From assembly GCA_043778555.1 (NCBI GenBank), contig JAYWFY010000045.1, forward strand, positions 1 through 59,254: a stretch of 59,254 nucleotides of DNA, written 5' to 3'. The translations under genes were made by a program, and so were the position numbers. Below the pieces are notes generated by a model. It made no database searches and was not told the DNA's origin. It worked only from the letters and a program-made list of their open reading frames with translations. This stretch comes from a bacterium. GTDB lineage: Bacteria; Patescibacteriota; JACMRA01. Each line of letters opens with the position of its first letter. The first letter of the stretch is position 1. Of this stretch, positions 1 through 59,254 are shown in pieces.

Positions 1-98
1 AGCCGTAACCCTGAGCTCCAAAGCGAATTAGCTTGATTCTGTTTCCCAACTTTGCCAACACCGCCGCTTTTTTGGTTAGGTGGTCTGGTGTCATTTTG
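1..98. repeat. Terminal overlap, copy 1 (identical to 59157-59254)
   Basis: Hand alignment: agccgtaaccctgagctcc...ggtctggtgtcattttg occurs at both window ends. An ORF reads straight through it, so I read it as a circularisation or assembly overlap. Confidence 0.95.
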
Positions 99-874
99 GG
101 TTTGTTATACCCTTCAAAAGTGATTCCGCCTTTGGTGTATTCATTAGCTTTACACTCAAAACTAAACTCAAACCCAACTTTTTCTTTTGCCTTAAATTCA
201 AAATCTGGAATGTCAAACGATATTTTTTGACTTGCCTTAAATTCCGTTTCTTTGATTTCTTTATTTTCCAGTTTGTCTGTTTCTTTGACCACCTCAATAT
301 CATTACAATCTGGATTTCTAGGGCTTGGTGTAAAAGTCAAAAGTACATCTTCAATCTCAGTGTACCACTTGATTTTTAGCTTTTCGTTAATCATTGCTGT
401 TCCAGTCCAAAGCATAGAAAATCCTGTCAATTTGCCATTCTGGATATATTCAATAGCTAGCTTGTCAATTACTTTACTCGTTGCCTCTACTCTAGTTTGT
501 GGAATTGTAGTTGGCGTAACGGTGTTCATGTCCAGATCCTTTGGAGTGTAATCAAGCTCAATAACTGTTCCTACGATTCGGTCTGCAAATTCTGGCATTA
601 CCCACTTGTCTCCCTTACTCTCGTCAAAAGGTCGTTGGATTGGTGCAAGTGTTTGCCCTCGTATGTCTCGAAAGTAGGCGTGCTGGACATCGTTTTCAAT
701 CACTTTGTTTTTGGCTAGGTATTCCTTAAAAGCGTTTGGAGTAATTAGAATTTCATAACCTTGGTCGTCTCGTGAGTTGGTGGTTGCCGTTCCTTTGACA
801 ATCAAAAACTCCCCCTCTTGTTGGATTTGTTTTTGGTCAATTTCAAAGTTGATTGTGATTGGTTGTAGTGTCAT
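1..874 (-). CDS. Prohead protease (HK97/S78-like) fused to a DUF5872-like C-terminal domain; 5' part of a 338-aa ORF continuing at 59156..59014
   Basis: Hand translation from the ATG at 874-872 shows no stop down to base 1 (MTLQPITINFEID..DVQHAYF..LTGFSMLWTG..LLTFTPSPRNPD..FEGYNKPKMTPDH). Position between portal and scaffold fits a protease. The ORF track misses it because it runs off the window edge. Confidence 0.65.
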   Translation of the reverse strand, partial: MTLQPITINFEIDQKQIQQEGEFLIVKGTATTNSRDDQGYEILITPNAFKEYLAKNKVIENDVQHAYFRDIRGQTLAPIQRPFDESKGDKWVMPEFADRIVGTVIELDYTPKDLDMNTVTPTTIPQTRVEATSKVIDKLAIEYIQNGKLTGFSMLWTGTAMINEKLKIKWYTEIEDVLLTFTPSPRNPDCNDIEVVKETDKLENKEIKETEFKASQKISFDIPDFEFKAKEKVGFEFSFECKANEYTKGGITFEGYNKPKMTPDHLTKKAAVLAKLGNRIKLIRFGAQGYG

Positions 875-879
875 GTTAA

Positions 880-3390
880 TTAGTTTTGGGTTTCGTTATC
901 AAAAAATACTTTTATTCCGCACTTACAGTTTATTTCAGTGTTCGGGAATGGATAGCCAATAGAAAATGGTTTATTATAATCTACAATCTCGCCATAAATT
1001 GCTTGGTGGTTTAGTCTTCGCTCTTTGGAGATACTTGGTAGCCATTGTTTTTTCTTTGCTCCAAATTCTCCAGCACTAATTGCACTACCTGCTCCAAAAG
1101 CTGTGATTGCTTCGTTGCTGGCTATTAGCTCCGAACGGTTGTCAATATCCACTTCAATAGCTTGATTTATTTCAGCTTCAAAATCAGTGTTACTTGTTAG
1201 GTTTTGGTAGGCTCGGTCAATTATTTCTATCAGATTATTTCGTGTCGTGTCCAAAATTGAATTTTCAAAGCCTGGATTTCGTACATCTTTAGAATTAGGC
1301 TTGTTTTCTAGCCCTGAAAGGCTGTTTAGTCTCTGAGCGGTGTATTCGTCAAAAGAATTATTAACCGCTGTTCTATCGTCCTGTGTAAAGTCGTTTTTTC
1401 CTTGTTCTTTGGCTTGTCTCAAAACATCCTCTTTTCCGAGATTTAGATAGTACAAAAATGAGTTAGAAATTGGTAACCACGCTTTTTTGTCATCTTGAAC
1501 TAAGATATTTACATAATCAGCTATATTTTCTGAAGTGTAGTCAATCTCGTCTTCAAACCCTGCTTTTAGTTCTACATTTTTTTTGAGTGGAGATAGGTCA
1601 ATTTTGTACATCTTTTTTAGAATGCCTTTGACCTGATTTTTGAGTTCGTCTTTTTGGGTTCCAAGTAATATCTGATCGCAAAGTGAGTATTCCCTATTTT
1701 GACCTTTGACCGAATCCAAAAAGCTAAACAGTTTCTTTTTTTGTTGAACACTGAATTTTGGCAAGTCATTTTTATTAAACTTAGAGTAGCCGTTAACCTT
1801 ACTTTCTGATTCCTTTTGATCTTGATCCGTCCAAACTTCTTTTGCCGTTTCTAATAGTTTTCTTTTGCCTGTGTCTTCTTTTAGCTTTGGTTCGGTAAAG
1901 GTTAATGGCTCCACATCAACTGCAAATGGTTTTAAGTTATTGATAATTTTTACAGGTTCGGCTTGTTTTTCTAGTTTGGTTTCAACTGGATTTTCAACTA
2001 TGATTTCTTTTTGTTCTGGTGCATTTTGGTCTTTAATTTCGTCTTCTACACTTTCTCGCACCGTCTGGACCAAAGTTTCATCGTCAATCTTCTCGTCCAC
2101 ATTATCCGTCAAGCCCTCGTCTGAGTTACCTTCTTTGAGTTCTCCTTCTTTAATGACCGTCAAATTGTTTGGCATTACCCTAAAATTATCTTCTTCGGTC
2201 GTTTCCTGCTCATCAATTCTGTACCCTAGCATTTTGACCTGTTTAGCTGTCCAGATACCGTTTTTGTAGCCTTCGGTGTATCTGTTGATAATATCACTAT
2301 CGCTTTCCACCTGCATTTGTACCGCTTTTGCAGTATGTTCTGGATAGAATATAGGTAGTACCCAAGAATTGTAAAGCTCCTCAAGCTTCTTTTGCATTTG
2401 AACGATTGCAAGATCCTTTAGATTCTGTCGGTGTGTGATTTGCTCTCCTGAGCCCAACGCTCCAGTGTTCGGATTTCCAAAGAAAGTAGGCACGCCATAG
2501 ACCTGGTAGATACTGTCTTTGATATATTGTTTGTCCGCAATACTTAGTCGGTGTTCAATGCCTTGTTTGATTTGCTCTATTTTGTCCACTCCATAAACTA
2601 CGCTTGCCTTATATCTATTTTCTGATTTGACCAATTCGGATTCCATTCGTTTCAAGATTGACAATTCTTCTAAATCTAAACCATCTTTGGCAAAAATAAC
2701 CGTGCCAAAAAAACTATTATTCTCCAGAAATTTGTTGAAGTTTTGGTTGTCGAGATTGAGCGTGTTTAATTCATCGTAAAGCGTATTAAGTGGAGACAAA
2801 CCAAAATACTGCGAGCTGATATTGGCTTTTTTGAATACCTTGAACGATCCAGCATTTACTTTTTTGCTGATAACTTCGCCTGCATAAATCCACCAAAAAC
2901 TATCAATCTTAAATCTCTTGGCTTGGAACAATGAAACTTGATGAGCTGGAATATTCCTTAAATATAATTCTTTTTCTTCGTTCTCAAAGATTGTCGGCAT
3001 TGCCTGACCATAAACAAGGATATTCTGACAAAATAGCTCGTTAAAAGTATGGTAACCATCAGCCAACTTTTCTGTAAAATCCAGCTCAACTTCCTCTTTA
3101 TCTTTGTTGTAAAATTTCAAACCTAAATTGGTTGTGATTTTGGTTATAAGATCAACGCAGCTGACAACCTCGTCAAAAATCTGGTAATAATTCCAGTATG
3201 TCCAGAACTTAGGAACTTGAATTGTCGACTTTATGCTGTCATCTTCATCAACCGCTTGCCTGACTTCAAGATTAGTATTCTTTGCCGTTTTATTTTCTCC
3301 ACCAAATCTAAACCTGTCATAAAAATTTGACGGCGATACTCTGCTAATTGCTTTCGATTCAAGCTGTTTTGATTTGTTTTTTTTTGGCAT
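880..3390 (-). CDS. Portal protein fused to a MuF/SPP1-gp7-like minor head domain
   Basis: 836-aa ORF just downstream of terL. It has a portal-sized N-terminal part and an acidic low-complexity linker (EGELKEGNSDEG..DEIKDQ). The C-terminus ..ERRLNHQAIYGEIV..NTEINCKCGI resembles the Phage_Mu_F signature. Confidence 0.7.
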   Translation of the reverse strand: MPKKNKSKQLESKAISRVSPSNFYDRFRFGGENKTAKNTNLEVRQAVDEDDSIKSTIQVPKFWTYWNYYQIFDEVVSCVDLITKITTNLGLKFYNKDKEEVELDFTEKLADGYHTFNELFCQNILVYGQAMPTIFENEEKELYLRNIPAHQVSLFQAKRFKIDSFWWIYAGEVISKKVNAGSFKVFKKANISSQYFGLSPLNTLYDELNTLNLDNQNFNKFLENNSFFGTVIFAKDGLDLEELSILKRMESELVKSENRYKASVVYGVDKIEQIKQGIEHRLSIADKQYIKDSIYQVYGVPTFFGNPNTGALGSGEQITHRQNLKDLAIVQMQKKLEELYNSWVLPIFYPEHTAKAVQMQVESDSDIINRYTEGYKNGIWTAKQVKMLGYRIDEQETTEEDNFRVMPNNLTVIKEGELKEGNSDEGLTDNVDEKIDDETLVQTVRESVEDEIKDQNAPEQKEIIVENPVETKLEKQAEPVKIINNLKPFAVDVEPLTFTEPKLKEDTGKRKLLETAKEVWTDQDQKESESKVNGYSKFNKNDLPKFSVQQKKKLFSFLDSVKGQNREYSLCDQILLGTQKDELKNQVKGILKKMYKIDLSPLKKNVELKAGFEDEIDYTSENIADYVNILVQDDKKAWLPISNSFLYYLNLGKEDVLRQAKEQGKNDFTQDDRTAVNNSFDEYTAQRLNSLSGLENKPNSKDVRNPGFENSILDTTRNNLIEIIDRAYQNLTSNTDFEAEINQAIEVDIDNRSELIASNEAITAFGAGSAISAGEFGAKKKQWLPSISKERRLNHQAIYGEIVDYNKPFSIGYPFPNTEINCKCGIKVFFDNETQN

Positions 3391-3414
3391 AATCTAGCAG
3401 TCGGCTTTGTTTTA

Positions 3415-3444
3415 ATTTTACACTGTACCCCCTAAAGTTTGCAA
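3415..3444 (-). promoter_or_regulatory. Late promoter copy c (upstream of portal)
   Basis: Minus strand: TTGCAA-actttAGGGGGTACAGTG-TAAAAT, with an 18-nt spacer. Confidence 0.55.
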
Positions 3445-3924
3445 TTTCTTTAGATTAAATTTAGTATATTCTTTATCTCCAACTTTTTTAACTATAATAG
3501 TTTTAAATATTACTCTTGCCTGAAAATTATAAAAATCGTTAATAATCAAAGAAAATACTTGAATTAGCTTAGTAACATCACAACAATAATACTTGACCCC
3601 AAACTCAATATTTAGCTCGAATTGATTGGATCTCATATAATCTTTTTCTAGTTCTGATATTATTGGTAATTCAGCGATTACAAGAGCTTGATATTCTCTA
3701 TATTCCTTTTTTTGACTAAAATAGTCGTTTCTTCTGAATGCTTCATGTGAGCTAAGTGGTCTTAGGTTTATGTAGATCTCTCTAGCCAACAACGGGTTTT
3801 GCATCTCCTCAATTAACCTTTTTTTGAGTTTGGCTATTCTAGTGGTGCTTTGAGTTGGATTATTCCTTGCCTTCTTTGCCACGGGGTGCTGGGTTAAAAA
3901 TTCACTGATAGTAATTTTGTTCAT
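3418..3924 (-). CDS. Hypothetical protein between terL and portal
   Basis: 168-aa ORF tightly packed in the late operon. No motif recognised. Its 3' end overlaps a late-promoter copy. Confidence 0.55.
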   Translation of the reverse strand: MNKITISEFLTQHPVAKKARNNPTQSTTRIAKLKKRLIEEMQNPLLAREIYINLRPLSSHEAFRRNDYFSQKKEYREYQALVIAELPIISELEKDYMRSNQFELNIEFGVKYYCCDVTKLIQVFSLIINDFYNFQARVIFKTIIVKKVGDKEYTKFNLKKLQTLGGTV

Positions 3925-3936
3925 TGGATTTAATTG

Positions 3937-5187
3937 TTAATTTTGATCTGGGAATAATAGTTTAAGTTTGGCGGTTCGGTCGTTTTTAGGCTTTGTAAAG
4001 TGTTGCAGTGAATAGCGTAGGGAATCACAACAATCATCCAAAACCTTTACAGGTTCATCTTTAATACCATCTTTATTTGTTGCCCATTGGTAGTTTTCAA
4101 CTTCTTTAACTAGATTTTTTGACCCTGCTACGATTTTTAATTTGTAGTTTTGCATGGCTGTGATTCCTGCCAATACTGAACCCGCTCCTTTGTCCGCTGC
4201 CTTTGCCTTGTATCCTGCTTTGACAAGGGTTTCAATTAGTTCTGGTCTGGCTCCATCACAGATAATTGGTATAGTTTTTTCAATCTTTAGGGCATTAAGT
4301 TCAGCAACTAGCATATCGCCAGTCAAACCCCTCTTGTAGAGCATTTCTTGTCCGTAAAGTTCCTTGACTTCCTTATCAATTACCCCAGTCTTGACCATCG
4401 CTGTAGGGTGGTTAAACCCAAAATCCAAACCATAGCAAAAGTCAATGTCTGGAAATTCTGGCACGGTGTCATATTCAGGGAATATCAAGCCCTCTAGTTT
4501 TTGACCCCATTCGCCTTGAGCGTAAATTTTGTAATAATTTGGATTGGTTTTGGCAAAGTCTTCAAGCGTTTTGACATAGTTTTTGTCTAGGAATTTGTTG
4601 TCTTTGTAAGTAGTTTTCAAAATAAAATGATCATCAGGTAGCTTGTCGTGAATCTCTTTTTTGAGCCAGTGATTGACTGAGATTGGATTGTACATCAGCG
4701 TAATTTGCACTTCTTCAAAGCCTCTTAAACGGAGTGACAATTGGTCTAGCTTGTCTCGGCTCTTGATATCCGTGGCTTCTTCAATTACAATTCTGTCCGC
4801 TCCAGAGATAGATTTGACCTTTTCTGGGTCGTCCAAACCTAGAAATATAAATTCCACCTCGGTTAGTTTGTTGATTACGGACAGTGGCGAAACTGTAAAA
4901 GTAAAGTATTGCTGGATATTCCAATCGTTAATTAGTGATTTGATTTGGTTGTAGCAAGAGTTCTTGAGTGTTGAGTAATACTCACGGATTACCAGCGTTT
5001 TGCGTCCTTTGCGTCGATAATCAAAAGTCAAGGCAATTTCTTTTTGAAACTCAAAGACAGATTTTCCACTTCCAGCCGAACCCACAAGGTGCAAAAACCT
5101 TGCTTTATTCTCAAACAAAGGAATATATACTGAGTTGTACAGATCAGGATTAGAAAAATCAAAAGTTTGTTTTTGAATATTTGGCAT
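3937..5187 (-). CDS. terL: Terminase large subunit
   Basis: 416 aa with Walker A-like LVGSAGSGKS and a C-terminal nuclease-like acidic region (ICDGARPE, LDDCCDSLRY). It sits upstream of the portal gene. Confidence 0.85.
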   Translation of the reverse strand: MPNIQKQTFDFSNPDLYNSVYIPLFENKARFLHLVGSAGSGKSVFEFQKEIALTFDYRRKGRKTLVIREYYSTLKNSCYNQIKSLINDWNIQQYFTFTVSPLSVINKLTEVEFIFLGLDDPEKVKSISGADRIVIEEATDIKSRDKLDQLSLRLRGFEEVQITLMYNPISVNHWLKKEIHDKLPDDHFILKTTYKDNKFLDKNYVKTLEDFAKTNPNYYKIYAQGEWGQKLEGLIFPEYDTVPEFPDIDFCYGLDFGFNHPTAMVKTGVIDKEVKELYGQEMLYKRGLTGDMLVAELNALKIEKTIPIICDGARPELIETLVKAGYKAKAADKGAGSVLAGITAMQNYKLKIVAGSKNLVKEVENYQWATNKDGIKDEPVKVLDDCCDSLRYSLQHFTKPKNDRTAKLKLLFPDQN

Positions 5188-5192
5188 TATAT

Positions 5193-5213
5193 AATACTAT
5201 ATGTAGGGGTTAG
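5193..5213. repeat. 21-nt direct repeat, copy 1 (AATACTATATGTAGGGGTTAG)
   Basis: Identical to 5338-5358. It ends 5 nt from the terL ATG. Confidence 0.85.
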
Positions 5214-5311
5214 CTTAATTTTTTTGCAATAGCCTTGTTTTTGCTATTTTCCCAGTGTCGGGAAATTGAGTAAATTAAAAGTTTTCTCGGTGTTTTTGGA
5301 CTTTGGGAGTG

Positions 5312-5346
5312 ATTATATCATTTTAGGTCGTTGCCTAAATACTATA
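5312..5346 (-). promoter_or_regulatory. Extended -10 promoter in the terS-terL gap
   Basis: Minus strand: ..aaaaTGaTATAAT.. with a weak -35 (TTTAGG). Confidence 0.4.
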
Positions 5347-5358
5347 TGTAGGGGTTAG
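5338..5358. repeat. 21-nt direct repeat, copy 2
   Basis: Overlaps the terS stop codon. Confidence 0.85.
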
Positions 5359-5825
5359 TCATCTAACGATTCTAGCCATTGTTGTTTAGGCGTGATTAGT
5401 ACTGGTTGAACCTGAATTGGATTATCTTTATCGCCGCCGTGATTATTTGTTGATTTGCCTGTTGCAAGTCTTAGTAGGTCGTAGCCAACTTTAATCTTTG
5501 GTAAATCCTCAACTTTGAATTGAGTGTTAGATCCTAACAATTGAGCAACTTTAATTTCAATGTTTGAAAGTGATTTTGCAAGTAATTTAGCCTGTAGTTC
5601 CACATCTGGTTGTTCTAGCTTTTTCTCTTGAATCTTGTTTTGGATCTGTTCAATGTAAAGATTTTTGTCATTTCTCCAACCTTTTGTCCGTGTCTTTTTG
5701 TCGGCTCCTAAAGGCTTTGTAGGGTCAAGTTGTAAGAAAGTTATAAGAAAATTTTGGACTTCTAACACCTCACTTTCAAAGTATTTTTGTTTGATTTCTT
5801 CCCAGTTATATTTTGCGGTTGGCAT
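5355..5825 (-). CDS. Putative terminase small subunit
   Basis: 156-aa ORF immediately upstream of terL and basic in its middle. Assigned by position only. Confidence 0.4.
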   Translation of the reverse strand: MPTAKYNWEEIKQKYFESEVLEVQNFLITFLQLDPTKPLGADKKTRTKGWRNDKNLYIEQIQNKIQEKKLEQPDVELQAKLLAKSLSNIEIKVAQLLGSNTQFKVEDLPKIKVGYDLLRLATGKSTNNHGGDKDNPIQVQPVLITPKQQWLESLDD

Positions 5826-5830
5826 AAGGT

Positions 5831-7435
5831 TTAGTTTAATTTTTCTACATCAAAAGGTTCTCCGTTGAGTGTAAGTTTGTAAGGTTTGTCATTTTTGGTT
5901 AGATAGACTGTAGCTCGTTTGATTATTACTTCTACATATACAGGATCTAGCTCTAACCCAAAACATCGCCTGCCAGTTTGAATTGAGGCAATAAGTGTTG
6001 AACCTGAACCAAGAAAAAAATCAATGATTAGCCCAAACTCTGGACAACTAGATTTTATTGCTCGTTGACACAGCGGCAAAGGTTTTGGTGTGGCGTGGTT
6101 ACCTTCATCTCCTTGTTTTGCGTGTCTTTCAAAATGCCAAACATTGTTCATATTCTCGTGGGTGTTGTTAAAGTATGCTCTGGTTGAGTTATATTCTGTT
6201 TGGAGTTGATTGTATTCTTTTTTGAAAGCATCTATGTTGTTTTGTTTTGCGTATTGTTGTAGTTTTAAGTAATTTTGAGCAGCAATAAGTGTCCATTGAC
6301 TTCCTGTTGGGCTTATATGGTGAGCATACATTCCTCCTCCACTAGTTTTAAGACCAAGTGCTGTGTTAAATGAATTTGAGTTAGCTATTTGGCATTTTAC
6401 ACTTTCATTGTACAAATAATCCCTAATCGGCTCCCATCCTTCAAAATAGTTATCAGCGTTGTTATTAGATCCTTGCACTCCACTCATAACAAAAAGACAT
6501 TTTTCATCTGCTATCGCAAAACTTCTAGTATTTTCTGAATTTTGACCTTGACCATGTGCTTTGTCCCAAGTTATCAAATTTCTAAAAGTTGCTTTTTGAT
6601 CCGATACAAGTGGCTTAATAATTTGGCTATAAATGTCCATCAGTGGTTCATCAATACCCCAGCAATACCACGAACCATTGTCTTTGATATATTGCCACTG
6701 TAGGAATATCCAGTCTTTATTAAATTGTAATAGGTCTTCATAGTTCATATTGTCGCCAATGACACCATCTTTTTCTTTCTTCATACCATAGGGGGGATCG
6801 TTGTGTGCAAGGTCAGCTTTTTGTCCGTTCATTAACTTTTCTACATTGTCAACAACAGTGCAATCTCCGCACATTACACGACTTTTTAGACCATCCACTT
6901 CTAACTCAAAAATATCCCCAATTTGAACCAACTTTGCCTTTCTATCTGGAGGGGGTGTATCATTTATTTCTTCATCTGGTAATTGCTCGCTTTCTAGTTG
7001 CTCCAGCATAAAATCCAAACTTCCCATACTCACTTCTTGCAAAGCCATTTCTTGCAATTCCTCTAAATCAAAATCAAAGCTCGTAAAATCTGCCAAACTT
7101 GTCTGAGTTATCTCGCCGTGCTGTGAATTGATCAATAGTACAATCTTTTTGGCTTCCTTGATATTTTTGGCTTCAAAGAATAAAACAGGCAAATCTGGTA
7201 TCGTATAGCCTTCTTTTGCAAGTTCTGCAAGTGCTTGCCTTCTACCTGTTCCATCTGCTACATAATCTTTCCAAGCCAAAATGGGAGTGGTAAATTGTGA
7301 TTTTAGGATTGACTTTTTGAGTTTGGATACATCTCTGTTCTCGTTAGATTTCAAAGTGTTAAAATCCATTTTGACAAAATCTGTGTACGGTACAAATTCC
7401 AGTTTTTGCTTTCTGATAGATATTGTTTTTGACAT
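5831..7435 (-). CDS. ParB-like nuclease domain / DNA methyltransferase fusion
   Basis: The N-terminal part is ParB/Srx-like (..VADGTGRRQAL..). Motif IV is NDPPYG and motif I FFLGSGST lies near the C-terminus, the beta-class order of an N6A/N4C methyltransferase. Confidence 0.8.
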   Translation of the reverse strand: MSKTISIRKQKLEFVPYTDFVKMDFNTLKSNENRDVSKLKKSILKSQFTTPILAWKDYVADGTGRRQALAELAKEGYTIPDLPVLFFEAKNIKEAKKIVLLINSQHGEITQTSLADFTSFDFDLEELQEMALQEVSMGSLDFMLEQLESEQLPDEEINDTPPPDRKAKLVQIGDIFELEVDGLKSRVMCGDCTVVDNVEKLMNGQKADLAHNDPPYGMKKEKDGVIGDNMNYEDLLQFNKDWIFLQWQYIKDNGSWYCWGIDEPLMDIYSQIIKPLVSDQKATFRNLITWDKAHGQGQNSENTRSFAIADEKCLFVMSGVQGSNNNADNYFEGWEPIRDYLYNESVKCQIANSNSFNTALGLKTSGGGMYAHHISPTGSQWTLIAAQNYLKLQQYAKQNNIDAFKKEYNQLQTEYNSTRAYFNNTHENMNNVWHFERHAKQGDEGNHATPKPLPLCQRAIKSSCPEFGLIIDFFLGSGSTLIASIQTGRRCFGLELDPVYVEVIIKRATVYLTKNDKPYKLTLNGEPFDVEKLN

Positions 7436-7472
7436 AGTTATTTTTTAATTATTATTAAGTTTTTTATTCTGA

Positions 7473-8018
7473 CTAGACGAATTTATCTGCTAAACCATTT
7501 TCTATAATATCCTGCCCATAAATTCTATAATTATCATCTAGGATAACTTCGTTTAAGTTTTTAACTGTAGCGTATTTGACATACATTTTTTTTACCCATT
7601 CAAAGTGTTCTTTAAGATAGGCTGTATTTCTATCTAATTGAAGAGGTGTATAGGCAGTAAAACCAGCTGAACCATAGTGTATCAGATGCTGGGCATGTTC
7701 ACTTATATATCGATTGCCTTTTGTACCTGACATTGCCAGTATTGACCCCGCTGAATAAGCGTTTGAATGCACTATAGTTTTCACAACTATATTTAATGTT
7801 TTTGCTTTTTCAATTTCAGTTAATAGAATTTTTAGCATATCTGTTTGACCTCCGTCTGAATTAATAATAAAAGTTATTTTAGGATCTGTTTTTTTGCTTT
7901 CGGTTTCAATAAGCCTTCTTAATTCTGACAAAATATCTACAATTGAACTGTCAAAAGCACCACAAATATATATTTCGTTATTTTGTATAAAGTTTTTAGG
8001 ATTTTTATTTTCTGTCAT
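7473..8018 (-). CDS. ClpP/S14-like serine protease homologue
   Basis: 181 aa with FIINSDGGQ, SNAYSAGSILAMSG (candidate Ser) and QHLIHYG (candidate His), a ClpP-family pattern. Confidence 0.65.
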   Translation of the reverse strand: MTENKNPKNFIQNNEIYICGAFDSSIVDILSELRRLIETESKKTDPKITFIINSDGGQTDMLKILLTEIEKAKTLNIVVKTIVHSNAYSAGSILAMSGTKGNRYISEHAQHLIHYGSAGFTAYTPLQLDRNTAYLKEHFEWVKKMYVKYATVKNLNEVILDDNYRIYGQDIIENGLADKFV

Positions 8019-8020
8019 AA

Positions 8021-8347
8021 TTACTTTTCGCTTTTAATACCTTTAATCCTATCTTTAAACCCTTTGCCAAACTGTGTTTTTACAGCATTATATGCTGGTA
8101 TAGTCATTGGTTTTTTTGTGGCAGGATTATACCCTTGTCGTTGTTTTCTCAGCCTTTTTTCAAAAGTACAAAAGTTGATGAGGTGGACTGTATTGCCCAG
8201 CGTTACTTGATAGACAATTTCACCTAGTAAAGTTTTAATAAATCCTTTGACTGTGTGTTGAGTTATCGCTTGCGACTGAGTATTATCTGGATTTTTTGTA
8301 GCTATTATGGCTGCAATATCTTCTATTGTTTTTTGGTTGAGATTCAT
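8021..8347 (-). CDS. HU/IHF-family DNA-binding protein
   Basis: 108 aa. ..GNTVHLINFCTFEKRLRKQRQGYNPATKKPMTIPAYNAVKTQFGKGFKD matches the HU beta-arm pattern (R.GRNP.T....I.A..V..F..G..lK). Confidence 0.75.
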   Translation of the reverse strand: MNLNQKTIEDIAAIIATKNPDNTQSQAITQHTVKGFIKTLLGEIVYQVTLGNTVHLINFCTFEKRLRKQRQGYNPATKKPMTIPAYNAVKTQFGKGFKDRIKGIKSEK

Positions 8348-8553
8348 GTGAAAATTTTAATTTAAGATTATTAAAGTTGTGATATATAGTATTGGTGTAA
8401 TTACCCAAAAAGCAATAATCGCTCCTGCAAGGTGGTTGATTGTCATAGGCTTGATGAATGGATTTCGTGCATAATTTTAATTAATTGTTTTTATTAGTTC
8501 ATTGTTTTAAGGTCGTTGTAGATTTGTTCGTTCATAATAGTTAAAAATAAAGT

Positions 8554-8829
8554 TTAAAATTCTAGCTCACTTGAGCCTTTTTCTTCTTTAAAATGATTGA
8601 GATTTAATCCACAAAACTCATTGATTTCACTATACGAAAATTCAACCTCAAAAGATTCTGATTCTTTCCAGGCAGGCTTGTTGACTTGGGTTAATCTCCA
8701 CCAGCCGTTTTTTAATTCTGTAAAGTAGTCACTTGGTCTAAGCTTTATAGGCTCACTGAGATTAGTGCCAAATACACCTTTGTAGTCTATCTTGCAGCGT
8801 TGGGTGATTGTGATTGTGTGTGGTTGCAT
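8554..8829 (-). CDS. Hypothetical early protein
   Basis: 91-aa ORF in the co-directional early operon. No motif recognised. Confidence 0.55.
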   Translation of the reverse strand: MQPHTITITQRCKIDYKGVFGTNLSEPIKLRPSDYFTELKNGWWRLTQVNKPAWKESESFEVEFSYSEINEFCGLNLNHFKEEKGSSELEF

Positions 8830-8841
8830 TTGATTGATAGG

Positions 8842-9048
8842 TTATTTGTTTATAATATCAAGGCTTTTTGCACCTTCAATTGTACCAATGTGCATACCTA
8901 GCCACATTTTTGCTTCTTGAAGTTTGGTAATCACAAGCGATAATTCTCTTGAGCCTGTTTCTTTTCTTAGCTCGTTAATTAGATTTTGAATTTCAATTCT
9001 TTTTTCTGTAAATTGAGTTGTTGTTGGATTGTTGTTAATATTTTGCAT
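8842..9048 (-). CDS. Hypothetical early protein
   Basis: 68-aa ORF in the early operon. Confidence 0.5.
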   Translation of the reverse strand: MQNINNNPTTTQFTEKRIEIQNLINELRKETGSRELSLVITKLQEAKMWLGMHIGTIEGAKSLDIINK

Positions 9049-9208
9049 AAGATTACTAAGTTATTTTTTATGGTTTTGAAGACTAGTTGGGTTCACCTTG
9101 GGATATAAGATTATTTTTTAAAATTGATAGGCTGCAGTAAGTATTGAAGTAAAAGAAGTATAAAAAAGATAATTGCTCCAGTTATAAAAACAAGTGAGAT
9201 TAAAGCTA

Positions 9209-9409
9209 TTATTTGGAGTGGTGATATTTGACACAGGCTAGTATTGCACATATAAATAAGATTATAAACAGTATTGCCATGTTACGAACATTGATTATTA
9301 CTGCTAAAAATACTGACATAGTTAGATTTGGATATTTGTACCAAACACATAATGAAAAGAAGATTATGGCGAGCAACAAGGCGGAGATTTTGAGTTGGTT
9401 ATTTGGCAA
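9209..9409 (-). CDS. Small membrane protein (start uncertain: TTG, or internal ATG)
   Basis: 66 aa with two hydrophobic stretches (ALLLAIIFFSLCVW, ILFIILFICAILAC). The start listed in the track is a TTG. Confidence 0.4.
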   Translation of the reverse strand: MPNNQLKISALLLAIIFFSLCVWYKYPNLTMSVFLAVIINVRNMAILFIILFICAILACVKYHHSK

Positions 9410-9611
9410 GGTATAGGCTGGTTTTAGGGTTTGTAGAGTAGTTTATTGTCATTTCAGACAGGGTCAACTGTTACGTCAATTGTTTTATTTAATTCTATTA
9501 TTGACGACTAACAGAGGCATGTTTAGGGCTTTAAACCAATATCATCTCTTAAACTACTATTAAAATCTACTCTTAAAAGTTCTATTAAACTGTTTTGACA
9601 GCGGTTAAATT

Positions 9612-9782
9612 TTAGTTATTGTTTAAAGTTTTAAGATATTCTCGTTTAATAAACTTTTTATCTATTTTCTCACCAGTGTACGGGTCAAAAATAAACCAAG
9701 TAAAGTCAACTTTTTTAGTAAACATTTTAATGTTCATATTTTTTACATCACTAAATAATTTAGTTTTTGTGCTGTAGCTCAT
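9612..9782 (-). CDS. Small ORF (56 aa), below the ORF-track cutoff
   Basis: Hand translation: MSYSTKTKLFSDVKNMNIKMFTKKVDFTWFIFDPYTGEKIDKKFIKREYLKTLNNN*. It fills a gap upstream of rusA. Confidence 0.35.
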   Translation of the reverse strand: MSYSTKTKLFSDVKNMNIKMFTKKVDFTWFIFDPYTGEKIDKKFIKREYLKTLNNN

Positions 9783-9835
9783 AGGCAAATAAAAGTCTTT
9801 AACAAAGAAGTTTATTCTCGTTGCGGAGAAAAATT

Positions 9836-10234
9836 TTATGATTTAATTATTAGAGGTTCAAGAAATATCTCTACCCGAGGGTTATCTTTATCAATCTGCA
9901 CTGGCATTTGGATATGAAAATCAACCCATTTGTCTTCTGTATAAACATTGCCTTTACACCAGTCTTTGAGGGCTTTGGTGAAGTTGGAGATGTCAGTACG
10001 CTTTGATGCCATAAATATTTTGATTTGATACACGTGCTGTCGCTCAAATGTAGGAACATCTAATTGCCATTTTTGATTGTCAAGTAACTTTTCTTGGAAT
10101 TTAAACCATTCGCAGTGACATTGATTTTCCCAATAACGATAGACTTTAGATTTTACCATACCCGCTTTACCACCCCTTGCTGTTGGAATGCGGAGGTTAT
10201 TGTCTGTTGGTGGAAGTGGAAGAGTTAGGATCAT
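9836..10234 (-). CDS. rusA: RusA-like Holliday-junction resolvase
   Basis: 132 aa with N-terminal LPLPPTDNN and central TDISNFTKALKDW..YTEDKWV, resembling the RusA D..N..K..D....DD pattern. Confidence 0.55.
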   Translation of the reverse strand: MILTLPLPPTDNNLRIPTARGGKAGMVKSKVYRYWENQCHCEWFKFQEKLLDNQKWQLDVPTFERQHVYQIKIFMASKRTDISNFTKALKDWCKGNVYTEDKWVDFHIQMPVQIDKDNPRVEIFLEPLIIKS

Positions 10235-10236
10235 TG

Positions 10237-10614
10237 TTATAGTTTTTTAATTGCTTTGATTAGCTCTTCTAAGATTGTATCTGTTAGACCATCAAGAGCA
10301 ATATTTATTTTGTAATAATCCTTATTTGACAAGTTACAACGACCCCATCTTGGATCTTCCCGCTCGTCCTTTTCTTGGCTTGGTAAAGTCTTATCCACCC
10401 ACTCACTAAAGCGGTTTTGGTTAAGGTCGATTGCAGGCTTTATTAAATAACAGTCTTCACTTGCATATCTAAAATATTCAATTTGAAAATCGTCTCCTTT
10501 CATATATTGAATTATATAATTATCTGACTCCCACATCGGCAAGCCTTTAGCTTGCACAAGTTCTGCGAGGTCTAGTTGAAGTTTTAGGTTGGTTTGGGTT
10601 GGTTGTGTGGGCAT
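10237..10614 (-). CDS. Hypothetical early protein
   Basis: 125-aa ORF with a 2-nt gap to rusA. Confidence 0.55.
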   Translation of the reverse strand: MPTQPTQTNLKLQLDLAELVQAKGLPMWESDNYIIQYMKGDDFQIEYFRYASEDCYLIKPAIDLNQNRFSEWVDKTLPSQEKDEREDPRWGRCNLSNKDYYKINIALDGLTDTILEELIKAIKKL

Positions 10615-10619
10615 AATGA

Positions 10620-11006
10620 TTATATTTTTTTAATTTCTTCGATTATCATTTTTGGTACTCCAGTTTCATGTTTAACCACATGACTATACACATTTTTGGT
10701 ATTCTTATGTAAATACTCCAAAATATCACGGTAAGTCTGGTAAGCAAGCGGATTAGCACTACCTGCCCACATTTTCGTTGAAGAGGTAATAAGTTTTTCT
10801 TGACACATTTGTTCAAGTACTAGCATTTCTTCATAACTGCATTCTTTTTCTATCTTGTCATTAATTTTTATCTCTTGATTCTTATATTGAACTTCATCAA
10901 AAAGTGGTGTGAATTGACCACATACTGCCCTGTGTACTAGCTCAACTGAGTTAGCTATGAGGTGTAATTGTTCTTCTGTAATTGTTATTTGGTAAATTTT
11001 TGACAT
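10620..11006 (-). CDS. Hypothetical early protein
   Basis: 128-aa ORF, tightly packed. Confidence 0.55.
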   Translation of the reverse strand: MSKIYQITITEEQLHLIANSVELVHRAVCGQFTPLFDEVQYKNQEIKINDKIEKECSYEEMLVLEQMCQEKLITSSTKMWAGSANPLAYQTYRDILEYLHKNTKNVYSHVVKHETGVPKMIIEEIKKI

Positions 11007-11010
11007 AGGC

Positions 11011-11574
11011 TTATAGTTTTTTAACTTCTTCCAACCCAGCGATTGCCGAGTCGTATTCTGATTTTAAGTAGATTTTGCCGTGGACTTTAATTGTCTGAGG
11101 CTCTGATTCTGGTGGTTCAACACGCTGGACGGCGTAGTAGGGAAAGAACATATAGCATAACTCATATGAGATACCATAACAGGTATCATGCGTTTCTGTA
11201 ATTTGGCATTCTTGACCTATTATGTTAGGTTGAGTTATTAACCAACTTTCATAATCTTCACATTTTTTAGCCTCCTCAGTAACCACAACCCAATCCCCAA
11301 CCGCATATACCTCAGGCTTGACAGTAGCTGGTTCTACTAGCTCGAATCTGCCTTTGTAGTTGTCTCGCCATTCATACCAAGCAGAGTAGTCAATTCCCTC
11401 AATATCGCCTTGCCCGTACCATTTTGTTGATACATAGCCATTTTTAAGTGGTAAAAATATCAAGACTTGCACTTTACCTTCTCCCCACGGATTACTCTGA
11501 ATTTTGACATGCACACCGACTTTTGATTCCTGTACGATTTTTTGTAGTTGTCTGTAAGTTACAAATTTTGACAT
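11011..11574 (-). CDS. Hypothetical early protein
   Basis: 187-aa ORF, tightly packed. Confidence 0.55.
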   Translation of the reverse strand: MSKFVTYRQLQKIVQESKVGVHVKIQSNPWGEGKVQVLIFLPLKNGYVSTKWYGQGDIEGIDYSAWYEWRDNYKGRFELVEPATVKPEVYAVGDWVVVTEEAKKCEDYESWLITQPNIIGQECQITETHDTCYGISYELCYMFFPYYAVQRVEPPESEPQTIKVHGKIYLKSEYDSAIAGLEEVKKL

Positions 11575-11600
11575 AATTAGTTATTTTTTAAAGTTTAAAA

Positions 11601-11951
11601 TTAGTTTGAGATTCCCAAAAAAGATTTGATTTTCTGGAGTATGTTTGGTTTAGCAAATTGGTCACGCCTGATCTTTTGTTCATTCCAAAAGTCTTGATCT
11701 CGTTTTGAGGTTTGAAGATTTGTAAGTGTTTGCTCAAACCATTTACCGTGTTCGTCTTCCATGATTTCCGCTGCAATTTCCTCTGTGGTTTTGACACCGA
11801 CAACACTTGGCATCTGATTTTTGTGATTTTCTGGGAAAGGTTTGGTTGAAGTTTTTTTGTAAGTTGCTCCGTAATCGTAATCACTGATTTCAATTACTGA
11901 TTTGTTTTTACGATTGGTTTGAGGAGTTTTGGATTTGTTGGATTTGGTCAT
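11601..11951 (-). CDS. Hypothetical early protein
   Basis: 116 aa. Preferred over the overlapping 11588..11893 frame, whose product is K/Q/S-rich and looks like junk. Confidence 0.5.
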   Translation of the reverse strand: MTKSNKSKTPQTNRKNKSVIEISDYDYGATYKKTSTKPFPENHKNQMPSVVGVKTTEEIAAEIMEDEHGKWFEQTLTNLQTSKRDQDFWNEQKIRRDQFAKPNILQKIKSFLGISN

Positions 11952-11962
11952 TGGTAGGGTTG

Positions 11963-12592
11963 TTAAAAGGTTTCTTGTTGTTTTACTGCAATCTGTCGAA
12001 GGGTTAATCGGTAACTTTCAGCCATAAACTTGGTTGGAACACACAAGCCCAAAATCCTGTCTACAATTCGCCTGTAGTCTTCATCTTTGTTTTGCAGATC
12101 TTCTAGTACAAGGTTAGTAGTGATGATTGTCTGTAGATTTTGGTTATACCGATAGTCAAAAATCTCAAACAACTCCCTCTTGATTGCCTGTATAGCTCGA
12201 GGTGTGCCTTGCACTTCCCAAAGATCGTCTAGGATCAATAAATCTGCTGTTTTAGCTTCTTCAATGGTTATTCTCGCAGCGTATCGTCTATCTTCTTCAA
12301 ACCCGTTCTTGTCGGCAACATAGTTCTCAAAAAATGCCATTTCAAGGAATGTTGGTAACTCTCGGTACCTTGCAACTTCAAAACCGCTTGGAAACTTGTC
12401 ACATATCCAATCTCTCAAAAAAAGTATTGCTTGAGTAGTTTTACCGTTGCCAGAAGTCCCAAAAAGTATCCTAGAATCTGTAAGTTTGATTCTTTGATCT
12501 CTCTCAGTTTCTGAGATAAGGTTGCCTGTCAATCTAGGGTTTTGGAAGTGTCCAAATTCTAGGAATGATTTGATTATTTGGAGTTTAGTCAT
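11963..12592 (-). CDS. DnaC/IstB-like AAA+ helicase loader
   Basis: Walker A LFGTSGNGKTTQA and Walker B LLILDDLW. It lies directly downstream of the initiator gene. Confidence 0.65.
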   Translation of the reverse strand: MTKLQIIKSFLEFGHFQNPRLTGNLISETERDQRIKLTDSRILFGTSGNGKTTQAILFLRDWICDKFPSGFEVARYRELPTFLEMAFFENYVADKNGFEEDRRYAARITIEEAKTADLLILDDLWEVQGTPRAIQAIKRELFEIFDYRYNQNLQTIITTNLVLEDLQNKDEDYRRIVDRILGLCVPTKFMAESYRLTLRQIAVKQQETF

Positions 12593-12597
12593 AAATT

Positions 12598-13404
12598 TTA
12601 AAATACGTCGTAATGAATTTTTGGTTGTGGTTTTTCGGGCTGTACCCAGGCAGATTTGGTTGATTTGTCTTTAGGTTTTTGATTAAAATTTTGTGGTTCT
12701 TGGTACTCAAAAACTCCCGTCCATCCGTTTTTGATTGATTTTTCGATAGCTCTTTTTTGCTTATCAATATCTCCAATATGCCAAGATTCAAGGTCTTTTA
12801 CGATCAAATCTATAGCTTTTTGAGTAGTTGGAGTTTTTTTACACTTCCTGACTTCTACCAAATCCAGTAAAGAATTTTTTACTTCTAAATTTATCTCTAA
12901 AGATTTTAAATATTCTTCTGCATCAAATTTTTGAACAACTTTTTTTATTTCTTTTTTTATTGAGTTATCTTTTCTTGTGAGTTCTATTTGTTCTTGTGAG
13001 TTAGAGTAAACGTCATTTACTAGGGGGGGTAAATCTCCTTGACTACCCTTGTCAATCTCCTTTACTAGGGGGTAAATCTCCTTTACCGCTATTTCGTCTT
13101 CGTGATCTTGGAGTTTTACTGCTTTTGCCACCTTGATATTCTCAGTACAGATAGTGTAAAAACTACTTGAAAATCCCCCATCTTTACGTACAATCTTCTT
13201 TCTGTTTATCACTTGCTTTTCTACCAGATAGTTCAAAGCTTTGATGACCGTTGGTTTGGACAAGTCAGTGTCTTCACAGATTTTATTGATACTTGGAAAA
13301 CAAGTCTGGTTGTTATTAGCTCTCATGGCTATAGAGCGAATCAAAACTATAAAAGCGTGGTTGTCTGTTACTTGTTGTAATATTTCTTGAGTTAGTATGA
13401 TCAT
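12598..13404 (-). CDS. Replication initiator-like protein (N-terminal winged HTH)
   Basis: N-terminal wHTH-like segment (FPSINKICEDTDLSKPTVIKALNYLVEKQVI). The gene is paired with the loader and contains iteron-like repeats. Confidence 0.5.
   Translation of the reverse strand: MIILTQEILQQVTDNHAFIVLIRSIAMRANNNQTCFPSINKICEDTDLSKPTVIKALNYLVEKQVINRKKIVRKDGGFSSSFYTICTENIKVAKAVKLQDHEDEIAVKEIYPLVKEIDKGSQGDLPPLVNDVYSNSQEQIELTRKDNSIKKEIKKVVQKFDAEEYLKSLEINLEVKNSLLDLVEVRKCKKTPTTQKAIDLIVKDLESWHIGDIDKQKRAIEKSIKNGWTGVFEYQEPQNFNQKPKDKSTKSAWVQPEKPQPKIHYDVF
13016..13083. repeat. Iteron-like direct repeats inside the initiator gene
   Basis: TTTACTAG-G7-TAAATCTCCTT (13016-13040) and TTTACTAG-G5-TAAATCTCCTT (13061-13083), with an extra AATCTCCTT between them. 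Confidence 0.7.
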
Positions 13405-13405
13405 T

Positions 13406-14365
13406 TTAGTTTAAAGTTAATTGGTTTGTAGTAGGGTCTCCGTTTAAAATGGAACACTTTAGCATGCCTAATTTCTTCAAAAGCCAGTTTTGACCTTTCT
13501 CAGTTATTAGAGTTTGATATGATACTTTTTTCTCACCATATTTGTCTCTCCAAGGTTTAGGAATTACTTCAAAATATTTGTCATCTACATAATTTTGGTA
13601 TGGGACATTATTCATTCTCAAAATATTTAGATCTCTGCACTTCTCAAAAAGTGTATTGCGACCAAAAGGTAATCTCATGAGTTGAGCTGCTAGAGAAAAG
13701 TCAAAAGCATCTTTGGATTGTAGCAAGTGATCTGCAAATTCTACCTTTGGAGCGTCAACTTGTATCTTTTCTAGTAGTGGCTTCGTTTCTAGCTGTACAA
13801 GGGTCTTGTATGCCGTGGCAACTTCTGCACTATCATTAGAAAAAAGTTTGAGTAATAGAGCTTGACGTTGGTCTACGACTGGTTGAATAATTTGTTTGGA
13901 CTTTTCCTCACAGGCTATAAAATACTTACGAGCCTCTTTACCTTTTTTGGTTTTGGACACCATACAGATTTCTTTTGCCATATCAATTGACAAGTAATAA
14001 TCTGTTTTGTTGTTTTCATGCGGTTTCTCAAATTTGAGAAAGTCTTTTTGACTTGCAAACTCATAATCTGTGATCAGTCTTTTAATCCAATCTGCAAATT
14101 TAGTTCGAACTTGTAAAAATTTGTGTAAATTCTCACCGTCAACTCTACCATTTGGTAAAACTTGGATGAGTGATAAGTCAACTTCTTGACTAGATTTATT
14201 ATTTTGTTCAGTATTAGATAAATATCCTATACTAATTTCAGCTCTCTCGTAGGAGCTGTTTTCATTGGGCTGGTTTGGTGTGAACATAAAATGTTGGGGG
14301 GGTTTATAATATCCTATACTTTTTGAACCGATTAAGATTCTTAAAAAGCTAGTTGCAATTCTCAA
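13406..14365 (-). CDS. Antirepressor (AntA/B-like N-terminal part plus KilA-C/ANT C-terminal part)
   Basis: ..HKFLQVRTKFADWIKR..DYYLSIDMAKEICMVSKTKKGKEARKYF.. and ..ADHLLQS..FSLAAQLM..FGRN.LF..CRDLNIL... The track start is a TTG. An ATG at about 14287 (MFTPNQP) is more likely. Confidence 0.6.
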   Translation of the reverse strand: MRIATSFLRILIGSKSIGYYKPPQHFMFTPNQPNENSSYERAEISIGYLSNTEQNNKSSQEVDLSLIQVLPNGRVDGENLHKFLQVRTKFADWIKRLITDYEFASQKDFLKFEKPHENNKTDYYLSIDMAKEICMVSKTKKGKEARKYFIACEEKSKQIIQPVVDQRQALLLKLFSNDSAEVATAYKTLVQLETKPLLEKIQVDAPKVEFADHLLQSKDAFDFSLAAQLMRLPFGRNTLFEKCRDLNILRMNNVPYQNYVDDKYFEVIPKPWRDKYGEKKVSYQTLITEKGQNWLLKKLGMLKCSILNGDPTTNQLTLN

Positions 14366-14398
14366 ACTACTGGAGAACTACAATCAGCTTTCTAGGCT

Positions 14399-14632
14399 TT
14401 AATTTTGCTTTTTAGATTTACAAATATTTTCCCACTCAGGATTAATTATCCAGCCCTGCTCAGTCTTTACAAACTTTTCTTTTTCAGGGTTTTGGTCGGG
14501 ATAGGTCAAAAGAGATTCTAGGACACGGATGAGCTTGTCAGCACTGTCTTTGAATTGGTTTTGACTAACCTCTTTGTGGACTTGTTCCAGTGCCATTTCA
14601 GCGGTTTGGGGGTACTTGGTGAAGACAGACAT
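14399..14632 (-). CDS. Hypothetical first gene of the leftward early operon
   Basis: 77-aa ORF bordering the divergent regulatory region. Confidence 0.5.
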   Translation of the reverse strand: MSVFTKYPQTAEMALEQVHKEVSQNQFKDSADKLIRVLESLLTYPDQNPEKEKFVKTEQGWIINPEWENICKSKKQN

Positions 14633-14752
14633 ATAGATTATTTTGGCAATACAAAACCTGTCCCTGTTTTGGGTTTGGCTTGGCTGTAGATTTAGAGATT
14701 GTTATTTTTACCTTTTACGCCATGCAGGCTTACCGAGGGTTTATTTTTAAAG

Positions 14753-14826
14753 TCTCAGTAGATAGTCCCCTCTTCTTTCCAACTTGTAATTGACATACTT
14801 GGGAGTGGTAAGACTATCTACTCAGA
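14753..14826. repeat. 15-nt inverted repeat TCT(C/G)AGTAGATAGTC in the switch region
   Basis: Arms at 14753-14767 and 14812-14826 (14/15 complementary) enclose a TTGACA. Confidence 0.75.
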
Positions 14827-14835
14827 TTTCATATT

Positions 14836-14864
14836 TTGACACATTGAGTTTTTGGATAGATAAT
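14836..14864 (+). promoter_or_regulatory. Rightward promoter of the switch region
   Basis: TTGACA-17-GATAAT. Confidence 0.5.
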
Positions 14865-14914
14865 TGTTTTTGGTATCAGTTTTGATTTTACCATTTACAA
14901 TTACCTTTTTACTT

Positions 14915-15100
14915 ATGAATACCGATTCAGAAAACCAAAATAAAACTTTAACTAAAAAACTAATCGCTAATAAAGAAAGTCTAGTTGAGGCTTTCAACAA
15001 AGCTAATTTGTCACCTGAGCAATTTGAGATTATTTCACAACCGCTTGAGACTTACATCAAAACTTGGCAAGAAATAGCAGAGTTTATAGCTACTCTTTAG
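14915..15100 (+). CDS. Hypothetical small protein (rightward from the switch region)
   Basis: ATG at 14915 (MNTDSENQNK..), in frame inside track ORF 14864..15100. A promoter lies at 14836-14864. Confidence 0.45.
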   Translation: MNTDSENQNKTLTKKLIANKESLVEAFNKANLSPEQFEIISQPLETYIKTWQEIAEFIATL

Positions 15101-15311
15101 TTGCGGAGTCTCTAGTTTCCTGAGCAGTCCACATTCCTTTTTTGACTTCATTCATCATATATAAGATTTTGGATCTGTTATCAATAAGGTCAATATTACT
15201 TGGCTGTAGTTCTTGTTGGACTGTTTCCAGCAAGCTTAAAATATTTTTTAGCTTGGTCTCTGCCTCACTAGTGTCAAGGTCGAGCTTGGCATGAATTATT
15301 GTATCAGGCAT
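15090..15311 (-). CDS. Hypothetical small protein
   Basis: ATG (MPDTIIHAKLD..) inside track ORF 15090..15383. Helical, coiled-coil-like sequence. Confidence 0.45.
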   Translation of the reverse strand: MPDTIIHAKLDLDTSEAETKLKNILSLLETVQQELQPSNIDLIDNRSKILYMMNEVKKGMWTAQETRDSATKE

Positions 15312-15416
15312 AAGAAAAATTAGATATTTAGATTTCAAGATTAATGTACAACAGCCAGTCACAAGTTTGATATTACCCCACACTCAGTAGCGTTTGACTG
15401 TTGCATTCATAATCTA

Positions 15417-15526
15417 TTTGGAGTTTTCTATTGCCTCGTAAATTCTGAAATTCCCTTTCTAACAAAAAAGCTTGTGAGATTTCATATTTTTACTTGGCTA
15501 GTGACAATCACTTAGAAAACTCCAAA
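15417..15526. repeat. 14-nt perfect inverted repeat TTTGGAGTTTTCTA / TAGAAAACTCCAAA
   Basis: Arms at 15417-15430 and 15513-15526, separated by 82 nt. Confidence 0.75.
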
Positions 15527-15536
15527 AGAATTACTT

Positions 15537-15565
15537 TTGACTGGATAGTAGATTTGGGATTTAAT
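15537..15565 (+). promoter_or_regulatory. Promoter for 15616..15879
   Basis: TTGACT-17-TTTAAT. The spacer contains GATAGTAGATTT. Confidence 0.4.
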
Positions 15566-15615
15566 TTTACTTGGTAGTCCGACAAGATTAACCAAAACCC
15601 AAATTATTTTATTTT

Positions 15616-15879
15616 ATGCTTACACCTTTCCAAATAGCTGAACTCAAAAGAGTGGCTACAAGTTACAAAGATCTAACTTCTTTAATCGTTTCTAACAACC
15701 AAAGTGTACATGAGCTTATCAATACTTTTTTACCAGAAGAGTTTAAAGTCCAAAATCGAGATATTTTATTATCAATTGTTTCAGAAGCAAAAAATCTAAA
15801 TACTAAGATTGAAAATCATACCCAGCTACTTACTAGCCTTGTTGAGTCTCTAGACCAAGATTACCCTGCATCTTTGTAA
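15616..15879 (+). CDS. Hypothetical small protein
   Basis: 87-aa ORF downstream of the promoter at 15537-15565. Confidence 0.5.
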   Translation: MLTPFQIAELKRVATSYKDLTSLIVSNNQSVHELINTFLPEEFKVQNRDILLSIVSEAKNLNTKIENHTQLLTSLVESLDQDYPASL

Positions 15880-16068
15880 GTTTTTTTTGCATTTTTTTAA
15901 TCATTCTTAAAGTTTTTTTTATATCAATGGTGACTTTAAACTCTTCAGTTTTTAGGACATTGGTTATTTTGTTGTCTAATATTGTTAAAGTTGGATCTTT
16001 CATAAAGTTATTGATTTTAATTTACCCATCACGCCATTATTACGACGATCAAGCGATTATTGGACATT

Positions 16069-16098
16069 TTGACAAAACATTAAAAATCTGATTATTAT
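16069..16098 (+). promoter_or_regulatory. Promoter of a candidate small transcript
   Basis: TTGACA-18-TATTAT. Confidence 0.4.
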
Positions 16099-16225
16099 AC
16101 TTCTTACTTGAAGGACTAAACACACTTAAGAATCCTATATTTTAACCTATATTTTGCTATGTTTGACTTTCTCGTCGAACGTTGGACTGTATTTTCCAAT
16201 TTCGACTCCAGCTAAATTATTTTAC

Positions 16226-16279
16226 AACGCTGCTTTGCGTTACTTTTTTTGCTCACTTTTTAGTGGGTGAGACTTTTTT
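16226..16279 (+). terminator. Tandem terminator-like hairpins
   Basis: AACGC-tgcttt-GCGTT plus T7, then CTCAC-N10-GTGAG plus T6. Confidence 0.4.
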
Positions 16280-16511
16280 GACTGTGAAATATTGGCTACA
16301 AATTGATATTTACTAGCTAATAGGATTATAAGAAAAATTGCAAATGTTGTCAATTCACTCATAGAACTTGACTAATTATAGCAATATGTTTTATAGTTAA
16401 ATAAAGCTTAAATCAATACATATATTACAAGTAAATTACTAATTAATACTTTCATATTTTTAATCAATTAGTCAAAGTACATTGACATAACTAACAAAAC
16501 CTATTAACATT

Positions 16512-17006
16512 ATGATACAACCTAAAAAACAATTTTTAGAAACACTTACAAAGCTAAATTATTTAGAAATGACAAATCACGATTTATTGTGGGACATGAT
16601 GGCTAAAACTTTTCATGAAAATATTCCCAAACCAAAATACGATACAAAATACAGGGGTTATGTTGATTGCAAAACTACACTTGCAATTGTCAACGCTGGT
16701 ATAAAAGACGGCTGGGTAAGAACTATCCCAAACCCTGAAGCAAAAAGCTCAAAAGAAGATGAAAATGTTTTGGTAGCTATTGAAGATGTCGATTTTTACC
16801 GCCACATTGCCACTATGTTTTCCAAGGCTAAGTCCAAAGAAATTATTAAAGAAGTGGAAATCATGGGCTTAAAAAAGTATGAAGTCGTAAGTTTTAAATC
16901 TCAAGGAAAAAGTTTAGCAAAACATAAGTCCAAAATTATGGCTGATTTTGTCGATGACTATCTCAAAACTTTTTATAATGTTGACCTCCAAAGCGTTTTA
17001 AAATAA
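16512..17006 (+). CDS. Hypothetical accessory ('moron') protein
   Basis: 164-aa ORF in the plus-strand island. No motif recognised. Confidence 0.55.
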   Translation: MIQPKKQFLETLTKLNYLEMTNHDLLWDMMAKTFHENIPKPKYDTKYRGYVDCKTTLAIVNAGIKDGWVRTIPNPEAKSSKEDENVLVAIEDVDFYRHIATMFSKAKSKEIIKEVEIMGLKKYEVVSFKSQGKSLAKHKSKIMADFVDDYLKTFYNVDLQSVLK

Positions 17007-17011
17007 AAAGC

Positions 17012-17042
17012 TTGACAACTAATCCCAAACCATCTTTAATAT
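17012..17042 (+). promoter_or_regulatory. Promoter for 17085..17708
   Basis: TTGACA followed at 17-19 nt by TTTAATAT. Confidence 0.45.
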
Positions 17043-17084
17043 TAGTAACTCACTCAGAGTTATTTTTTGTTGTTTATCCCCTTT

Positions 17085-17708
17085 ATGTCTGAAAATTCTT
17101 CAACCGTCGTCAAACCAAAACCTTGGTACACCAAAAAACGCTTTATTATTCCATTAGTTTTAGTTGGGATTGGAATAATCGGTAATCTTACAGCCCCAAA
17201 ACCAGCCCCTACATATATTGTTAATGGTGCAAATGCTACAACAAGTGCAGGAGCGTCAATTATCACAAACAACCAACCAAAAAGCGGTGAGGTTATTGTT
17301 GATTTTAATACTGTATTTCCAATTGACGGATTCAATCTTAAAGTGGAAAAAGCTGAATGGCTGGATAATATCGTAAATGATAATCAGTTTTTCAAACCAT
17401 ACGAAGCTAAGAAGAAAATATTAAAACTAACTTTTGACGGCGAAAATACAAGTAAAGTAGGTAAAAATTTGTCATTCTACAACGCTAAAATAAACACTAA
17501 AGACGGCTTTGAGTTCTCAAAGATTCAAGATATAAATGTGACTAGCATGGAACAAGTCAAAGATTTGCCAAAAGGTTACACTGGCTGTCTATCGTGCAAA
17601 GTAGAGCCGCTAGGGAAAGCAAAAGAATATATATATTTTGATATTCCTGAAAAACCTTTAACCGATTTAAATTTATCAATTAGAGATACAAAAATTAAAC
17701 TTCAATAA
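17085..17708 (+). CDS. Membrane-anchored DUF4352-like (Ig-like beta-sandwich) surface protein
   Basis: ATG at 17085 (MSENSS..; the track start at 17067 is a TTG). TM segment FIIPLVLVGIGIIG, then a beta-rich domain with ..KILKLTFDGENTS..YIYFDIPE... It has its own promoter and terminator. Confidence 0.55.
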   Translation: MSENSSTVVKPKPWYTKKRFIIPLVLVGIGIIGNLTAPKPAPTYIVNGANATTSAGASIITNNQPKSGEVIVDFNTVFPIDGFNLKVEKAEWLDNIVNDNQFFKPYEAKKKILKLTFDGENTSKVGKNLSFYNAKINTKDGFEFSKIQDINVTSMEQVKDLPKGYTGCLSCKVEPLGKAKEYIYFDIPEKPLTDLNLSIRDTKIKLQ

Positions 17709-17732
17709 TCTTACACATTATTTGATAACTCT

Positions 17733-17762
17733 ACCCCCTCCAAAGGTGGTTTTTTATTGCCT
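17733..17762 (+). terminator. Cassette terminator, copy 1
   Basis: ACCCCC-tccaaa-GGTGGT hairpin with one internal mismatch, then TTTTTATTGCC. Confidence 0.5.
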
Positions 17763-17777
17763 ATCCTCTTTCCAAAG

Positions 17778-17807
17778 TTGACACTTCAAGTCAAAAAATG
17801 ATAAGAT
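17778..17807 (+). promoter_or_regulatory. Promoter for 17814..18722 (leaderless)
   Basis: TTGACA-18-TAAGAT, with the ATG 6 nt downstream. Confidence 0.55.
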
Positions 17808-17813
17808 TAAACA

Positions 17814-18722
17814 ATGTCAAAAAACTTACTCGAGCTCAAATATCAGGGTCAAGCTGTTGATGATGGCTCTATTGATTTGCAAGATTTAATCCCTGCTTTG
17901 ATAGGAATGGACGAGATTTTACAAAGAATTAACAAGCTTATTAATGGCGAAAGCTCAAGGTTAATAGTCAAAGCCCAACCCCTAGAAAAAGGTTCTGTAG
18001 TTATTACTTTGGAGTTGGTGACCAATTTTATCCAAACTCTTTTTTCTGGTGTAGATACAGTTCAGGCTAGTGCCAAAATTCTTGAAGTACTTCTTGGTAC
18101 TGCTGGCGTAGCTGGCTTGATTAAAGCTATCAAAATGAAGGCTAGCGAGGATTTGTCAACTATTGAGTATTTTGAAAATGATGACGGCAAAACTGTTACA
18201 ATGAAGACAGCAAAAGGACAAATAGCAATTTGCAAAGAAGGACTGATATTGTTAGGAGATAAAGATATGGTTAAAGCTATAAAAAAAGTAATTGTAGATC
18301 CTATTCAAAAAAATAACTTAGATCAATTAATAATCTCTAAAATTCAGGATAGTAATAAAATATCAGAAAGTATTACTTCTCAAGAGGTGAGCTATTTTGA
18401 TTTTGAGCCATTGTCAAAAGAAAGCCAGCTAGATGACCAAACTGGAGAAGACTATTTGCAAGTGATTAGCCCAAACCTAGATCCTGACAAACAACTCAAA
18501 TGGGAATTCCGAAGGACAGGTTCAAAGATATTTGCAAATATGAACGATGCTGACTTTTGGGCAAAATTAAAGAATGGAGATCAAAAAATATCAGTCAACG
18601 ATATTTACAAATGCAAAATTACTACCAAATACTGCGTCAAAGGCGGAGAGGTCAAAGGCGATGTATCTATAGATAAAGTACTTGAAGTTATCAACAATGA
18701 CACTAGCCAAAAATTGTTTTAA
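17814..18722 (+). CDS. Hypothetical 302-aa accessory protein (leaderless, own promoter and terminator)
   Basis: ORF track. TTGACA-18-TAAGAT lies 6 nt upstream of the ATG, and a terminator follows at 18741-18770. Confidence 0.6.
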   Translation: MSKNLLELKYQGQAVDDGSIDLQDLIPALIGMDEILQRINKLINGESSRLIVKAQPLEKGSVVITLELVTNFIQTLFSGVDTVQASAKILEVLLGTAGVAGLIKAIKMKASEDLSTIEYFENDDGKTVTMKTAKGQIAICKEGLILLGDKDMVKAIKKVIVDPIQKNNLDQLIISKIQDSNKISESITSQEVSYFDFEPLSKESQLDDQTGEDYLQVISPNLDPDKQLKWEFRRTGSKIFANMNDADFWAKLKNGDQKISVNDIYKCKITTKYCVKGGEVKGDVSIDKVLEVINNDTSQKLF

Positions 18723-18740
18723 TATTAGCAAGTACCCTTC

Positions 18741-18770
18741 ACCCCCCCTAATAGGTGGTTTTTTGTTGCC
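18741..18770 (+). terminator. Cassette terminator, copy 2
   Basis: ACCCCC-cctaata-GGTGGT, then TTTTTGTTGCC. The 18-mer AGGTGGTTTTTTRTTGCC is shared with copy 1. Confidence 0.5.
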
Positions 18771-18816
18771 CACCCTACTGCAAATAGTAAAAGTGGATTT
18801 GACTGGTTAATAAGTT

Positions 18817-18846
18817 TTGACAAAATGATATAAAATAGTATATAAT
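18817..18846 (+). promoter_or_regulatory. Promoter for 18855..19868 (leaderless)
   Basis: TTGACA-18-TATAAT, with the ATG 8 nt downstream. Confidence 0.65.
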
Positions 18847-18854
18847 GATATAGT

Positions 18855-19868
18855 ATGAAATTATCACAATATGCAAAATTAAAAGGAGTATCCTATTTGA
18901 CAGCCAAAAAATGGTTTCACGCTGGAGATATTAAAGGTGTACAAATGCCGAGCGGTACAATTGTTATTGACGAATTAATCCCCGAAAAATTAGTTGATCC
19001 AAATATTATTAAAGTATCCCACCAAGGAAAAATTACAATTGGAGATTTCAAATTACCTTGTTATGTGCTAGAAAATGGATTGAGAGTTTTGTCAGGGCGT
19101 GGCATGCAAGCCTCTTTATCTATCAACAACACTGGCGGCCAAAAAATGGTCAGTTTTATAACCAAAAGTAGTTTAAAACCTTTTATTGACGCTGAAATAA
19201 TTGCGGCCATAAACACTCCGATGCAATTTGCAAATAAACAAGGAAAAATAGGATATGGTTTTGAAGCAAAAATATTAAATAAAATATGTTCAAATTTGTT
19301 GTCATATAGAAGGCATTGTTTACAAAACAATATGGCTATTTCTGATTCAGAAAATAGGATAATTAGTCAATGTGAGATTCTTCAAGGTGGATTTGCTGAG
19401 GTTGGTATTATAGCCCTCGTTGACGAAGCCACAGGCTATCAAGGAGATAGGCAAAAAGATGAGCTTCAAAAGATCCTTAGTGCATATATTTCTAAAGAAC
19501 TTTTACCTTGGCAAAAACGATTCCCAAATGAGTATTACGAGCAAATATGCAGACTTAGAGATTGGAATTATGATCCTCTTACTCAAAAAAGACCACAAAT
19601 CATCGGTAAAATTACAAATCAGATTGTGTATAAACTATTGCCAGACGGCATTTTAGAAGAATTAAGGAAACTTAATCCACCAAATGAGAATGGTAATAGA
19701 TCGCAAAACCATCACCAATTTTTGACACTTGATATTGGTAATATTAATCTTGAAAGGCACTTAGCTCAAGTCATAGTTTTGATGAGAATTTGTAAATCTT
19801 GGGTAGAGTTTGAAGAAAAACTATACGACGCTTTCCCCAGATTTGGTCAACAAGAAAAATTATTTTAG
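18855..19868 (+). CDS. P63C-domain protein with N-terminal excisionase/MerR-type HTH
   Basis: N-terminus MKLSQYAKLKGVSYLTAKKWFHAGDIKG. C-terminal P63C-like block ..ALVDEATGYQ..WQKRFPNEYYEQICRL..NHHQFLT... The final G of the TAG stop is the first base of the IS inverted repeat. Confidence 0.65.
   Translation: MKLSQYAKLKGVSYLTAKKWFHAGDIKGVQMPSGTIVIDELIPEKLVDPNIIKVSHQGKITIGDFKLPCYVLENGLRVLSGRGMQASLSINNTGGQKMVSFITKSSLKPFIDAEIIAAINTPMQFANKQGKIGYGFEAKILNKICSNLLSYRRHCLQNNMAISDSENRIISQCEILQGGFAEVGIIALVDEATGYQGDRQKDELQKILSAYISKELLPWQKRFPNEYYEQICRLRDWNYDPLTQKRPQIIGKITNQIVYKLLPDGILEELRKLNPPNENGNRSQNHHQFLTLDIGNINLERHLAQVIVLMRICKSWVEFEEKLYDAFPRFGQQEKLF
19858..19867. repeat. Target-site duplication, left copy (AATTATTTTA)
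   Basis: Immediately abuts the left TIR. Identical to 21932-21941. Confidence 0.8.
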
Positions 19869-19879
19869 GTAATTATCCC
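19868..19879. repeat. IS left terminal inverted repeat GGTAATTATCCC
   Basis: Perfect reverse complement of 21920-21931. Confidence 0.8.
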
Positions 19880-19908
19880 TTGACAACACTTAAATAATAT
19901 GATATAAT
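19880..19908 (+). promoter_or_regulatory. Transposase promoter abutting the left TIR
   Basis: TTGACA-17-TATAAT, starting 1 nt after the TIR. Confidence 0.65.
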
Positions 19909-19929
19909 TATAGGGTAATAAACAACCTT

Positions 19930-20841
19930 ATGATTCCTCAAAAATTCGTCAAATATACTATAAAAGAATTTCGTAAAAACTTTGCCACAGATGACATTTG
20001 CCTAGATTATCTATTCAAACAGTTCTACGGTCATTTGAGTGATTTTGATAAATACTACAAAATTAAAGGTCGTAAAGAATATGTACACTCTGTAACTGGA
20101 GAGCATATCTCGCCAACTGCAAATAGTATTTTTCATAAATCTAGTACTCCTTTGACAACTTGGTTTGAGGTAATCTACAAGTTCTGTAATAGTCGAAATG
20201 GTGTTAGTGCAATGGAAATAATGCGTGATTTTGGTATGACCTACAAATGTGCTTGGAGAGTTGCAAATCAAGTAAGAAGTCTGTTTGGATCAAATAAAGC
20301 TGACAAACTAGCTGGAATTATAGAGGCGGACGAAACTTACATCGGAGGCAAAGAAGGTAATAAAAAACTAAGTAAAAGACAAAAAGGAACTCAAGGTAGA
20401 AGCTCCAAAACAAAAACTCCAGTGATAGGAGTTGTAAAGCGAACTGATGAAGATTCTAAGTCTGAAATTCGAGCTAAAGTAGTCGCTGATACTTCACGAT
20501 CAACAATAATGCCATTTGTCAAAGCAAATGTAGAAATCAATTCTAGTTTGATGACTGATGAATATCAATCTTACAACGGAGCATATAGTGCTGGATATGA
20601 CCACCAAAGAGTAATCCATAGCTCTAGCCAATATGTCCTTGGAAATGTTTATACAAACACTTTGGAGGGCTTTTGGTCACTGCTTAAATGTGGAATTACT
20701 GGAACTTATAGAATGGTCTCACCAAAGTATCTACAAATGTATGTCAATGAGTTTATGTATCGTTACAATCACGACCATAGCAAATCTCATTTGTTTGACA
20801 CTGTACTTTGTAATTTAGTTAAGAATGATTTAATTGTTTAG
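19930..20841 (+). CDS. IS1595-family (ISXO2-like) DDE transposase
   Basis: 303 aa. ..LAGIIEADETYIGGKEGNKK.. and ..LMTDEYQSYNG..HQRVIHS..TNTLEGFWSLLK fit the DDE_Tnp_IS1595 pattern. Confidence 0.8.
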   Translation: MIPQKFVKYTIKEFRKNFATDDICLDYLFKQFYGHLSDFDKYYKIKGRKEYVHSVTGEHISPTANSIFHKSSTPLTTWFEVIYKFCNSRNGVSAMEIMRDFGMTYKCAWRVANQVRSLFGSNKADKLAGIIEADETYIGGKEGNKKLSKRQKGTQGRSSKTKTPVIGVVKRTDEDSKSEIRAKVVADTSRSTIMPFVKANVEINSSLMTDEYQSYNGAYSAGYDHQRVIHSSSQYVLGNVYTNTLEGFWSLLKCGITGTYRMVSPKYLQMYVNEFMYRYNHDHSKSHLFDTVLCNLVKNDLIV

Positions 20842-21869
20842 TCAAAAAGTGGGATTGGCTGAGGAGTATTTGGATATGGTATCCTCTCGTTTAACCTAGC
20901 CATCGCTTCGTTCATATCGCCTCCAGAATCAGCTGTTTGTTCAAAAATCAATTCTGCTTTCCCAAGTACATATTTCATTTGTTCTCTTCCATAATCTGTG
21001 AGGTTTTGGTGTAACCTGTGTTTATATCCTCCATTTTTTGATTTAATTGCCCTATCTTTTAACTCTTCTAAAATAACTGAGCCAGCAGGAAGGCGTTTAT
21101 AAAGATCATTTGTTATCCAAGAAACACATTGAGGGTGGTTTATTTTCTCGAGTGAATAATGATCCCATTCCCAACTATAAAGCCTATAAATCTGTTTATA
21201 AAACTCTTCAGGAAATAATTTTAACCAAGGTCTCAGTGCGTCTGCTATATTTTTCTTAATTACTTCTTGCCATTCATTTATTCTTTTTTCATATCCAGTT
21301 ACTTCATAAATCAACGCTTTGATTCCTATTTCCGCGAGTGATTCAACAAGTATTTCTGTCTGTTTTACTAGTAATAAAGACAATTTTGGGTCAGGTAAAA
21401 TTTTGTAATCGCTACTTTTTTCGCGATTGATTCTTGTAATTGCTGTACAAAGTTTAGGTAAAATTTCAGCTGGAATAAGAGCTGTTTTCATACCTCCTCC
21501 TTTACCTCTTTTCCCGTACAGAGGATATTTAATTGAGTTTAATACATCTTGAGTAATTAATGACCTAAAAATTACTTTTCCAAAAAGTTCTTCTAAGGCA
21601 GTTCCTCGTTTTGAATCTAAAAAAAACAATTTTTGTACATCATTTCTAGCTAAAAGAGTTATTGCTTCATTATTTTCATTTTTTCCTACATAGCATTCTA
21701 AACTTATTTCTCCAAGATTTAGCTGGTTTTCTGGCTCACCTGCAATTATTGGAATAAGGTCAGCCCTTTTAGCTTTTTTAAGTGTTTCGTTTATTTGAAT
21801 TTGAAATTGTTCTCGCTCTTTATTAAGCTCTTCATCATTTTGAAGTTGGCTAGATGTAGTTGTAATCAT
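20838..21869 (-). CDS. P63C-domain protein (IS passenger gene)
   Basis: ATG at 21869 (MITTTSSQ..). ..ALIYEVTGYE..WLKLFPEEFYKQIYRL..HRLHQNLT.. is paralogous to 18855..19868. A promoter lies 8 nt upstream. Confidence 0.65.
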   Translation of the reverse strand: MITTTSSQLQNDEELNKEREQFQIQINETLKKAKRADLIPIIAGEPENQLNLGEISLECYVGKNENNEAITLLARNDVQKLFFLDSKRGTALEELFGKVIFRSLITQDVLNSIKYPLYGKRGKGGGMKTALIPAEILPKLCTAITRINREKSSDYKILPDPKLSLLLVKQTEILVESLAEIGIKALIYEVTGYEKRINEWQEVIKKNIADALRPWLKLFPEEFYKQIYRLYSWEWDHYSLEKINHPQCVSWITNDLYKRLPAGSVILEELKDRAIKSKNGGYKHRLHQNLTDYGREQMKYVLGKAELIFEQTADSGGDMNEAMARLNERIPYPNTPQPIPLFD

Positions 21870-21877
21870 ACCAGATA

Positions 21878-21907
21878 ATTCTACAATAAAAATTACCACT
21901 ATGTCAA
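21878..21907 (-). promoter_or_regulatory. Promoter of the IS passenger P63C gene (leaderless)
   Basis: Minus strand: TTGACA-18-TAGAAT, with the ATG 8 nt downstream. Confidence 0.6.
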
Positions 21908-21919
21908 AAGTGGCGTTAG

Positions 21920-21931
21920 GGGATAATTACC
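21920..21931. repeat. IS right terminal inverted repeat GGGATAATTACC
   Basis: Perfect reverse complement of 19868-19879. Confidence 0.8.
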
Positions 21932-21941
21932 AATTATTTTA
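21932..21941. repeat. Target-site duplication, right copy (AATTATTTTA)
   Basis: Immediately abuts the right TIR. Confidence 0.8.
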
Positions 21942-22064
21942 AACTATATTAATTTTAGCTTTAGATCCACAAACAGGGGTTTTTCTCACGCCCAAAAACC
22001 AGTGCAAAAATAGAAAAGTGTGTAAATAAACAGAATAACTAACTATTCAAGCAACTTTCTTTAG

Positions 22065-22082
22065 AGGTGGGTTTTTATTGCA
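22065..22082 (+). terminator. Cassette terminator-like copy 3 (stem unclear)
   Basis: AGGTGGGTTTTTATTGCA lies about 125 nt beyond the IS. It is probably the original terminator of 18855..19868. Confidence 0.35.
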
Positions 22083-22097
22083 TTATTTTAGTAGACC

Positions 22098-23294
22098 CTA
22101 CTTTTTGACAGCCTCTCCACCACTGGCAATACAAGCCTCCATAGTGTCATAATTTGTCCAAGTTTTGGTCGTGCTATATCCTGCTGTTCCTCTAAAGTGA
22201 CATTTGCCAGAGCTGGCAGTTTTGATCACTGCACTTTTCTCAAGGCTGGTTGGGTTGGTAACTTTTGGAGTTTCTATTATTTGAGCTTTTGGTGTCTCTA
22301 ATTTTGGTGATGTTATAGCTGGTGTCTGTGCAACTGGCGGAATTAAGACATTAGTTTTAGTATTTTCTTTGCTTGCTTGAGTTGTATCTCCGTTACAAGT
22401 GTCAGCCGACCACAATCCTCTTTGGTTCTCTCTAGCAGATTTTTGAGCATTTAGATAAATTTCTGATCTTGGATGCGGAAACTTCACATAGGCGTTGGCA
22501 TAACCGTCTAGTATAGCATTGTAATTGTAATCATAGCCTGTTTCTGTAGTAATATATGCCAAGACTCTATTGTATTTGTCAATCCTGTCCGAAGGGTTAA
22601 ATTCTAGTTTGACTTTTTGACCGTCAAGTTTATTGTGAGCATTTTGACTAGCTTCTTTTCCAAAACATTGCACTACTTTGCGCGGATCTTTGGTTTCGGG
22701 TGTGTCTATGCCTATCAATCTCAGTGTTCCATACTTTTCTACTTTGACAGTATCTCCATCTACCACTTTCAAGATTTTGACATATTCTCCAATAGGCAAT
22801 GTATTTATAACTTTTTCCACTTCTTTTATATCATTGACAACCTCTACTTTTTGACCGTCGTTGTCTATGGTTTTGCCCTGTTCTAGTTTGATATATTCAG
22901 AGCTTGAGACAGTGACTGTTTGACTAGATGTTGCGATTATAGAGCTACTTGATAGCCTAGCGTCTTTTGTGCCAGATTCAGGTAATAAAGAACTTTGTAC
23001 GCTACTTGAGCTTAGTATGCCCAAAGTTTGTTTTGCATCTTTTACAGGATCTATCTTATTTGTTCCAGTTACTACTGCCGTCCAAGCCGTGCCGACTATA
23101 CCTAGGAAAAATATTGGCAAAATTAAAATTGCTACTTTTGCCCACTTTGGCATTTTGAGTTTCCAAACAAATCTTATTAGAAAATATCCAAGTACAAAAA
23201 ATAAAGCGTAAAAGCAAACCATTAATGCTAAGATATAGCAAATGATTCCCAGGATTTTGTTTTTTGTGTAAATTGATTTTAATTTTTGTATCAT
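22098..23294 (-). CDS. Membrane-anchored thermonuclease (SNase-like) with a Cys-containing C-terminal module
   Basis: N-terminal TM helices and an S/T-rich linker. The SNase core is ..VDGDTVKV..LRLIGIDTPETKDP..R.LAYI... The C-terminus SGKCHFRGTAGYSTTKTW..ACIASGG is sunset-domain-like. Confidence 0.7.
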   Translation of the reverse strand: MIQKLKSIYTKNKILGIICYILALMVCFYALFFVLGYFLIRFVWKLKMPKWAKVAILILPIFFLGIVGTAWTAVVTGTNKIDPVKDAKQTLGILSSSSVQSSLLPESGTKDARLSSSSIIATSSQTVTVSSSEYIKLEQGKTIDNDGQKVEVVNDIKEVEKVINTLPIGEYVKILKVVDGDTVKVEKYGTLRLIGIDTPETKDPRKVVQCFGKEASQNAHNKLDGQKVKLEFNPSDRIDKYNRVLAYITTETGYDYNYNAILDGYANAYVKFPHPRSEIYLNAQKSARENQRGLWSADTCNGDTTQASKENTKTNVLIPPVAQTPAITSPKLETPKAQIIETPKVTNPTSLEKSAVIKTASSGKCHFRGTAGYSTTKTWTNYDTMEACIASGGEAVKK

Positions 23295-23304
23295 AATAAC
23301 TCAA

Positions 23305-23333
23305 ATTATACCGTTTATAAAGGTTTTGGTCAA
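23305..23333 (-). promoter_or_regulatory. Thermonuclease promoter
   Basis: Minus strand: TTGACC-17-TATAAT, with the ATG 10 nt downstream. Confidence 0.65.
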
Positions 23334-23472
23334 AATTAAATACAAAGAAAATACACAATTTTGTATATTTATTCATAGTAATTTAGTATTCTATAATGCA
23401 ATCAATACTCTTTTTAATGGCTTATTACAGGTTTTTATAGCTTTAAGTAATTAGTAATCTACTATGAGTACC

Positions 23473-23501
23473 TTGACATAACAAAAAAAGTTATGTATAA
23501 T
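23473..23501 (+). promoter_or_regulatory. Promoter of the recombination operon
   Basis: TTGACA-17-TATAAT, followed immediately by the conserved 38-mer. Confidence 0.65.
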
Positions 23502-23539
23502 TAGATAGTTAAGTAATTAATAATTTGACAGCTAAGAAA
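23502..23539 (+). promoter_or_regulatory. Conserved 38-mer leader/operator, copy 1
   Basis: TAGATAGTTAAGTAATTAATAATTTGACAGCTAAGAAA, matching 26604-26641 at 35/38 positions. Confidence 0.7.
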
Positions 23540-23712
23540 AACAACCCCTCATAGGGCAGTAAAAAAATATGACTATTAGTTTGTTTTCCAATCCGTGCGA
23601 TTGAGACCAGATGATCATATCCATAGCAACTTGCTAGCAATCTATATTGTGCTAGTAACAAGCCAGCCCGTCAATAATTAATCAAATTTCTTTCAAAACA
23701 ACTTTATGCCAG

Positions 23713-23946
23713 ATGAATACCAAAACTTTTACCTTGATTCAATCACCCCACAATCGGAATTTGATCAAGATCCGGTTCAACCTGAAGAAGGAGATTTTAC
23801 TTTTGCTTCAGAAGATTGATCTTATTTCCATATTATTGTTAGTCATACTTTTCTTTGCTTTCCAATATGCAGTGAATAATGATTGCAATATGACTTGGAA
23901 TCAATGTGATTCCCACGGAATCATCCAAACTATAAACCAAAAATAA
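23713..23946 (+). CDS. Small membrane protein (alternative: overlapping 36-aa acidic ORF 23706-23816)
   Basis: 77 aa with the TM segment LISILLLVILFFAF. It ends 6 nt before the next gene. The overlapping frame MPDEYQNFYLDSITPQSEF.. resembles the leader ORF at 26781. Confidence 0.35.
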   Translation: MNTKTFTLIQSPHNRNLIKIRFNLKKEILLLLQKIDLISILLLVILFFAFQYAVNNDCNMTWNQCDSHGIIQTINQK

Positions 23947-23952
23947 CCTTTT

Positions 23953-24897
23953 ATGTCAGAAATTGCAACCGTCGCCAACCCTCAAATCCAGAATGATAGC
24001 CTCGCTTCATTCCAAGTCCTAGCCTCATTCGCTAATCAATTGTGTAAATCAGAGGCACTCCCAGCTTGCTATAAAAATGCAGCCAACGTTTTAGTAGCTC
24101 TCCAAACAGGCAAAGAAATGGGATTGCAGCCAATGGAGTCGCTCAACTCACTGTATATTGTAAATGGTAAAATCCAAATTTGGGGATCAGCTCAAATCAA
24201 ACTATTAAAGCTAAATGGCTGGAAACTTAATGTCAGAACAACAACAGACAAACTTTGTGACCTGCAAATCACCAAAGGAGATGAGTCATTTGACTATCAA
24301 ACCAAATTTGAAGAATTACCTACATCATCAAAAGCAAAGGCGTTCGCTCCAAAAGAAAAACTATATTATCACACAGTTAGCAGATTGATAAGATTTTACG
24401 TTCCTGAAGTATTAGGTGGTCAACACCTTTATAATGAGGTAGAAATTGCAGATATTGAGCCGACAGTAACAGTAACACAGCTAGGAGACAACGAATCCTT
24501 AATCAAATTCATCAGTACAGCCAAGTCAATTGACGTTTTAAAAAATATTGAATCTCAATGTAAAACTGACAATGAAAAATTAGCTTACTCAGAAAAACTA
24601 AATACTTTTTTAGCAGTTGTTGAAAAACCTGTAACACCAGAAGTTGAAACAACTCCTATAGAAGTAGAAACTCCTGTTACGATTGCATCTTTACCAGTAA
24701 TTGATCTATTTGAACAGCCAAAAGCTTGTCACCTCAAATTGTACAGTGTTTTAGGTTTAGCTTATCCAGAGCCTGAAACTTACCAGCGAGCAATTGGATT
24801 AATTTCAGAGCAATATGGTATGGAGCTAATTGAAGACTTGACCGAAGCACAGTGCCAAGAGCAAATTAATTTAATCCAAAAAGTAATCAAAAACTAG
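23953..24897 (+). CDS. RecT-like single-strand annealing protein
   Basis: ..VLVALQTGKEMGLQPMESLNSLYIVNGKIQIWGSAQIKLLKLNGW.. is an SSAP-like core. The gene is paired with a nuclease gene. Confidence 0.55.
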   Translation: MSEIATVANPQIQNDSLASFQVLASFANQLCKSEALPACYKNAANVLVALQTGKEMGLQPMESLNSLYIVNGKIQIWGSAQIKLLKLNGWKLNVRTTTDKLCDLQITKGDESFDYQTKFEELPTSSKAKAFAPKEKLYYHTVSRLIRFYVPEVLGGQHLYNEVEIADIEPTVTVTQLGDNESLIKFISTAKSIDVLKNIESQCKTDNEKLAYSEKLNTFLAVVEKPVTPEVETTPIEVETPVTIASLPVIDLFEQPKACHLKLYSVLGLAYPEPETYQRAIGLISEQYGMELIEDLTEAQCQEQINLIQKVIKN

Positions 24898-24900
24898 CCT

Positions 24901-25563
24901 ATGGATTTTTCAAACTATCAATTCAGGTGTTCACAACTTCCGCTTTTAATGACTAAATCAAAGAAAGCTGGAGAGCTATCTGAAACTGTCAAAACAGTTC
25001 TCCAAGAAATTTGGATCAAAGAAATCTATTTTAGAGAAAAAATCATCACTTCTAAGTACCTTGAAAAAGGTATAAACCAAGAAGACAAATCAATCGAATT
25101 ATACAATGAGTATAGTCAAACATTTACAACCAAAAATAGTCAAAAGTTTTTTGGTGAATATTTAGTTGGTACTCCAGATATAATCCGAGAAAACTCAGTC
25201 GATGACATCAAAACTTGCTGGGATATTTGGAGCTTTTCCAAAAAGTCTTATGATACAGCTAAAAAAGATTATTACTACCAATTACTAGCCTATATGATCC
25301 TTACTGAGCGTCAAGAAGCCTCTATTGTCTATTGTCTATTAAACAACTCAGAAGAGATTATAACAAAAGAATCTTGGGGGATGAATGAAGCTCAAATTGC
25401 TCAAGTGAGATACAACAATACTTATGATGACATTCCAGTTCATGATAAAGTCAAAGTATTCCATTTTAGCTACGACAAAGACGAAGTTGCAGCAGTTTAT
25501 GCGCAGCTAGATCTATGCCGAGAATATCTTAAAAATATAAAATATGAATCCTTTAACCAATAA
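24901..25563 (+). CDS. PD-(D/E)XK exonuclease (YqaJ/lambda-Exo-like)
   Basis: ..GTPDII..(9)..DDIKTCW.. gives a D..D-x-K motif. The gene lies 3 nt downstream of the SSAP gene. Confidence 0.55.
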   Translation: MDFSNYQFRCSQLPLLMTKSKKAGELSETVKTVLQEIWIKEIYFREKIITSKYLEKGINQEDKSIELYNEYSQTFTTKNSQKFFGEYLVGTPDIIRENSVDDIKTCWDIWSFSKKSYDTAKKDYYYQLLAYMILTERQEASIVYCLLNNSEEIITKESWGMNEAQIAQVRYNNTYDDIPVHDKVKVFHFSYDKDEVAAVYAQLDLCREYLKNIKYESFNQ

Positions 25564-25568
25564 ATTTT

Positions 25569-25673
25569 ATGATTATTTATACTATCAAAAACCACCAAGT
25601 TCTTGTTTCAGATTCGATCATTTTTAGTGACAATTTAATCAATTACTATTTCTTCAAAAAAATCTATTATTAA
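25569..25673 (+). CDS. Micro-ORF (34 aa)
   Basis: Hand translation: MIIYTIKNHQVLVSDSIIFSDNLINYYFFKKIYY*. It starts 5 nt after the exonuclease stop. Confidence 0.3.
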   Translation: MIIYTIKNHQVLVSDSIIFSDNLINYYFFKKIYY

Positions 25674-25674
25674 A

Positions 25675-25764
25675 ATGCTCTCTATGGACTTTATTTACTC
25701 ATTATTCCCTTGTATTACAGGCTTCATAATTGGTAGTTTAATTGCAAAACACATCTTAAAATAA
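25675..25764 (+). CDS. Micro-ORF (29 aa), single-TM peptide
   Basis: MLSMDFIYSLFPCITGFIIGSLIAKHILK*. It starts 1 nt after the previous stop. Confidence 0.35.
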   Translation: MLSMDFIYSLFPCITGFIIGSLIAKHILK

Positions 25765-25775
25765 CCCTTTATAAC

Positions 25776-25880
25776 ATGACTAACTCACAAACCATAATTA
25801 ACTTCATAATCTGGTTAATCCTAGCAGGCTATTTTTTAGCCATCTTTACCTATTTTCTATTCCATTCAGGAGTTCAGTGA
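25776..25880 (+). CDS. Micro-ORF (34 aa), single-TM peptide
   Basis: MTNSQTIINFIIWLILAGYFLAIFTYFLFHSGVQ*. Confidence 0.35.
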   Translation: MTNSQTIINFIIWLILAGYFLAIFTYFLFHSGVQ

Positions 25881-25922
25881 TAAAAAGCTTATAAGAATCG
25901 ACAAACTTGCTTTGGGAAAAAT

Positions 25923-26156
25923 CTATAATCCACCAAGCATTTCAAAAAAAGTTTCTTCATCTAGTCCTATTTGTTTCAGATATGTTTTTACATGAAACGG
26001 TGGTATATTTTTATCTTTTGGCTTGACAATCAGTGGTCGTTTATCTCCTATACGAGCGTAAAAAAAGTGGCTACCAGTAGATCTGATAAACACAAACCCT
26101 AGCAGTTCTAATATTTTTACAAAATCTTTAGTTTTGATAGGAGGGAACGGCGGCAT
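25923..26156 (-). CDS. hicA: HicA-family mRNA interferase toxin
   Basis: 77 aa. ..KDFVKILELLGFVFIRSTGSHFFY..PLIVKPKDKNIPPFHVKTYLKQIGL matches the HicA pattern (GSH...; vp.H...l..g.l..ilkq.g). Confidence 0.75.
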   Translation of the reverse strand: MPPFPPIKTKDFVKILELLGFVFIRSTGSHFFYARIGDKRPLIVKPKDKNIPPFHVKTYLKQIGLDEETFFEMLGGL

Positions 26157-26490
26157 GAGTAGCTGGTTTAAAAGATAACAATGTTTTTATTACAAAAGGT
26201 GGAATAATCGTCACTTCATGATCGTTCTCTATTACTTTCCAGCCACATTCGCTCATTACTTCGTTCAGTGTGCCAAGATCCATCAAAGTTTCAAAAAACC
26301 CTTGCAAAGCCTCATTCATCTCGGTAAAACAACCTTCTTGAGTATCTGCCCAAGTTGAGACTTCCAAATCTGGACATTCTACTAGCCATAGACCGTTTTC
26401 TTGTAAAGATATTTCAATAGGTACACCACCCATCAGCTGGATTTGTTTTGTGACAGTGTTCACTTTACAGATTTTGTTATTATTTTTCAT
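26128..26490 (-). CDS. hicB: HicB-family antitoxin
   Basis: ATG at 26490 (MKNNNKICK..; the track start at 26580 is a TTG). ..GLWLVECPDLEVSTWADTQEGCFTEMNEALQGFFE.. is a HicB/UPF0150-like fold motif. It overlaps hicA by 29 nt. Confidence 0.6.
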   Translation of the reverse strand: MKNNNKICKVNTVTKQIQLMGGVPIEISLQENGLWLVECPDLEVSTWADTQEGCFTEMNEALQGFFETLMDLGTLNEVMSECGWKVIENDHEVTIIPPFVIKTLLSFKPATHAAVPSYQN

Positions 26491-26500
26491 ATGTAATTGT

Positions 26501-26529
26501 ATTATATCACACTTTTTGTTATTACACAA
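26501..26529 (-). promoter_or_regulatory. hicBA promoter
   Basis: Minus strand: TTGTGT-17-(TGa)TATAAT, with the ATG 10 nt downstream. Confidence 0.55.
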
Positions 26530-26603
26530 ATATTGTTTATTTTCAAGCTCTTTGTCAAATTGTAGAAACTCACGTAGCAATTGATCAGCAGTAAAATCTT
26601 CAC

Positions 26604-26641
26604 TAGATAGTTAAGCAATTAATAATTTTACAGCCAAGAAA
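26604..26641 (+). promoter_or_regulatory. Conserved 38-mer leader/operator, copy 2
   Basis: TAGATAGTTAAGCAATTAATAATTTTACAGCCAAGAAA. Confidence 0.7.
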
Positions 26642-26654
26642 TCAAAACTTTAAT

Positions 26655-26722
26655 TCTATTCATTAATCCAGTGAATAGAGCCTAAGGTTTTTACCTTAAT
26701 CCGTTGCCGACAAAAACAACGG
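26655..26722 (+). promoter_or_regulatory. Three consecutive hairpins in the envelope-operon leader
   Basis: TCTATTCA-N9-TGAATAGA, then TAAGGT-tttt-ACCTTA, then CCGTTG-N10-CAACGG. AATCC(A/G)T occurs in or next to the loops. Confidence 0.5.
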
Positions 26723-26780
26723 TGGAAACAAATACAAACAAGTGGACATACTTTTACAACCAAAACAAACAACAAACATT

Positions 26781-26882
26781 ATGCCTGAATTCATGCAGCA
26801 ATACATCTCACCAACATCTACACCAGTGCCACCATCTGACGCTGAAATCCTAAATACTATTACAAACCAATTATCAAAATAA
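26781..26882 (+). CDS. Leader micro-ORF (33 aa)
   Basis: MPEFMQQYISPTSTPVPPSDAEILNTITNQLSK*. Its start context CAAAACAA..TTATGCC is shared with 23706. Confidence 0.3.
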   Translation: MPEFMQQYISPTSTPVPPSDAEILNTITNQLSK

Positions 26883-26954
26883 ACATTATGTTAGAAATAT
26901 ACATCAGAACTGAAAGCGGCAATGCTACTGGTTCAATTTGCAACCAATAAAAAA

Positions 26955-27131
26955 ATGAGCTTGTTACAGCTCACTAATAAATTTCTTTCAAAAAATTCAC
27001 TTTTAATTATGACCCAAACCCAACAAACAGTCAAATCAAAATTAGTATTAATCCTCAAAATCTTAGCCTCTATCCTTACAGCTAAGTATTTTTTAGACAT
27101 TTTTTTCTACTTTTTAACAAACACCAACTAA
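26955..27131 (+). CDS. Small membrane protein
   Basis: ATG inside track ORF 26922..27131. TM segment LVLILKILASILTAKYFLDIFFYFL. Confidence 0.4.
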   Translation: MSLLQLTNKFLSKNSLLIMTQTQQTVKSKLVLILKILASILTAKYFLDIFFYFLTNTN

Positions 27132-27138
27132 TTCTAAA

Positions 27139-27360
27139 ATGACAAACACAAGCACAAAAGAGGAGATCCTTCTCGAAAACAAAAAGTTTACAGCCAGCTT
27201 GATTTTTATTCCAATGCTCGCAGTGTTGATCGCTGGAGTAATAGGCGGTATCAACCAACAGCCAAGCCCTCAGTATCCAGATTTGCCAAAAGGTTGCACT
27301 CCAACTTCACGGTCAATGTTTTGTCCAAACTGGTACCAAAATTCTATCAATCTCAAATAA
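27139..27360 (+). CDS. Small single-TM protein with an extracytoplasmic Cys pair
   Basis: 73 aa with TM LIFIPMLAVLIAGVIGG, then ..GCTPTSRSMFCPNWY. Confidence 0.55.
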   Translation: MTNTSTKEEILLENKKFTASLIFIPMLAVLIAGVIGGINQQPSPQYPDLPKGCTPTSRSMFCPNWYQNSINLK

Positions 27361-27370
27361 CCAAGCCAAA

Positions 27371-27613
27371 ATGTCTCTATATATATTTTTAGGTTTTATT
27401 GCTTTTATCGCAATAGCCAGCTCCAAAAAACCACAAACAAAATCATCCAACAACCACGCCAATCAGTTAGCTCCTACAGCTTACCACGCTCAGTCTATGA
27501 GCCACCTTGAAGGCGTAGGTACAATGGCAACCCAAATCACCAACAACGCCAGCTTTGGCAAGTTCCAAGGTTTAGATGGGACTATTGTCAACTGGTCAAT
27601 CGAAAAAAAATAA
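27371..27613 (+). CDS. Small N-terminally anchored or secreted protein
   Basis: 80 aa with N-terminal hydrophobic MSLYIFLGFIAFIAIASS. Confidence 0.55.
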   Translation: MSLYIFLGFIAFIAIASSKKPQTKSSNNHANQLAPTAYHAQSMSHLEGVGTMATQITNNASFGKFQGLDGTIVNWSIEKK

Positions 27614-27621
27614 ATACATAT

Positions 27622-28041
27622 ATGCCTACCATCACACTACCTCGCTTTTCAGATATGCTTAAAAAACAGCCAACCGAGAAGGATCTCAATGACCAGCGTG
27701 TCCGAGATCAATACAAAAAAGAAGCTATTACTCAAGCCGACCTAGAAGCTCAAAAGCAAATAGTCAAAAGTAATATACCATCTTTAATCTTTGTACTTTT
27801 AGTCGTTGCAGCAACAATTTATGGTTATTTTAGTCAAGAATTTGTAGCTAGATTTTTTACAGAATTAATTATTAGCTGGATTGATCAAGCCAATTTATTT
27901 ATCAGAACTCCTCAGGGCATTTTGATATTGGCAATGTTTATCTACATTGTAGCCGTGACCAAGTTTCCAGCTCAAACACATTTTATACAAACAAAAACAT
28001 CAACATTATGGTCAAAACTATCCTCATTATTGCAGCGGTAA
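27622..28041 (+). CDS. Membrane protein (2 TM)
   Basis: 139 aa with TMs IPSLIFVLLVVAATIYGYF and GILILAMFIYIVAV. Confidence 0.55.
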   Translation: MPTITLPRFSDMLKKQPTEKDLNDQRVRDQYKKEAITQADLEAQKQIVKSNIPSLIFVLLVVAATIYGYFSQEFVARFFTELIISWIDQANLFIRTPQGILILAMFIYIVAVTKFPAQTHFIQTKTSTLWSKLSSLLQR

Positions 28042-28670
28042 TCTATGTCTTTGTGACTTTTATAGCTCCAATTCCAAAAGATATACAAGCCAAGCAAGCC
28101 TATGGTCTTACTTCTAACAAAGTTATTCCAATTACAGCTCAAGCTCAAACCAATATTACTCAGATTATAGGCAACAAACTCAAAGAAGCTAACCCAGCCC
28201 AGTATCTAGGTCAAAGCATCAAAACTTCTAGTATTGGTCTAGTGGACAACCAAACCCTAGATTGTGTGGATCTGTTTAATGTTGATCTCTTCAACCGTAC
28301 AGGCATCAAACCCAAGATTAAAGTTGGCGGTGCAAAACAAATCTGGAATAATCCAAGCCTAGAGATTGACCAAAGTATCAAATTTGAGAAAATTCTAAAC
28401 AGCCCAGACTTTGTACCTAAAAAAGGTGATTATCTTGTTTGGACTACTTACCCAGAAAGTGATAATCCAAAGTTTAAGTCCAAAGACGGTGCAGGCAATG
28501 TTTTAGCAGGTGACAGCGATTATGGTCACGTGGCTATAGACAGCGGAGAATCAACTTCTAATATGCTTATTGATTACGAGCAAGATACCTTTGCAAATGT
28601 TCCAACTTACAAAGCAGAAAGATCTTATCACAATCTTGCAGGCGTAATCCGCTTAATTTCAATCAATTAA
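28008..28670 (+). CDS. Exported/anchored CHAP-domain peptidoglycan hydrolase
   Basis: N-terminal signal anchor ILIIAAVIYVFVTFIA. Candidate catalytic Cys in ..TLDCVDLF.. and His in ..DYGHVAID.., a CHAP pattern. Confidence 0.65.
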   Translation: MVKTILIIAAVIYVFVTFIAPIPKDIQAKQAYGLTSNKVIPITAQAQTNITQIIGNKLKEANPAQYLGQSIKTSSIGLVDNQTLDCVDLFNVDLFNRTGIKPKIKVGGAKQIWNNPSLEIDQSIKFEKILNSPDFVPKKGDYLVWTTYPESDNPKFKSKDGAGNVLAGDSDYGHVAIDSGESTSNMLIDYEQDTFANVPTYKAERSYHNLAGVIRLISIN

Positions 28671-28680
28671 CAAAAATAAA

Positions 28681-29460
28681 ATGTCCAACATCAAAACATA
28701 CATGTTTGTAGCAGGTTTTATTATCCTTGCAGTAGTTGCAATTAATAACCCAAGACAAACACCAAACAAAACAGCTCAGGCACAAGTGACAGCCCAGTCA
28801 AGTATTTCTAATGTTTCAAGCGTTTCAAGCATTCCATCCAGTAAAACCAAAACTGAAACTATCAAAGTAGAAGCCCAAAGCGAGCCAACACTAGCTCAAA
28901 GTACAGACGATAATGTCAAAGCCGAAATGTTAGCCAAAGCGGATCAAAAATTCAGCTGGAACGCCAGCAACTCTACAGTAGCTAATGTTGTTATTCCAGA
29001 AGTCAAAGCCACAAGTTGCAATACCACTGTTGACGCTCATAGCTTAAAAAACGATATGCAAAAGGGCTCAGAACAGATCAATTTCTTTTTAGATTATTTT
29101 ATAGACAAAGGCTTTACTTGCAACGGTGCTAGCTACATGACAGCCTCACTAATTACCGAATCAAGTTTAAATTCTCTCAAAGATGAAAAGTGTGGCTTTG
29201 GTTTTTGTGGTGAATCTGAAGGGCTAGCTCAGTGGCGATCTACTAGACTCAAGGAACTCCGCAAAACCTGCGACCCGCAAGGCGACCGTGACTGTCAACT
29301 AAAGTTTTTGATACAGGAACTCAAACAGCGAGGTCAATATCAACCTTTTCTTACAGACGATGTAGACAATATAAAATCTACAATTGCCAAGTACGAAGGG
29401 TATGCCACACCGGGTGACCGCTTTGAGATAGCCACCAAAATTTTAAACAATCTAAAGTAA
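28681..29460 (+). CDS. Exported phage-tail-lysozyme-like (lysozyme-fold) protein
   Basis: Signal peptide (..FIILAVVAINN..KTAQAQV) and an S-rich linker. ..ASLITESSLN..GFGFCGESEGLAQWRSTRLKEL..CQLKFLIQELK.. resembles the Phage_lysozyme2 pattern (ES...G.GiaQW...R...L...Ql.f...El). Confidence 0.55.
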   Translation: MSNIKTYMFVAGFIILAVVAINNPRQTPNKTAQAQVTAQSSISNVSSVSSIPSSKTKTETIKVEAQSEPTLAQSTDDNVKAEMLAKADQKFSWNASNSTVANVVIPEVKATSCNTTVDAHSLKNDMQKGSEQINFFLDYFIDKGFTCNGASYMTASLITESSLNSLKDEKCGFGFCGESEGLAQWRSTRLKELRKTCDPQGDRDCQLKFLIQELKQRGQYQPFLTDDVDNIKSTIAKYEGYATPGDRFEIATKILNNLK

Positions 29461-29471
29461 TTCTAATTTTT

Positions 29472-29576
29472 ATGTCACATTACGATCACAAGATCTATTC
29501 AACTATTGTCTATCCAACAATCTCAATCCTCATTTTTTCAACAATTTTATTCATCTATTTTCTTTTTAAACTCTAA
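29472..29576 (+). CDS. Micro-ORF (34 aa), hydrophobic peptide
   Basis: Hand translation: MSHYDHKIYSTIVYPTISILIFSTILFIYFLFKL*. It ends 5 nt before the next ATG. Confidence 0.3.
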   Translation: MSHYDHKIYSTIVYPTISILIFSTILFIYFLFKL

Positions 29577-29581
29577 CTATT

Positions 29582-29824
29582 ATGTCCAAAATTATCAAAT
29601 TATCAATCACCATTTTTTGTTTTCTCACTACTTTTTTTGTAGCAAATGCAATATCTCAATCTTACCAATTAGACAGCTTACTTGTCCAAGCTAACCGTCA
29701 CCAAAGCGTCATAAACAAAACAATGACGAACGGCTCTTGCCAATCTGTCAACGCTTGCACAACCAGTCAAAAAGGAGTAGGTTTGGCTGCCAACGATTGC
29801 AAGCCTACAGAAACTTGCCAATAG
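29582..29824 (+). CDS. Small secreted Cys-rich protein
   Basis: 80 aa with signal peptide ..ITIFCFLTTFFVANA and a mature part with 4 Cys (..GSCQSVNACTT..NDCKPTETCQ). A terminator follows. Confidence 0.55.
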   Translation: MSKIIKLSITIFCFLTTFFVANAISQSYQLDSLLVQANRHQSVINKTMTNGSCQSVNACTTSQKGVGLAANDCKPTETCQ

Positions 29825-29829
29825 ACTTA

Positions 29830-29854
29830 GACCGCCTCACCAGCGGTTTTTTTT
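29830..29854 (+). terminator. Terminator of the envelope operon
   Basis: GACCGC-ctcacca-GCGGTT plus T8, then GTTGCT. Confidence 0.6.
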
Positions 29855-30022
29855 GTTGCTCAAATTCCAAGCAAAAAATCATTTGTCAAAGTGGCGTTAT
29901 GGAATGGTGCAAATAACCTTGTGCAGTTGCTAATGCCTTGTTATTGTTGGTTATATGCCGTTTGTTGTCAAATAGTCTTGACAAGTTAAACTCAAAGTGT
30001 CAATATTATATTAAGTAGAAGT

Positions 30023-30046
30023 TGTAATTAATTAATGTTAATTACA
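30023..30046. repeat. AT-rich palindrome TGTAATTAA-ttaatg-TTAATTACA (attP core or sRNA hairpin candidate)
   Basis: 9-bp perfect arms, 42 nt from the int stop codon. Confidence 0.6.
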
Positions 30047-30050
30047 TATT

Positions 30051-30077
30051 GCCCCTCGATTTGAGGGGTCTTTTTTT
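30051..30077 (+). terminator. Strong intrinsic terminator next to the 3' end of int
   Basis: GCCCCTC-gattt-GAGGGGT plus T7. Confidence 0.7.
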
Positions 30078-30088
30078 ATGCCCAAAAA

Positions 30089-31756
30089 TCACACTTTCAA
30101 ACTCATAATCACACCGACCCGCTCTTGACAAAACTGTAATAAATAATCAACCTTAAAAGGTTCAATATTGACCCGCTCAGTTGCACCATTGACAAATTCA
30201 TCATCTAATTCACCCCAAAAGTCCCTTAACAAAGGGCTTTTTTGTTGGTTCAATACAACCACTTTGTCATCTTTCTTATAGACTACAAATCCTTCAGGAA
30301 AAAGCAAGTTCAAAAGCTTTTTTTTAGTGGTATTATTGGCTTGATTAAAGCGTTTGTCAATTTCTATAGCTTCATCCAAACAAAGGTTCAATACATCTCC
30401 GACTTTGGCTTTTGGCTCACTAGATAATTTAATCAATTCTTTTTTGTATTCTAAAATCTTATTATTGTTTTCTACAGATTTTTTTTCAATAGCTTTCACC
30501 AAAGCTGGAGAATCAACAAGTAATATTTTTGCCACTGCCGTTTCATTTTCGATTTCAATATCTTTAATTTTTCGTTTAATCTTATCAATTTCTTTTTGGT
30601 TTTCAGCTTGTATATTTTTAGCTTTCTCTCCGAGGTATTTTTGCAGGTATTGAATAAATTTCAATGACAATACTTGTTTGGACAAATAGTTCAAAACTTC
30701 AAGCTCTATGAGTTCAGAGCGTATTGTCTTTGATTGCTGGTTACAGCCACGAGTGGGGCAAGCGTAATATTGCCACTCCAAAACACTCCCATTTTTTAAT
30801 GTTTTCTTTTTTAATTGTGTTGTCATGAAGTTTTGACACTCACTACATTTAGCGCAGCGTTTAAATATAAATTGATTATTGTTATTTTTCATGTATGCTG
30901 ATCTTTGAGATTTATTAATTCTTTCTAATATTTTTAAGTAAGTGTTTAAATCGATAATAGGCTTGTGAAGAGCATTTGACTTTGGGAAATTTGTTTTTTT
31001 GTCTACATTCTTTGGGTCGTACATATCTACGCCTTGGTTGGGTTTGTGGATAAATCCAGCATACAGAGGATTGGTGAGCATATCTTTGACATCCTCTTGT
31101 CTCTTGTTTATTCCAAGGCTTCTCAGATACTTTTGAACCTCTGCGCAACCTGAATAATTCCCATTAGCAAAGTCTTCTAGTAGCTCTTTAACTACAGGGG
31201 CTTTATCATTTTGTTGCATTATTTTAAGTTGTGATTTACCACTATTGTCATAGCCAAGTGGTGAGCCATAAAACCAATAACCTTGCTGGAGTCTCGCTTT
31301 TGACCGCTCCTTGGCTGTAGTAAGGTTAGATTTACGCATAAACTCATCTTGCCCACCCATCATCGTGAGCATTAACCAGCCAGCGTCAGTTTTCATATCT
31401 ACACCGTGCAGGTTAAAAAATTGAACATCATAATTATAGTCTTTTGTCAGTGTATCTACTGTAGAAAGCAGGAATATTACATCCCGAGCTAGCCTTGAAG
31501 TAGAAGGAAACAGCACCGTCAGATTTGGATTTTCTTTGCATTTTACTAGCAACAAATCAATCCCCTCTCGCTGTCTATTTCCTCCGCTAATAGCTTCATC
31601 TTGGAATGATTCCATGATCATATACCCATATTTTTTGGCATATTCCTTGCACTCTTGTAGCTGTGAACTCAGACCATTACCTTCGGTGACTTGCTTCCGT
31701 GATGACACTCTGCAATAGGTAAAACAGGGCTTTAGTTCTTGGACTTGGTCGGACAT
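30089..31756 (-). CDS. int: Large serine recombinase (integrase)
   Basis: 555 aa. N-terminal resolvase motif ..FTYCRVSSRKQ... It also has a recombinase domain, a zinc ribbon (CAKCSEC..YYACPTRGC) and a C-terminal coiled coil. Confidence 0.85.
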   Translation of the reverse strand: MSDQVQELKPCFTYCRVSSRKQVTEGNGLSSQLQECKEYAKKYGYMIMESFQDEAISGGNRQREGIDLLLVKCKENPNLTVLFPSTSRLARDVIFLLSTVDTLTKDYNYDVQFFNLHGVDMKTDAGWLMLTMMGGQDEFMRKSNLTTAKERSKARLQQGYWFYGSPLGYDNSGKSQLKIMQQNDKAPVVKELLEDFANGNYSGCAEVQKYLRSLGINKRQEDVKDMLTNPLYAGFIHKPNQGVDMYDPKNVDKKTNFPKSNALHKPIIDLNTYLKILERINKSQRSAYMKNNNNQFIFKRCAKCSECQNFMTTQLKKKTLKNGSVLEWQYYACPTRGCNQQSKTIRSELIELEVLNYLSKQVLSLKFIQYLQKYLGEKAKNIQAENQKEIDKIKRKIKDIEIENETAVAKILLVDSPALVKAIEKKSVENNNKILEYKKELIKLSSEPKAKVGDVLNLCLDEAIEIDKRFNQANNTTKKKLLNLLFPEGFVVYKKDDKVVVLNQQKSPLLRDFWGELDDEFVNGATERVNIEPFKVDYLLQFCQERVGVIMSLKV

Positions 31757-31910
31757 ACTGTATATTGTCGTACAAAAAGTAAGATCAAGTCAAGACGACA
31801 AAAAACACCCTAAAGTAGAGTGAAAAATCTTTCGCCATTTTTTTTATTTTCTATTATAATGTAGAAAAATATAACTATTGTCAAAACTAATAAAAAATGC
31901 TCAAAGCTCT

Positions 31911-32216
31911 TTATTTTATTTTATCGGTTTGAACTTTTATAAGCTCCTGCTTGGTCATGATTATCGTGACGCTTTGCTGCAACGCTTCTGATGCTTCTAC
32001 GCTTTTTTCTAGGGCGTTTATAGACCTACTTGTCAGTTCGATCAAGGTTTTATTACTTTCTTTCATCTCAGTTTTGAATTCTCCATCGAGAGTGTCATAC
32101 CTAAAATTGTTCTCTTTTTGAGTTTGCGAAATATATCGAGTGATAAAGTATGAAGCAACCCCGACCGCACCAAGAACGGGGAACTGATCAAGAATGTGAA
32201 TATATATTTGTTCCAT
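31911..32216 (-). CDS. Lysis-associated single-TM protein (holin or spanin-like candidate)
   Basis: ATG (MEQIYIHIL..) just after the endolysin stop. TM FPVLGAVGVASYFI, then a coiled coil. Confidence 0.45.
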   Translation of the reverse strand: MEQIYIHILDQFPVLGAVGVASYFITRYISQTQKENNFRYDTLDGEFKTEMKESNKTLIELTSRSINALEKSVEASEALQQSVTIIMTKQELIKVQTDKIK

Positions 32217-32223
32217 TGACGAT

Positions 32224-33252
32224 TTATTTTTTAATAATATTTTGAGATAGATCAACAACTCCTTGAGCAACTAGGTAAGTCAAGAATGAGCTGTACGCTG
32301 GCAGTAACATTGCCGACCACTCTGGATTTATACCAACCAAAGCAGAAGGAATTAATCCGCCAAAGATAAAAGATAAGAATTTCTTAGATTGATACCATTT
32401 TTTAGAAGTGCTGGTCGGGGCTTGAGCAAGTTGGACTCGTAACTCCTTGTTTTGCTCTTGGCACTCGGTGAGATTGTCAGATTGAACTTGTAGATCTTTT
32501 ATATGTGCTTGTTGAACAAGCTGAACATTATTAGCCGCTACAATTAAACCATCTTCAGCAGTCTTTTTATCCGCTTTTATTGCTTCGTATTTGTCTTGAA
32601 GAATGCTATAATCAGATTTATATTTCATCAACAATTCATCTCTAGGCAGTACATAATCAATCATTATCATTTCTGCCACTGCTCCACATCCGTGGATTTG
32701 CCGACCCAAAACAAACGGCTGATCAAGCCCTGGATACTGTCCTTTATACTTGGCTACAAATTCTTGCATAGTAGTTTGTACTGGAATTTGGACAGTTTCT
32801 TGAGGCTGGGAAACCGATTGATTTTCTGGCTTTTTACGTAACCACCCTAAGACATTTGTGTACTCATATTCTCCCCCCATGATAGCGTCGTTATTACCAT
32901 ATTTGTTTTGCTCGGTTACATAAACTTTATCCAGAGTTGCACTGTTGACAATTGCAATATGACCATAGCCACCACCCATATTTGTGTTAAAAACAACAAT
33001 ATCACCTTGCTGCGGAGTATTGTCAGGTCGGTTTTTGATTAGCTCGACAAGGTCAGAGCGACCGTTGATAAGGCTGGTCGGATAGTCAATGTAAGCGTCC
33101 ACTGCTCCACCTATGTCATTAAATCGAGAGCTGGTCATACCCCAAACTTCTTCTACATATAGCCGAGGGTAGTCCACACATTGTACATCATTGTTGCGAT
33201 CAAAATCCTGTTTGGTTCCGACGTATTTATTGATAAATTGTTGATAAGTCAT
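32224..33252 (-). CDS. CHAP-domain endolysin with coiled coil and two C-terminal hydrophobic helices
   Basis: N-terminus ..DVQCVDYPR.. (Cys) and ..GGYGHIAIV.. (His). C-terminus ..FLSFIFGGLIPSALVGI..AMLLPAYSSFLTYLVAQGVV. Confidence 0.7.
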   Translation of the reverse strand: MTYQQFINKYVGTKQDFDRNNDVQCVDYPRLYVEEVWGMTSSRFNDIGGAVDAYIDYPTSLINGRSDLVELIKNRPDNTPQQGDIVVFNTNMGGGYGHIAIVNSATLDKVYVTEQNKYGNNDAIMGGEYEYTNVLGWLRKKPENQSVSQPQETVQIPVQTTMQEFVAKYKGQYPGLDQPFVLGRQIHGCGAVAEMIMIDYVLPRDELLMKYKSDYSILQDKYEAIKADKKTAEDGLIVAANNVQLVQQAHIKDLQVQSDNLTECQEQNKELRVQLAQAPTSTSKKWYQSKKFLSFIFGGLIPSALVGINPEWSAMLLPAYSSFLTYLVAQGVVDLSQNIIKK

Positions 33253-33256
33253 AAAA

Positions 33257-33475
33257 TTAAGATATAGGTAAAATTGGGAAAATATAGAAAATTAAAACGA
33301 GGATTGTCACCAAAGCAATTACAAAAGCTACAACTCCTATGAATCTAGCCAAAAAGCTAAATACAAAGGCAAAGATTGATAGACTAAAAAAAGCAATGAT
33401 TATTTGAATTAGTGAATTTGTTGGTGGTTTATAGTAGATCATAGGGTTATTGATTAATTTTATCCGATTCTCCAC
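33257..33475 (-). CDS. Holin candidate (2 TM, 72 aa)
   Basis: LIQIIIAFFSLSIFAFVFSFL and VVAFVIALVTILVLIFYIF. It lies directly upstream of the endolysin. Confidence 0.55.
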   Translation of the reverse strand: MENRIKLINNPMIYYKPPTNSLIQIIIAFFSLSIFAFVFSFLARFIGVVAFVIALVTILVLIFYIFPILPIS

Positions 33476-35835
33476 GCTGTGCCATCACTATAGACAGGAA
33501 CATTATTGATTCCTGCTCCTACGACAGCCGTGCCAAAGGTTGTAAGGGTGGCATCGGTCACAAAGCTTCTTGCTCCAGCTCCGACAGTTGTAGCTGACAA
33601 CAATGTTGCTACTGTTTTTGTTGTAGTTTTTACAATACCTCCAGTTACAGTACCTGTTGGTGAGACACTAAAAGTTACTACTCCATTATTTTTACCAGTA
33701 AAATTATTTCCTGTTCCTGCGTTATCAGCGACAAAAACATCACCGCTGTCACTTCCATTTAAAAATTTACCTTCAAAGTAATTTCCAGAATGAGCATAGT
33801 TAGTTGCATTAGTTACGTTAATAGCCTTGTTTGTTCCTGCTGTAGAATCAATTACAATATCACAAGCGTTTCCAGTTTGCCCACCTCTTAAACTTTTTTT
33901 ATTATATACATTTATAAAATTCACCATTGTATTCTCAAACTGTATATTATTTTTAGGATCAATAACCTCAGTTGTATTACCTGAAATATTACCACCAATA
34001 AACATATTACCAACACAAGTGTTTCCATTGATAGATTCTACTCCTACAAAGTTGTTTTCGTAATAACAGTTGTGGAAAATGTTGTGCTTAGTGTTAGTCC
34101 CAAGATAAACAGCTCTTGTGTTTGCGATAGTCCCAATAGGCTCACAAGCATGAATTGAGATTAAATTATTTTCTGCATTTTGTAAGTATATTCCAGTATT
34201 CCCTAAAGTCTGACTGCTTACATTTCCTCGTTTAATTATAAACTCATTAAAATTTACTGGTAGAGAGGTTGACTCGACATATACTTGATAATTACAGTTA
34301 TAGCTATAAAATTCAAATTTGTTATAAAAAGTTGTGTTTGAAGTATCATTAAACCTTACGCCTTTGTTAAATGCAGAGATTAGTGTATTTTCACTTATTC
34401 CACCACCTCCAATGTTTGACCAGTCAAAACCTATCCCTGAACCAATAGTTCCAGTGTTGCGAACAGTCCCTCCACACCAATAAACATCTTGTAAATTGCC
34501 AACTCCTTTTATTAAGGTTGGAACAGCAGCTCCATCACACTGAACAAAAACAGCCTCACTTTCACATTCAATTATTAAATTAGAAGATTTAATTAAAAGT
34601 CCAGTGGTTATGGTGTGCGTAAAATTTTTGAGATGTATTCTGCATCCATTTGGATAAGTCAGAGCTGCTGCGTCAAGAGCAGGCTGAATTGTGTCATAAT
34701 CTGCTCCATTGGGTCCTACATAGATGGTTGCAAGATCAAGAGTTAAATTTTTCCATTTACTTCCCGTCCATTTGTACAAAGCTGTAGAAGAGTCAGTAGG
34801 TATTCCAATCTGCCCAACTATATTCCCTTGTGTAGCTGCTGTTTGAGTGCCTGTAAGCTGAGCATTAGTCAAGTCAACTCTATAACCAAGGACATTTTCC
34901 ACCCCTGTATCATCTTTAATATACAAATTTTTATCTGGCTTTGCATACATTGATACTTTACCAGTTGCAGGAGTCGCTGAGGCTGCTCCAGTGGGAAACA
35001 ACAACCCTTTTCCTAGCTCCATGATTTTGGTTGTAGCATCTACTACCCACCCTAGTACATAAGTTTGCACGCCATTATCCTTGAACCAAAGACCTACTTT
35101 TCTATGTATTCCTGTGCCTTCTGCAAGTGATACAAATCCTGCAGCTTGCCCTACATCTGTTGGTGAACCTGGATAATTTTGTGAAAAACTATCTAATCCC
35201 TCTCTATTACCAGCCCCATCTTCCCTTATTAACGCAAGGGCAGCCCCGCTATTATCAGTAGCAAGATTTGTAATATTCTTTGGACTGATATCAACAACAT
35301 GATCACTTCTTTTGAAGCTCTTTATTCTTGTTGTCAAGGCGTCACTTGCCGCAGCATCTACCGCATAAAAACTAGATATAGTATCTTTTGCAGCGTTTTT
35401 AATATTGATGGCAGCTGTGTCAATAGTGTTAGCTTGTAAATCGCTATCTCCCAATCTACTAGGTCCAAAAGCAGGTACACCAACTCCCAATCTACCTGTA
35501 GTTTGAGTATGAGCAGAACTAAATGTCTTTTCACCTGCAACAGTCTGATCTGTGTTTAGGTCAACATAAGTAATTTTCCACGCCGTCCCATTCCAGCTAT
35601 ACACTTTCCCAGTATCACTAGCAACCGTCAGTTGACCGTTAGCTATGCCAGCCGTACTATTTGCAACCAGTTGAGCGTCCGTGAGATGTACCCAATATTC
35701 TACTAGTTTTTCCACCCCAGCACTATCCACCGATTTCAAAACACCGTTTTTGTTGCCCAAGCCAATCGTTCCAGCTGGTGCAGGTTGTAAAGCGGTTTGA
35801 GATTTTATGTTGACTTGATTGTTGAGCGTGGACAT
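33460..35835 (-). CDS. Tailspike/depolymerase with pectate-lyase-like right-handed beta-helix
   Basis: 791 aa with repeated PbH1-like turns (..NCYYENNFVGVES..GNMFIGGNISGN..). The N-terminal fibre motif ..GKVYSWNGTAWK.. is repeated. Confidence 0.6.
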   Translation of the reverse strand: MSTLNNQVNIKSQTALQPAPAGTIGLGNKNGVLKSVDSAGVEKLVEYWVHLTDAQLVANSTAGIANGQLTVASDTGKVYSWNGTAWKITYVDLNTDQTVAGEKTFSSAHTQTTGRLGVGVPAFGPSRLGDSDLQANTIDTAAINIKNAAKDTISSFYAVDAAASDALTTRIKSFKRSDHVVDISPKNITNLATDNSGAALALIREDGAGNREGLDSFSQNYPGSPTDVGQAAGFVSLAEGTGIHRKVGLWFKDNGVQTYVLGWVVDATTKIMELGKGLLFPTGAASATPATGKVSMYAKPDKNLYIKDDTGVENVLGYRVDLTNAQLTGTQTAATQGNIVGQIGIPTDSSTALYKWTGSKWKNLTLDLATIYVGPNGADYDTIQPALDAAALTYPNGCRIHLKNFTHTITTGLLIKSSNLIIECESEAVFVQCDGAAVPTLIKGVGNLQDVYWCGGTVRNTGTIGSGIGFDWSNIGGGGISENTLISAFNKGVRFNDTSNTTFYNKFEFYSYNCNYQVYVESTSLPVNFNEFIIKRGNVSSQTLGNTGIYLQNAENNLISIHACEPIGTIANTRAVYLGTNTKHNIFHNCYYENNFVGVESINGNTCVGNMFIGGNISGNTTEVIDPKNNIQFENTMVNFINVYNKKSLRGGQTGNACDIVIDSTAGTNKAINVTNATNYAHSGNYFEGKFLNGSDSGDVFVADNAGTGNNFTGKNNGVVTFSVSPTGTVTGGIVKTTTKTVATLLSATTVGAGARSFVTDATLTTFGTAVVGAGINNVPVYSDGTAWRIG

Positions 35836-35853
35836 AGTTAGTGGTTATTCACG

Positions 35854-36198
35854 TTAGATTAAATCCAAAGCTGACACCCCAGCTAAGATTTCAACAAGTG
35901 ATTTTGAGTTGATTTGAAGTGCTAGAATATCGCCTTTGATTGTGTTAGAATCTGGGATAGTGTTAAAATACGAATCTTGATTGATTAACAATTCTGTTCC
36001 TGCTCTGACTGCTGGGGTAGTATCTCCAGCAATAATTTGCCGAGCTAGATTGTACCTTTTGGTTTGTGCTTTGACTGGAAAGGTTGCGTTTTCCTGCAAT
36101 AAATCCACTGCAATTGAGGCTAGGGCTTGATGTACTGCTGTTTTGACCGCTTCTGATTTTGCGATTGATGTTAGGTTTGAAATGTTTGGTTGAGCCAT
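35854..36198 (-). CDS. Hypothetical structural protein
   Basis: 114-aa ORF in the fibre region. Confidence 0.5.
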   Translation of the reverse strand: MAQPNISNLTSIAKSEAVKTAVHQALASIAVDLLQENATFPVKAQTKRYNLARQIIAGDTTPAVRAGTELLINQDSYFNTIPDSNTIKGDILALQINSKSLVEILAGVSALDLI

Positions 36199-36256
36199 AT
36201 TATTTTAATTTAGATTTATAATTTGCTATTTTGACGGCATAGTTGCCTTGATTTTG

Positions 36257-36439
36257 CTAGCCCATCGGTTTTGCAAAGATTTTACCTTCTCCCAAAAGCT
36301 GGTTAGCTTTGATGATTTTGGCTTCGAGGACTGCTTTGTCAAATGCTATTTTGTCCTTGTTTGGCTTGACTTTGACCTCAAATATCTTGTGGCTAAGGTC
36401 GATTGTAACGTTGTCTAAAATGTATAATTGTGTTGACAT
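36257..36439 (-). CDS. Hypothetical small protein
   Basis: 60-aa ORF in the fibre region. Confidence 0.4.
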   Translation of the reverse strand: MSTQLYILDNVTIDLSHKIFEVKVKPNKDKIAFDKAVLEAKIIKANQLLGEGKIFAKPMG

Positions 36440-36459
36440 ATAATTTGATAATTTAATTT

Positions 36460-37401
36460 TTAGTATTCGATCCAGGTTGCTTTATACCCACAACTCATTA
36501 AACCTACACCACCTTGATTTGCATTACTTACTGCAATTATATCTCCAGCTCCTCTTAAAGACATTGGTTGAATTGGTGTAGTAAAATAATTCATTGTCTG
36601 TGTTATTGCTGTGTGATTATGTACACTATATACCTGTTGTAATTGAGTGGGAGATGCAGCTCCTGTTAATGTTCCAGATGCGCTTCTATATTGAAGAGCA
36701 GCTAAACTCGCAGGAAATGATAAATCTGTTGCATTTACTGTACTTAATTGAGTTGCACCGCCTGTTACAAATCCTGTACATCTTTGAAAGTTATTAACCA
36801 TATTACCATAATTATTAGCAACAACAGTTCCATTTTGGCTATGTATTTCAAAACTTTCTAAAACAATATTTATTTTATTACTACCACCTAACCAAAACAT
36901 TCCTGTCATGTTAACCATATTAGTGCCTATTGATTGCGTAAATGCTTGGTATCTTGCAAATTGTACATCTGTTGGAAATAGACTTTGGCTACTATTCAAA
37001 GTTACAACTGCCGTGCCTGACACAGTACCACTTAGACAACAAATTCTAACCGCACTAAATCCTTCATTTTTGATTGAATATGTTCCAGTCTGTCCTGATT
37101 GAATATTTGATTTCCAAAGTTTAGGTGGTGTAAAAGTAGGGTTTGTTCCTATATTAGTTGCAATTTGTGCAAATTTATCTAAGGTTACCCAGTTTGTACC
37201 GTCTACTGTGGCTTGGGCTATAAGACCAAACAAAGTACCTGCTGCACCGCTTGTATATGTACCTGCAACTTGCACGCCAATTGTCTGCGTCAATGCGTCA
37301 ACTGGAATTACCACTGCTGAATTAGCTGTGGCGTTTCCCAGTGATGGTATTAAATTTTGTGTGGTTATATTACCAACTATTTTATTATTTATTTGAGACA
37401 T
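36460..37401 (-). CDS. Hypothetical tail-fibre-associated protein
   Basis: ATG (MSQINNKIVG..) downstream of the stop of the 1515-aa gene. G/T/S-rich, beta-type sequence. Confidence 0.5.
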   Translation of the reverse strand: MSQINNKIVGNITTQNLIPSLGNATANSAVVIPVDALTQTIGVQVAGTYTSGAAGTLFGLIAQATVDGTNWVTLDKFAQIATNIGTNPTFTPPKLWKSNIQSGQTGTYSIKNEGFSAVRICCLSGTVSGTAVVTLNSSQSLFPTDVQFARYQAFTQSIGTNMVNMTGMFWLGGSNKINIVLESFEIHSQNGTVVANNYGNMVNNFQRCTGFVTGGATQLSTVNATDLSFPASLAALQYRSASGTLTGAASPTQLQQVYSVHNHTAITQTMNYFTTPIQPMSLRGAGDIIAVSNANQGGVGLMSCGYKATWIEY

Positions 37402-37414
37402 ATTATTTAAGTTA

Positions 37415-40400
37415 TTAAGCATTATATAAAAATCCACTTACTGATATTGTTAAACTTTGCGGTGTTAAATTACTAGACCAAGCATAAAGATTTATAATTG
37501 TACCTGCTGGTAAATCAAAACCTGTTTGGCTACTAGAACCTCCAAAATGCAAACCATTTACTGTACCTGAACTACCTCCTATAAATCCTCCACTACCTTG
37601 TACTGATATTGCTCTAGGACTACTTACCGTTGGTGCAGTAGTTCCATAATTGATAGAAAACCCGTTACCTACTTGATAACCTGTTGTAATTACACCTGTA
37701 AATTCTACAAAGTCAAAAGAAACTAATCTTAATATTTTACCTACTGGTACAGTATAAGTAGTTAGTCCTGTTGTAACTGTATTACCCACAGCTACTGATA
37801 AAGCACCTCCAGCATACATACCATTAGCACCTAAACTTCCTATTGGTGAAGTGTTGTACATATTCCAAGTTTGTTTTCCATTATCTGTTAAAGGAAACCT
37901 TGTATTCCATAAATTAGTCCTATTAGGAGCAACTGTTAATCTTATTCCTGTCGTCATGTTAATCCATTCAGAATTATAAACACCTGCTCTCACACTCTCA
38001 ATAAGTTTAAGAAACTCTCCTTGATTAGCTGTTGGTGTGCCTGTTGCTATATTTACTTTATAAATTTCTTGTACATCACTTGTGCTGTTACTAGCCAATA
38101 CTATTGGATAACTGTTAGCTGCAGGTTGTACCCCTGCTGGTGTTGCTCCGTTCACGAACAAAGTGCTACCGCTAACCGTTGGCTGATTCCATTCTTGAGC
38201 AAAATAGCTCGCTCCTTGTTGAGAACAAAAAATGCTAATTGCTGTTGTAGTAAATGGATTTGGTGTCCAAGTTTCATTTGGGAATAATGTATAATCGCTA
38301 TTACCACCTGTTGCAACTCCGATCTCGGAAATGAACATACTAGACACGGATTTGTTGGTAATCGTCCAACCACCTCTGTTAGGATTTGCCACCATTACAT
38401 TTTGAGCTGTATTGGCTGTGGTAATAGTTCCACTTCTATCTGTTTTGACTATTTGACCGTTGATTGTTCCACCCTGCACTGGATAGATTGTATTGACTGT
38501 TGGCGGTGTTCCTAATGTAGTTATTGCATTTGGGTTGGTAATATTTCGCCACGCTGTGCCACTAAATTCTAAAAGGTCATTGACTGCATATCCTGTACCA
38601 GATGTTGACGCTCGGAATAATTGCGTACCACCACCAGCAGCTCCGCCACCTTCCATTATTGCAACTTTGAGATTCCCAAGATTAGTCAAGTTAGTAGGTA
38701 ATGTTTCCATTATACCAAGATAAGAACTAACTAAAAATGACGTAGTCGTAGCTAATCCTGTATTTTGCACCGTGACCTTAAAATAGTTTCCAGATAGTTT
38801 AATCGGAGTGTTTAACCCTGCATTAGCAAGTCTAGTAAATGTAGAAGTTTCAACTAGCTTTGTCCCTAGCAAATCATCATACTGAAGAATATTAATTGTT
38901 GTAGCTTGGTCTGCTAGCACCGTCAAGACAAGCGTAGGAAATTGTAAAGCATCTTGAATAGTACCTATAAATGTAATCCCTGTTGCCAAATTAGCTGTTG
39001 AACTATTACCAGGCGATAAGGTATATTCAATTTTACCAAGTTTTGTAATTTGGTTGCCGTCTGTCAGGGCTTTTAATCTATCATAAATTCCTGATAGCCA
39101 ACCTCTAATTCCAGTACCTCCAGTTGGTTGTGTAATTGCTGTTCCATCTGTTCCTTCAAGGGTAGTTTGTTTTTGTGCTATTCTTTGTAATCTTCCATTA
39201 AGTCCAGAACTAGCCGTATCGGTTGTTGGTGCTGTTTCGGTTAATGAGCCAATTTTGGTGTCAATTCCTCTTTGCACATCTAAAGCTACATCTTCAATCT
39301 CTTTACAATCAGTTCCGACAACTGGTAAGGTTGCCAAAGTTGCACCTGTGAAGTTGTTTTGCCAAATTGTACCCGTAATTGTTGGGGTTGCTGAAATAGT
39401 AATAATCTGGATTCGTTCCAAAGCGTCTCCAACAGTCCAAAATCCAGCACTTGTAGTAGTCGCCTCAAACATTGTACTTTTTAGAACCAAAGGCTTGTCT
39501 GGGCTTGCTACTGAGATTGGTTGGACTGGTGTAAAGGCTAAACCAGCCGTTGTCAAAGTTGTTGAAGTCCCTAAAATTTTGTCAAATTTAATTACAAATA
39601 CTGCACCAGTTGCGTCTTCTGCGAGTTGTAATTCAAACTTATCAACTGAAGTATTAGATACAATCTTTTTGGTAAGCCCAATAAGTGTATTTGCTGTATC
39701 AAGATCCGCCTGTGTTCCAATCGCGTTGTTCAAAGTCTTGTCCAAAGTGTCTAAAGCCTGAGTGTTGACATCAACATTTGTACTGGTGGGATTCCCAACA
39801 AGAGTTGTACCTTTGCTCGCAGTTGTTAGGTTAGTTGGTGCTGTGGCGACTGGAAATACAAAATTAGATTTTGACGATACGATCTTGACATTTGCTGTTC
39901 CAGATGTCCAAGTTGTTGCTATCACTCTTGCAGTATCTACTCCAGCGGATTCAATAAAGTATGTTCCGTTCGTAGTAATCGTACTTCCTGCCAAATATGT
40001 CTTTGTATTAGCGTTGTAAATTGTGCCAGCTACTACACTATTAAAGATATTATTTCTAAATAGTTGAGGAGTAATTACTCCAACCCAAGTTCCAGTTATC
40101 TCAATCTGTGTTAGATTTCTATTAGATCCGAAGTTGGTTGTTACTGAGTCATTAACAAGACTCATAAATCCAAATTGTTCTTTGTCCGCAAAAACAAATT
40201 CGTTAATAAAGTTACCACTTCCATCTCGCAGCGAAACCGCCTGAGCTTTGATCCCAGAACCAAGAATATCAATTTGAGCCTTATTAGAATCATAAAAATC
40301 AGTCTCAGAAGCTGTAAGTGTGATATTTGGGTTAGGGTTGCCTGGAATTGGAGCTTGAAATGTGTTTAATACCTCTATACGGTCGCAGTTAAGAGTCGGA

Positions 40401-41962
40401 ATAACATAGGTTTGGTTGCCTCCAATAACAGAATCATTGACCATTGTACTGACATTGATTTGCAGGATATTCTTTGCCAAAATCCTTGTTGTTCCATAGT
40501 ATCTAGCTATCTCGTAAGTACCAATAGCATTGTTGTTGAATGCAATACTAACTGTATTATACCCACCTAAATCTGTAATTTCTACTGTGCTTGTCAAACC
40601 TAAAGCTGGAATATTGACGACTTTATTTGTCTTTCCAAAACTTGCTGGGTTACCGTTAGAATCTACAATTTGGGTCGTTTGAGATCCATCTGTTATTTTA
40701 TTGAGCTGGTTTTTAACCTGATTCAAAGTCGATTCGGTCGCAAAGTCTTTATCTACTAAATCGTTCAATCTAGCGTTGGTACTTGTCAATTTTAGGTCGA
40801 TAGAATCTTGAACCAAAGCGTCTGCGTCTAGTTTTGTTTTAATATCCTCTAATTTAGAACTTTGGTTTTGTTGTTCTGCAAGGGTAGCTGTTACAAATAA
40901 GGTAATATGAGCATTTGTAGGTGGTGCTACTAGAATTGTTTTTTTAGTTCGGTTAAAAAAATTCGTAGCGGTTACTGTTTGAACTGTAGTGTTAAAAGTT
41001 TCGACTTTATCAATTACATCTCCAGCTGAATAAATTAAACCATTAGTCGTAACCGCTTCGTATAGAGTTGAAATTAACTCAAAATCTACTGGCTCAATAA
41101 GATTATCTAATACGATATTTGCTGGTGTTGGTGTTGGAATTGGTGGTGTGTTTTGAGTTCTGTTGATCCAAATACTATTATCAATTACCATTGTCCCAGT
41201 ATTCAACGACTCTACTTTTTGCAGTTTATCGCCAATAACATATCCAGTACCTGCAATAGTTGCTCTATAAGTAGTTGTCAAAAGTTCATAAACTGGTTTT
41301 TGAGCGTCAAAATCAATACTAACATTAGCAAATGGTGGTGGTGTAGCTGGAATTGTATTTTTGGTTTTGTTTGTCCAAATAGTGTTGATAATCGCTCCAA
41401 TAGTAGTGTTGATTGTTATCAAGTTTCGCACTTTATCATTTACTGACCACCCTGTAGTTGCTGTAATGACTTTGTAATCATAACTATCTACTTTGAGATT
41501 AAGATTAGATTCGGCTGGTAATAGTGTCAAACCAGTTACATTGGCTGGCGTTCCGTCAACATTCTTAAAAGTCAAAGTTACAACCTGCGTGCCTTGGTTG
41601 ATTTTTGGTGTTCGGATATAGAAGTTAGTTGGAATATCTTTATCATACCAAACCGTCTCAGTAAATTGAGAATCAACCTGCAATTGATTGTAGATCTGCG
41701 TCAACTTTGTATTTGCAACAGTTTGAAGAGCGGCACTAGCATCTCCACCACCACCACTGACAACAGAGCTTGAAACGATTGGAGAAACGGCTGTAATGTT
41801 TCCAGAACCGTCAACATTTGACACAACATACTCTTCTGTAAGCACGATATTATACGCTCCAGTACCGCCAAAAGACACTCTAGCTCCAGTTGCGTCAAAG
41901 TAGTTTTCGCCGTCTATTCTGGATATTCTATTACTTGAGATTTTGTCGCCAATTTGTGCCAT
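37415..41962 (-). CDS. Large tail fibre / host-specificity protein (1515 aa)
   Basis: Very long T/N/G/S-rich ORF with internal tandem domain repeats and a coiled segment (LAEQQNQSSKLEDIKTKLDADAL..). Confidence 0.65.
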   Translation of the reverse strand: MAQIGDKISSNRISRIDGENYFDATGARVSFGGTGAYNIVLTEEYVVSNVDGSGNITAVSPIVSSSVVSGGGGDASAALQTVANTKLTQIYNQLQVDSQFTETVWYDKDIPTNFYIRTPKINQGTQVVTLTFKNVDGTPANVTGLTLLPAESNLNLKVDSYDYKVITATTGWSVNDKVRNLITINTTIGAIINTIWTNKTKNTIPATPPPFANVSIDFDAQKPVYELLTTTYRATIAGTGYVIGDKLQKVESLNTGTMVIDNSIWINRTQNTPPIPTPTPANIVLDNLIEPVDFELISTLYEAVTTNGLIYSAGDVIDKVETFNTTVQTVTATNFFNRTKKTILVAPPTNAHITLFVTATLAEQQNQSSKLEDIKTKLDADALVQDSIDLKLTSTNARLNDLVDKDFATESTLNQVKNQLNKITDGSQTTQIVDSNGNPASFGKTNKVVNIPALGLTSTVEITDLGGYNTVSIAFNNNAIGTYEIARYYGTTRILAKNILQINVSTMVNDSVIGGNQTYVIPTLNCDRIEVLNTFQAPIPGNPNPNITLTASETDFYDSNKAQIDILGSGIKAQAVSLRDGSGNFINEFVFADKEQFGFMSLVNDSVTTNFGSNRNLTQIEITGTWVGVITPQLFRNNIFNSVVAGTIYNANTKTYLAGSTITTNGTYFIESAGVDTARVIATTWTSGTANVKIVSSKSNFVFPVATAPTNLTTASKGTTLVGNPTSTNVDVNTQALDTLDKTLNNAIGTQADLDTANTLIGLTKKIVSNTSVDKFELQLAEDATGAVFVIKFDKILGTSTTLTTAGLAFTPVQPISVASPDKPLVLKSTMFEATTTSAGFWTVGDALERIQIITISATPTITGTIWQNNFTGATLATLPVVGTDCKEIEDVALDVQRGIDTKIGSLTETAPTTDTASSGLNGRLQRIAQKQTTLEGTDGTAITQPTGGTGIRGWLSGIYDRLKALTDGNQITKLGKIEYTLSPGNSSTANLATGITFIGTIQDALQFPTLVLTVLADQATTINILQYDDLLGTKLVETSTFTRLANAGLNTPIKLSGNYFKVTVQNTGLATTTSFLVSSYLGIMETLPTNLTNLGNLKVAIMEGGGAAGGGTQLFRASTSGTGYAVNDLLEFSGTAWRNITNPNAITTLGTPPTVNTIYPVQGGTINGQIVKTDRSGTITTANTAQNVMVANPNRGGWTITNKSVSSMFISEIGVATGGNSDYTLFPNETWTPNPFTTTAISIFCSQQGASYFAQEWNQPTVSGSTLFVNGATPAGVQPAANSYPIVLASNSTSDVQEIYKVNIATGTPTANQGEFLKLIESVRAGVYNSEWINMTTGIRLTVAPNRTNLWNTRFPLTDNGKQTWNMYNTSPIGSLGANGMYAGGALSVAVGNTVTTGLTTYTVPVGKILRLVSFDFVEFTGVITTGYQVGNGFSINYGTTAPTVSSPRAISVQGSGGFIGGSSGTVNGLHFGGSSSQTGFDLPAGTIINLYAWSSNLTPQSLTISVSGFLYNA

Positions 41963-42044
41963 ATATATTTTTTAAGTTAATGATTTATTGATTGTAATTC
42001 CAATAGCCTAAACCCCTCGAATTGTAGGGGGTTAGAGATTAGAA

Positions 42045-42983
42045 TTAGTTAGTTGGTTGAATTACTGCGGTATATCCGTTATTGGCAATAATAGAGCCAC
42101 CTGTTGCAATTAACACGGTATTGACCGTTGGTCTTGACACATCAAAAAGCTCAGTTTCATTGGTAGTATTATTGATACACTCAACCAAAACACTTCTTGT
42201 TCCGTAGCTATGTGTAACCGTAGCCGAGCTTGTTGTACCATCACCAAAAACAAAACTATTTCCTTTTTTGGCAAAATTAACTAAACTTGCTGAAGTGACG
42301 GCTTTCAGTGTATCAGTCTTAGCGTCTGCCTCTGCTATTGAAGCCGTTTTGACCAGCCCTAAAGTGGTGTTAGTTGCTTGATCTCGATTAGCCTCTCCAT
42401 CTGCCCAGTTAGTTGGTGTTTGAGCTGGAGTGTCAGCCAAAGCACGGATTGTATCTCCTACTGCGTAGGTTCTGGTTCCGATTGTACCTGCAACCGAAAT
42501 TTGCCAAATATCGCCTTTAAGTACCGCTCCAGAAGTTCCAGAACCACCTGTAGTTGGGTAAGTTCCAACACTTGCGTCATAGTTTCCACGGTCGTCATAT
42601 AGACCAGTAACTGCAAGATTAATTGCATTATTGACTGCCAAAGCTGTTGGAATTTGTGTTGCTGTAGAAGAACTGTTGACTGTAGTCGAAATGACCCCAG
42701 TAGCAAAGTCCGCAGTTTCAAGATTGGTGATTGAGTTACCAACACCGTTAGCGTCAATGGTTTTATTTGTAAATGTGCTAACAGATGAAGCGGTGACCGT
42801 TCCTGCTGCATTAGTAGGATAAACCCATGCTGTTCCATTATAGTACCCCTGTTGATTTAGCACTGTGTCAAAATAGATTTGACCTGCTACTGGTGAGGCT
42901 GGGGCTGACGCTAAGTTTTGAATTCTAGTATTTAGAAGTTCATTTTTTTTAAGGTCAATGTTAGTGTTAAATGTTTTGGACAT
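42045..42983 (-). CDS. Tail fibre protein
   Basis: 312 aa. The N-terminus ..[40 protein letters not shown] is a typical fibre N-terminal motif. Confidence 0.55.
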
Positions 42984-43005
42984 AATAAATTGTTATTAAT
43001 AGTTG

Positions 43006-43269
43006 TTAGTTCGCTGTTGCGTATCCGCTTGTTAATCCTAGCCAGCTGGCAAAAGCTGTATTGAGATCAATATGTACAATATCATCGCCTTCAAATTGCC
43101 TGTTGGTAGAATCAAATAATTGGATTGCTGGATACTTGCCTAGATTGTGAGTGATCGTTACCGAAGTTCCGACTGGAAACGCTTGAGTGTAGGTTTTGTC
43201 CCCTGTCGCTCCAGTGCTATCAATATTAATTGCAATTCCATTAAAGGTTGGTTGTGTATCGCAGTTCAT
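43006..43269 (-). CDS. Hypothetical structural protein
   Basis: 87-aa ORF. Confidence 0.45.
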   Translation of the reverse strand: MNCDTQPTFNGIAINIDSTGATGDKTYTQAFPVGTSVTITHNLGKYPAIQLFDSTNRQFEGDDIVHIDLNTAFASWLGLTSGYATAN

Positions 43270-43271
43270 AA

Positions 43272-43838
43272 TTAGGTTATTTGGTTTATATCGATTGATA
43301 TTAGTTCTGTGTCCACTTTAATATTTTCAAACTTGTTGCCTAAAGAATCTACGATCTGGAATACTTGATAATACTTTCCAACTGGTAGGGTCGCCGTTAC
43401 AGTTTGATCAATAGCAACCGTGATTCGGTTTGTTGGTTGGTTCGGCTGCAAAGTATAAGTTTGGAGAGGATAAACAATATCTATAGCTTGTGGATTATCA
43501 ACTTTGTTTTTGACAATTAGCATTTGGAGCTGATAGCCTGTCCAGTCAAAGTCGTTGTTAGATTCTTTGTTGGTATAGATCATACTGTTTTGACCAGTTC
43601 CTGATAGTTTTGTTAGAACTCCTTTAGGATAAAGGTTGTCAATAATGCAATTACTCACACATTTTATTTTGTTGCCTGCTATTCCAATTACCCAAAAAGT
43701 ATAGTTTTCAGATTTATAGCTTGCACCGATTTGTGGTAATAAATACAAGTTTTGAATATCAAAAACAAAGATTTTAGACGGCATTTTTGGTCTGATTATT
43801 CTCTGATAGGGCGAACCTCGAATGATAATGTTTGACAT
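43272..43838 (-). CDS. Hypothetical structural protein (leaderless start behind a late promoter)
   Basis: ATG at 43838 (MSNIIIRGSPYQ..) lies 8 nt downstream of the TAGAAT of a late-promoter copy. The longer track start would place the promoter inside the CDS. Confidence 0.5.
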   Translation of the reverse strand: MSNIIIRGSPYQRIIRPKMPSKIFVFDIQNLYLLPQIGASYKSENYTFWVIGIAGNKIKCVSNCIIDNLYPKGVLTKLSGTGQNSMIYTNKESNNDFDWTGYQLQMLIVKNKVDNPQAIDIVYPLQTYTLQPNQPTNRITVAIDQTVTATLPVGKYYQVFQIVDSLGNKFENIKVDTELISIDINQIT

Positions 43839-43846
43839 CTGATATA

Positions 43847-43876
43847 ATTCTACACTGTACCCCCTTATAATTTCAA
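43847..43876 (-). promoter_or_regulatory. Late promoter copy b
   Basis: Minus strand: TTGAAA-ttataAGGGGGTACAGTG-TAGAAT. The ATG lies 8 nt downstream. Confidence 0.55.
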
Positions 43877-43883
43877 CCAAATT

Positions 43884-43902
43884 AAAAACCCCCATTTGGT
43901 GG
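43884..43902 (-). terminator. Weak hairpin plus U-run after 43903..44307
   Basis: Minus strand: CCACC-aaat-GGGGG-TTTTT (one mismatch), directly upstream of late promoter b. Confidence 0.4.
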
Positions 43903-44307
43903 CTAGATAATATTTAGTAATTCTCTGCTAAAGTAATATTTCGGCGAATCCTGAGGCGAGTTGCAGTCAATCCATCTGTCAAGTTCAGATATAAAAATAA
44001 ATGATTTGCCTAGTGTCTTGTTTTCAAATCCTAGCAATTCCTTATCGTTCGGTGCTACTTCATAGCCTTTCTCAACCATCTTTTCTATGACTTGAGTGTA
44101 GTATAGCTCTACCGCTGGTTTGCCGATATTTTCAATCTCGGTTCGGCTATTTGCAATTTCCATCAGTTTTGCCAATTCTTCCTTAGATATTGTCTCTGAC
44201 AAAGATTTTGGTGCAGTTAGTTTGTTTAGCTGTATAATCTGTTCTGGTGTTAGTTTTAGCATTAAATCCTGAATTTGCTGAAGCGGTGGTTTGGTTGTTG
44301 TAGGCAT
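43903..44307 (-). CDS. Hypothetical protein
   Basis: 134-aa ORF followed by a hairpin plus U-run. Confidence 0.5.
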   Translation of the reverse strand: MPTTTKPPLQQIQDLMLKLTPEQIIQLNKLTAPKSLSETISKEELAKLMEIANSRTEIENIGKPAVELYYTQVIEKMVEKGYEVAPNDKELLGFENKTLGKSFIFISELDRWIDCNSPQDSPKYYFSRELLNII

Positions 44308-44315
44308 AATAGTTA

Positions 44316-45074
44316 TTAAATTTTACTGATATAGTTGTATTCGTAATTACATACGAGATTGATTTGACTTGCTGAGTTCAAAAAGCTGATTGCAGCAGGT
44401 GTAAGGTTGGTCTGGTCGATAAACACCCCTTGACCTAGTTGTTTTTTGGTAGGATCTAGTATTCGTGCTAATTGATTTTCTGATAGCCTGTACGGCTGGT
44501 TTATCCAGTCTTTGATTTGTATTTTGTCTAATAGATTCAGAAACTGATTTGAGCTAGTATCCAAAAAGAATACATTTTGAGCTGTTTTGTATTTAAGCGT
44601 TCCGATTAAAGTTGACAATAAAGGTTCAAATACTGGCTGTACAGGACGGTTGTTGACCAGCGTTTCGTACTGGGTATTTTGTGAGAATATCACTACTGAA
44701 AAATAGATAGGGGCTTCAAAGTCAATCCCTGCTGCCGTTCCAAGCGGTGTTGGCTGGTTCCATTCCAGATTGTATTTTAAGTTCAGTAGCGGAACATCGG
44801 TATTTGCCAGTTGACTAAGTGAAATGTAATTATATTGACTAGGATCGGCTGCAAAGATAGCTCCTACTTTGGTTGTATCCGTATTGTTTGGCACTACTTT
44901 GATTTTACTGACAAAGTTTCCTCTTTCCCTTGATAGATTTTTAGATTGACTAGGCTTTTCTACAAAGTCCTTGATTGCCTTTTGACCTGTCCAAAAAGCA
45001 TTTTCCATTGGGTTGGTCATTGCCAGTAGATTGGCGGTTGGTTCTTTAACACAGATTGCTGATACATTGTACAT
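44316..45074 (-). CDS. Hypothetical baseplate/tail protein
   Basis: 252-aa ORF in the tail-tip module. Confidence 0.5.
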   Translation of the reverse strand: MYNVSAICVKEPTANLLAMTNPMENAFWTGQKAIKDFVEKPSQSKNLSRERGNFVSKIKVVPNNTDTTKVGAIFAADPSQYNYISLSQLANTDVPLLNLKYNLEWNQPTPLGTAAGIDFEAPIYFSVVIFSQNTQYETLVNNRPVQPVFEPLLSTLIGTLKYKTAQNVFFLDTSSNQFLNLLDKIQIKDWINQPYRLSENQLARILDPTKKQLGQGVFIDQTNLTPAAISFLNSASQINLVCNYEYNYISKI

Positions 45075-45079
45075 ATTGA

Positions 45080-46198
45080 TTATTTTTTAAGTTTGGCTAG
45101 GTCAAATTTTAAGGCTCGTAGGGTGTAGTCTTCGTCAATGTTGAATAGTAGCCGTTCTGTTCCATCTACTTCAAGCTGATTGTACTTGTATTGTACCCTG
45201 ACCTTTTCGCCTGGCAAAACTATTCTAGGAAAGGTAAAGTCAAAAGAATAAGCATTTTTGTCTCGCTGTTTTTTGAGGTGTGAGATTCCTTCGTAATACA
45301 GTTGTTTGAGAGATGAACACGGACTGACCACAAAAGTCTCAAATTTGTTAGTGGTAGGATCTGCCAAAGTATCTTGAATATAGTAGGCTGTTTGATTGTT
45401 GATTTCTTGCCCTTTGTCCACTAGTGGAAATGTAGGCTGGACAAACTGACCAGCGTTATCATTGAGATAAAACACCGTTGACGAATCTGAACCGTTGCCA
45501 GTATCTCCAAGCACCATTAGATAGTTGACCGAATCTCCAGAATAGTTGTTTTTGAGGCTATTGATTTTGATAGACACATCGTCAAAAGGGTCATCACTTT
45601 TTGAGATATTATTTGCCCTGTATAGCGTTGGCAAAACACTAAAATCTCCATACTGAATCAAGACTTTGTCTATTCCGTTTTGATTGATTATGCCATATTC
45701 TCGGAATGTCCAGCCTCCAGCCGATTTGCAAATGTCCTCCAGTAGCTTGAGATTATCCACCACTCCAGTATTGAATTTTATGCTTCGGTCATCCGAAATA
45801 CACTGAAATATGATTTTGGTTGTATTTAAGTATTTGACAATATCGTTTGCTGATCCGTCATATTCCAGATTGAAAGGAACTAACCGCTGTGAATACTTAA
45901 GATTCCAAAGGTAAGAGTAAAATGACAATTCTGTTAGTCCAGTTTGTCGGTCAATCTGTGGTTGTCTATTCTTTGTAAAGGCAATATCAACACCATAGTC
46001 AGTAGTGAGCCGAATATCCCAGCTACCTTGCTTGAGATAGTCAAAACCAGTGCCTAAGCTAGGTGTAATGTTTAGCTTGAGTTCATACGCTCCACCCAAG
46101 TCCATTGACAATTGCACATCAGTTATCCCCCCTGTCTCGACTAGAAGAGGGCGGATTTTAGAAAGTTTAGAATCAATGGTTGATAGGGTAAAGGACAT
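45080..46198 (-). CDS. Tal-like (tail-associated/baseplate hub N-terminal domain) protein
   Basis: 372 aa. N-terminus MSFTLSTIDSKLSKIRPLLVETGGITDVQLSMDLGGAYELKLNI resembles the prophage-tail (gp27-like) N-terminal pattern. Position is downstream of the TMP and Dit genes. Confidence 0.4.
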   Translation of the reverse strand: MSFTLSTIDSKLSKIRPLLVETGGITDVQLSMDLGGAYELKLNITPSLGTGFDYLKQGSWDIRLTTDYGVDIAFTKNRQPQIDRQTGLTELSFYSYLWNLKYSQRLVPFNLEYDGSANDIVKYLNTTKIIFQCISDDRSIKFNTGVVDNLKLLEDICKSAGGWTFREYGIINQNGIDKVLIQYGDFSVLPTLYRANNISKSDDPFDDVSIKINSLKNNYSGDSVNYLMVLGDTGNGSDSSTVFYLNDNAGQFVQPTFPLVDKGQEINNQTAYYIQDTLADPTTNKFETFVVSPCSSLKQLYYEGISHLKKQRDKNAYSFDFTFPRIVLPGEKVRVQYKYNQLEVDGTERLLFNIDEDYTLRALKFDLAKLKK

Positions 46199-46199
46199 A

Positions 46200-46856
46200 T
46201 TACGAGATATTGCCGTTAGTCACATCATAGATTACATTTGACCTAGATGGTATAAACTTATAATCATAATTGGCATTTACTTGAGCTAAGTTACTTTTGA
46301 ATTTTAGCCTATAATATGCAAGACCTCCTGATAATGGAACATTTTTATCAAAAATTTGAATCGGAACTGCTTGGGCTTGCGAATTATTTTGTCCATAACT
46401 GTGAAAGGTTAAAAACTGAATATCATCAGTCGCAGTGTTGCTCGCCACTGTTACAGGTGCTAAAAATGCGTTTGTCGTGTCTCTTTCAATTGTAAAGGTC
46501 AAAAGATGATTCCATTGATTCACATTAGGGAATCCGTCAATTTGCAACTGCAAAAACTGCATAATACTCGCATTATTAAAGGTTAATGGTACAGTCCAGT
46601 TCAAAAGAGTGTAAGATGTGGCGGCAGCAAAAGGTGGAACAATATCTGATCCTGTAAATTTAATTACATCTCGTTGCGGTCTATGGTGTCGTGCCAAGAT
46701 TGCCTGACTAGATATTTCTGCCGAATCAGTAGAAGATAGCAAGAATGCCTGTATCCAGTTGTTGACTGCAACAAAGTTGCTTTGTAGTGGTGTTGCGTCA
46801 AGCGGTGTGTTGTTAACGATTGTATTTGGTATTCCTGCGAAAGTTGGTTTGGACAT
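46200..46856 (-). CDS. Hypothetical tail protein
   Basis: 218-aa ORF with a 1-nt gap on both sides. Confidence 0.5.
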   Translation of the reverse strand: MSKPTFAGIPNTIVNNTPLDATPLQSNFVAVNNWIQAFLLSSTDSAEISSQAILARHHRPQRDVIKFTGSDIVPPFAAATSYTLLNWTVPLTFNNASIMQFLQLQIDGFPNVNQWNHLLTFTIERDTTNAFLAPVTVASNTATDDIQFLTFHSYGQNNSQAQAVPIQIFDKNVPLSGGLAYYRLKFKSNLAQVNANYDYKFIPSRSNVIYDVTNGNIS

Positions 46857-46857
46857 A

Positions 46858-48510
46858 TTAGTGGAAAATGTGTAGGTTTTTAATAAAGATTGATATTGGG
46901 CTGGCTGTATTTTTGGTAATTTCTAGGGTGTCAATTGGGTTTGTTTCGTACAAAAATGTATTTATTCGGCTGTCAAAAGTAAGTTGACCTTTGAGGGCTG
47001 TTTCGATTTTGACTAGTTCGTCCTCTGGATTGATTTCGTACCCTGTTGTGACATCGAATAGTTGCCCTTTGTGTGCATATAGCAACAGCCCTTCTTTGAC
47101 GACTTTGCTGGATAGCCACGTGATTTTGTATCCTGTTTGGTTGTCTAGGTTTAGTATCTGTATTGACTCGCCATATTTTAGTTGTGGTATTCTTACCAGA
47201 ATATACTTTGACTTAAAACTATTTTTGAGACTTAGCGATGTGGTAGTGTACCGTGTCGGGCTGTTGTTATTGATTTGACATTTTAGAACTCCTATCCCGT
47301 TCATTTCGTACAATTCATTACTAATTGTGGTTTGGTATTGGGTCGCCTGTATTCCTTGCTCCATTTGTGGTCTCCAAATCGTAAAGCTAACGGCTGTTTG
47401 TGGCGAATCGTTGGATAAATAAAACTTGATATTGGCAGTGGTAGAGTTAGGAACTAGCCCTTGCACTGCTATTTTTTGCCAATTACCGTCAAAAGTAACT
47501 ATTTGGCTATAATCATTCAAGATTGCACCTAGGTTATCCGAGGCATTAAATCCGATTTTGAGTGTTTGCCCTGATACTCCTTTAGCCCAGATTGAGGCGG
47601 TCAAGGTTAGATTGATAAAATTCCCTGACAAGATCTGGAATAGCCTTGAATTAAGATTATTAAAAGTAACTTTGGTGGCTGTATTAGTGCCATTTGGTGC
47701 TAGTTCTTGAGTATTGGCTGGCAATATCTGACCACCTCCCCATAGTAGTCCACCGCTCCAAGTTCCACCTCCACCCCAAAGGTTATTACTGGTTATTTGC
47801 CATACCGAATCAGTCAAGTCATCGGTACGATTAAGGAAGTTATAGCCTCGATTGGTATTTGTAACATTAAGGTATCTGTCGGTATACACCAGCTTTAATC
47901 GTTCTTTTTTGCTTTTGAGTTTGATTGTCAATTCCGAATCGGTGAATGTATTTAGCCGTACAAAATGGTCAAAATTACTTGACCCCCAGTATTTGGTAGC
48001 TTGTCCCCAAGTCAACCCTGCCTGACCATATGTCAAAATTGCATTAGATTTATACAACGCTTCGTCAACCAAAAAAATGTTGTCGTTGGCTTCATAAAAA
48101 AACGGGCTAAACATTCCAAACTTTACTTTGACCATCTTGTTTTTTTGTCCTAGGCTTTCGCTTTGGCTAGCGTCCTGCTCAAAACTCAAACACTCTGCAT
48201 AGTTCCAAAACACTTTGGTATAAACATTTTTGTTGTCGTCCGAATACTCCGCCGTAAAGAAAATCAGCTGTGGCTCGTTGACGAACTCATACTGTATCTT
48301 GTCTATATTCTCATACTCATCTGCCAAAAAACTAACATCAAACTCATAGTTGTTTTTGTAGTTTCTACGCCGTCCATTAACTCTGGCATTACCATCCATA
48401 AAGTCTTGATTTTCCTGCACGGTCTTAAATCCACCTGACACTTTACTGGTTAGGTTTTGTTTGTTGAACACATATTGTCCAAATTGGTAGATTTGTTTGA
48501 CACCGTACAT
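46858..48510 (-). CDS. Distal tail protein (Dit)-like with an extra domain
   Basis: 550-aa ORF immediately after the tape measure. The N-terminus is Sipho_tail-like by position. Confidence 0.45.
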   Translation of the reverse strand: MYGVKQIYQFGQYVFNKQNLTSKVSGGFKTVQENQDFMDGNARVNGRRRNYKNNYEFDVSFLADEYENIDKIQYEFVNEPQLIFFTAEYSDDNKNVYTKVFWNYAECLSFEQDASQSESLGQKNKMVKVKFGMFSPFFYEANDNIFLVDEALYKSNAILTYGQAGLTWGQATKYWGSSNFDHFVRLNTFTDSELTIKLKSKKERLKLVYTDRYLNVTNTNRGYNFLNRTDDLTDSVWQITSNNLWGGGGTWSGGLLWGGGQILPANTQELAPNGTNTATKVTFNNLNSRLFQILSGNFINLTLTASIWAKGVSGQTLKIGFNASDNLGAILNDYSQIVTFDGNWQKIAVQGLVPNSTTANIKFYLSNDSPQTAVSFTIWRPQMEQGIQATQYQTTISNELYEMNGIGVLKCQINNNSPTRYTTTSLSLKNSFKSKYILVRIPQLKYGESIQILNLDNQTGYKITWLSSKVVKEGLLLYAHKGQLFDVTTGYEINPEDELVKIETALKGQLTFDSRINTFLYETNPIDTLEITKNTASPISIFIKNLHIFH

Positions 48511-48511
48511 A

Positions 48512-51500
48512 TTAGATTAGTTGGAATTGATTAGACATAAAAATAGGTTTGGCATTCCCAAAGTTCTGGAATGTTTGATTTGTGCTGTTATTTTGGTTAT
48601 TGTTTATTATACTTGATTGATTTGAGATATTTTGACCATAACTAGGTTTATTTCTTTTTTGGTCGTTCAAGTACCTTGTAATATCTAGGTCAATCTTTTG
48701 CCCTTGATTGTTGATCAAGCCTAGGTTAATATTTTCTTTTTGCTTGCCTAACTGTGCTAATTGCTTTTCGTAGTCATCTTCCTTTGCCTTGATTTGCTTT
48801 TCCAACTCAAAAGCCTGTAATTTATACGCTTTGTCCTCATCTTCACGCTTTTTCTTTTTGAGTTCATAATCTGCTTTTTCTTTGTCCTCTTGAGCCTTGA
48901 TTTCATCTTTTTTAGCTAGGATTTGGGCGTTTAGTTGTGCTTCAATGTTCTTGTCTGTATTGAGTGCTTTTTGACGCTGTAATAGCTCTAATTGGTCTTT
49001 AAGTACATCGCTTTTGCTTTGGTCAATTTTAAGGCTTTCTTCATTGATATTTTTTAGCTTTTCGGCGTTGTTTAGTAGCTCTAATTTGTCTTTGATACCG
49101 TCAACCTCTAGCTTTTCCTTCTCTTTGAGCTGTGCAGTTTGATCGTCCAAGACTTTCTTTGCCAGTAGTTCCTTTTCCTTCTCAATCTTGAGTTGCTCGC
49201 TTGCGTCTTTTAGGGCTTTTGCTGTGTCGCCTGCTCCACCTTTGCCACCGCCTGATCCTTTGCCTGCTTTTTCATTTCCACCTTGTTCAGCTGAATTCAT
49301 ATCCTTGAAAAAATCTTCTTGTTGCTTTTCCACTGTATCCATAATGCCACCTTCTCCTTGGTAGCCTTCAACTCCACCTTGTCCATTGTTGGTTTCTGGT
49401 AACTCGTTACTATCTCCAAAGCCCAATAACCCTTTTAGCATTCCAATCGGATCTTGCACCGCTCCAAGGTTAACGCCTTTTGTAAAATCTCCAGCAATAT
49501 TTAGCCCCCCAGCAAGTGAAGTTAAAGCATTTTTGATTCCGTCCCTTGCTCCTGCCCCTAATTTCTCAATTGCGTCTCCCACTTCAGTCTTTAACAATCC
49601 TTCTCCAAACTTATCTGTGTCAAACTCATCAACATCATTTTCTAATCCTTCAAAAGCTCCTTTTAATTGCTCTTTGGCTCCTCCTAATTGATTATTACTT
49701 TTTTTTGAGTTCAAAAATGCTTTTGCTCCTGCGATATTGCCCGACACTGCCCCTGCAAAGTTACTTGTACCAACTCGTGAGATACTGACACCACCAAGAC
49801 CAAACAATTTTAATCCTCCTTGAGCTAACGGATTATTGAGCAAACCATTGATCATATCAATAACTGCGTTTATTGCATCTCCAATAGTATTGACCACTCC
49901 GTCAAAAACACGAGCAACACCACCACCAATACCGCTCATAGCATCCAAAATACCTAATGCCATATTTCTTGCACCATCTGGAACTTTACCCTGAAATACA
50001 TCTACTACACCTTGAGATATGTCCAAAACAAACCCATAAAAGTTTTTGTATCCACCAATTACACTTTTTAGAGTGCTTTTAATAATTCCACCAAACTTCT
50101 TAAATACTGTGCCAACTCCAACCAAAAATGCCCTTCTTAAAAATCCTACAAAACCATTAAAAGCTCCAATCATTCCATTTACTCCATTAAAGATTCCATC
50201 AACAATGCCCTCCATATTAGCCAGTAAATACTGAGCCATACTCTTAAATGCTCCAGCAATCCATTGCACCGCTCCATTCACGACATCACGGATACCCAAA
50301 AAGTTCGTTTGCCATGCTAGGAATAAAGCTCCTAAAGCTCCAATAACAAGAACAATAGGGCTGGTTATAAAGCCAACAACGGACATAACCATTCCTTTGA
50401 CAAGCCCAAGTATTCCAGCAATTCCACCTTTGGCAATTCCAATAACTGACGAAAATATACCTCTAAATCCCCTTGTGAATACTCCTTTTAATCCACCAAT
50501 TCCACTAGCAATTTTACCCCTTGCTCCACTGGCAATTCCACCTAATCGTTCTTTGGCGATCATTGACTGTAACTGTATTTCTACATTCATTTTGGTTAAT
50601 CCAAGTCTAGCACCACCTGCAAGCTGACCAAATTTGAGCGTAAGGCTAGAAATAGCACTAGATATTTTCTTAAATGCTACAACTGCCAAAAACGCTGCAA
50701 TTCCAACCGCTCCAAGTGGCGAATTAATCGCTTTGGCAATCAACCCAGCTCCTTTGCTCAGTATGTCAAATGTGAACTTAAAAGCATTACCCAAGCTAGT
50801 TATTGTTGACCGTGTTTGTTTTGAAATTCCTAATAATCTTAAAAACTCTGAAAAATCAAGTTTGCCTTTAGTTAAAGCAACAAAGTTTCCCATAGCCACC
50901 ATAGCGGAACCTGCCCCTGTTTTAATTTTCTCAAAAAAGCCATTTTTAATTATGTCTCCATTTTCTTCAATTCCAATAATTGATCTACTAAGAACACCAA
51001 GACCGTCTTTAATGTTTGACATCGTACCGTTGAATGTTTTAGATTGAGCAATCATGTTGCCAAAGAATCTTCCACCCTTTGAACTCATGGCAAAAAGGAC
51101 TTCTTGAACCGCTTGATAAGAAACTGCCCCATCACTAATCATTTTTCTCATAGCTGAACCTGTTAATCCAAACTTTTTTTCCAATTCTCCAAGTAAAGGA
51201 ACACCTGCGTTGTTGAATTGCATTAAGTCTTGTGTCATCAATCTACCTGCTGTTTTGACTTGACCCAAAGCGTAGGCAATTCTATTTAGCGATTCTGGTG
51301 TGCTTGAAATATTACCTAGTGAGTTCAAGATCGGTAATAGTTGCTGAGTATTAAAACCTACCGCCAAGAGCTGTTTTGAGATTGTTTGTAATTGTGGCAA
51401 TTCAAACGGCGTGATTAAGGCAAATTTTGACAGGTTATCAAGTGCAACTTTTGCATTTTCTGCACCTCCACCAAGAATATCAAAGCTAGATCTAATAGAT

Positions 51501-51796
51501 TCTAGGTTACCTGCCATTTCAATTGAGGAACTTATAGCTTCTTTTGTACCTGATACAAAGCTAGAAAATATGTTAGCCAAACTTATACCACTAGCAATTT
51601 CAAAGATTCTTAGTAGGCTTTGTTGTAGCCCGGTCATTGCGTCCGAACCCCTGTCAATACCATCTTTCAACCCATCTCCCAGTGCTTTGCCTGAGTTTTT
51701 AGCCATTGCGTCAATCTTAGATTCAATTTCGGCAACCTTTGCCAGCACCCTGTCGGTGTCTGAAAGTTGGAGTTGAACATCAAAGATTTCTGCCAT
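48512..51796 (-). CDS. Tape measure protein
   Basis: 1094 aa with G/A/I-rich hydrophobic repeats and a long K/E coiled coil. It lies directly downstream of the G/GT chaperones. Confidence 0.85.
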   Translation of the reverse strand: MAEIFDVQLQLSDTDRVLAKVAEIESKIDAMAKNSGKALGDGLKDGIDRGSDAMTGLQQSLLRIFEIASGISLANIFSSFVSGTKEAISSSIEMAGNLESIRSSFDILGGGAENAKVALDNLSKFALITPFELPQLQTISKQLLAVGFNTQQLLPILNSLGNISSTPESLNRIAYALGQVKTAGRLMTQDLMQFNNAGVPLLGELEKKFGLTGSAMRKMISDGAVSYQAVQEVLFAMSSKGGRFFGNMIAQSKTFNGTMSNIKDGLGVLSRSIIGIEENGDIIKNGFFEKIKTGAGSAMVAMGNFVALTKGKLDFSEFLRLLGISKQTRSTITSLGNAFKFTFDILSKGAGLIAKAINSPLGAVGIAAFLAVVAFKKISSAISSLTLKFGQLAGGARLGLTKMNVEIQLQSMIAKERLGGIASGARGKIASGIGGLKGVFTRGFRGIFSSVIGIAKGGIAGILGLVKGMVMSVVGFITSPIVLVIGALGALFLAWQTNFLGIRDVVNGAVQWIAGAFKSMAQYLLANMEGIVDGIFNGVNGMIGAFNGFVGFLRRAFLVGVGTVFKKFGGIIKSTLKSVIGGYKNFYGFVLDISQGVVDVFQGKVPDGARNMALGILDAMSGIGGGVARVFDGVVNTIGDAINAVIDMINGLLNNPLAQGGLKLFGLGGVSISRVGTSNFAGAVSGNIAGAKAFLNSKKSNNQLGGAKEQLKGAFEGLENDVDEFDTDKFGEGLLKTEVGDAIEKLGAGARDGIKNALTSLAGGLNIAGDFTKGVNLGAVQDPIGMLKGLLGFGDSNELPETNNGQGGVEGYQGEGGIMDTVEKQQEDFFKDMNSAEQGGNEKAGKGSGGGKGGAGDTAKALKDASEQLKIEKEKELLAKKVLDDQTAQLKEKEKLEVDGIKDKLELLNNAEKLKNINEESLKIDQSKSDVLKDQLELLQRQKALNTDKNIEAQLNAQILAKKDEIKAQEDKEKADYELKKKKREDEDKAYKLQAFELEKQIKAKEDDYEKQLAQLGKQKENINLGLINNQGQKIDLDITRYLNDQKRNKPSYGQNISNQSSIINNNQNNSTNQTFQNFGNAKPIFMSNQFQLI

Positions 51797-51833
51797 AGTG
51801 TTGAATTATAAAGTTATAAAAGTTTTGTTTAGA

Positions 51834-52786
51834 TTAGATTAGTTCGTAGCCTGCAATCTCTACGAACTCTGCATATTTGTCGTATCGTACCAGCCATTTT
51901 GGAGGTTCTTCTGGTGGTTCTGGGTCTTCTACCCTGCCAATTAATGACAAGTACCTGTCATATTGTTTTTCGTAGCGTTCATCGGCTTCACGATTAACAA
52001 TTAAAAAATACTCAGTTGCCATATTCCACAGTGTCCAAGTGTTGACTAATTCTAAGCCATAAATCCGCACTAATTTGTTCAAAATAGCGTCTGGATAATA
52101 CGATTCAGTTATTTCAATGTATTCTTGAGATTGTCCTTCATCTTCTTGACTATCTCCGCTTTTTGAGTAGCCCTCGAAGTAAAAAAATCAATATGCCATT
52201 CGTTGTTTTGTTCAGTTTTGACCAGTAATATCTCCATTTCGTCCGTGTCTAGTTCGTTGACATCTATCTTGAGATAATCACAAATCATTTTTATAACTTG
52301 GATTTCTAGCTTTTGGATTTTATCCGCAATTGGCTCGATTTCATTGGCTTTTTCCAGTGCCTTTTGTTTGCACTGAGCGTATAATTGATCGTCAAAGTTA
52401 ATAATTTTTTGTAATAATTGCTCTATTTTAATTCCAACCTCTTTAGATTTTTTGTCTTCTTTGTTATTCGTTAATATCAACAAACCAACTGCATATACTA
52501 ACTGAGTTACTGTACCATCAATATTGTATTTACTATCAAATTCTTCTAAGGTAATTTCTTTGTCAAAAGCCAGTTGCAAACAAGGGTAAGCTCTTAGAAC
52601 TGGTAACATTAGGATTTCCTGCATTGCTTGATACTCATCGAGTTTTAGATCTGAGATTCGTTCAAATACACCTCGGATTTCCTTTGCTGTAATTCCTTTG
52701 AATTGATATTGAGCAAAGCCAATTGGCTCTAAAATTGAGCCAGATTTAACTTCTAGTAATGTTTTAGGTTTTTTAGAAACTGACAT
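51834..52786 (-). CDS. Tail assembly chaperone GT (-1 programmed frameshift product)
   Basis: The frame of track ORF 51834..52082 stays open upstream to 52187 and is the -1 frame of G. After the slip it reads ..DFF|YFEGYSKSGDSQEDEGQSQEYIEITESYYPDAILNKLVRIYG... Confidence 0.65.
52109..52786 (-). CDS. Tail assembly chaperone G
   Basis: 225-aa ORF upstream of the TMP gene. It contains the slippery run gaT TTT TTT act (..IDFFTS..). Confidence 0.7.
   Translation of the reverse strand: MSVSKKPKTLLEVKSGSILEPIGFAQYQFKGITAKEIRGVFERISDLKLDEYQAMQEILMLPVLRAYPCLQLAFDKEITLEEFDSKYNIDGTVTQLVYAVGLLILTNNKEDKKSKEVGIKIEQLLQKIINFDDQLYAQCKQKALEKANEIEPIADKIQKLEIQVIKMICDYLKIDVNELDTDEMEILLVKTEQNNEWHIDFFTSRATQKAEIVKKMKDNLKNTLK
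52181..52187 (-). promoter_or_regulatory. Slippery heptamer T TTT TTT for the G/GT -1 frameshift
   Basis: Seven A's on the plus strand. Zero-frame codons are gat ttt ttt act, and the -1 frame continues tac ttc gag. Confidence 0.65.
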
Positions 52787-52792
52787 AATAAT

Positions 52793-52963
52793 TTAGTTTT
52801 TAATATTGTATAAAATTGTATAAAGTAGTTGATTGTCTGATATAATTACAAGATCCGTCTTAATCAAAACAAAGTCCCCTAGACCAGAAAAAAAACTGTT
52901 AAATTCTTTTTCTAAATCTTTAGGGGTTGCAACCAAAAAGGTTTTAATTTGTACTTTGTTCAT
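52793..52963 (-). CDS. Small ORF (56 aa), Cse60/DUF2758-like
   Basis: Hand translation: MNKVQIKTFLVATPKDLEKEFNSFFSGLGDFVLIKTDLVIISDNQLLYTILYNIKN*. It fills the gap between the tail-tube and chaperone genes. Confidence 0.35.
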   Translation of the reverse strand: MNKVQIKTFLVATPKDLEKEFNSFFSGLGDFVLIKTDLVIISDNQLLYTILYNIKN

Positions 52964-52980
52964 AATGATTATAAGTTGGA

Positions 52981-54285
52981 TTATCTGATTACAGTTGTAG
53001 TCAACCGCTTGTTTAATCTGCCGTTTTCGACTACATCCACTGGCAATACCATAAACTCGATTTCGTACTCGACTTGACCTTTAGCTTGTTTTTTCTTTAC
53101 ATCTACAATCTGCGTCTTATATGCGATGACAGTTTCCTTTTTGGTTGCGTCTCGACCAAATTCAAACTGTCCAAAGACAGAATTTCCAAGGTTTTGAACG
53201 GAGTAATATGTTCCTTGCTCTTTTGTCATATACGAACCTTGTGGGATAACGCCGTTGAGAACCCCAGTAGCAAAAGTAATAGCTCCAGTCGGTGCGTTGT
53301 ACAAAAATTGACCGCCATCTACTAGCTGATCAGCTGAAAATACAGAAACTAAGTCAACGCCGTTGATTGTTAGCTGAATTGCAGAAGTTTCCAAAAGGGC
53401 TGGGAATGTTCCTGCTGGAATTGTGTTTGAGGCAATAGCTGGGCAAACAACATCTTTTCGGATTGGTGCTAGACCATTTCTAAGGATCTGACCTTCCAAA
53501 AGTGCTTCAATCTGGTAAGAAGTTCTGGCAGTCTTGACTTTGAACGACATTTCTTGCTCGGTGTTGATTGTTCCATCGACATAGTTAAAACACATCAATT
53601 TTTCAATCTTACGCTTGTTTTCCTCGTTCCAGTCAAGGTAACAGTCAAAAGTCTCACGAATTTCTGATCCGACAAAACATTGGTCGTTATTAGCAAAACT
53701 AGCTTCATAAACCGCAAGTGTTCCCACAGCTCCAAGGGTGTAAGAAAAGTTCTTGGTACCTACTGTATAAACAAAGGCTCCAGTTTTAGTCATTTTTGCT
53801 ATTGGGATTCTGACGATGTTCCATTGATTAGCTTTAAGTGTGCCTGTTGTATATGATAGATTTGCGGTAGTTCCATCATCAATTTTAACAGTTACAGCCA
53901 TTGCTACAGATGGATAAAGAGGTAATGAAATATAGTCATTAAAATCAAAACCAAAAGTTGCTCCGCTGTATTTTCGACCATCTCCAGCGGCTATAGCTGT
54001 GATTTGGGGGTAGCTTTGAGAACCTGAAACTACAAGTGGCTGGCTATTTAGCTGTCTGTCAAAAGAAAACAGTGAATAAGCGTTTGGAGAGCTAGGCTGT
54101 CCTGATACTTGAGTTACTTCCGTACCGCCTGCGATAGCTGTTGACACGAGATTTTGAGGATAAATAGTAGTGTCCACCATTTCGGTGTTAGTGTTGTATG
54201 CACTGAATTTAGCAGGCTTTTTAGCAAGTTCTTGCATTGTTCCTTTTCTTTCTTTTTGAAGAATATTTAGTGGGATTCGTGGCAT
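52981..54285 (-). CDS. Major tail protein (tube), large form
   Basis: 434-aa ORF, the only large gene between the neck genes and the chaperones, with no separate sheath or tube pair. Confidence 0.5.
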   Translation of the reverse strand: MPRIPLNILQKERKGTMQELAKKPAKFSAYNTNTEMVDTTIYPQNLVSTAIAGGTEVTQVSGQPSSPNAYSLFSFDRQLNSQPLVVSGSQSYPQITAIAAGDGRKYSGATFGFDFNDYISLPLYPSVAMAVTVKIDDGTTANLSYTTGTLKANQWNIVRIPIAKMTKTGAFVYTVGTKNFSYTLGAVGTLAVYEASFANNDQCFVGSEIRETFDCYLDWNEENKRKIEKLMCFNYVDGTINTEQEMSFKVKTARTSYQIEALLEGQILRNGLAPIRKDVVCPAIASNTIPAGTFPALLETSAIQLTINGVDLVSVFSADQLVDGGQFLYNAPTGAITFATGVLNGVIPQGSYMTKEQGTYYSVQNLGNSVFGQFEFGRDATKKETVIAYKTQIVDVKKKQAKGQVEYEIEFMVLPVDVVENGRLNKRLTTTVIR

Positions 54286-54300
54286 AATTGTGTTGTTAAA

Positions 54301-54942
54301 TTAGTTGATTTGATTTGTTTGGATTTCAAAAATTATTTGAAATTGGTAAAAATACCAGTTGGTTGTTGGGTCAATTATCAAGTCGTTAGTTTGAACAAGC
54401 GGATCCCAGTTGTGAAAGCAAGTTGATTTGTATTCTTGACCTGACCAGTTCTGGTCAACGCCTAGTATTTCAACAAATTCAAAATCATTTCTGGTTAGAT
54501 TGTCTTTAAGGTATTTTACGATTTGCTCTACATAACCTTTTTTGCCTAATTCTCTTTGGTGCCTGATTCTAATATCGGTGGCAATAGCGTACTGTCGGCA
54601 GTTACAAGAGATTGATTCTGCTTCTAGGCTAATATTGTTTGGATTAGATTTGTCAAAATCCAGAGTAATTAAGGTGTTATAATTGGTTGGTTGAGTTTCA
54701 CCGCTTGCTACCGTCAAGAAGTTGTCTTTAATTGCTCCAATGTTAGCGTCCGTTTCTTCTGATTGAATAAGTACTTTAGCAAATAGTGAGGGTTTGGGAA
54801 TTGTTGGATTATTGCTATTCCAGTTTATAACTCCGTCAATCTCATTTTTTGCTAGTTCGTTAATCATTCTACAAATAAACTCACGCAGTTCGGGAAACAA
54901 TTTGTAGTTAGGTTTGTGAAGTAGGTTAGATTGAAAAATCAT
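54301..54942 (-). CDS. Tail terminator/completion candidate
   Basis: ATG (MIFQSNLL..) forms an ATGA overlap with the upstream stop. Assigned by position. Confidence 0.4.
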   Translation of the reverse strand: MIFQSNLLHKPNYKLFPELREFICRMINELAKNEIDGVINWNSNNPTIPKPSLFAKVLIQSEETDANIGAIKDNFLTVASGETQPTNYNTLITLDFDKSNPNNISLEAESISCNCRQYAIATDIRIRHQRELGKKGYVEQIVKYLKDNLTRNDFEFVEILGVDQNWSGQEYKSTCFHNWDPLVQTNDLIIDPTTNWYFYQFQIIFEIQTNQIN

Positions 54943-55301
54943 TGTAAGATTTTGATTAGTTCGTTTGACATTTGATTTCGCCAACTTTCTTTCATCGGAT
55001 CTCGTTGACCGTACTTTCTATTCGTTCCTAGACCGTATCTAAAGAATGTTGCTTGTGGAGTGTCAATTTTGTACTGTAAGTTAGCTGATTTTAATCCGTT
55101 TATAACCTCCAAAACCGCTGTGGTGCTTGCTTTAGATTCTCCGCTGTCAACAGGGGCTTTTGTGAATGCTGGGCTGTTGTACTCTGCTTTTGCATAGTCT
55201 GTAGCTTTTTGTTCAATCTGGCTTTTGTTTTTTTGCAGTTTATCAAAGAATAAGTTTGATATGCTTAGTGTTACATCAGCAGTAGATCGTCTAAAGGGCA
55301 T
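54939..55301 (-). CDS. HK97 gp10-like neck/tail-completion protein
   Basis: 120 aa. ..FTKAPVDSGESKAST.. resembles the gp10 'aPvdTG.l..si' motif. Confidence 0.45.
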   Translation of the reverse strand: MPFRRSTADVTLSISNLFFDKLQKNKSQIEQKATDYAKAEYNSPAFTKAPVDSGESKASTTAVLEVINGLKSANLQYKIDTPQATFFRYGLGTNRKYGQRDPMKESWRNQMSNELIKILQ

Positions 55302-55302
55302 A

Positions 55303-55743
55303 TTATGAGCTAGTAATTGAGGTTAGTTGAATATGTTTAAGCCTTATTCCGTTTGGAGTATCCACATCAATGATTTTGAGTTCTGTAAAAGGTTTTGTAT
55401 TATCAAATAGTTTTTTACCGTGAATGTCCGAATATTTTACATATAGTTCTGGTAATAATTCTTTGGTAATTTGTCCCGCTTTACAGTTCCTCAGATCAAT
55501 GTAGATGGTGTAGCCTCCGCCGTGGTTGTAGCCATATTGACCAGTTTCTTTGTTGTACTCTCTAATTCCATCGTCAATTAGTGCCAAACCTTCCCAAATT
55601 ACAGATTCGTTGTTTGCCTCTGTCGTTTGGTTAGCTCCAATATACTCGCCGTCGTACTGATTCGCTGTAATGTTACCAGCTATCTTTGGAGTTAGCTTTT
55701 GAATTACTTTGATTCCAGTCTTAGGCAAGTGTCGTGGTAGCAT
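55303..55743 (-). CDS. Head-closure/neck protein candidate
   Basis: 146-aa ORF in the head-tail joining cluster. Confidence 0.4.
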   Translation of the reverse strand: MLPRHLPKTGIKVIQKLTPKIAGNITANQYDGEYIGANQTTEANNESVIWEGLALIDDGIREYNKETGQYGYNHGGGYTIYIDLRNCKAGQITKELLPELYVKYSDIHGKKLFDNTKPFTELKIIDVDTPNGIRLKHIQLTSITSS

Positions 55744-55948
55744 TTTTGATAGGTTTGGTTTCTTCGACTTTGGCAGGTTTGACTTCTGGTTTTGGCTCTT
55801 CGGCTAGCTTTACCCAACCGTTATCAAGAGCGTTCTGGATTACTTCACCGTCAAAGTTAATCGTATCAATTTCGGTTTTGACCGCAAAAGGTAAAAACAA
55901 ACCTTGGTTGGTCGTAAGTGAACAGTTTTGAGTCGTTATTAAGATCAT
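55721..55948 (-). CDS. Hypothetical small structural protein
   Basis: 75-aa ORF. Confidence 0.4.
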   Translation of the reverse strand: MILITTQNCSLTTNQGLFLPFAVKTEIDTINFDGEVIQNALDNGWVKLAEEPKPEVKPAKVEETKPIKNATTTLA

Positions 55949-56598
55949 AGTGGATAGTGATAGTTGACTTTGTAAGATTTGATTAGGCTGTCGAACTGAG
56001 GAACAAGCTGAGGACTGTAGATATTAAGAGAATTTAATGGATTAAGTTCGTTGTTAATTTTGATTGATAAGTTACCTGACCGCTCTGAATCTTCAACAAT
56101 CCCATCATTCACAGTAAAATTGTATGCTGACCTAACCAATTCTTGAATAAAGGAATAAAGTATTGGAGATAAAAAGTTTGTAGCTTCTGTACCTCCGATT
56201 CCTTTTGTTCCTGTGATTCTAAGTTTCGAGCATTTAGCAAAACAATTATTACCACAACAATCCAAAGATTTAACTTCAAAAATGACATTTTTATGGGCTT
56301 TTAATCGTCCAAAAATAAAGTCAACTTCTTCAGTAATTTCAGAATACGCTATTGATCCAAAAGCTCCGATTTCTACCTTAGTAACATTTTGCCACGCTCC
56401 GATATTAAAGGTAGTGTCGCAAAGCTCCTTAGTGGTAAAAGTTTCGCTAGTACTTAGCCCTGTAAATTCGTCAAAATACAGTCCAGTTTGCTCTTGTAAA
56501 GTGTCAAAAATACCGTTGACATACGAGGTCAAAAAAGCGTCTGCTGAATTATCACAAATGTTTAATGATTCTCGTATATCTTGAATATTGATTGACAT
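55945..56598 (-). CDS. gp6-like head-tail connector (adaptor)
   Basis: N-terminus ..IQDIRESLNICDNSADAFLTSYVNGIFDTLQEQTG resembles the Phage_connect_1 pattern. Confidence 0.5.
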   Translation of the reverse strand: MSINIQDIRESLNICDNSADAFLTSYVNGIFDTLQEQTGLYFDEFTGLSTSETFTTKELCDTTFNIGAWQNVTKVEIGAFGSIAYSEITEEVDFIFGRLKAHKNVIFEVKSLDCCGNNCFAKCSKLRITGTKGIGGTEATNFLSPILYSFIQELVRSAYNFTVNDGIVEDSERSGNLSIKINNELNPLNSLNIYSPQLVPQFDSLIKSYKVNYHYPL

Positions 56599-56599
56599 A

Positions 56600-57025
56600 T
56601 TACTCGGCTTGCTTTTCTAATTCAGTTTTCTTTTCCAGAATTTCGGCTTTTAGAGATTTTAACCCTTTTCGCTGATCAGCTTCCTTGCCAAATAGTTCTA
56701 AATAGACTTCTTTGGCTAGTTTTAGCTCCTCGTTTTGGGCTGCTTCTCTGTCTGCAATTTCCTGTTCGGTTTCTGCTTTCGGTTGATTCCCACCTATTGC
56801 GGGGTCTAGTTCAGTAGCTTCAGATCTTTCAAACCTATGCGGTTCAATAGTAATCTCAACTGGTGGCAAATTAGACGGAAAATCAGAAGAATTAACTCCT
56901 AAAATTCTATCAAATAAGTTAGATTGATGATTACCAATTTCCTGCAATACCTCAGCCGTTAGTACATCGCCTGAAGTATAAAATACTCCATTAAATATAA
57001 ATGCGTTTTGTACGATTCCTGTCAT
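56600..57025 (-). CDS. Hypothetical head-associated protein (decoration candidate)
   Basis: 141-aa ORF directly after the capsid gene. The C-terminal part is an acidic coiled coil. Confidence 0.4.
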   Translation of the reverse strand: MTGIVQNAFIFNGVFYTSGDVLTAEVLQEIGNHQSNLFDRILGVNSSDFPSNLPPVEITIEPHRFERSEATELDPAIGGNQPKAETEQEIADREAAQNEELKLAKEVYLELFGKEADQRKGLKSLKAEILEKKTELEKQAE

Positions 57026-57046
57026 AATAATTAAGTAAAGTTAGAT

Positions 57047-58246
57047 TTAGATTGCGAAGTATTTGATAGCTTCAGTGGCAATTACGCCTGCACCCATTCC
57101 TGTTGCCATTCCGATTCGGAAGTCATCATTTGCAAATGAAGTCCAGTCCTTAGATGTATCTGAGTTGTAGATTACATCTTCGTTGGTAGATCCTGCAACA
57201 AGTCCTAGGTCTGACATATCTCCAACAATAAATACTGTTTTAGCATTTCCTGCTGTTGGTACATCATAAGTAACCACTGCTGAGTTAGTGATTTTTGGAT
57301 TAGCCGCAACTGGTGGAGTAGATAATACAACGCCTGACGCACTAATTTTGTAAGAATTACCAAGAGCTTTGTTAGGAACAATAAATACTGGAGTACCGTT
57401 AAAATAACCAACTGCTTTGTTGTCTCGAATGTTGCCATTAAGATTGATTGCGTCGTAGTTAAATCCATAGTTCGCCATATTAATTGGTCGTCCTTGTGAG
57501 TCTCGCTCGTTGATCAATCTGCTAAATCCTGTGTAATTACACATAATCGCAACATTGTTGGAATACTGAGAAACATTGAGAACGGTATCATTACAAAGCT
57601 GTAAGATTTTACCGTTGGTAATAGTAACTAAACTTGCGTCAATCGCCTCGACATTAGGATTGGTCAAAACTGCGTCAACACATAGCCTGTCTGACAAAAG
57701 TCGTTTACGGTTCTCAAGTGCAGCACTAAAGATCGCAACAAGTTCGCCAGCGTTTCGTGATTGCTGTAAAAGTGAACGGCAAGCGTCAAGATAGGCAATA
57801 TATCGGTAAGGAACGACAACGGCTGTTTTGGTTGTACCTGTGATGTCATTAGTAGTAGCTGTTCCACACACTGCTGGTACAAAGTCACCCATTCCTGAAA
57901 GTGAAGTAAAACTAGCTACGCCACTAAAGTTGTTAAGAAATTGCACGCCTGCACCGATAAAAGCACCGCCGTTGACATCTCGATATACTGGAGGCAACAC
58001 AATGTTTGAGATTAAGCCTTCGCCTGATCCAAAACCAGTTCCTGTAAGTGCTTGAGCTTCAAAATCTGCTCCTGCTTTTGCTTCAAATTGAGTAACGATT
58101 TCAGCCTCGTTTAGGGCGGTTAGTTGTGGAAATTTAGAAATACCTTTGCCCATCTTTTCTGAGACATAAGCTAACATTTCTAACCCTGATTGTGGTAAAG
58201 ACATTTTAGATTTAATTTGAGGTTTTCGAAAATCGTATAGATTCAT
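57047..58246 (-). CDS. Major capsid protein (HK97-fold candidate)
   Basis: About 399 aa from MNLYDFRKPQ.. (the track start at 58279 is a TTG overlapping the scaffold gene). It follows the protease and scaffold genes. Confidence 0.7.
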   Translation of the reverse strand: MNLYDFRKPQIKSKMSLPQSGLEMLAYVSEKMGKGISKFPQLTALNEAEIVTQFEAKAGADFEAQALTGTGFGSGEGLISNIVLPPVYRDVNGGAFIGAGVQFLNNFSGVASFTSLSGMGDFVPAVCGTATTNDITGTTKTAVVVPYRYIAYLDACRSLLQQSRNAGELVAIFSAALENRKRLLSDRLCVDAVLTNPNVEAIDASLVTITNGKILQLCNDTVLNVSQYSNNVAIMCNYTGFSRLINERDSQGRPINMANYGFNYDAINLNGNIRDNKAVGYFNGTPVFIVPNKALGNSYKISASGVVLSTPPVAANPKITNSAVVTYDVPTAGNAKTVFIVGDMSDLGLVAGSTNEDVIYNSDTSKDWTSFANDDFRIGMATGMGAGVIATEAIKYFAI

Positions 58247-58251
58247 AAGAT

Positions 58252-58809
58252 TTATTCTTTGTTCGCAAGTAATTCCCAAACTGGTTTTCGGACTTGAACA
58301 CTAGCTTTCGCCTCTGGTTCTTTGTCTTCGACTTTTGGAGTTTCCTCGACTTTTGGTTCTGCTTTAGCCTCTGGTGCTTTGACCATACACGCTTTGATTT
58401 CTTTTAGCTCCTTACCCATATTTTCCATCTCTGCTTTCATTTCTGAACACATAGATTTCAATTCTGAATAATCTTTAGCTTTGGCTTCTTCGACCTTTGA
58501 TTTTTTAGCCATTTCTTCCTCTGATTTAGTTTCAGCGACTACTTTTGCCTTTTTGGCTTCGGTTTCTTCGCTTGATTCCTTTTCATCGGCTACTGGAGCT
58601 TCTTCGGTGATTTTGCCATCTGTCTCATACTTTCCTTCCGCTGTTGGCGTAAATGTCAAAATGTATTCTTTGGTGTCTCCTTCAAGTTGAAATTCAACCT
58701 GTACAGATTCATCTTTTAGAACACAGATCTCAACACAGTCCGTCAAAACTGCTTCTGGATTAGAAGTTGATAAAGATTGCTTTAGAGCGTTAATAAGTTT
58801 TTCGTACAT
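58252..58809 (-). CDS. Scaffolding protein
   Basis: 185 aa, highly acidic and K/E-rich helical (..EEMAKKSKVEEAKAKDYSELKSM..). It lies between the protease and capsid genes. Confidence 0.6.
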   Translation of the reverse strand: MYEKLINALKQSLSTSNPEAVLTDCVEICVLKDESVQVEFQLEGDTKEYILTFTPTAEGKYETDGKITEEAPVADEKESSEETEAKKAKVVAETKSEEEMAKKSKVEEAKAKDYSELKSMCSEMKAEMENMGKELKEIKACMVKAPEAKAEPKVEETPKVEDKEPEAKASVQVRKPVWELLANKE

Positions 58810-58843
58810 AAATAATGCGAACTTTTTATTTTCGTTCTTTGTA

Positions 58844-58873
58844 ATTCTACACTGTACCCCCTTGTAATTTCAA
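58844..58873 (-). promoter_or_regulatory. Late promoter copy a (upstream of scaffold/capsid)
   Basis: Minus strand: TTGAAA-ttacaAGGGGGTACAGTG-TAGAAT. Confidence 0.55.
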
Positions 58874-58884
58874 TAATTTTGCAC

Positions 58885-58906
58885 AAAAAAAAGACCCTTG
58901 ATGGGT
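58885..58906 (-). terminator. Weak hairpin plus U8 after the protease gene
   Basis: Minus strand: ACCC-atcaa-GGGT-cTTTTTTTT, upstream of late promoter a. Confidence 0.4.
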
Positions 58907-59013
58907 TTTGATACTTTTTGGCTTTGTTTAATTACTTTGTAATTTCAAATAATCCTTTTTGTAGCTTCACTATTACTTGATCGTTTGGTTTGTCGATTTT
59001 GACATTCACACAC

Positions 59014-59254
59014 CTACTTTTTCGGTGGTTGGATTACTGGCGAACTTGGCGACCACAAAAACTTATTTGCCCAATATCCAGCGGTCATTACTGAGCCGTT
59101 AATGTCCTTAGCGTGGCGTTGTTTGTACTGCTTTCTAGCTTCTAGTGAATAATTAGAGCCGTAACCCTGAGCTCCAAAGCGAATTAGCTTGATTCTGTTT
59201 CCCAACTTTGCCAACACCGCCGCTTTTTTGGTTAGGTGGTCTGGTGTCATTTTG
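59014..59254 (-). CDS. 3' part (DUF5872-like domain) of the junction-spanning protease ORF
   Basis: ..KLIRFGAQGYGSNYSLEARKQYKQRHAKDI..TAGYWANKFLW... Its listed Met (59250 = base 94) is internal codon 261 of the ORF starting at 874. Confidence 0.65.
   Translation of the reverse strand, partial: KMTPDHLTKKAAVLAKLGNRIKLIRFGAQGYGSNYSLEARKQYKQRHAKDINGSVMTAGYWANKFLWSPSSPVIQPPKK
59157..59254. repeat. Terminal overlap, copy 2 (identical to 1-98)
   Basis: Same 98 nt as 1-98. This implies a genome unit length of 59,156 bp. Confidence 0.95.

Follow-up and report, generated by a model that had tools for sequence, protein, structure and literature searches.

Three predicted late promoters of a Patescibacteriota phage share a 13-nt spacer block that is replaced by other sequences in related phages

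The window analyzed here (the whole 59,254-nt stretch of DNA, i.e., the complete contig JAYWFY010000045.1 of assembly GCA_043778555.1) closes as a circle of 59,156 bp through a 98-bp terminal overlap, encodes a terminase, a portal, a capsid-like protein, a tape measure, a 1515-aa fibre, a beta-helix-like spike, a CHAP lysin and a serine integrase, and is the complete genome of a temperate phage. The same phage was found integrated in other assemblies, where homology to it ends at window position 30183, and since the prophage flank matches contig C63 of the very MAG the window belongs to at 99.9% identity over 6.1 kb, the organism of that MAG is the host of the phage. The host MAG comprises 964 kb (a ~1-Mb organism) with a GC content of 35%, and its RpoC is at most ~50% identical to named sequences, the top matches including Saccharibacteria and Patescibacteria MAGs. 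In the integrated copies (L100/L101, 11497-13100), the end of homology at 30183 falls inside the gene for the serine integrase, at its 3' end (window 30089-30260), and the integrase is 555 aa long on the circle and 529 aa long when integrated; on host contig C63, the prophage adjoins serS.

The virion genes of the phage appear to form three operons (portal/protease; scaffold, capsid, tail and tape measure; distal tail, fibres, spike and lysis), and a preliminary description of this DNA, which had placed promoter-shaped sites before groups of virion genes, was right in that each of these operons is headed by one such site on the minus strand. Pa (58844..58873; -35 box TTGAAA at 58873-58868, block at 58862-58850, -10 box TAGAAT at 58849-58844) precedes the scaffold and capsid genes of the head-tail operon, the first of which is a scaffold-like gene (58252..58809, minus strand, 185 aa) with a 35-nt leader that is common with the related phage L007. 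Pb (43847..43876; -35 box TTGAAA at 43876-43871, block at 43865-43853, -10 box TAGAAT at 43852-43847) heads the distal tail, fibre, spike and lysis genes, starting with a 189-aa gene (43272..43838, minus strand) that is predicted to be leaderless. Pc (3415..3444; -35 box TTGCAA at 3444-3439, block at 3433-3421, -10 box TAAAAT at 3420-3415) heads the portal gene (880..3390, minus strand), the product of which has a MuF-like C-terminal part, and lies at the very end of the 168-aa gp168 ORF (3418..3924, minus strand), within its final eight codons and stop codon, so that the non-conserved C-terminal tail of gp168 is written by Pc. In the related phage L011, Pc is likewise found within the C-terminal codons of gp168, and as the gp168 tails of the two phages are unrelated, it should be the DNA signal, not the protein, that dictates this sequence. 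The terS and terL genes are without the motif.

What Pa, Pb and Pc share is the 13-mer AGGGGGTACAGTG, which is present in three copies, on the minus strand only, and each time as TTG(A/C)AA-N5-AGGGGGTACAGTG-TA(G/A)AAT (TTGMAA-N5-block-TARAAT), i.e., within a spacer of 18 nt. The exact minus-strand copies of the 12-mer GGGGGTACAGTG lie at 3421-3432, 43853-43864 and 58850-58861, with ~0.0014 copies being expected per genome from its composition (both strands), and a 15-mer in three copies, as found in the window, was seen in 0/200 order-1 Markov simulations. The full pattern AGGGGGTACAGTGTARAAT returned three matches in the whole MAG, all of them in the window contig, and no degenerate copies (≤4 mismatches in the 13-mer, followed by TAnnnT) were found besides the three known sites; the earlier statement that there are three minus-strand copies and none elsewhere thus holds in the exact, whole-MAG and 4-mismatch scans. 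That copies a (58844) and b (43847) are identical over ~30 nt, as had also been stated, is accurate as regards near-identity (31/32) and inaccurate as regards full identity, a single C/T difference being present at 58865/43868. In copy c (3415), the block is unchanged, the differences lying in the -35 box, the 5' portion of the spacer and a single -10 position, and the block is indeed kept more strictly than a spacer would require. It spans about -25 to -13 relative to the predicted transcription start, is asymmetric and oriented with transcription, and contains just 4-nt palindromic fragments, without a convincing dyad; an Rfam scan of the window gave no match. Both the motif and its placement are direct observations.

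The promoter usage of the host, likewise observed directly in its own genome, offers a yardstick for these sites. Pairs of TTGACA and TATAAT (≤1 mismatch each) occur 176 times at N17 and 127 times at N18, as compared to ~66-108 times at other spacings, and the ATG of a long ORF lies 6-9 nt past the -10 box at 43/303 of the N17/N18 sites vs. 6/363 of the spacing controls (counted over all host MAG contigs except C45, the window), which indicates that the host uses classical TTGACA-N17/18-TATAAT promoters and makes many leaderless mRNAs. Such leaderless mRNAs seem to be common even though the host 16S rRNA ends in CCUCCU. The hexamers previously called sigma70-like are, therefore, just that, the host showing the same -35/-10 pairs in excess at N17 and N18, and the 18-nt spacing, which had also been pointed out, is ordinary in this host, given the N18 excess and the 46/104 leaderless promoters with an 18-nt spacer. 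These 104 host leaderless promoters have a C at position 5 of the -35 box in 72-78% of cases, a mean spacer GC of 0.26-0.28 and, in a single case (1/104), a G4 or C4 run in the spacer. The other intergenic promoters of the window phage (early/moron) mostly have a perfect TTGACA and AT-rich spacers, and its late promoters have TTGAAA or TTGCAA at -35 and a spacer GC of 0.5 with a G5 run.

When the minus strand of the 16.7-kb late region is ranked by promoter match, Pa and Pb come out near the top (10/12 vs. the consensus). At Pb, 8 nt separate TAGAAT from ATG 43838, which is in frame with the ORF earlier drawn from 43895, and the gene most likely starts at 43838 instead; as Pb thus matches the host leaderless geometry, TAGAAT can be placed as a true -10 box.

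Directly upstream of Pa lies a hairpin followed by U8 (AAAACCCAUCAAGGGUCUUUUUUUU; 58885..58909, minus strand; ACCC/GGGU stem, z -1.9) that is likely an intrinsic terminator closing the portal/protease unit, and a hairpin with a U-run is present directly upstream of the Pa position in all three phages compared (window, L007 and L011), which suggests that the portal unit ends there, that the head-tail unit starts afresh and that Pa must, therefore, fire on its own. A second hairpin with U5 (CCACC-AAAU-GGGGG; 43884..43902, minus strand) directly upstream of Pb is weak (z -0.18, with 80/200 shuffles folding equally well) and doubtful as a terminator, and no terminator was found upstream of Pc. The earlier proposal of terminators before two of the copies is consequently plausible for copy a and doubtful for copy b, and the associated picture of a late region divided into terminator/promoter units applies before the scaffold gene, in 3/3 phages, while being weak at Pb and without a terminator at Pc. 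Further upstream of Pa, window positions 58937-59013 hold the ~26 3'-terminal codons of a gene whose L007 counterpart (3569-4033) encodes 154 aa; the remainder of the gene appears to have been deleted in the window phage.

Two related phages, whose portal homologues are 62% (P0001) and 36% (P0002) identical to that of the window phage, enabled a comparison of three phage lineages at two of the three sites (portal and scaffold), as the contigs of the relatives end short of the fibre region and the early genes. Both relatives (L007/L008 and L011) have TTGnnn-N18-TAnAAT before the portal gene and before the scaffold gene, as the window does, so that Pa has an orthologous promoter in L007 and L011, and Pc in L008/L007 and L011. 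The promoters of L007/L008 read TTGCAT-CGTGAGTCTAGTGATAGA-TACAAT, the two copies being identical over 36/36 nt, and those of L011 read TTGACT-AAAAAAGAGGGTTGCAAT-TATAAT and TTGCGA-TAGAAAGAGGGTTGCATT-TATAAT, with the block AAAGAGGGTTGCAWT common to both. A gapless alignment of the seven promoters has TTG and TA.AAT kept and the block uniform just within each phage; TTG at -35 and the 18-nt spacer are found in 7/7 promoters of the three lineages, and the remaining -35 bases vary as they do in the host. Comparing the copies within the window phage or within L011 shows a constant block beside a variable -35 box and a variable 5' portion of the spacer. The blocks of L007/L008 and L011 are absent from the window phage and the host. 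When pairs of promoter-shaped sites that agree in the 14 nt beside the -10 box were sought blindly, exactly the L007/L008 and L011 pairs were returned, and no such pair was found in more distant phages.

In the alignment of the window phage with L007, the leader of the scaffold gene and its start codon coincide, which establishes the -10 boxes of the two as homologous. The leader itself (window 58810-58843; L007 4135-4162) is conserved and forms a small GAAC/GUUC hairpin that, in this genome devoid of Shine-Dalgarno sites, might serve as a signal for translation.

As the portal and scaffold promoters occupy orthologous positions across phages with 36-62% portal identity, promoters at both sites predate the split of these phages, with the spacers having changed together within each genome. 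The swap of the block between related phages is directly visible in the aligned promoters, and it is most simply explained by a phage-encoded protein that recognizes the block and evolves along with it.

The search for the motif in other phage genomes, which the preliminary description had proposed, gave no further carrier in IMG/VR, the relatives holding other blocks; no further relatives turned up when IMG/VR was scanned with the motif, with the leader of the scaffold gene, with the portal protein or with the portal alignment, nor by portal alignment in GTDB genomes, by megablast in a phage collection, or in 27 genomes of the order of the host and 400 genomes of its phylum. A metagenome scan added just the distant L012, whose repeated motif differs: this phage, with a portal 35% identical over half its length, has ATTTGACAAAAsCTAG before its portal gene and another late gene (6715-6735 and 11620-11640), i.e., a different design of a repeated late signal. 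The terL relatives L096-L098 proved to be mosaic; they have other head modules and lack such a promoter pair. In a genome of the same genus as the host (G013:C7; L004 1476-1530), GGGGGTACATTGTAAAAT is a 17/18 match to copy c; it is intergenic in that host, downstream of a dnaK-like gene and flanked by G5/C5 hairpins and a repeated TAAAATTCCCCCT unit, and, being without TTG at -35 or promoter architecture, was treated as unrelated.

The reading that we favor, and to which we would give an even chance, is that Pa, Pb and Pc are late promoters for the host sigma factor that also carry a 13-nt site for a phage-encoded protein switching all three, most likely by activating them. Host RNA polymerase with its primary sigma factor would read the promoters via TTG at -35, the 18-nt spacer and TAnAAT, and the 13 bases at about -25 to -13 would be a sequence-specific, asymmetric site for a protein of the phage's own, the block thus probably being the docking site of a phage regulator. 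Because all three promoters carry the same site, a single protein would switch them together; as a late activator produced from the early lytic operon, it would also offset weak unaided opening. We infer this binding and activation, like the transcription starts, from the sequences, and a positive sign is favored because the -35 boxes are sub-consensus, because a G/C-rich block beside the -10 box should weaken unaided opening and because the block is absent from the immunity region, the repeated element of which is a different one.

Factor-dependent late promoters of phages are already known as a class, and the design proposed here would be new as a variant of it. The late promoters of phage P1 have no known -35 box, carry a 9-bp inverted-repeat element and need the host protein SspA. 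What they share with those of the window phage is the presence of several late operons, each with a -10 box and a phage-specific element just upstream of it, and the use of host polymerase (presumed in our case), whereas the window promoters keep TTG at -35 and have an asymmetric block, and no Lpa-like protein was found among the candidate ORFs. Lpa of P1 binds a conserved sequence centered at -22 next to the -10 box (PMC3152322), the center of the block in the window phage being at about -19, and this precedent is a further reason for favoring a positive sign. The middle promoters of T4 read with MotA and the late promoters that RinA/ArpU/Ltr control in temperate phages of Gram-positive bacteria are similar in combining host polymerase and a phage protein with a short box upstream of the -10 box into one regulon; the MotA box, however, replaces the -35 box, at -30, and RinA sites are poorly defined and lie upstream of terS, whereas terS and terL of the window phage are without the motif, and no homologue was detected. 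MerR-family promoters likewise have the site of their regulator within the spacer between -35 and -10, as is putatively the case here, but they are dyad-symmetric, with 19-20-bp spacers, unlike the host-normal 18-nt spacer without a convincing dyad in the window.

No protein that might recognize the block could be named. Scans of the phage ORFs against Pfam, PHROGs and NCBIfam gave no recognizable activator, sigma factor or antiterminator, with the ORFans remaining blank, and no small Zn-finger proteins were found in the phage. Besides several ORFans, the early operon (14632 to 5355) encodes an AntA/KilA-C protein (13406-14365), replication proteins, RusA, an Acb2/Tad1-like protein, an HU/IHF-family protein (8021-8347), a ClpP-like protease and a ParB-methyltransferase. 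AlphaFold models of the basic ORFans gp116 (pLDDT 65) and gp168 (pLDDT 51) were too poor for a structure search, and gp168 is an unlikely factor in any case, as it is absent from the L007 phage. Two further features of this part of the genome may be mentioned: a 68-aa protein (window 8842-9048) matches the Acb2/Tad1 hairpin domain of anti-CBASS/anti-Thoeris sponges, here in a phage whose host has a very small genome, and three successive ORFan genes (window 10237-11574; 187, 128 and 125 aa) have a common ~20-nt 3' end that encodes (I/V)KK(L/I)-stop directly before the next start codon.

The sign of regulation might also be the opposite one, with the block being an operator for a phage repressor that sits between -35 and -10 and silences the virion and lysis genes in the lysogen or early in infection, which we consider unlikely, albeit worth serious attention. 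Classical activators mostly have their sites upstream of the -35 box or overlapping it, and a site within the spacer of a promoter that retains TTG at -35 is equally typical of repressor operators; the block is found exactly in the spacer, where repressors usually act, it is asymmetric, 13 nt long and oriented with transcription, the phage is temperate and integrates, and Pa and Pb, scoring 10/12 with normal spacing, might fire without help. The repressor of mycobacteriophages L5/Bxb1 has asymmetric 13-bp operators and stoperators, 20-30 sites in all, that are found mostly outside promoters and also at the early promoter. Like these sites, the block is 13 bp long, asymmetric, transcription-oriented, phage-specific and repeated across the virion region; unlike them, it has three copies, in the same register inside promoters, and none (≤4 mismatches) in the switch region. 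The repeated element of the immunity/switch regions is a different one, an inverted repeat of the TAGATAGT type, so that a second, dedicated repressor would be needed, and the -35 boxes of the three promoters are sub-consensus as compared to those of the early promoters of the phage, both of which speak against an operator and in favor of a site for an activator.

It is rather improbable that no dedicated factor is involved at all, i.e., that these are constitutive or host-regulated cassettes kept identical by copying, gene conversion or an intrinsic effect of the spacer on promoter strength. Identity extends over the whole cassette both between copies a and b (31/32) and within the L007 pair (36/36), which is what recent copying should produce, and the phage encodes a PD-(D/E)XK nuclease, possibly with a recombinase beside it. 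The promoters are old, however, given their orthologous positions in phages with portals that are 36-62% identical, and the divergence seen in window copy c and in L011 affects the -35 box and the 5' portion of the spacer, not the block; as the block was kept where the flanking promoter parts changed, copying cannot explain those cases, and it is implausible that gene conversion would have acted on tracts of 15-20 nt that lack homologous flanks. An intrinsic effect, for its part, fails to explain three unrelated block sequences.

The notion that the block serves as a loading site for a Q-like antiterminator, which would board the polymerase soon after initiation and make it ignore terminators, is still less probable. 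The QBE of lambda lies between -35 and -10 of PR', a complete host-type promoter with an asymmetric 13-nt block in its spacer, much as predicted for the window sites; terminators exist within the late region, and specificity varies between sibling phages in both cases. The three promoters of the window phage, as opposed to the one of lambda, nevertheless lack a promoter-proximal pause element and a terminator cassette, there being no hairpin with a U-run between any of them and its first gene, and the ATG 8 nt after Pb leaves no room for a pause cassette. A promoter of its own for each unit, right after the previous terminator, would make antitermination unnecessary, and the phage has no Q-family Pfam match. 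What a Q-like mechanism does fit is the DNA site itself, as Q of lambda binds an asymmetric, non-repeat 13-bp site as a monomer (bioRxiv 10.1101/2022.03.25.485794).

Least probable is a promoter for a phage-encoded RNA polymerase or sigma factor, for all that long, invariant, phage-specific sequences are typical of phage polymerases, that the block differs between relatives and that the block with TAGAAT resembles SP6-type promoters (the lead that was followed and rejected). Within the reach of sequence searches, the phage has no polymerase gene (no ORF with a polymerase signature, no DFDGD motif in six frames, the large ORFs being portal, tape measure, fibre and spike, with the 791-aa ORF a glycine-rich beta-helix-like tail spike), no sigma-70 domain match was found among the ORFs scanned, and all 7/7 promoters retain TTG, the 18-nt spacer and TAnAAT, with the other -35 bases varying in a host-like way. 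Sigma-54 promoters and extended -10 promoters were dismissed as well, as neither the GG-N10-GC spacing of the former nor the TGn of the latter fits the sequences of the window and L011 sites. Of the original suggestion that the block is the binding site of a late activator or of an alternative specificity determinant, the part that survives is a phage-specific site that is swapped in relatives, and the part that, as far as sequence searches can tell, does not is a specificity determinant in the form of a phage polymerase or sigma factor.

Returning to host-type promoters with a site for a phage regulator, a bolder version, which we hold more tentatively, is that phages of this uncultivated host lineage with small genomes have a late regulator of an unknown type, which reads an asymmetric spacer code of ~13 nt in otherwise complete promoters of the host type and has shifted its specificity from one sibling phage to another, along with all the promoters it targets. 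Gene regulation in phages of ultra-small uncultivated bacteria is almost unstudied, and here a late regulon seems to be legible from sequence: three operons, one common code and host promoter rules taken from the host's own genome. The swap of the block at a constant -35 box, spacing and -10 box amounts to a clean natural experiment, which predicts a co-evolving DNA-binding protein. Should the block turn out to be unnecessary, it would be an example of the concerted evolution of short promoter cassettes; should the regulator be found, it would be one that acts within the promoter spacer, possibly offering compact orthogonal promoter/regulator pairs, and if the spacer-code regulator of an unknown type is real, these phages would hold natural sets of such orthogonal regulators and promoters.
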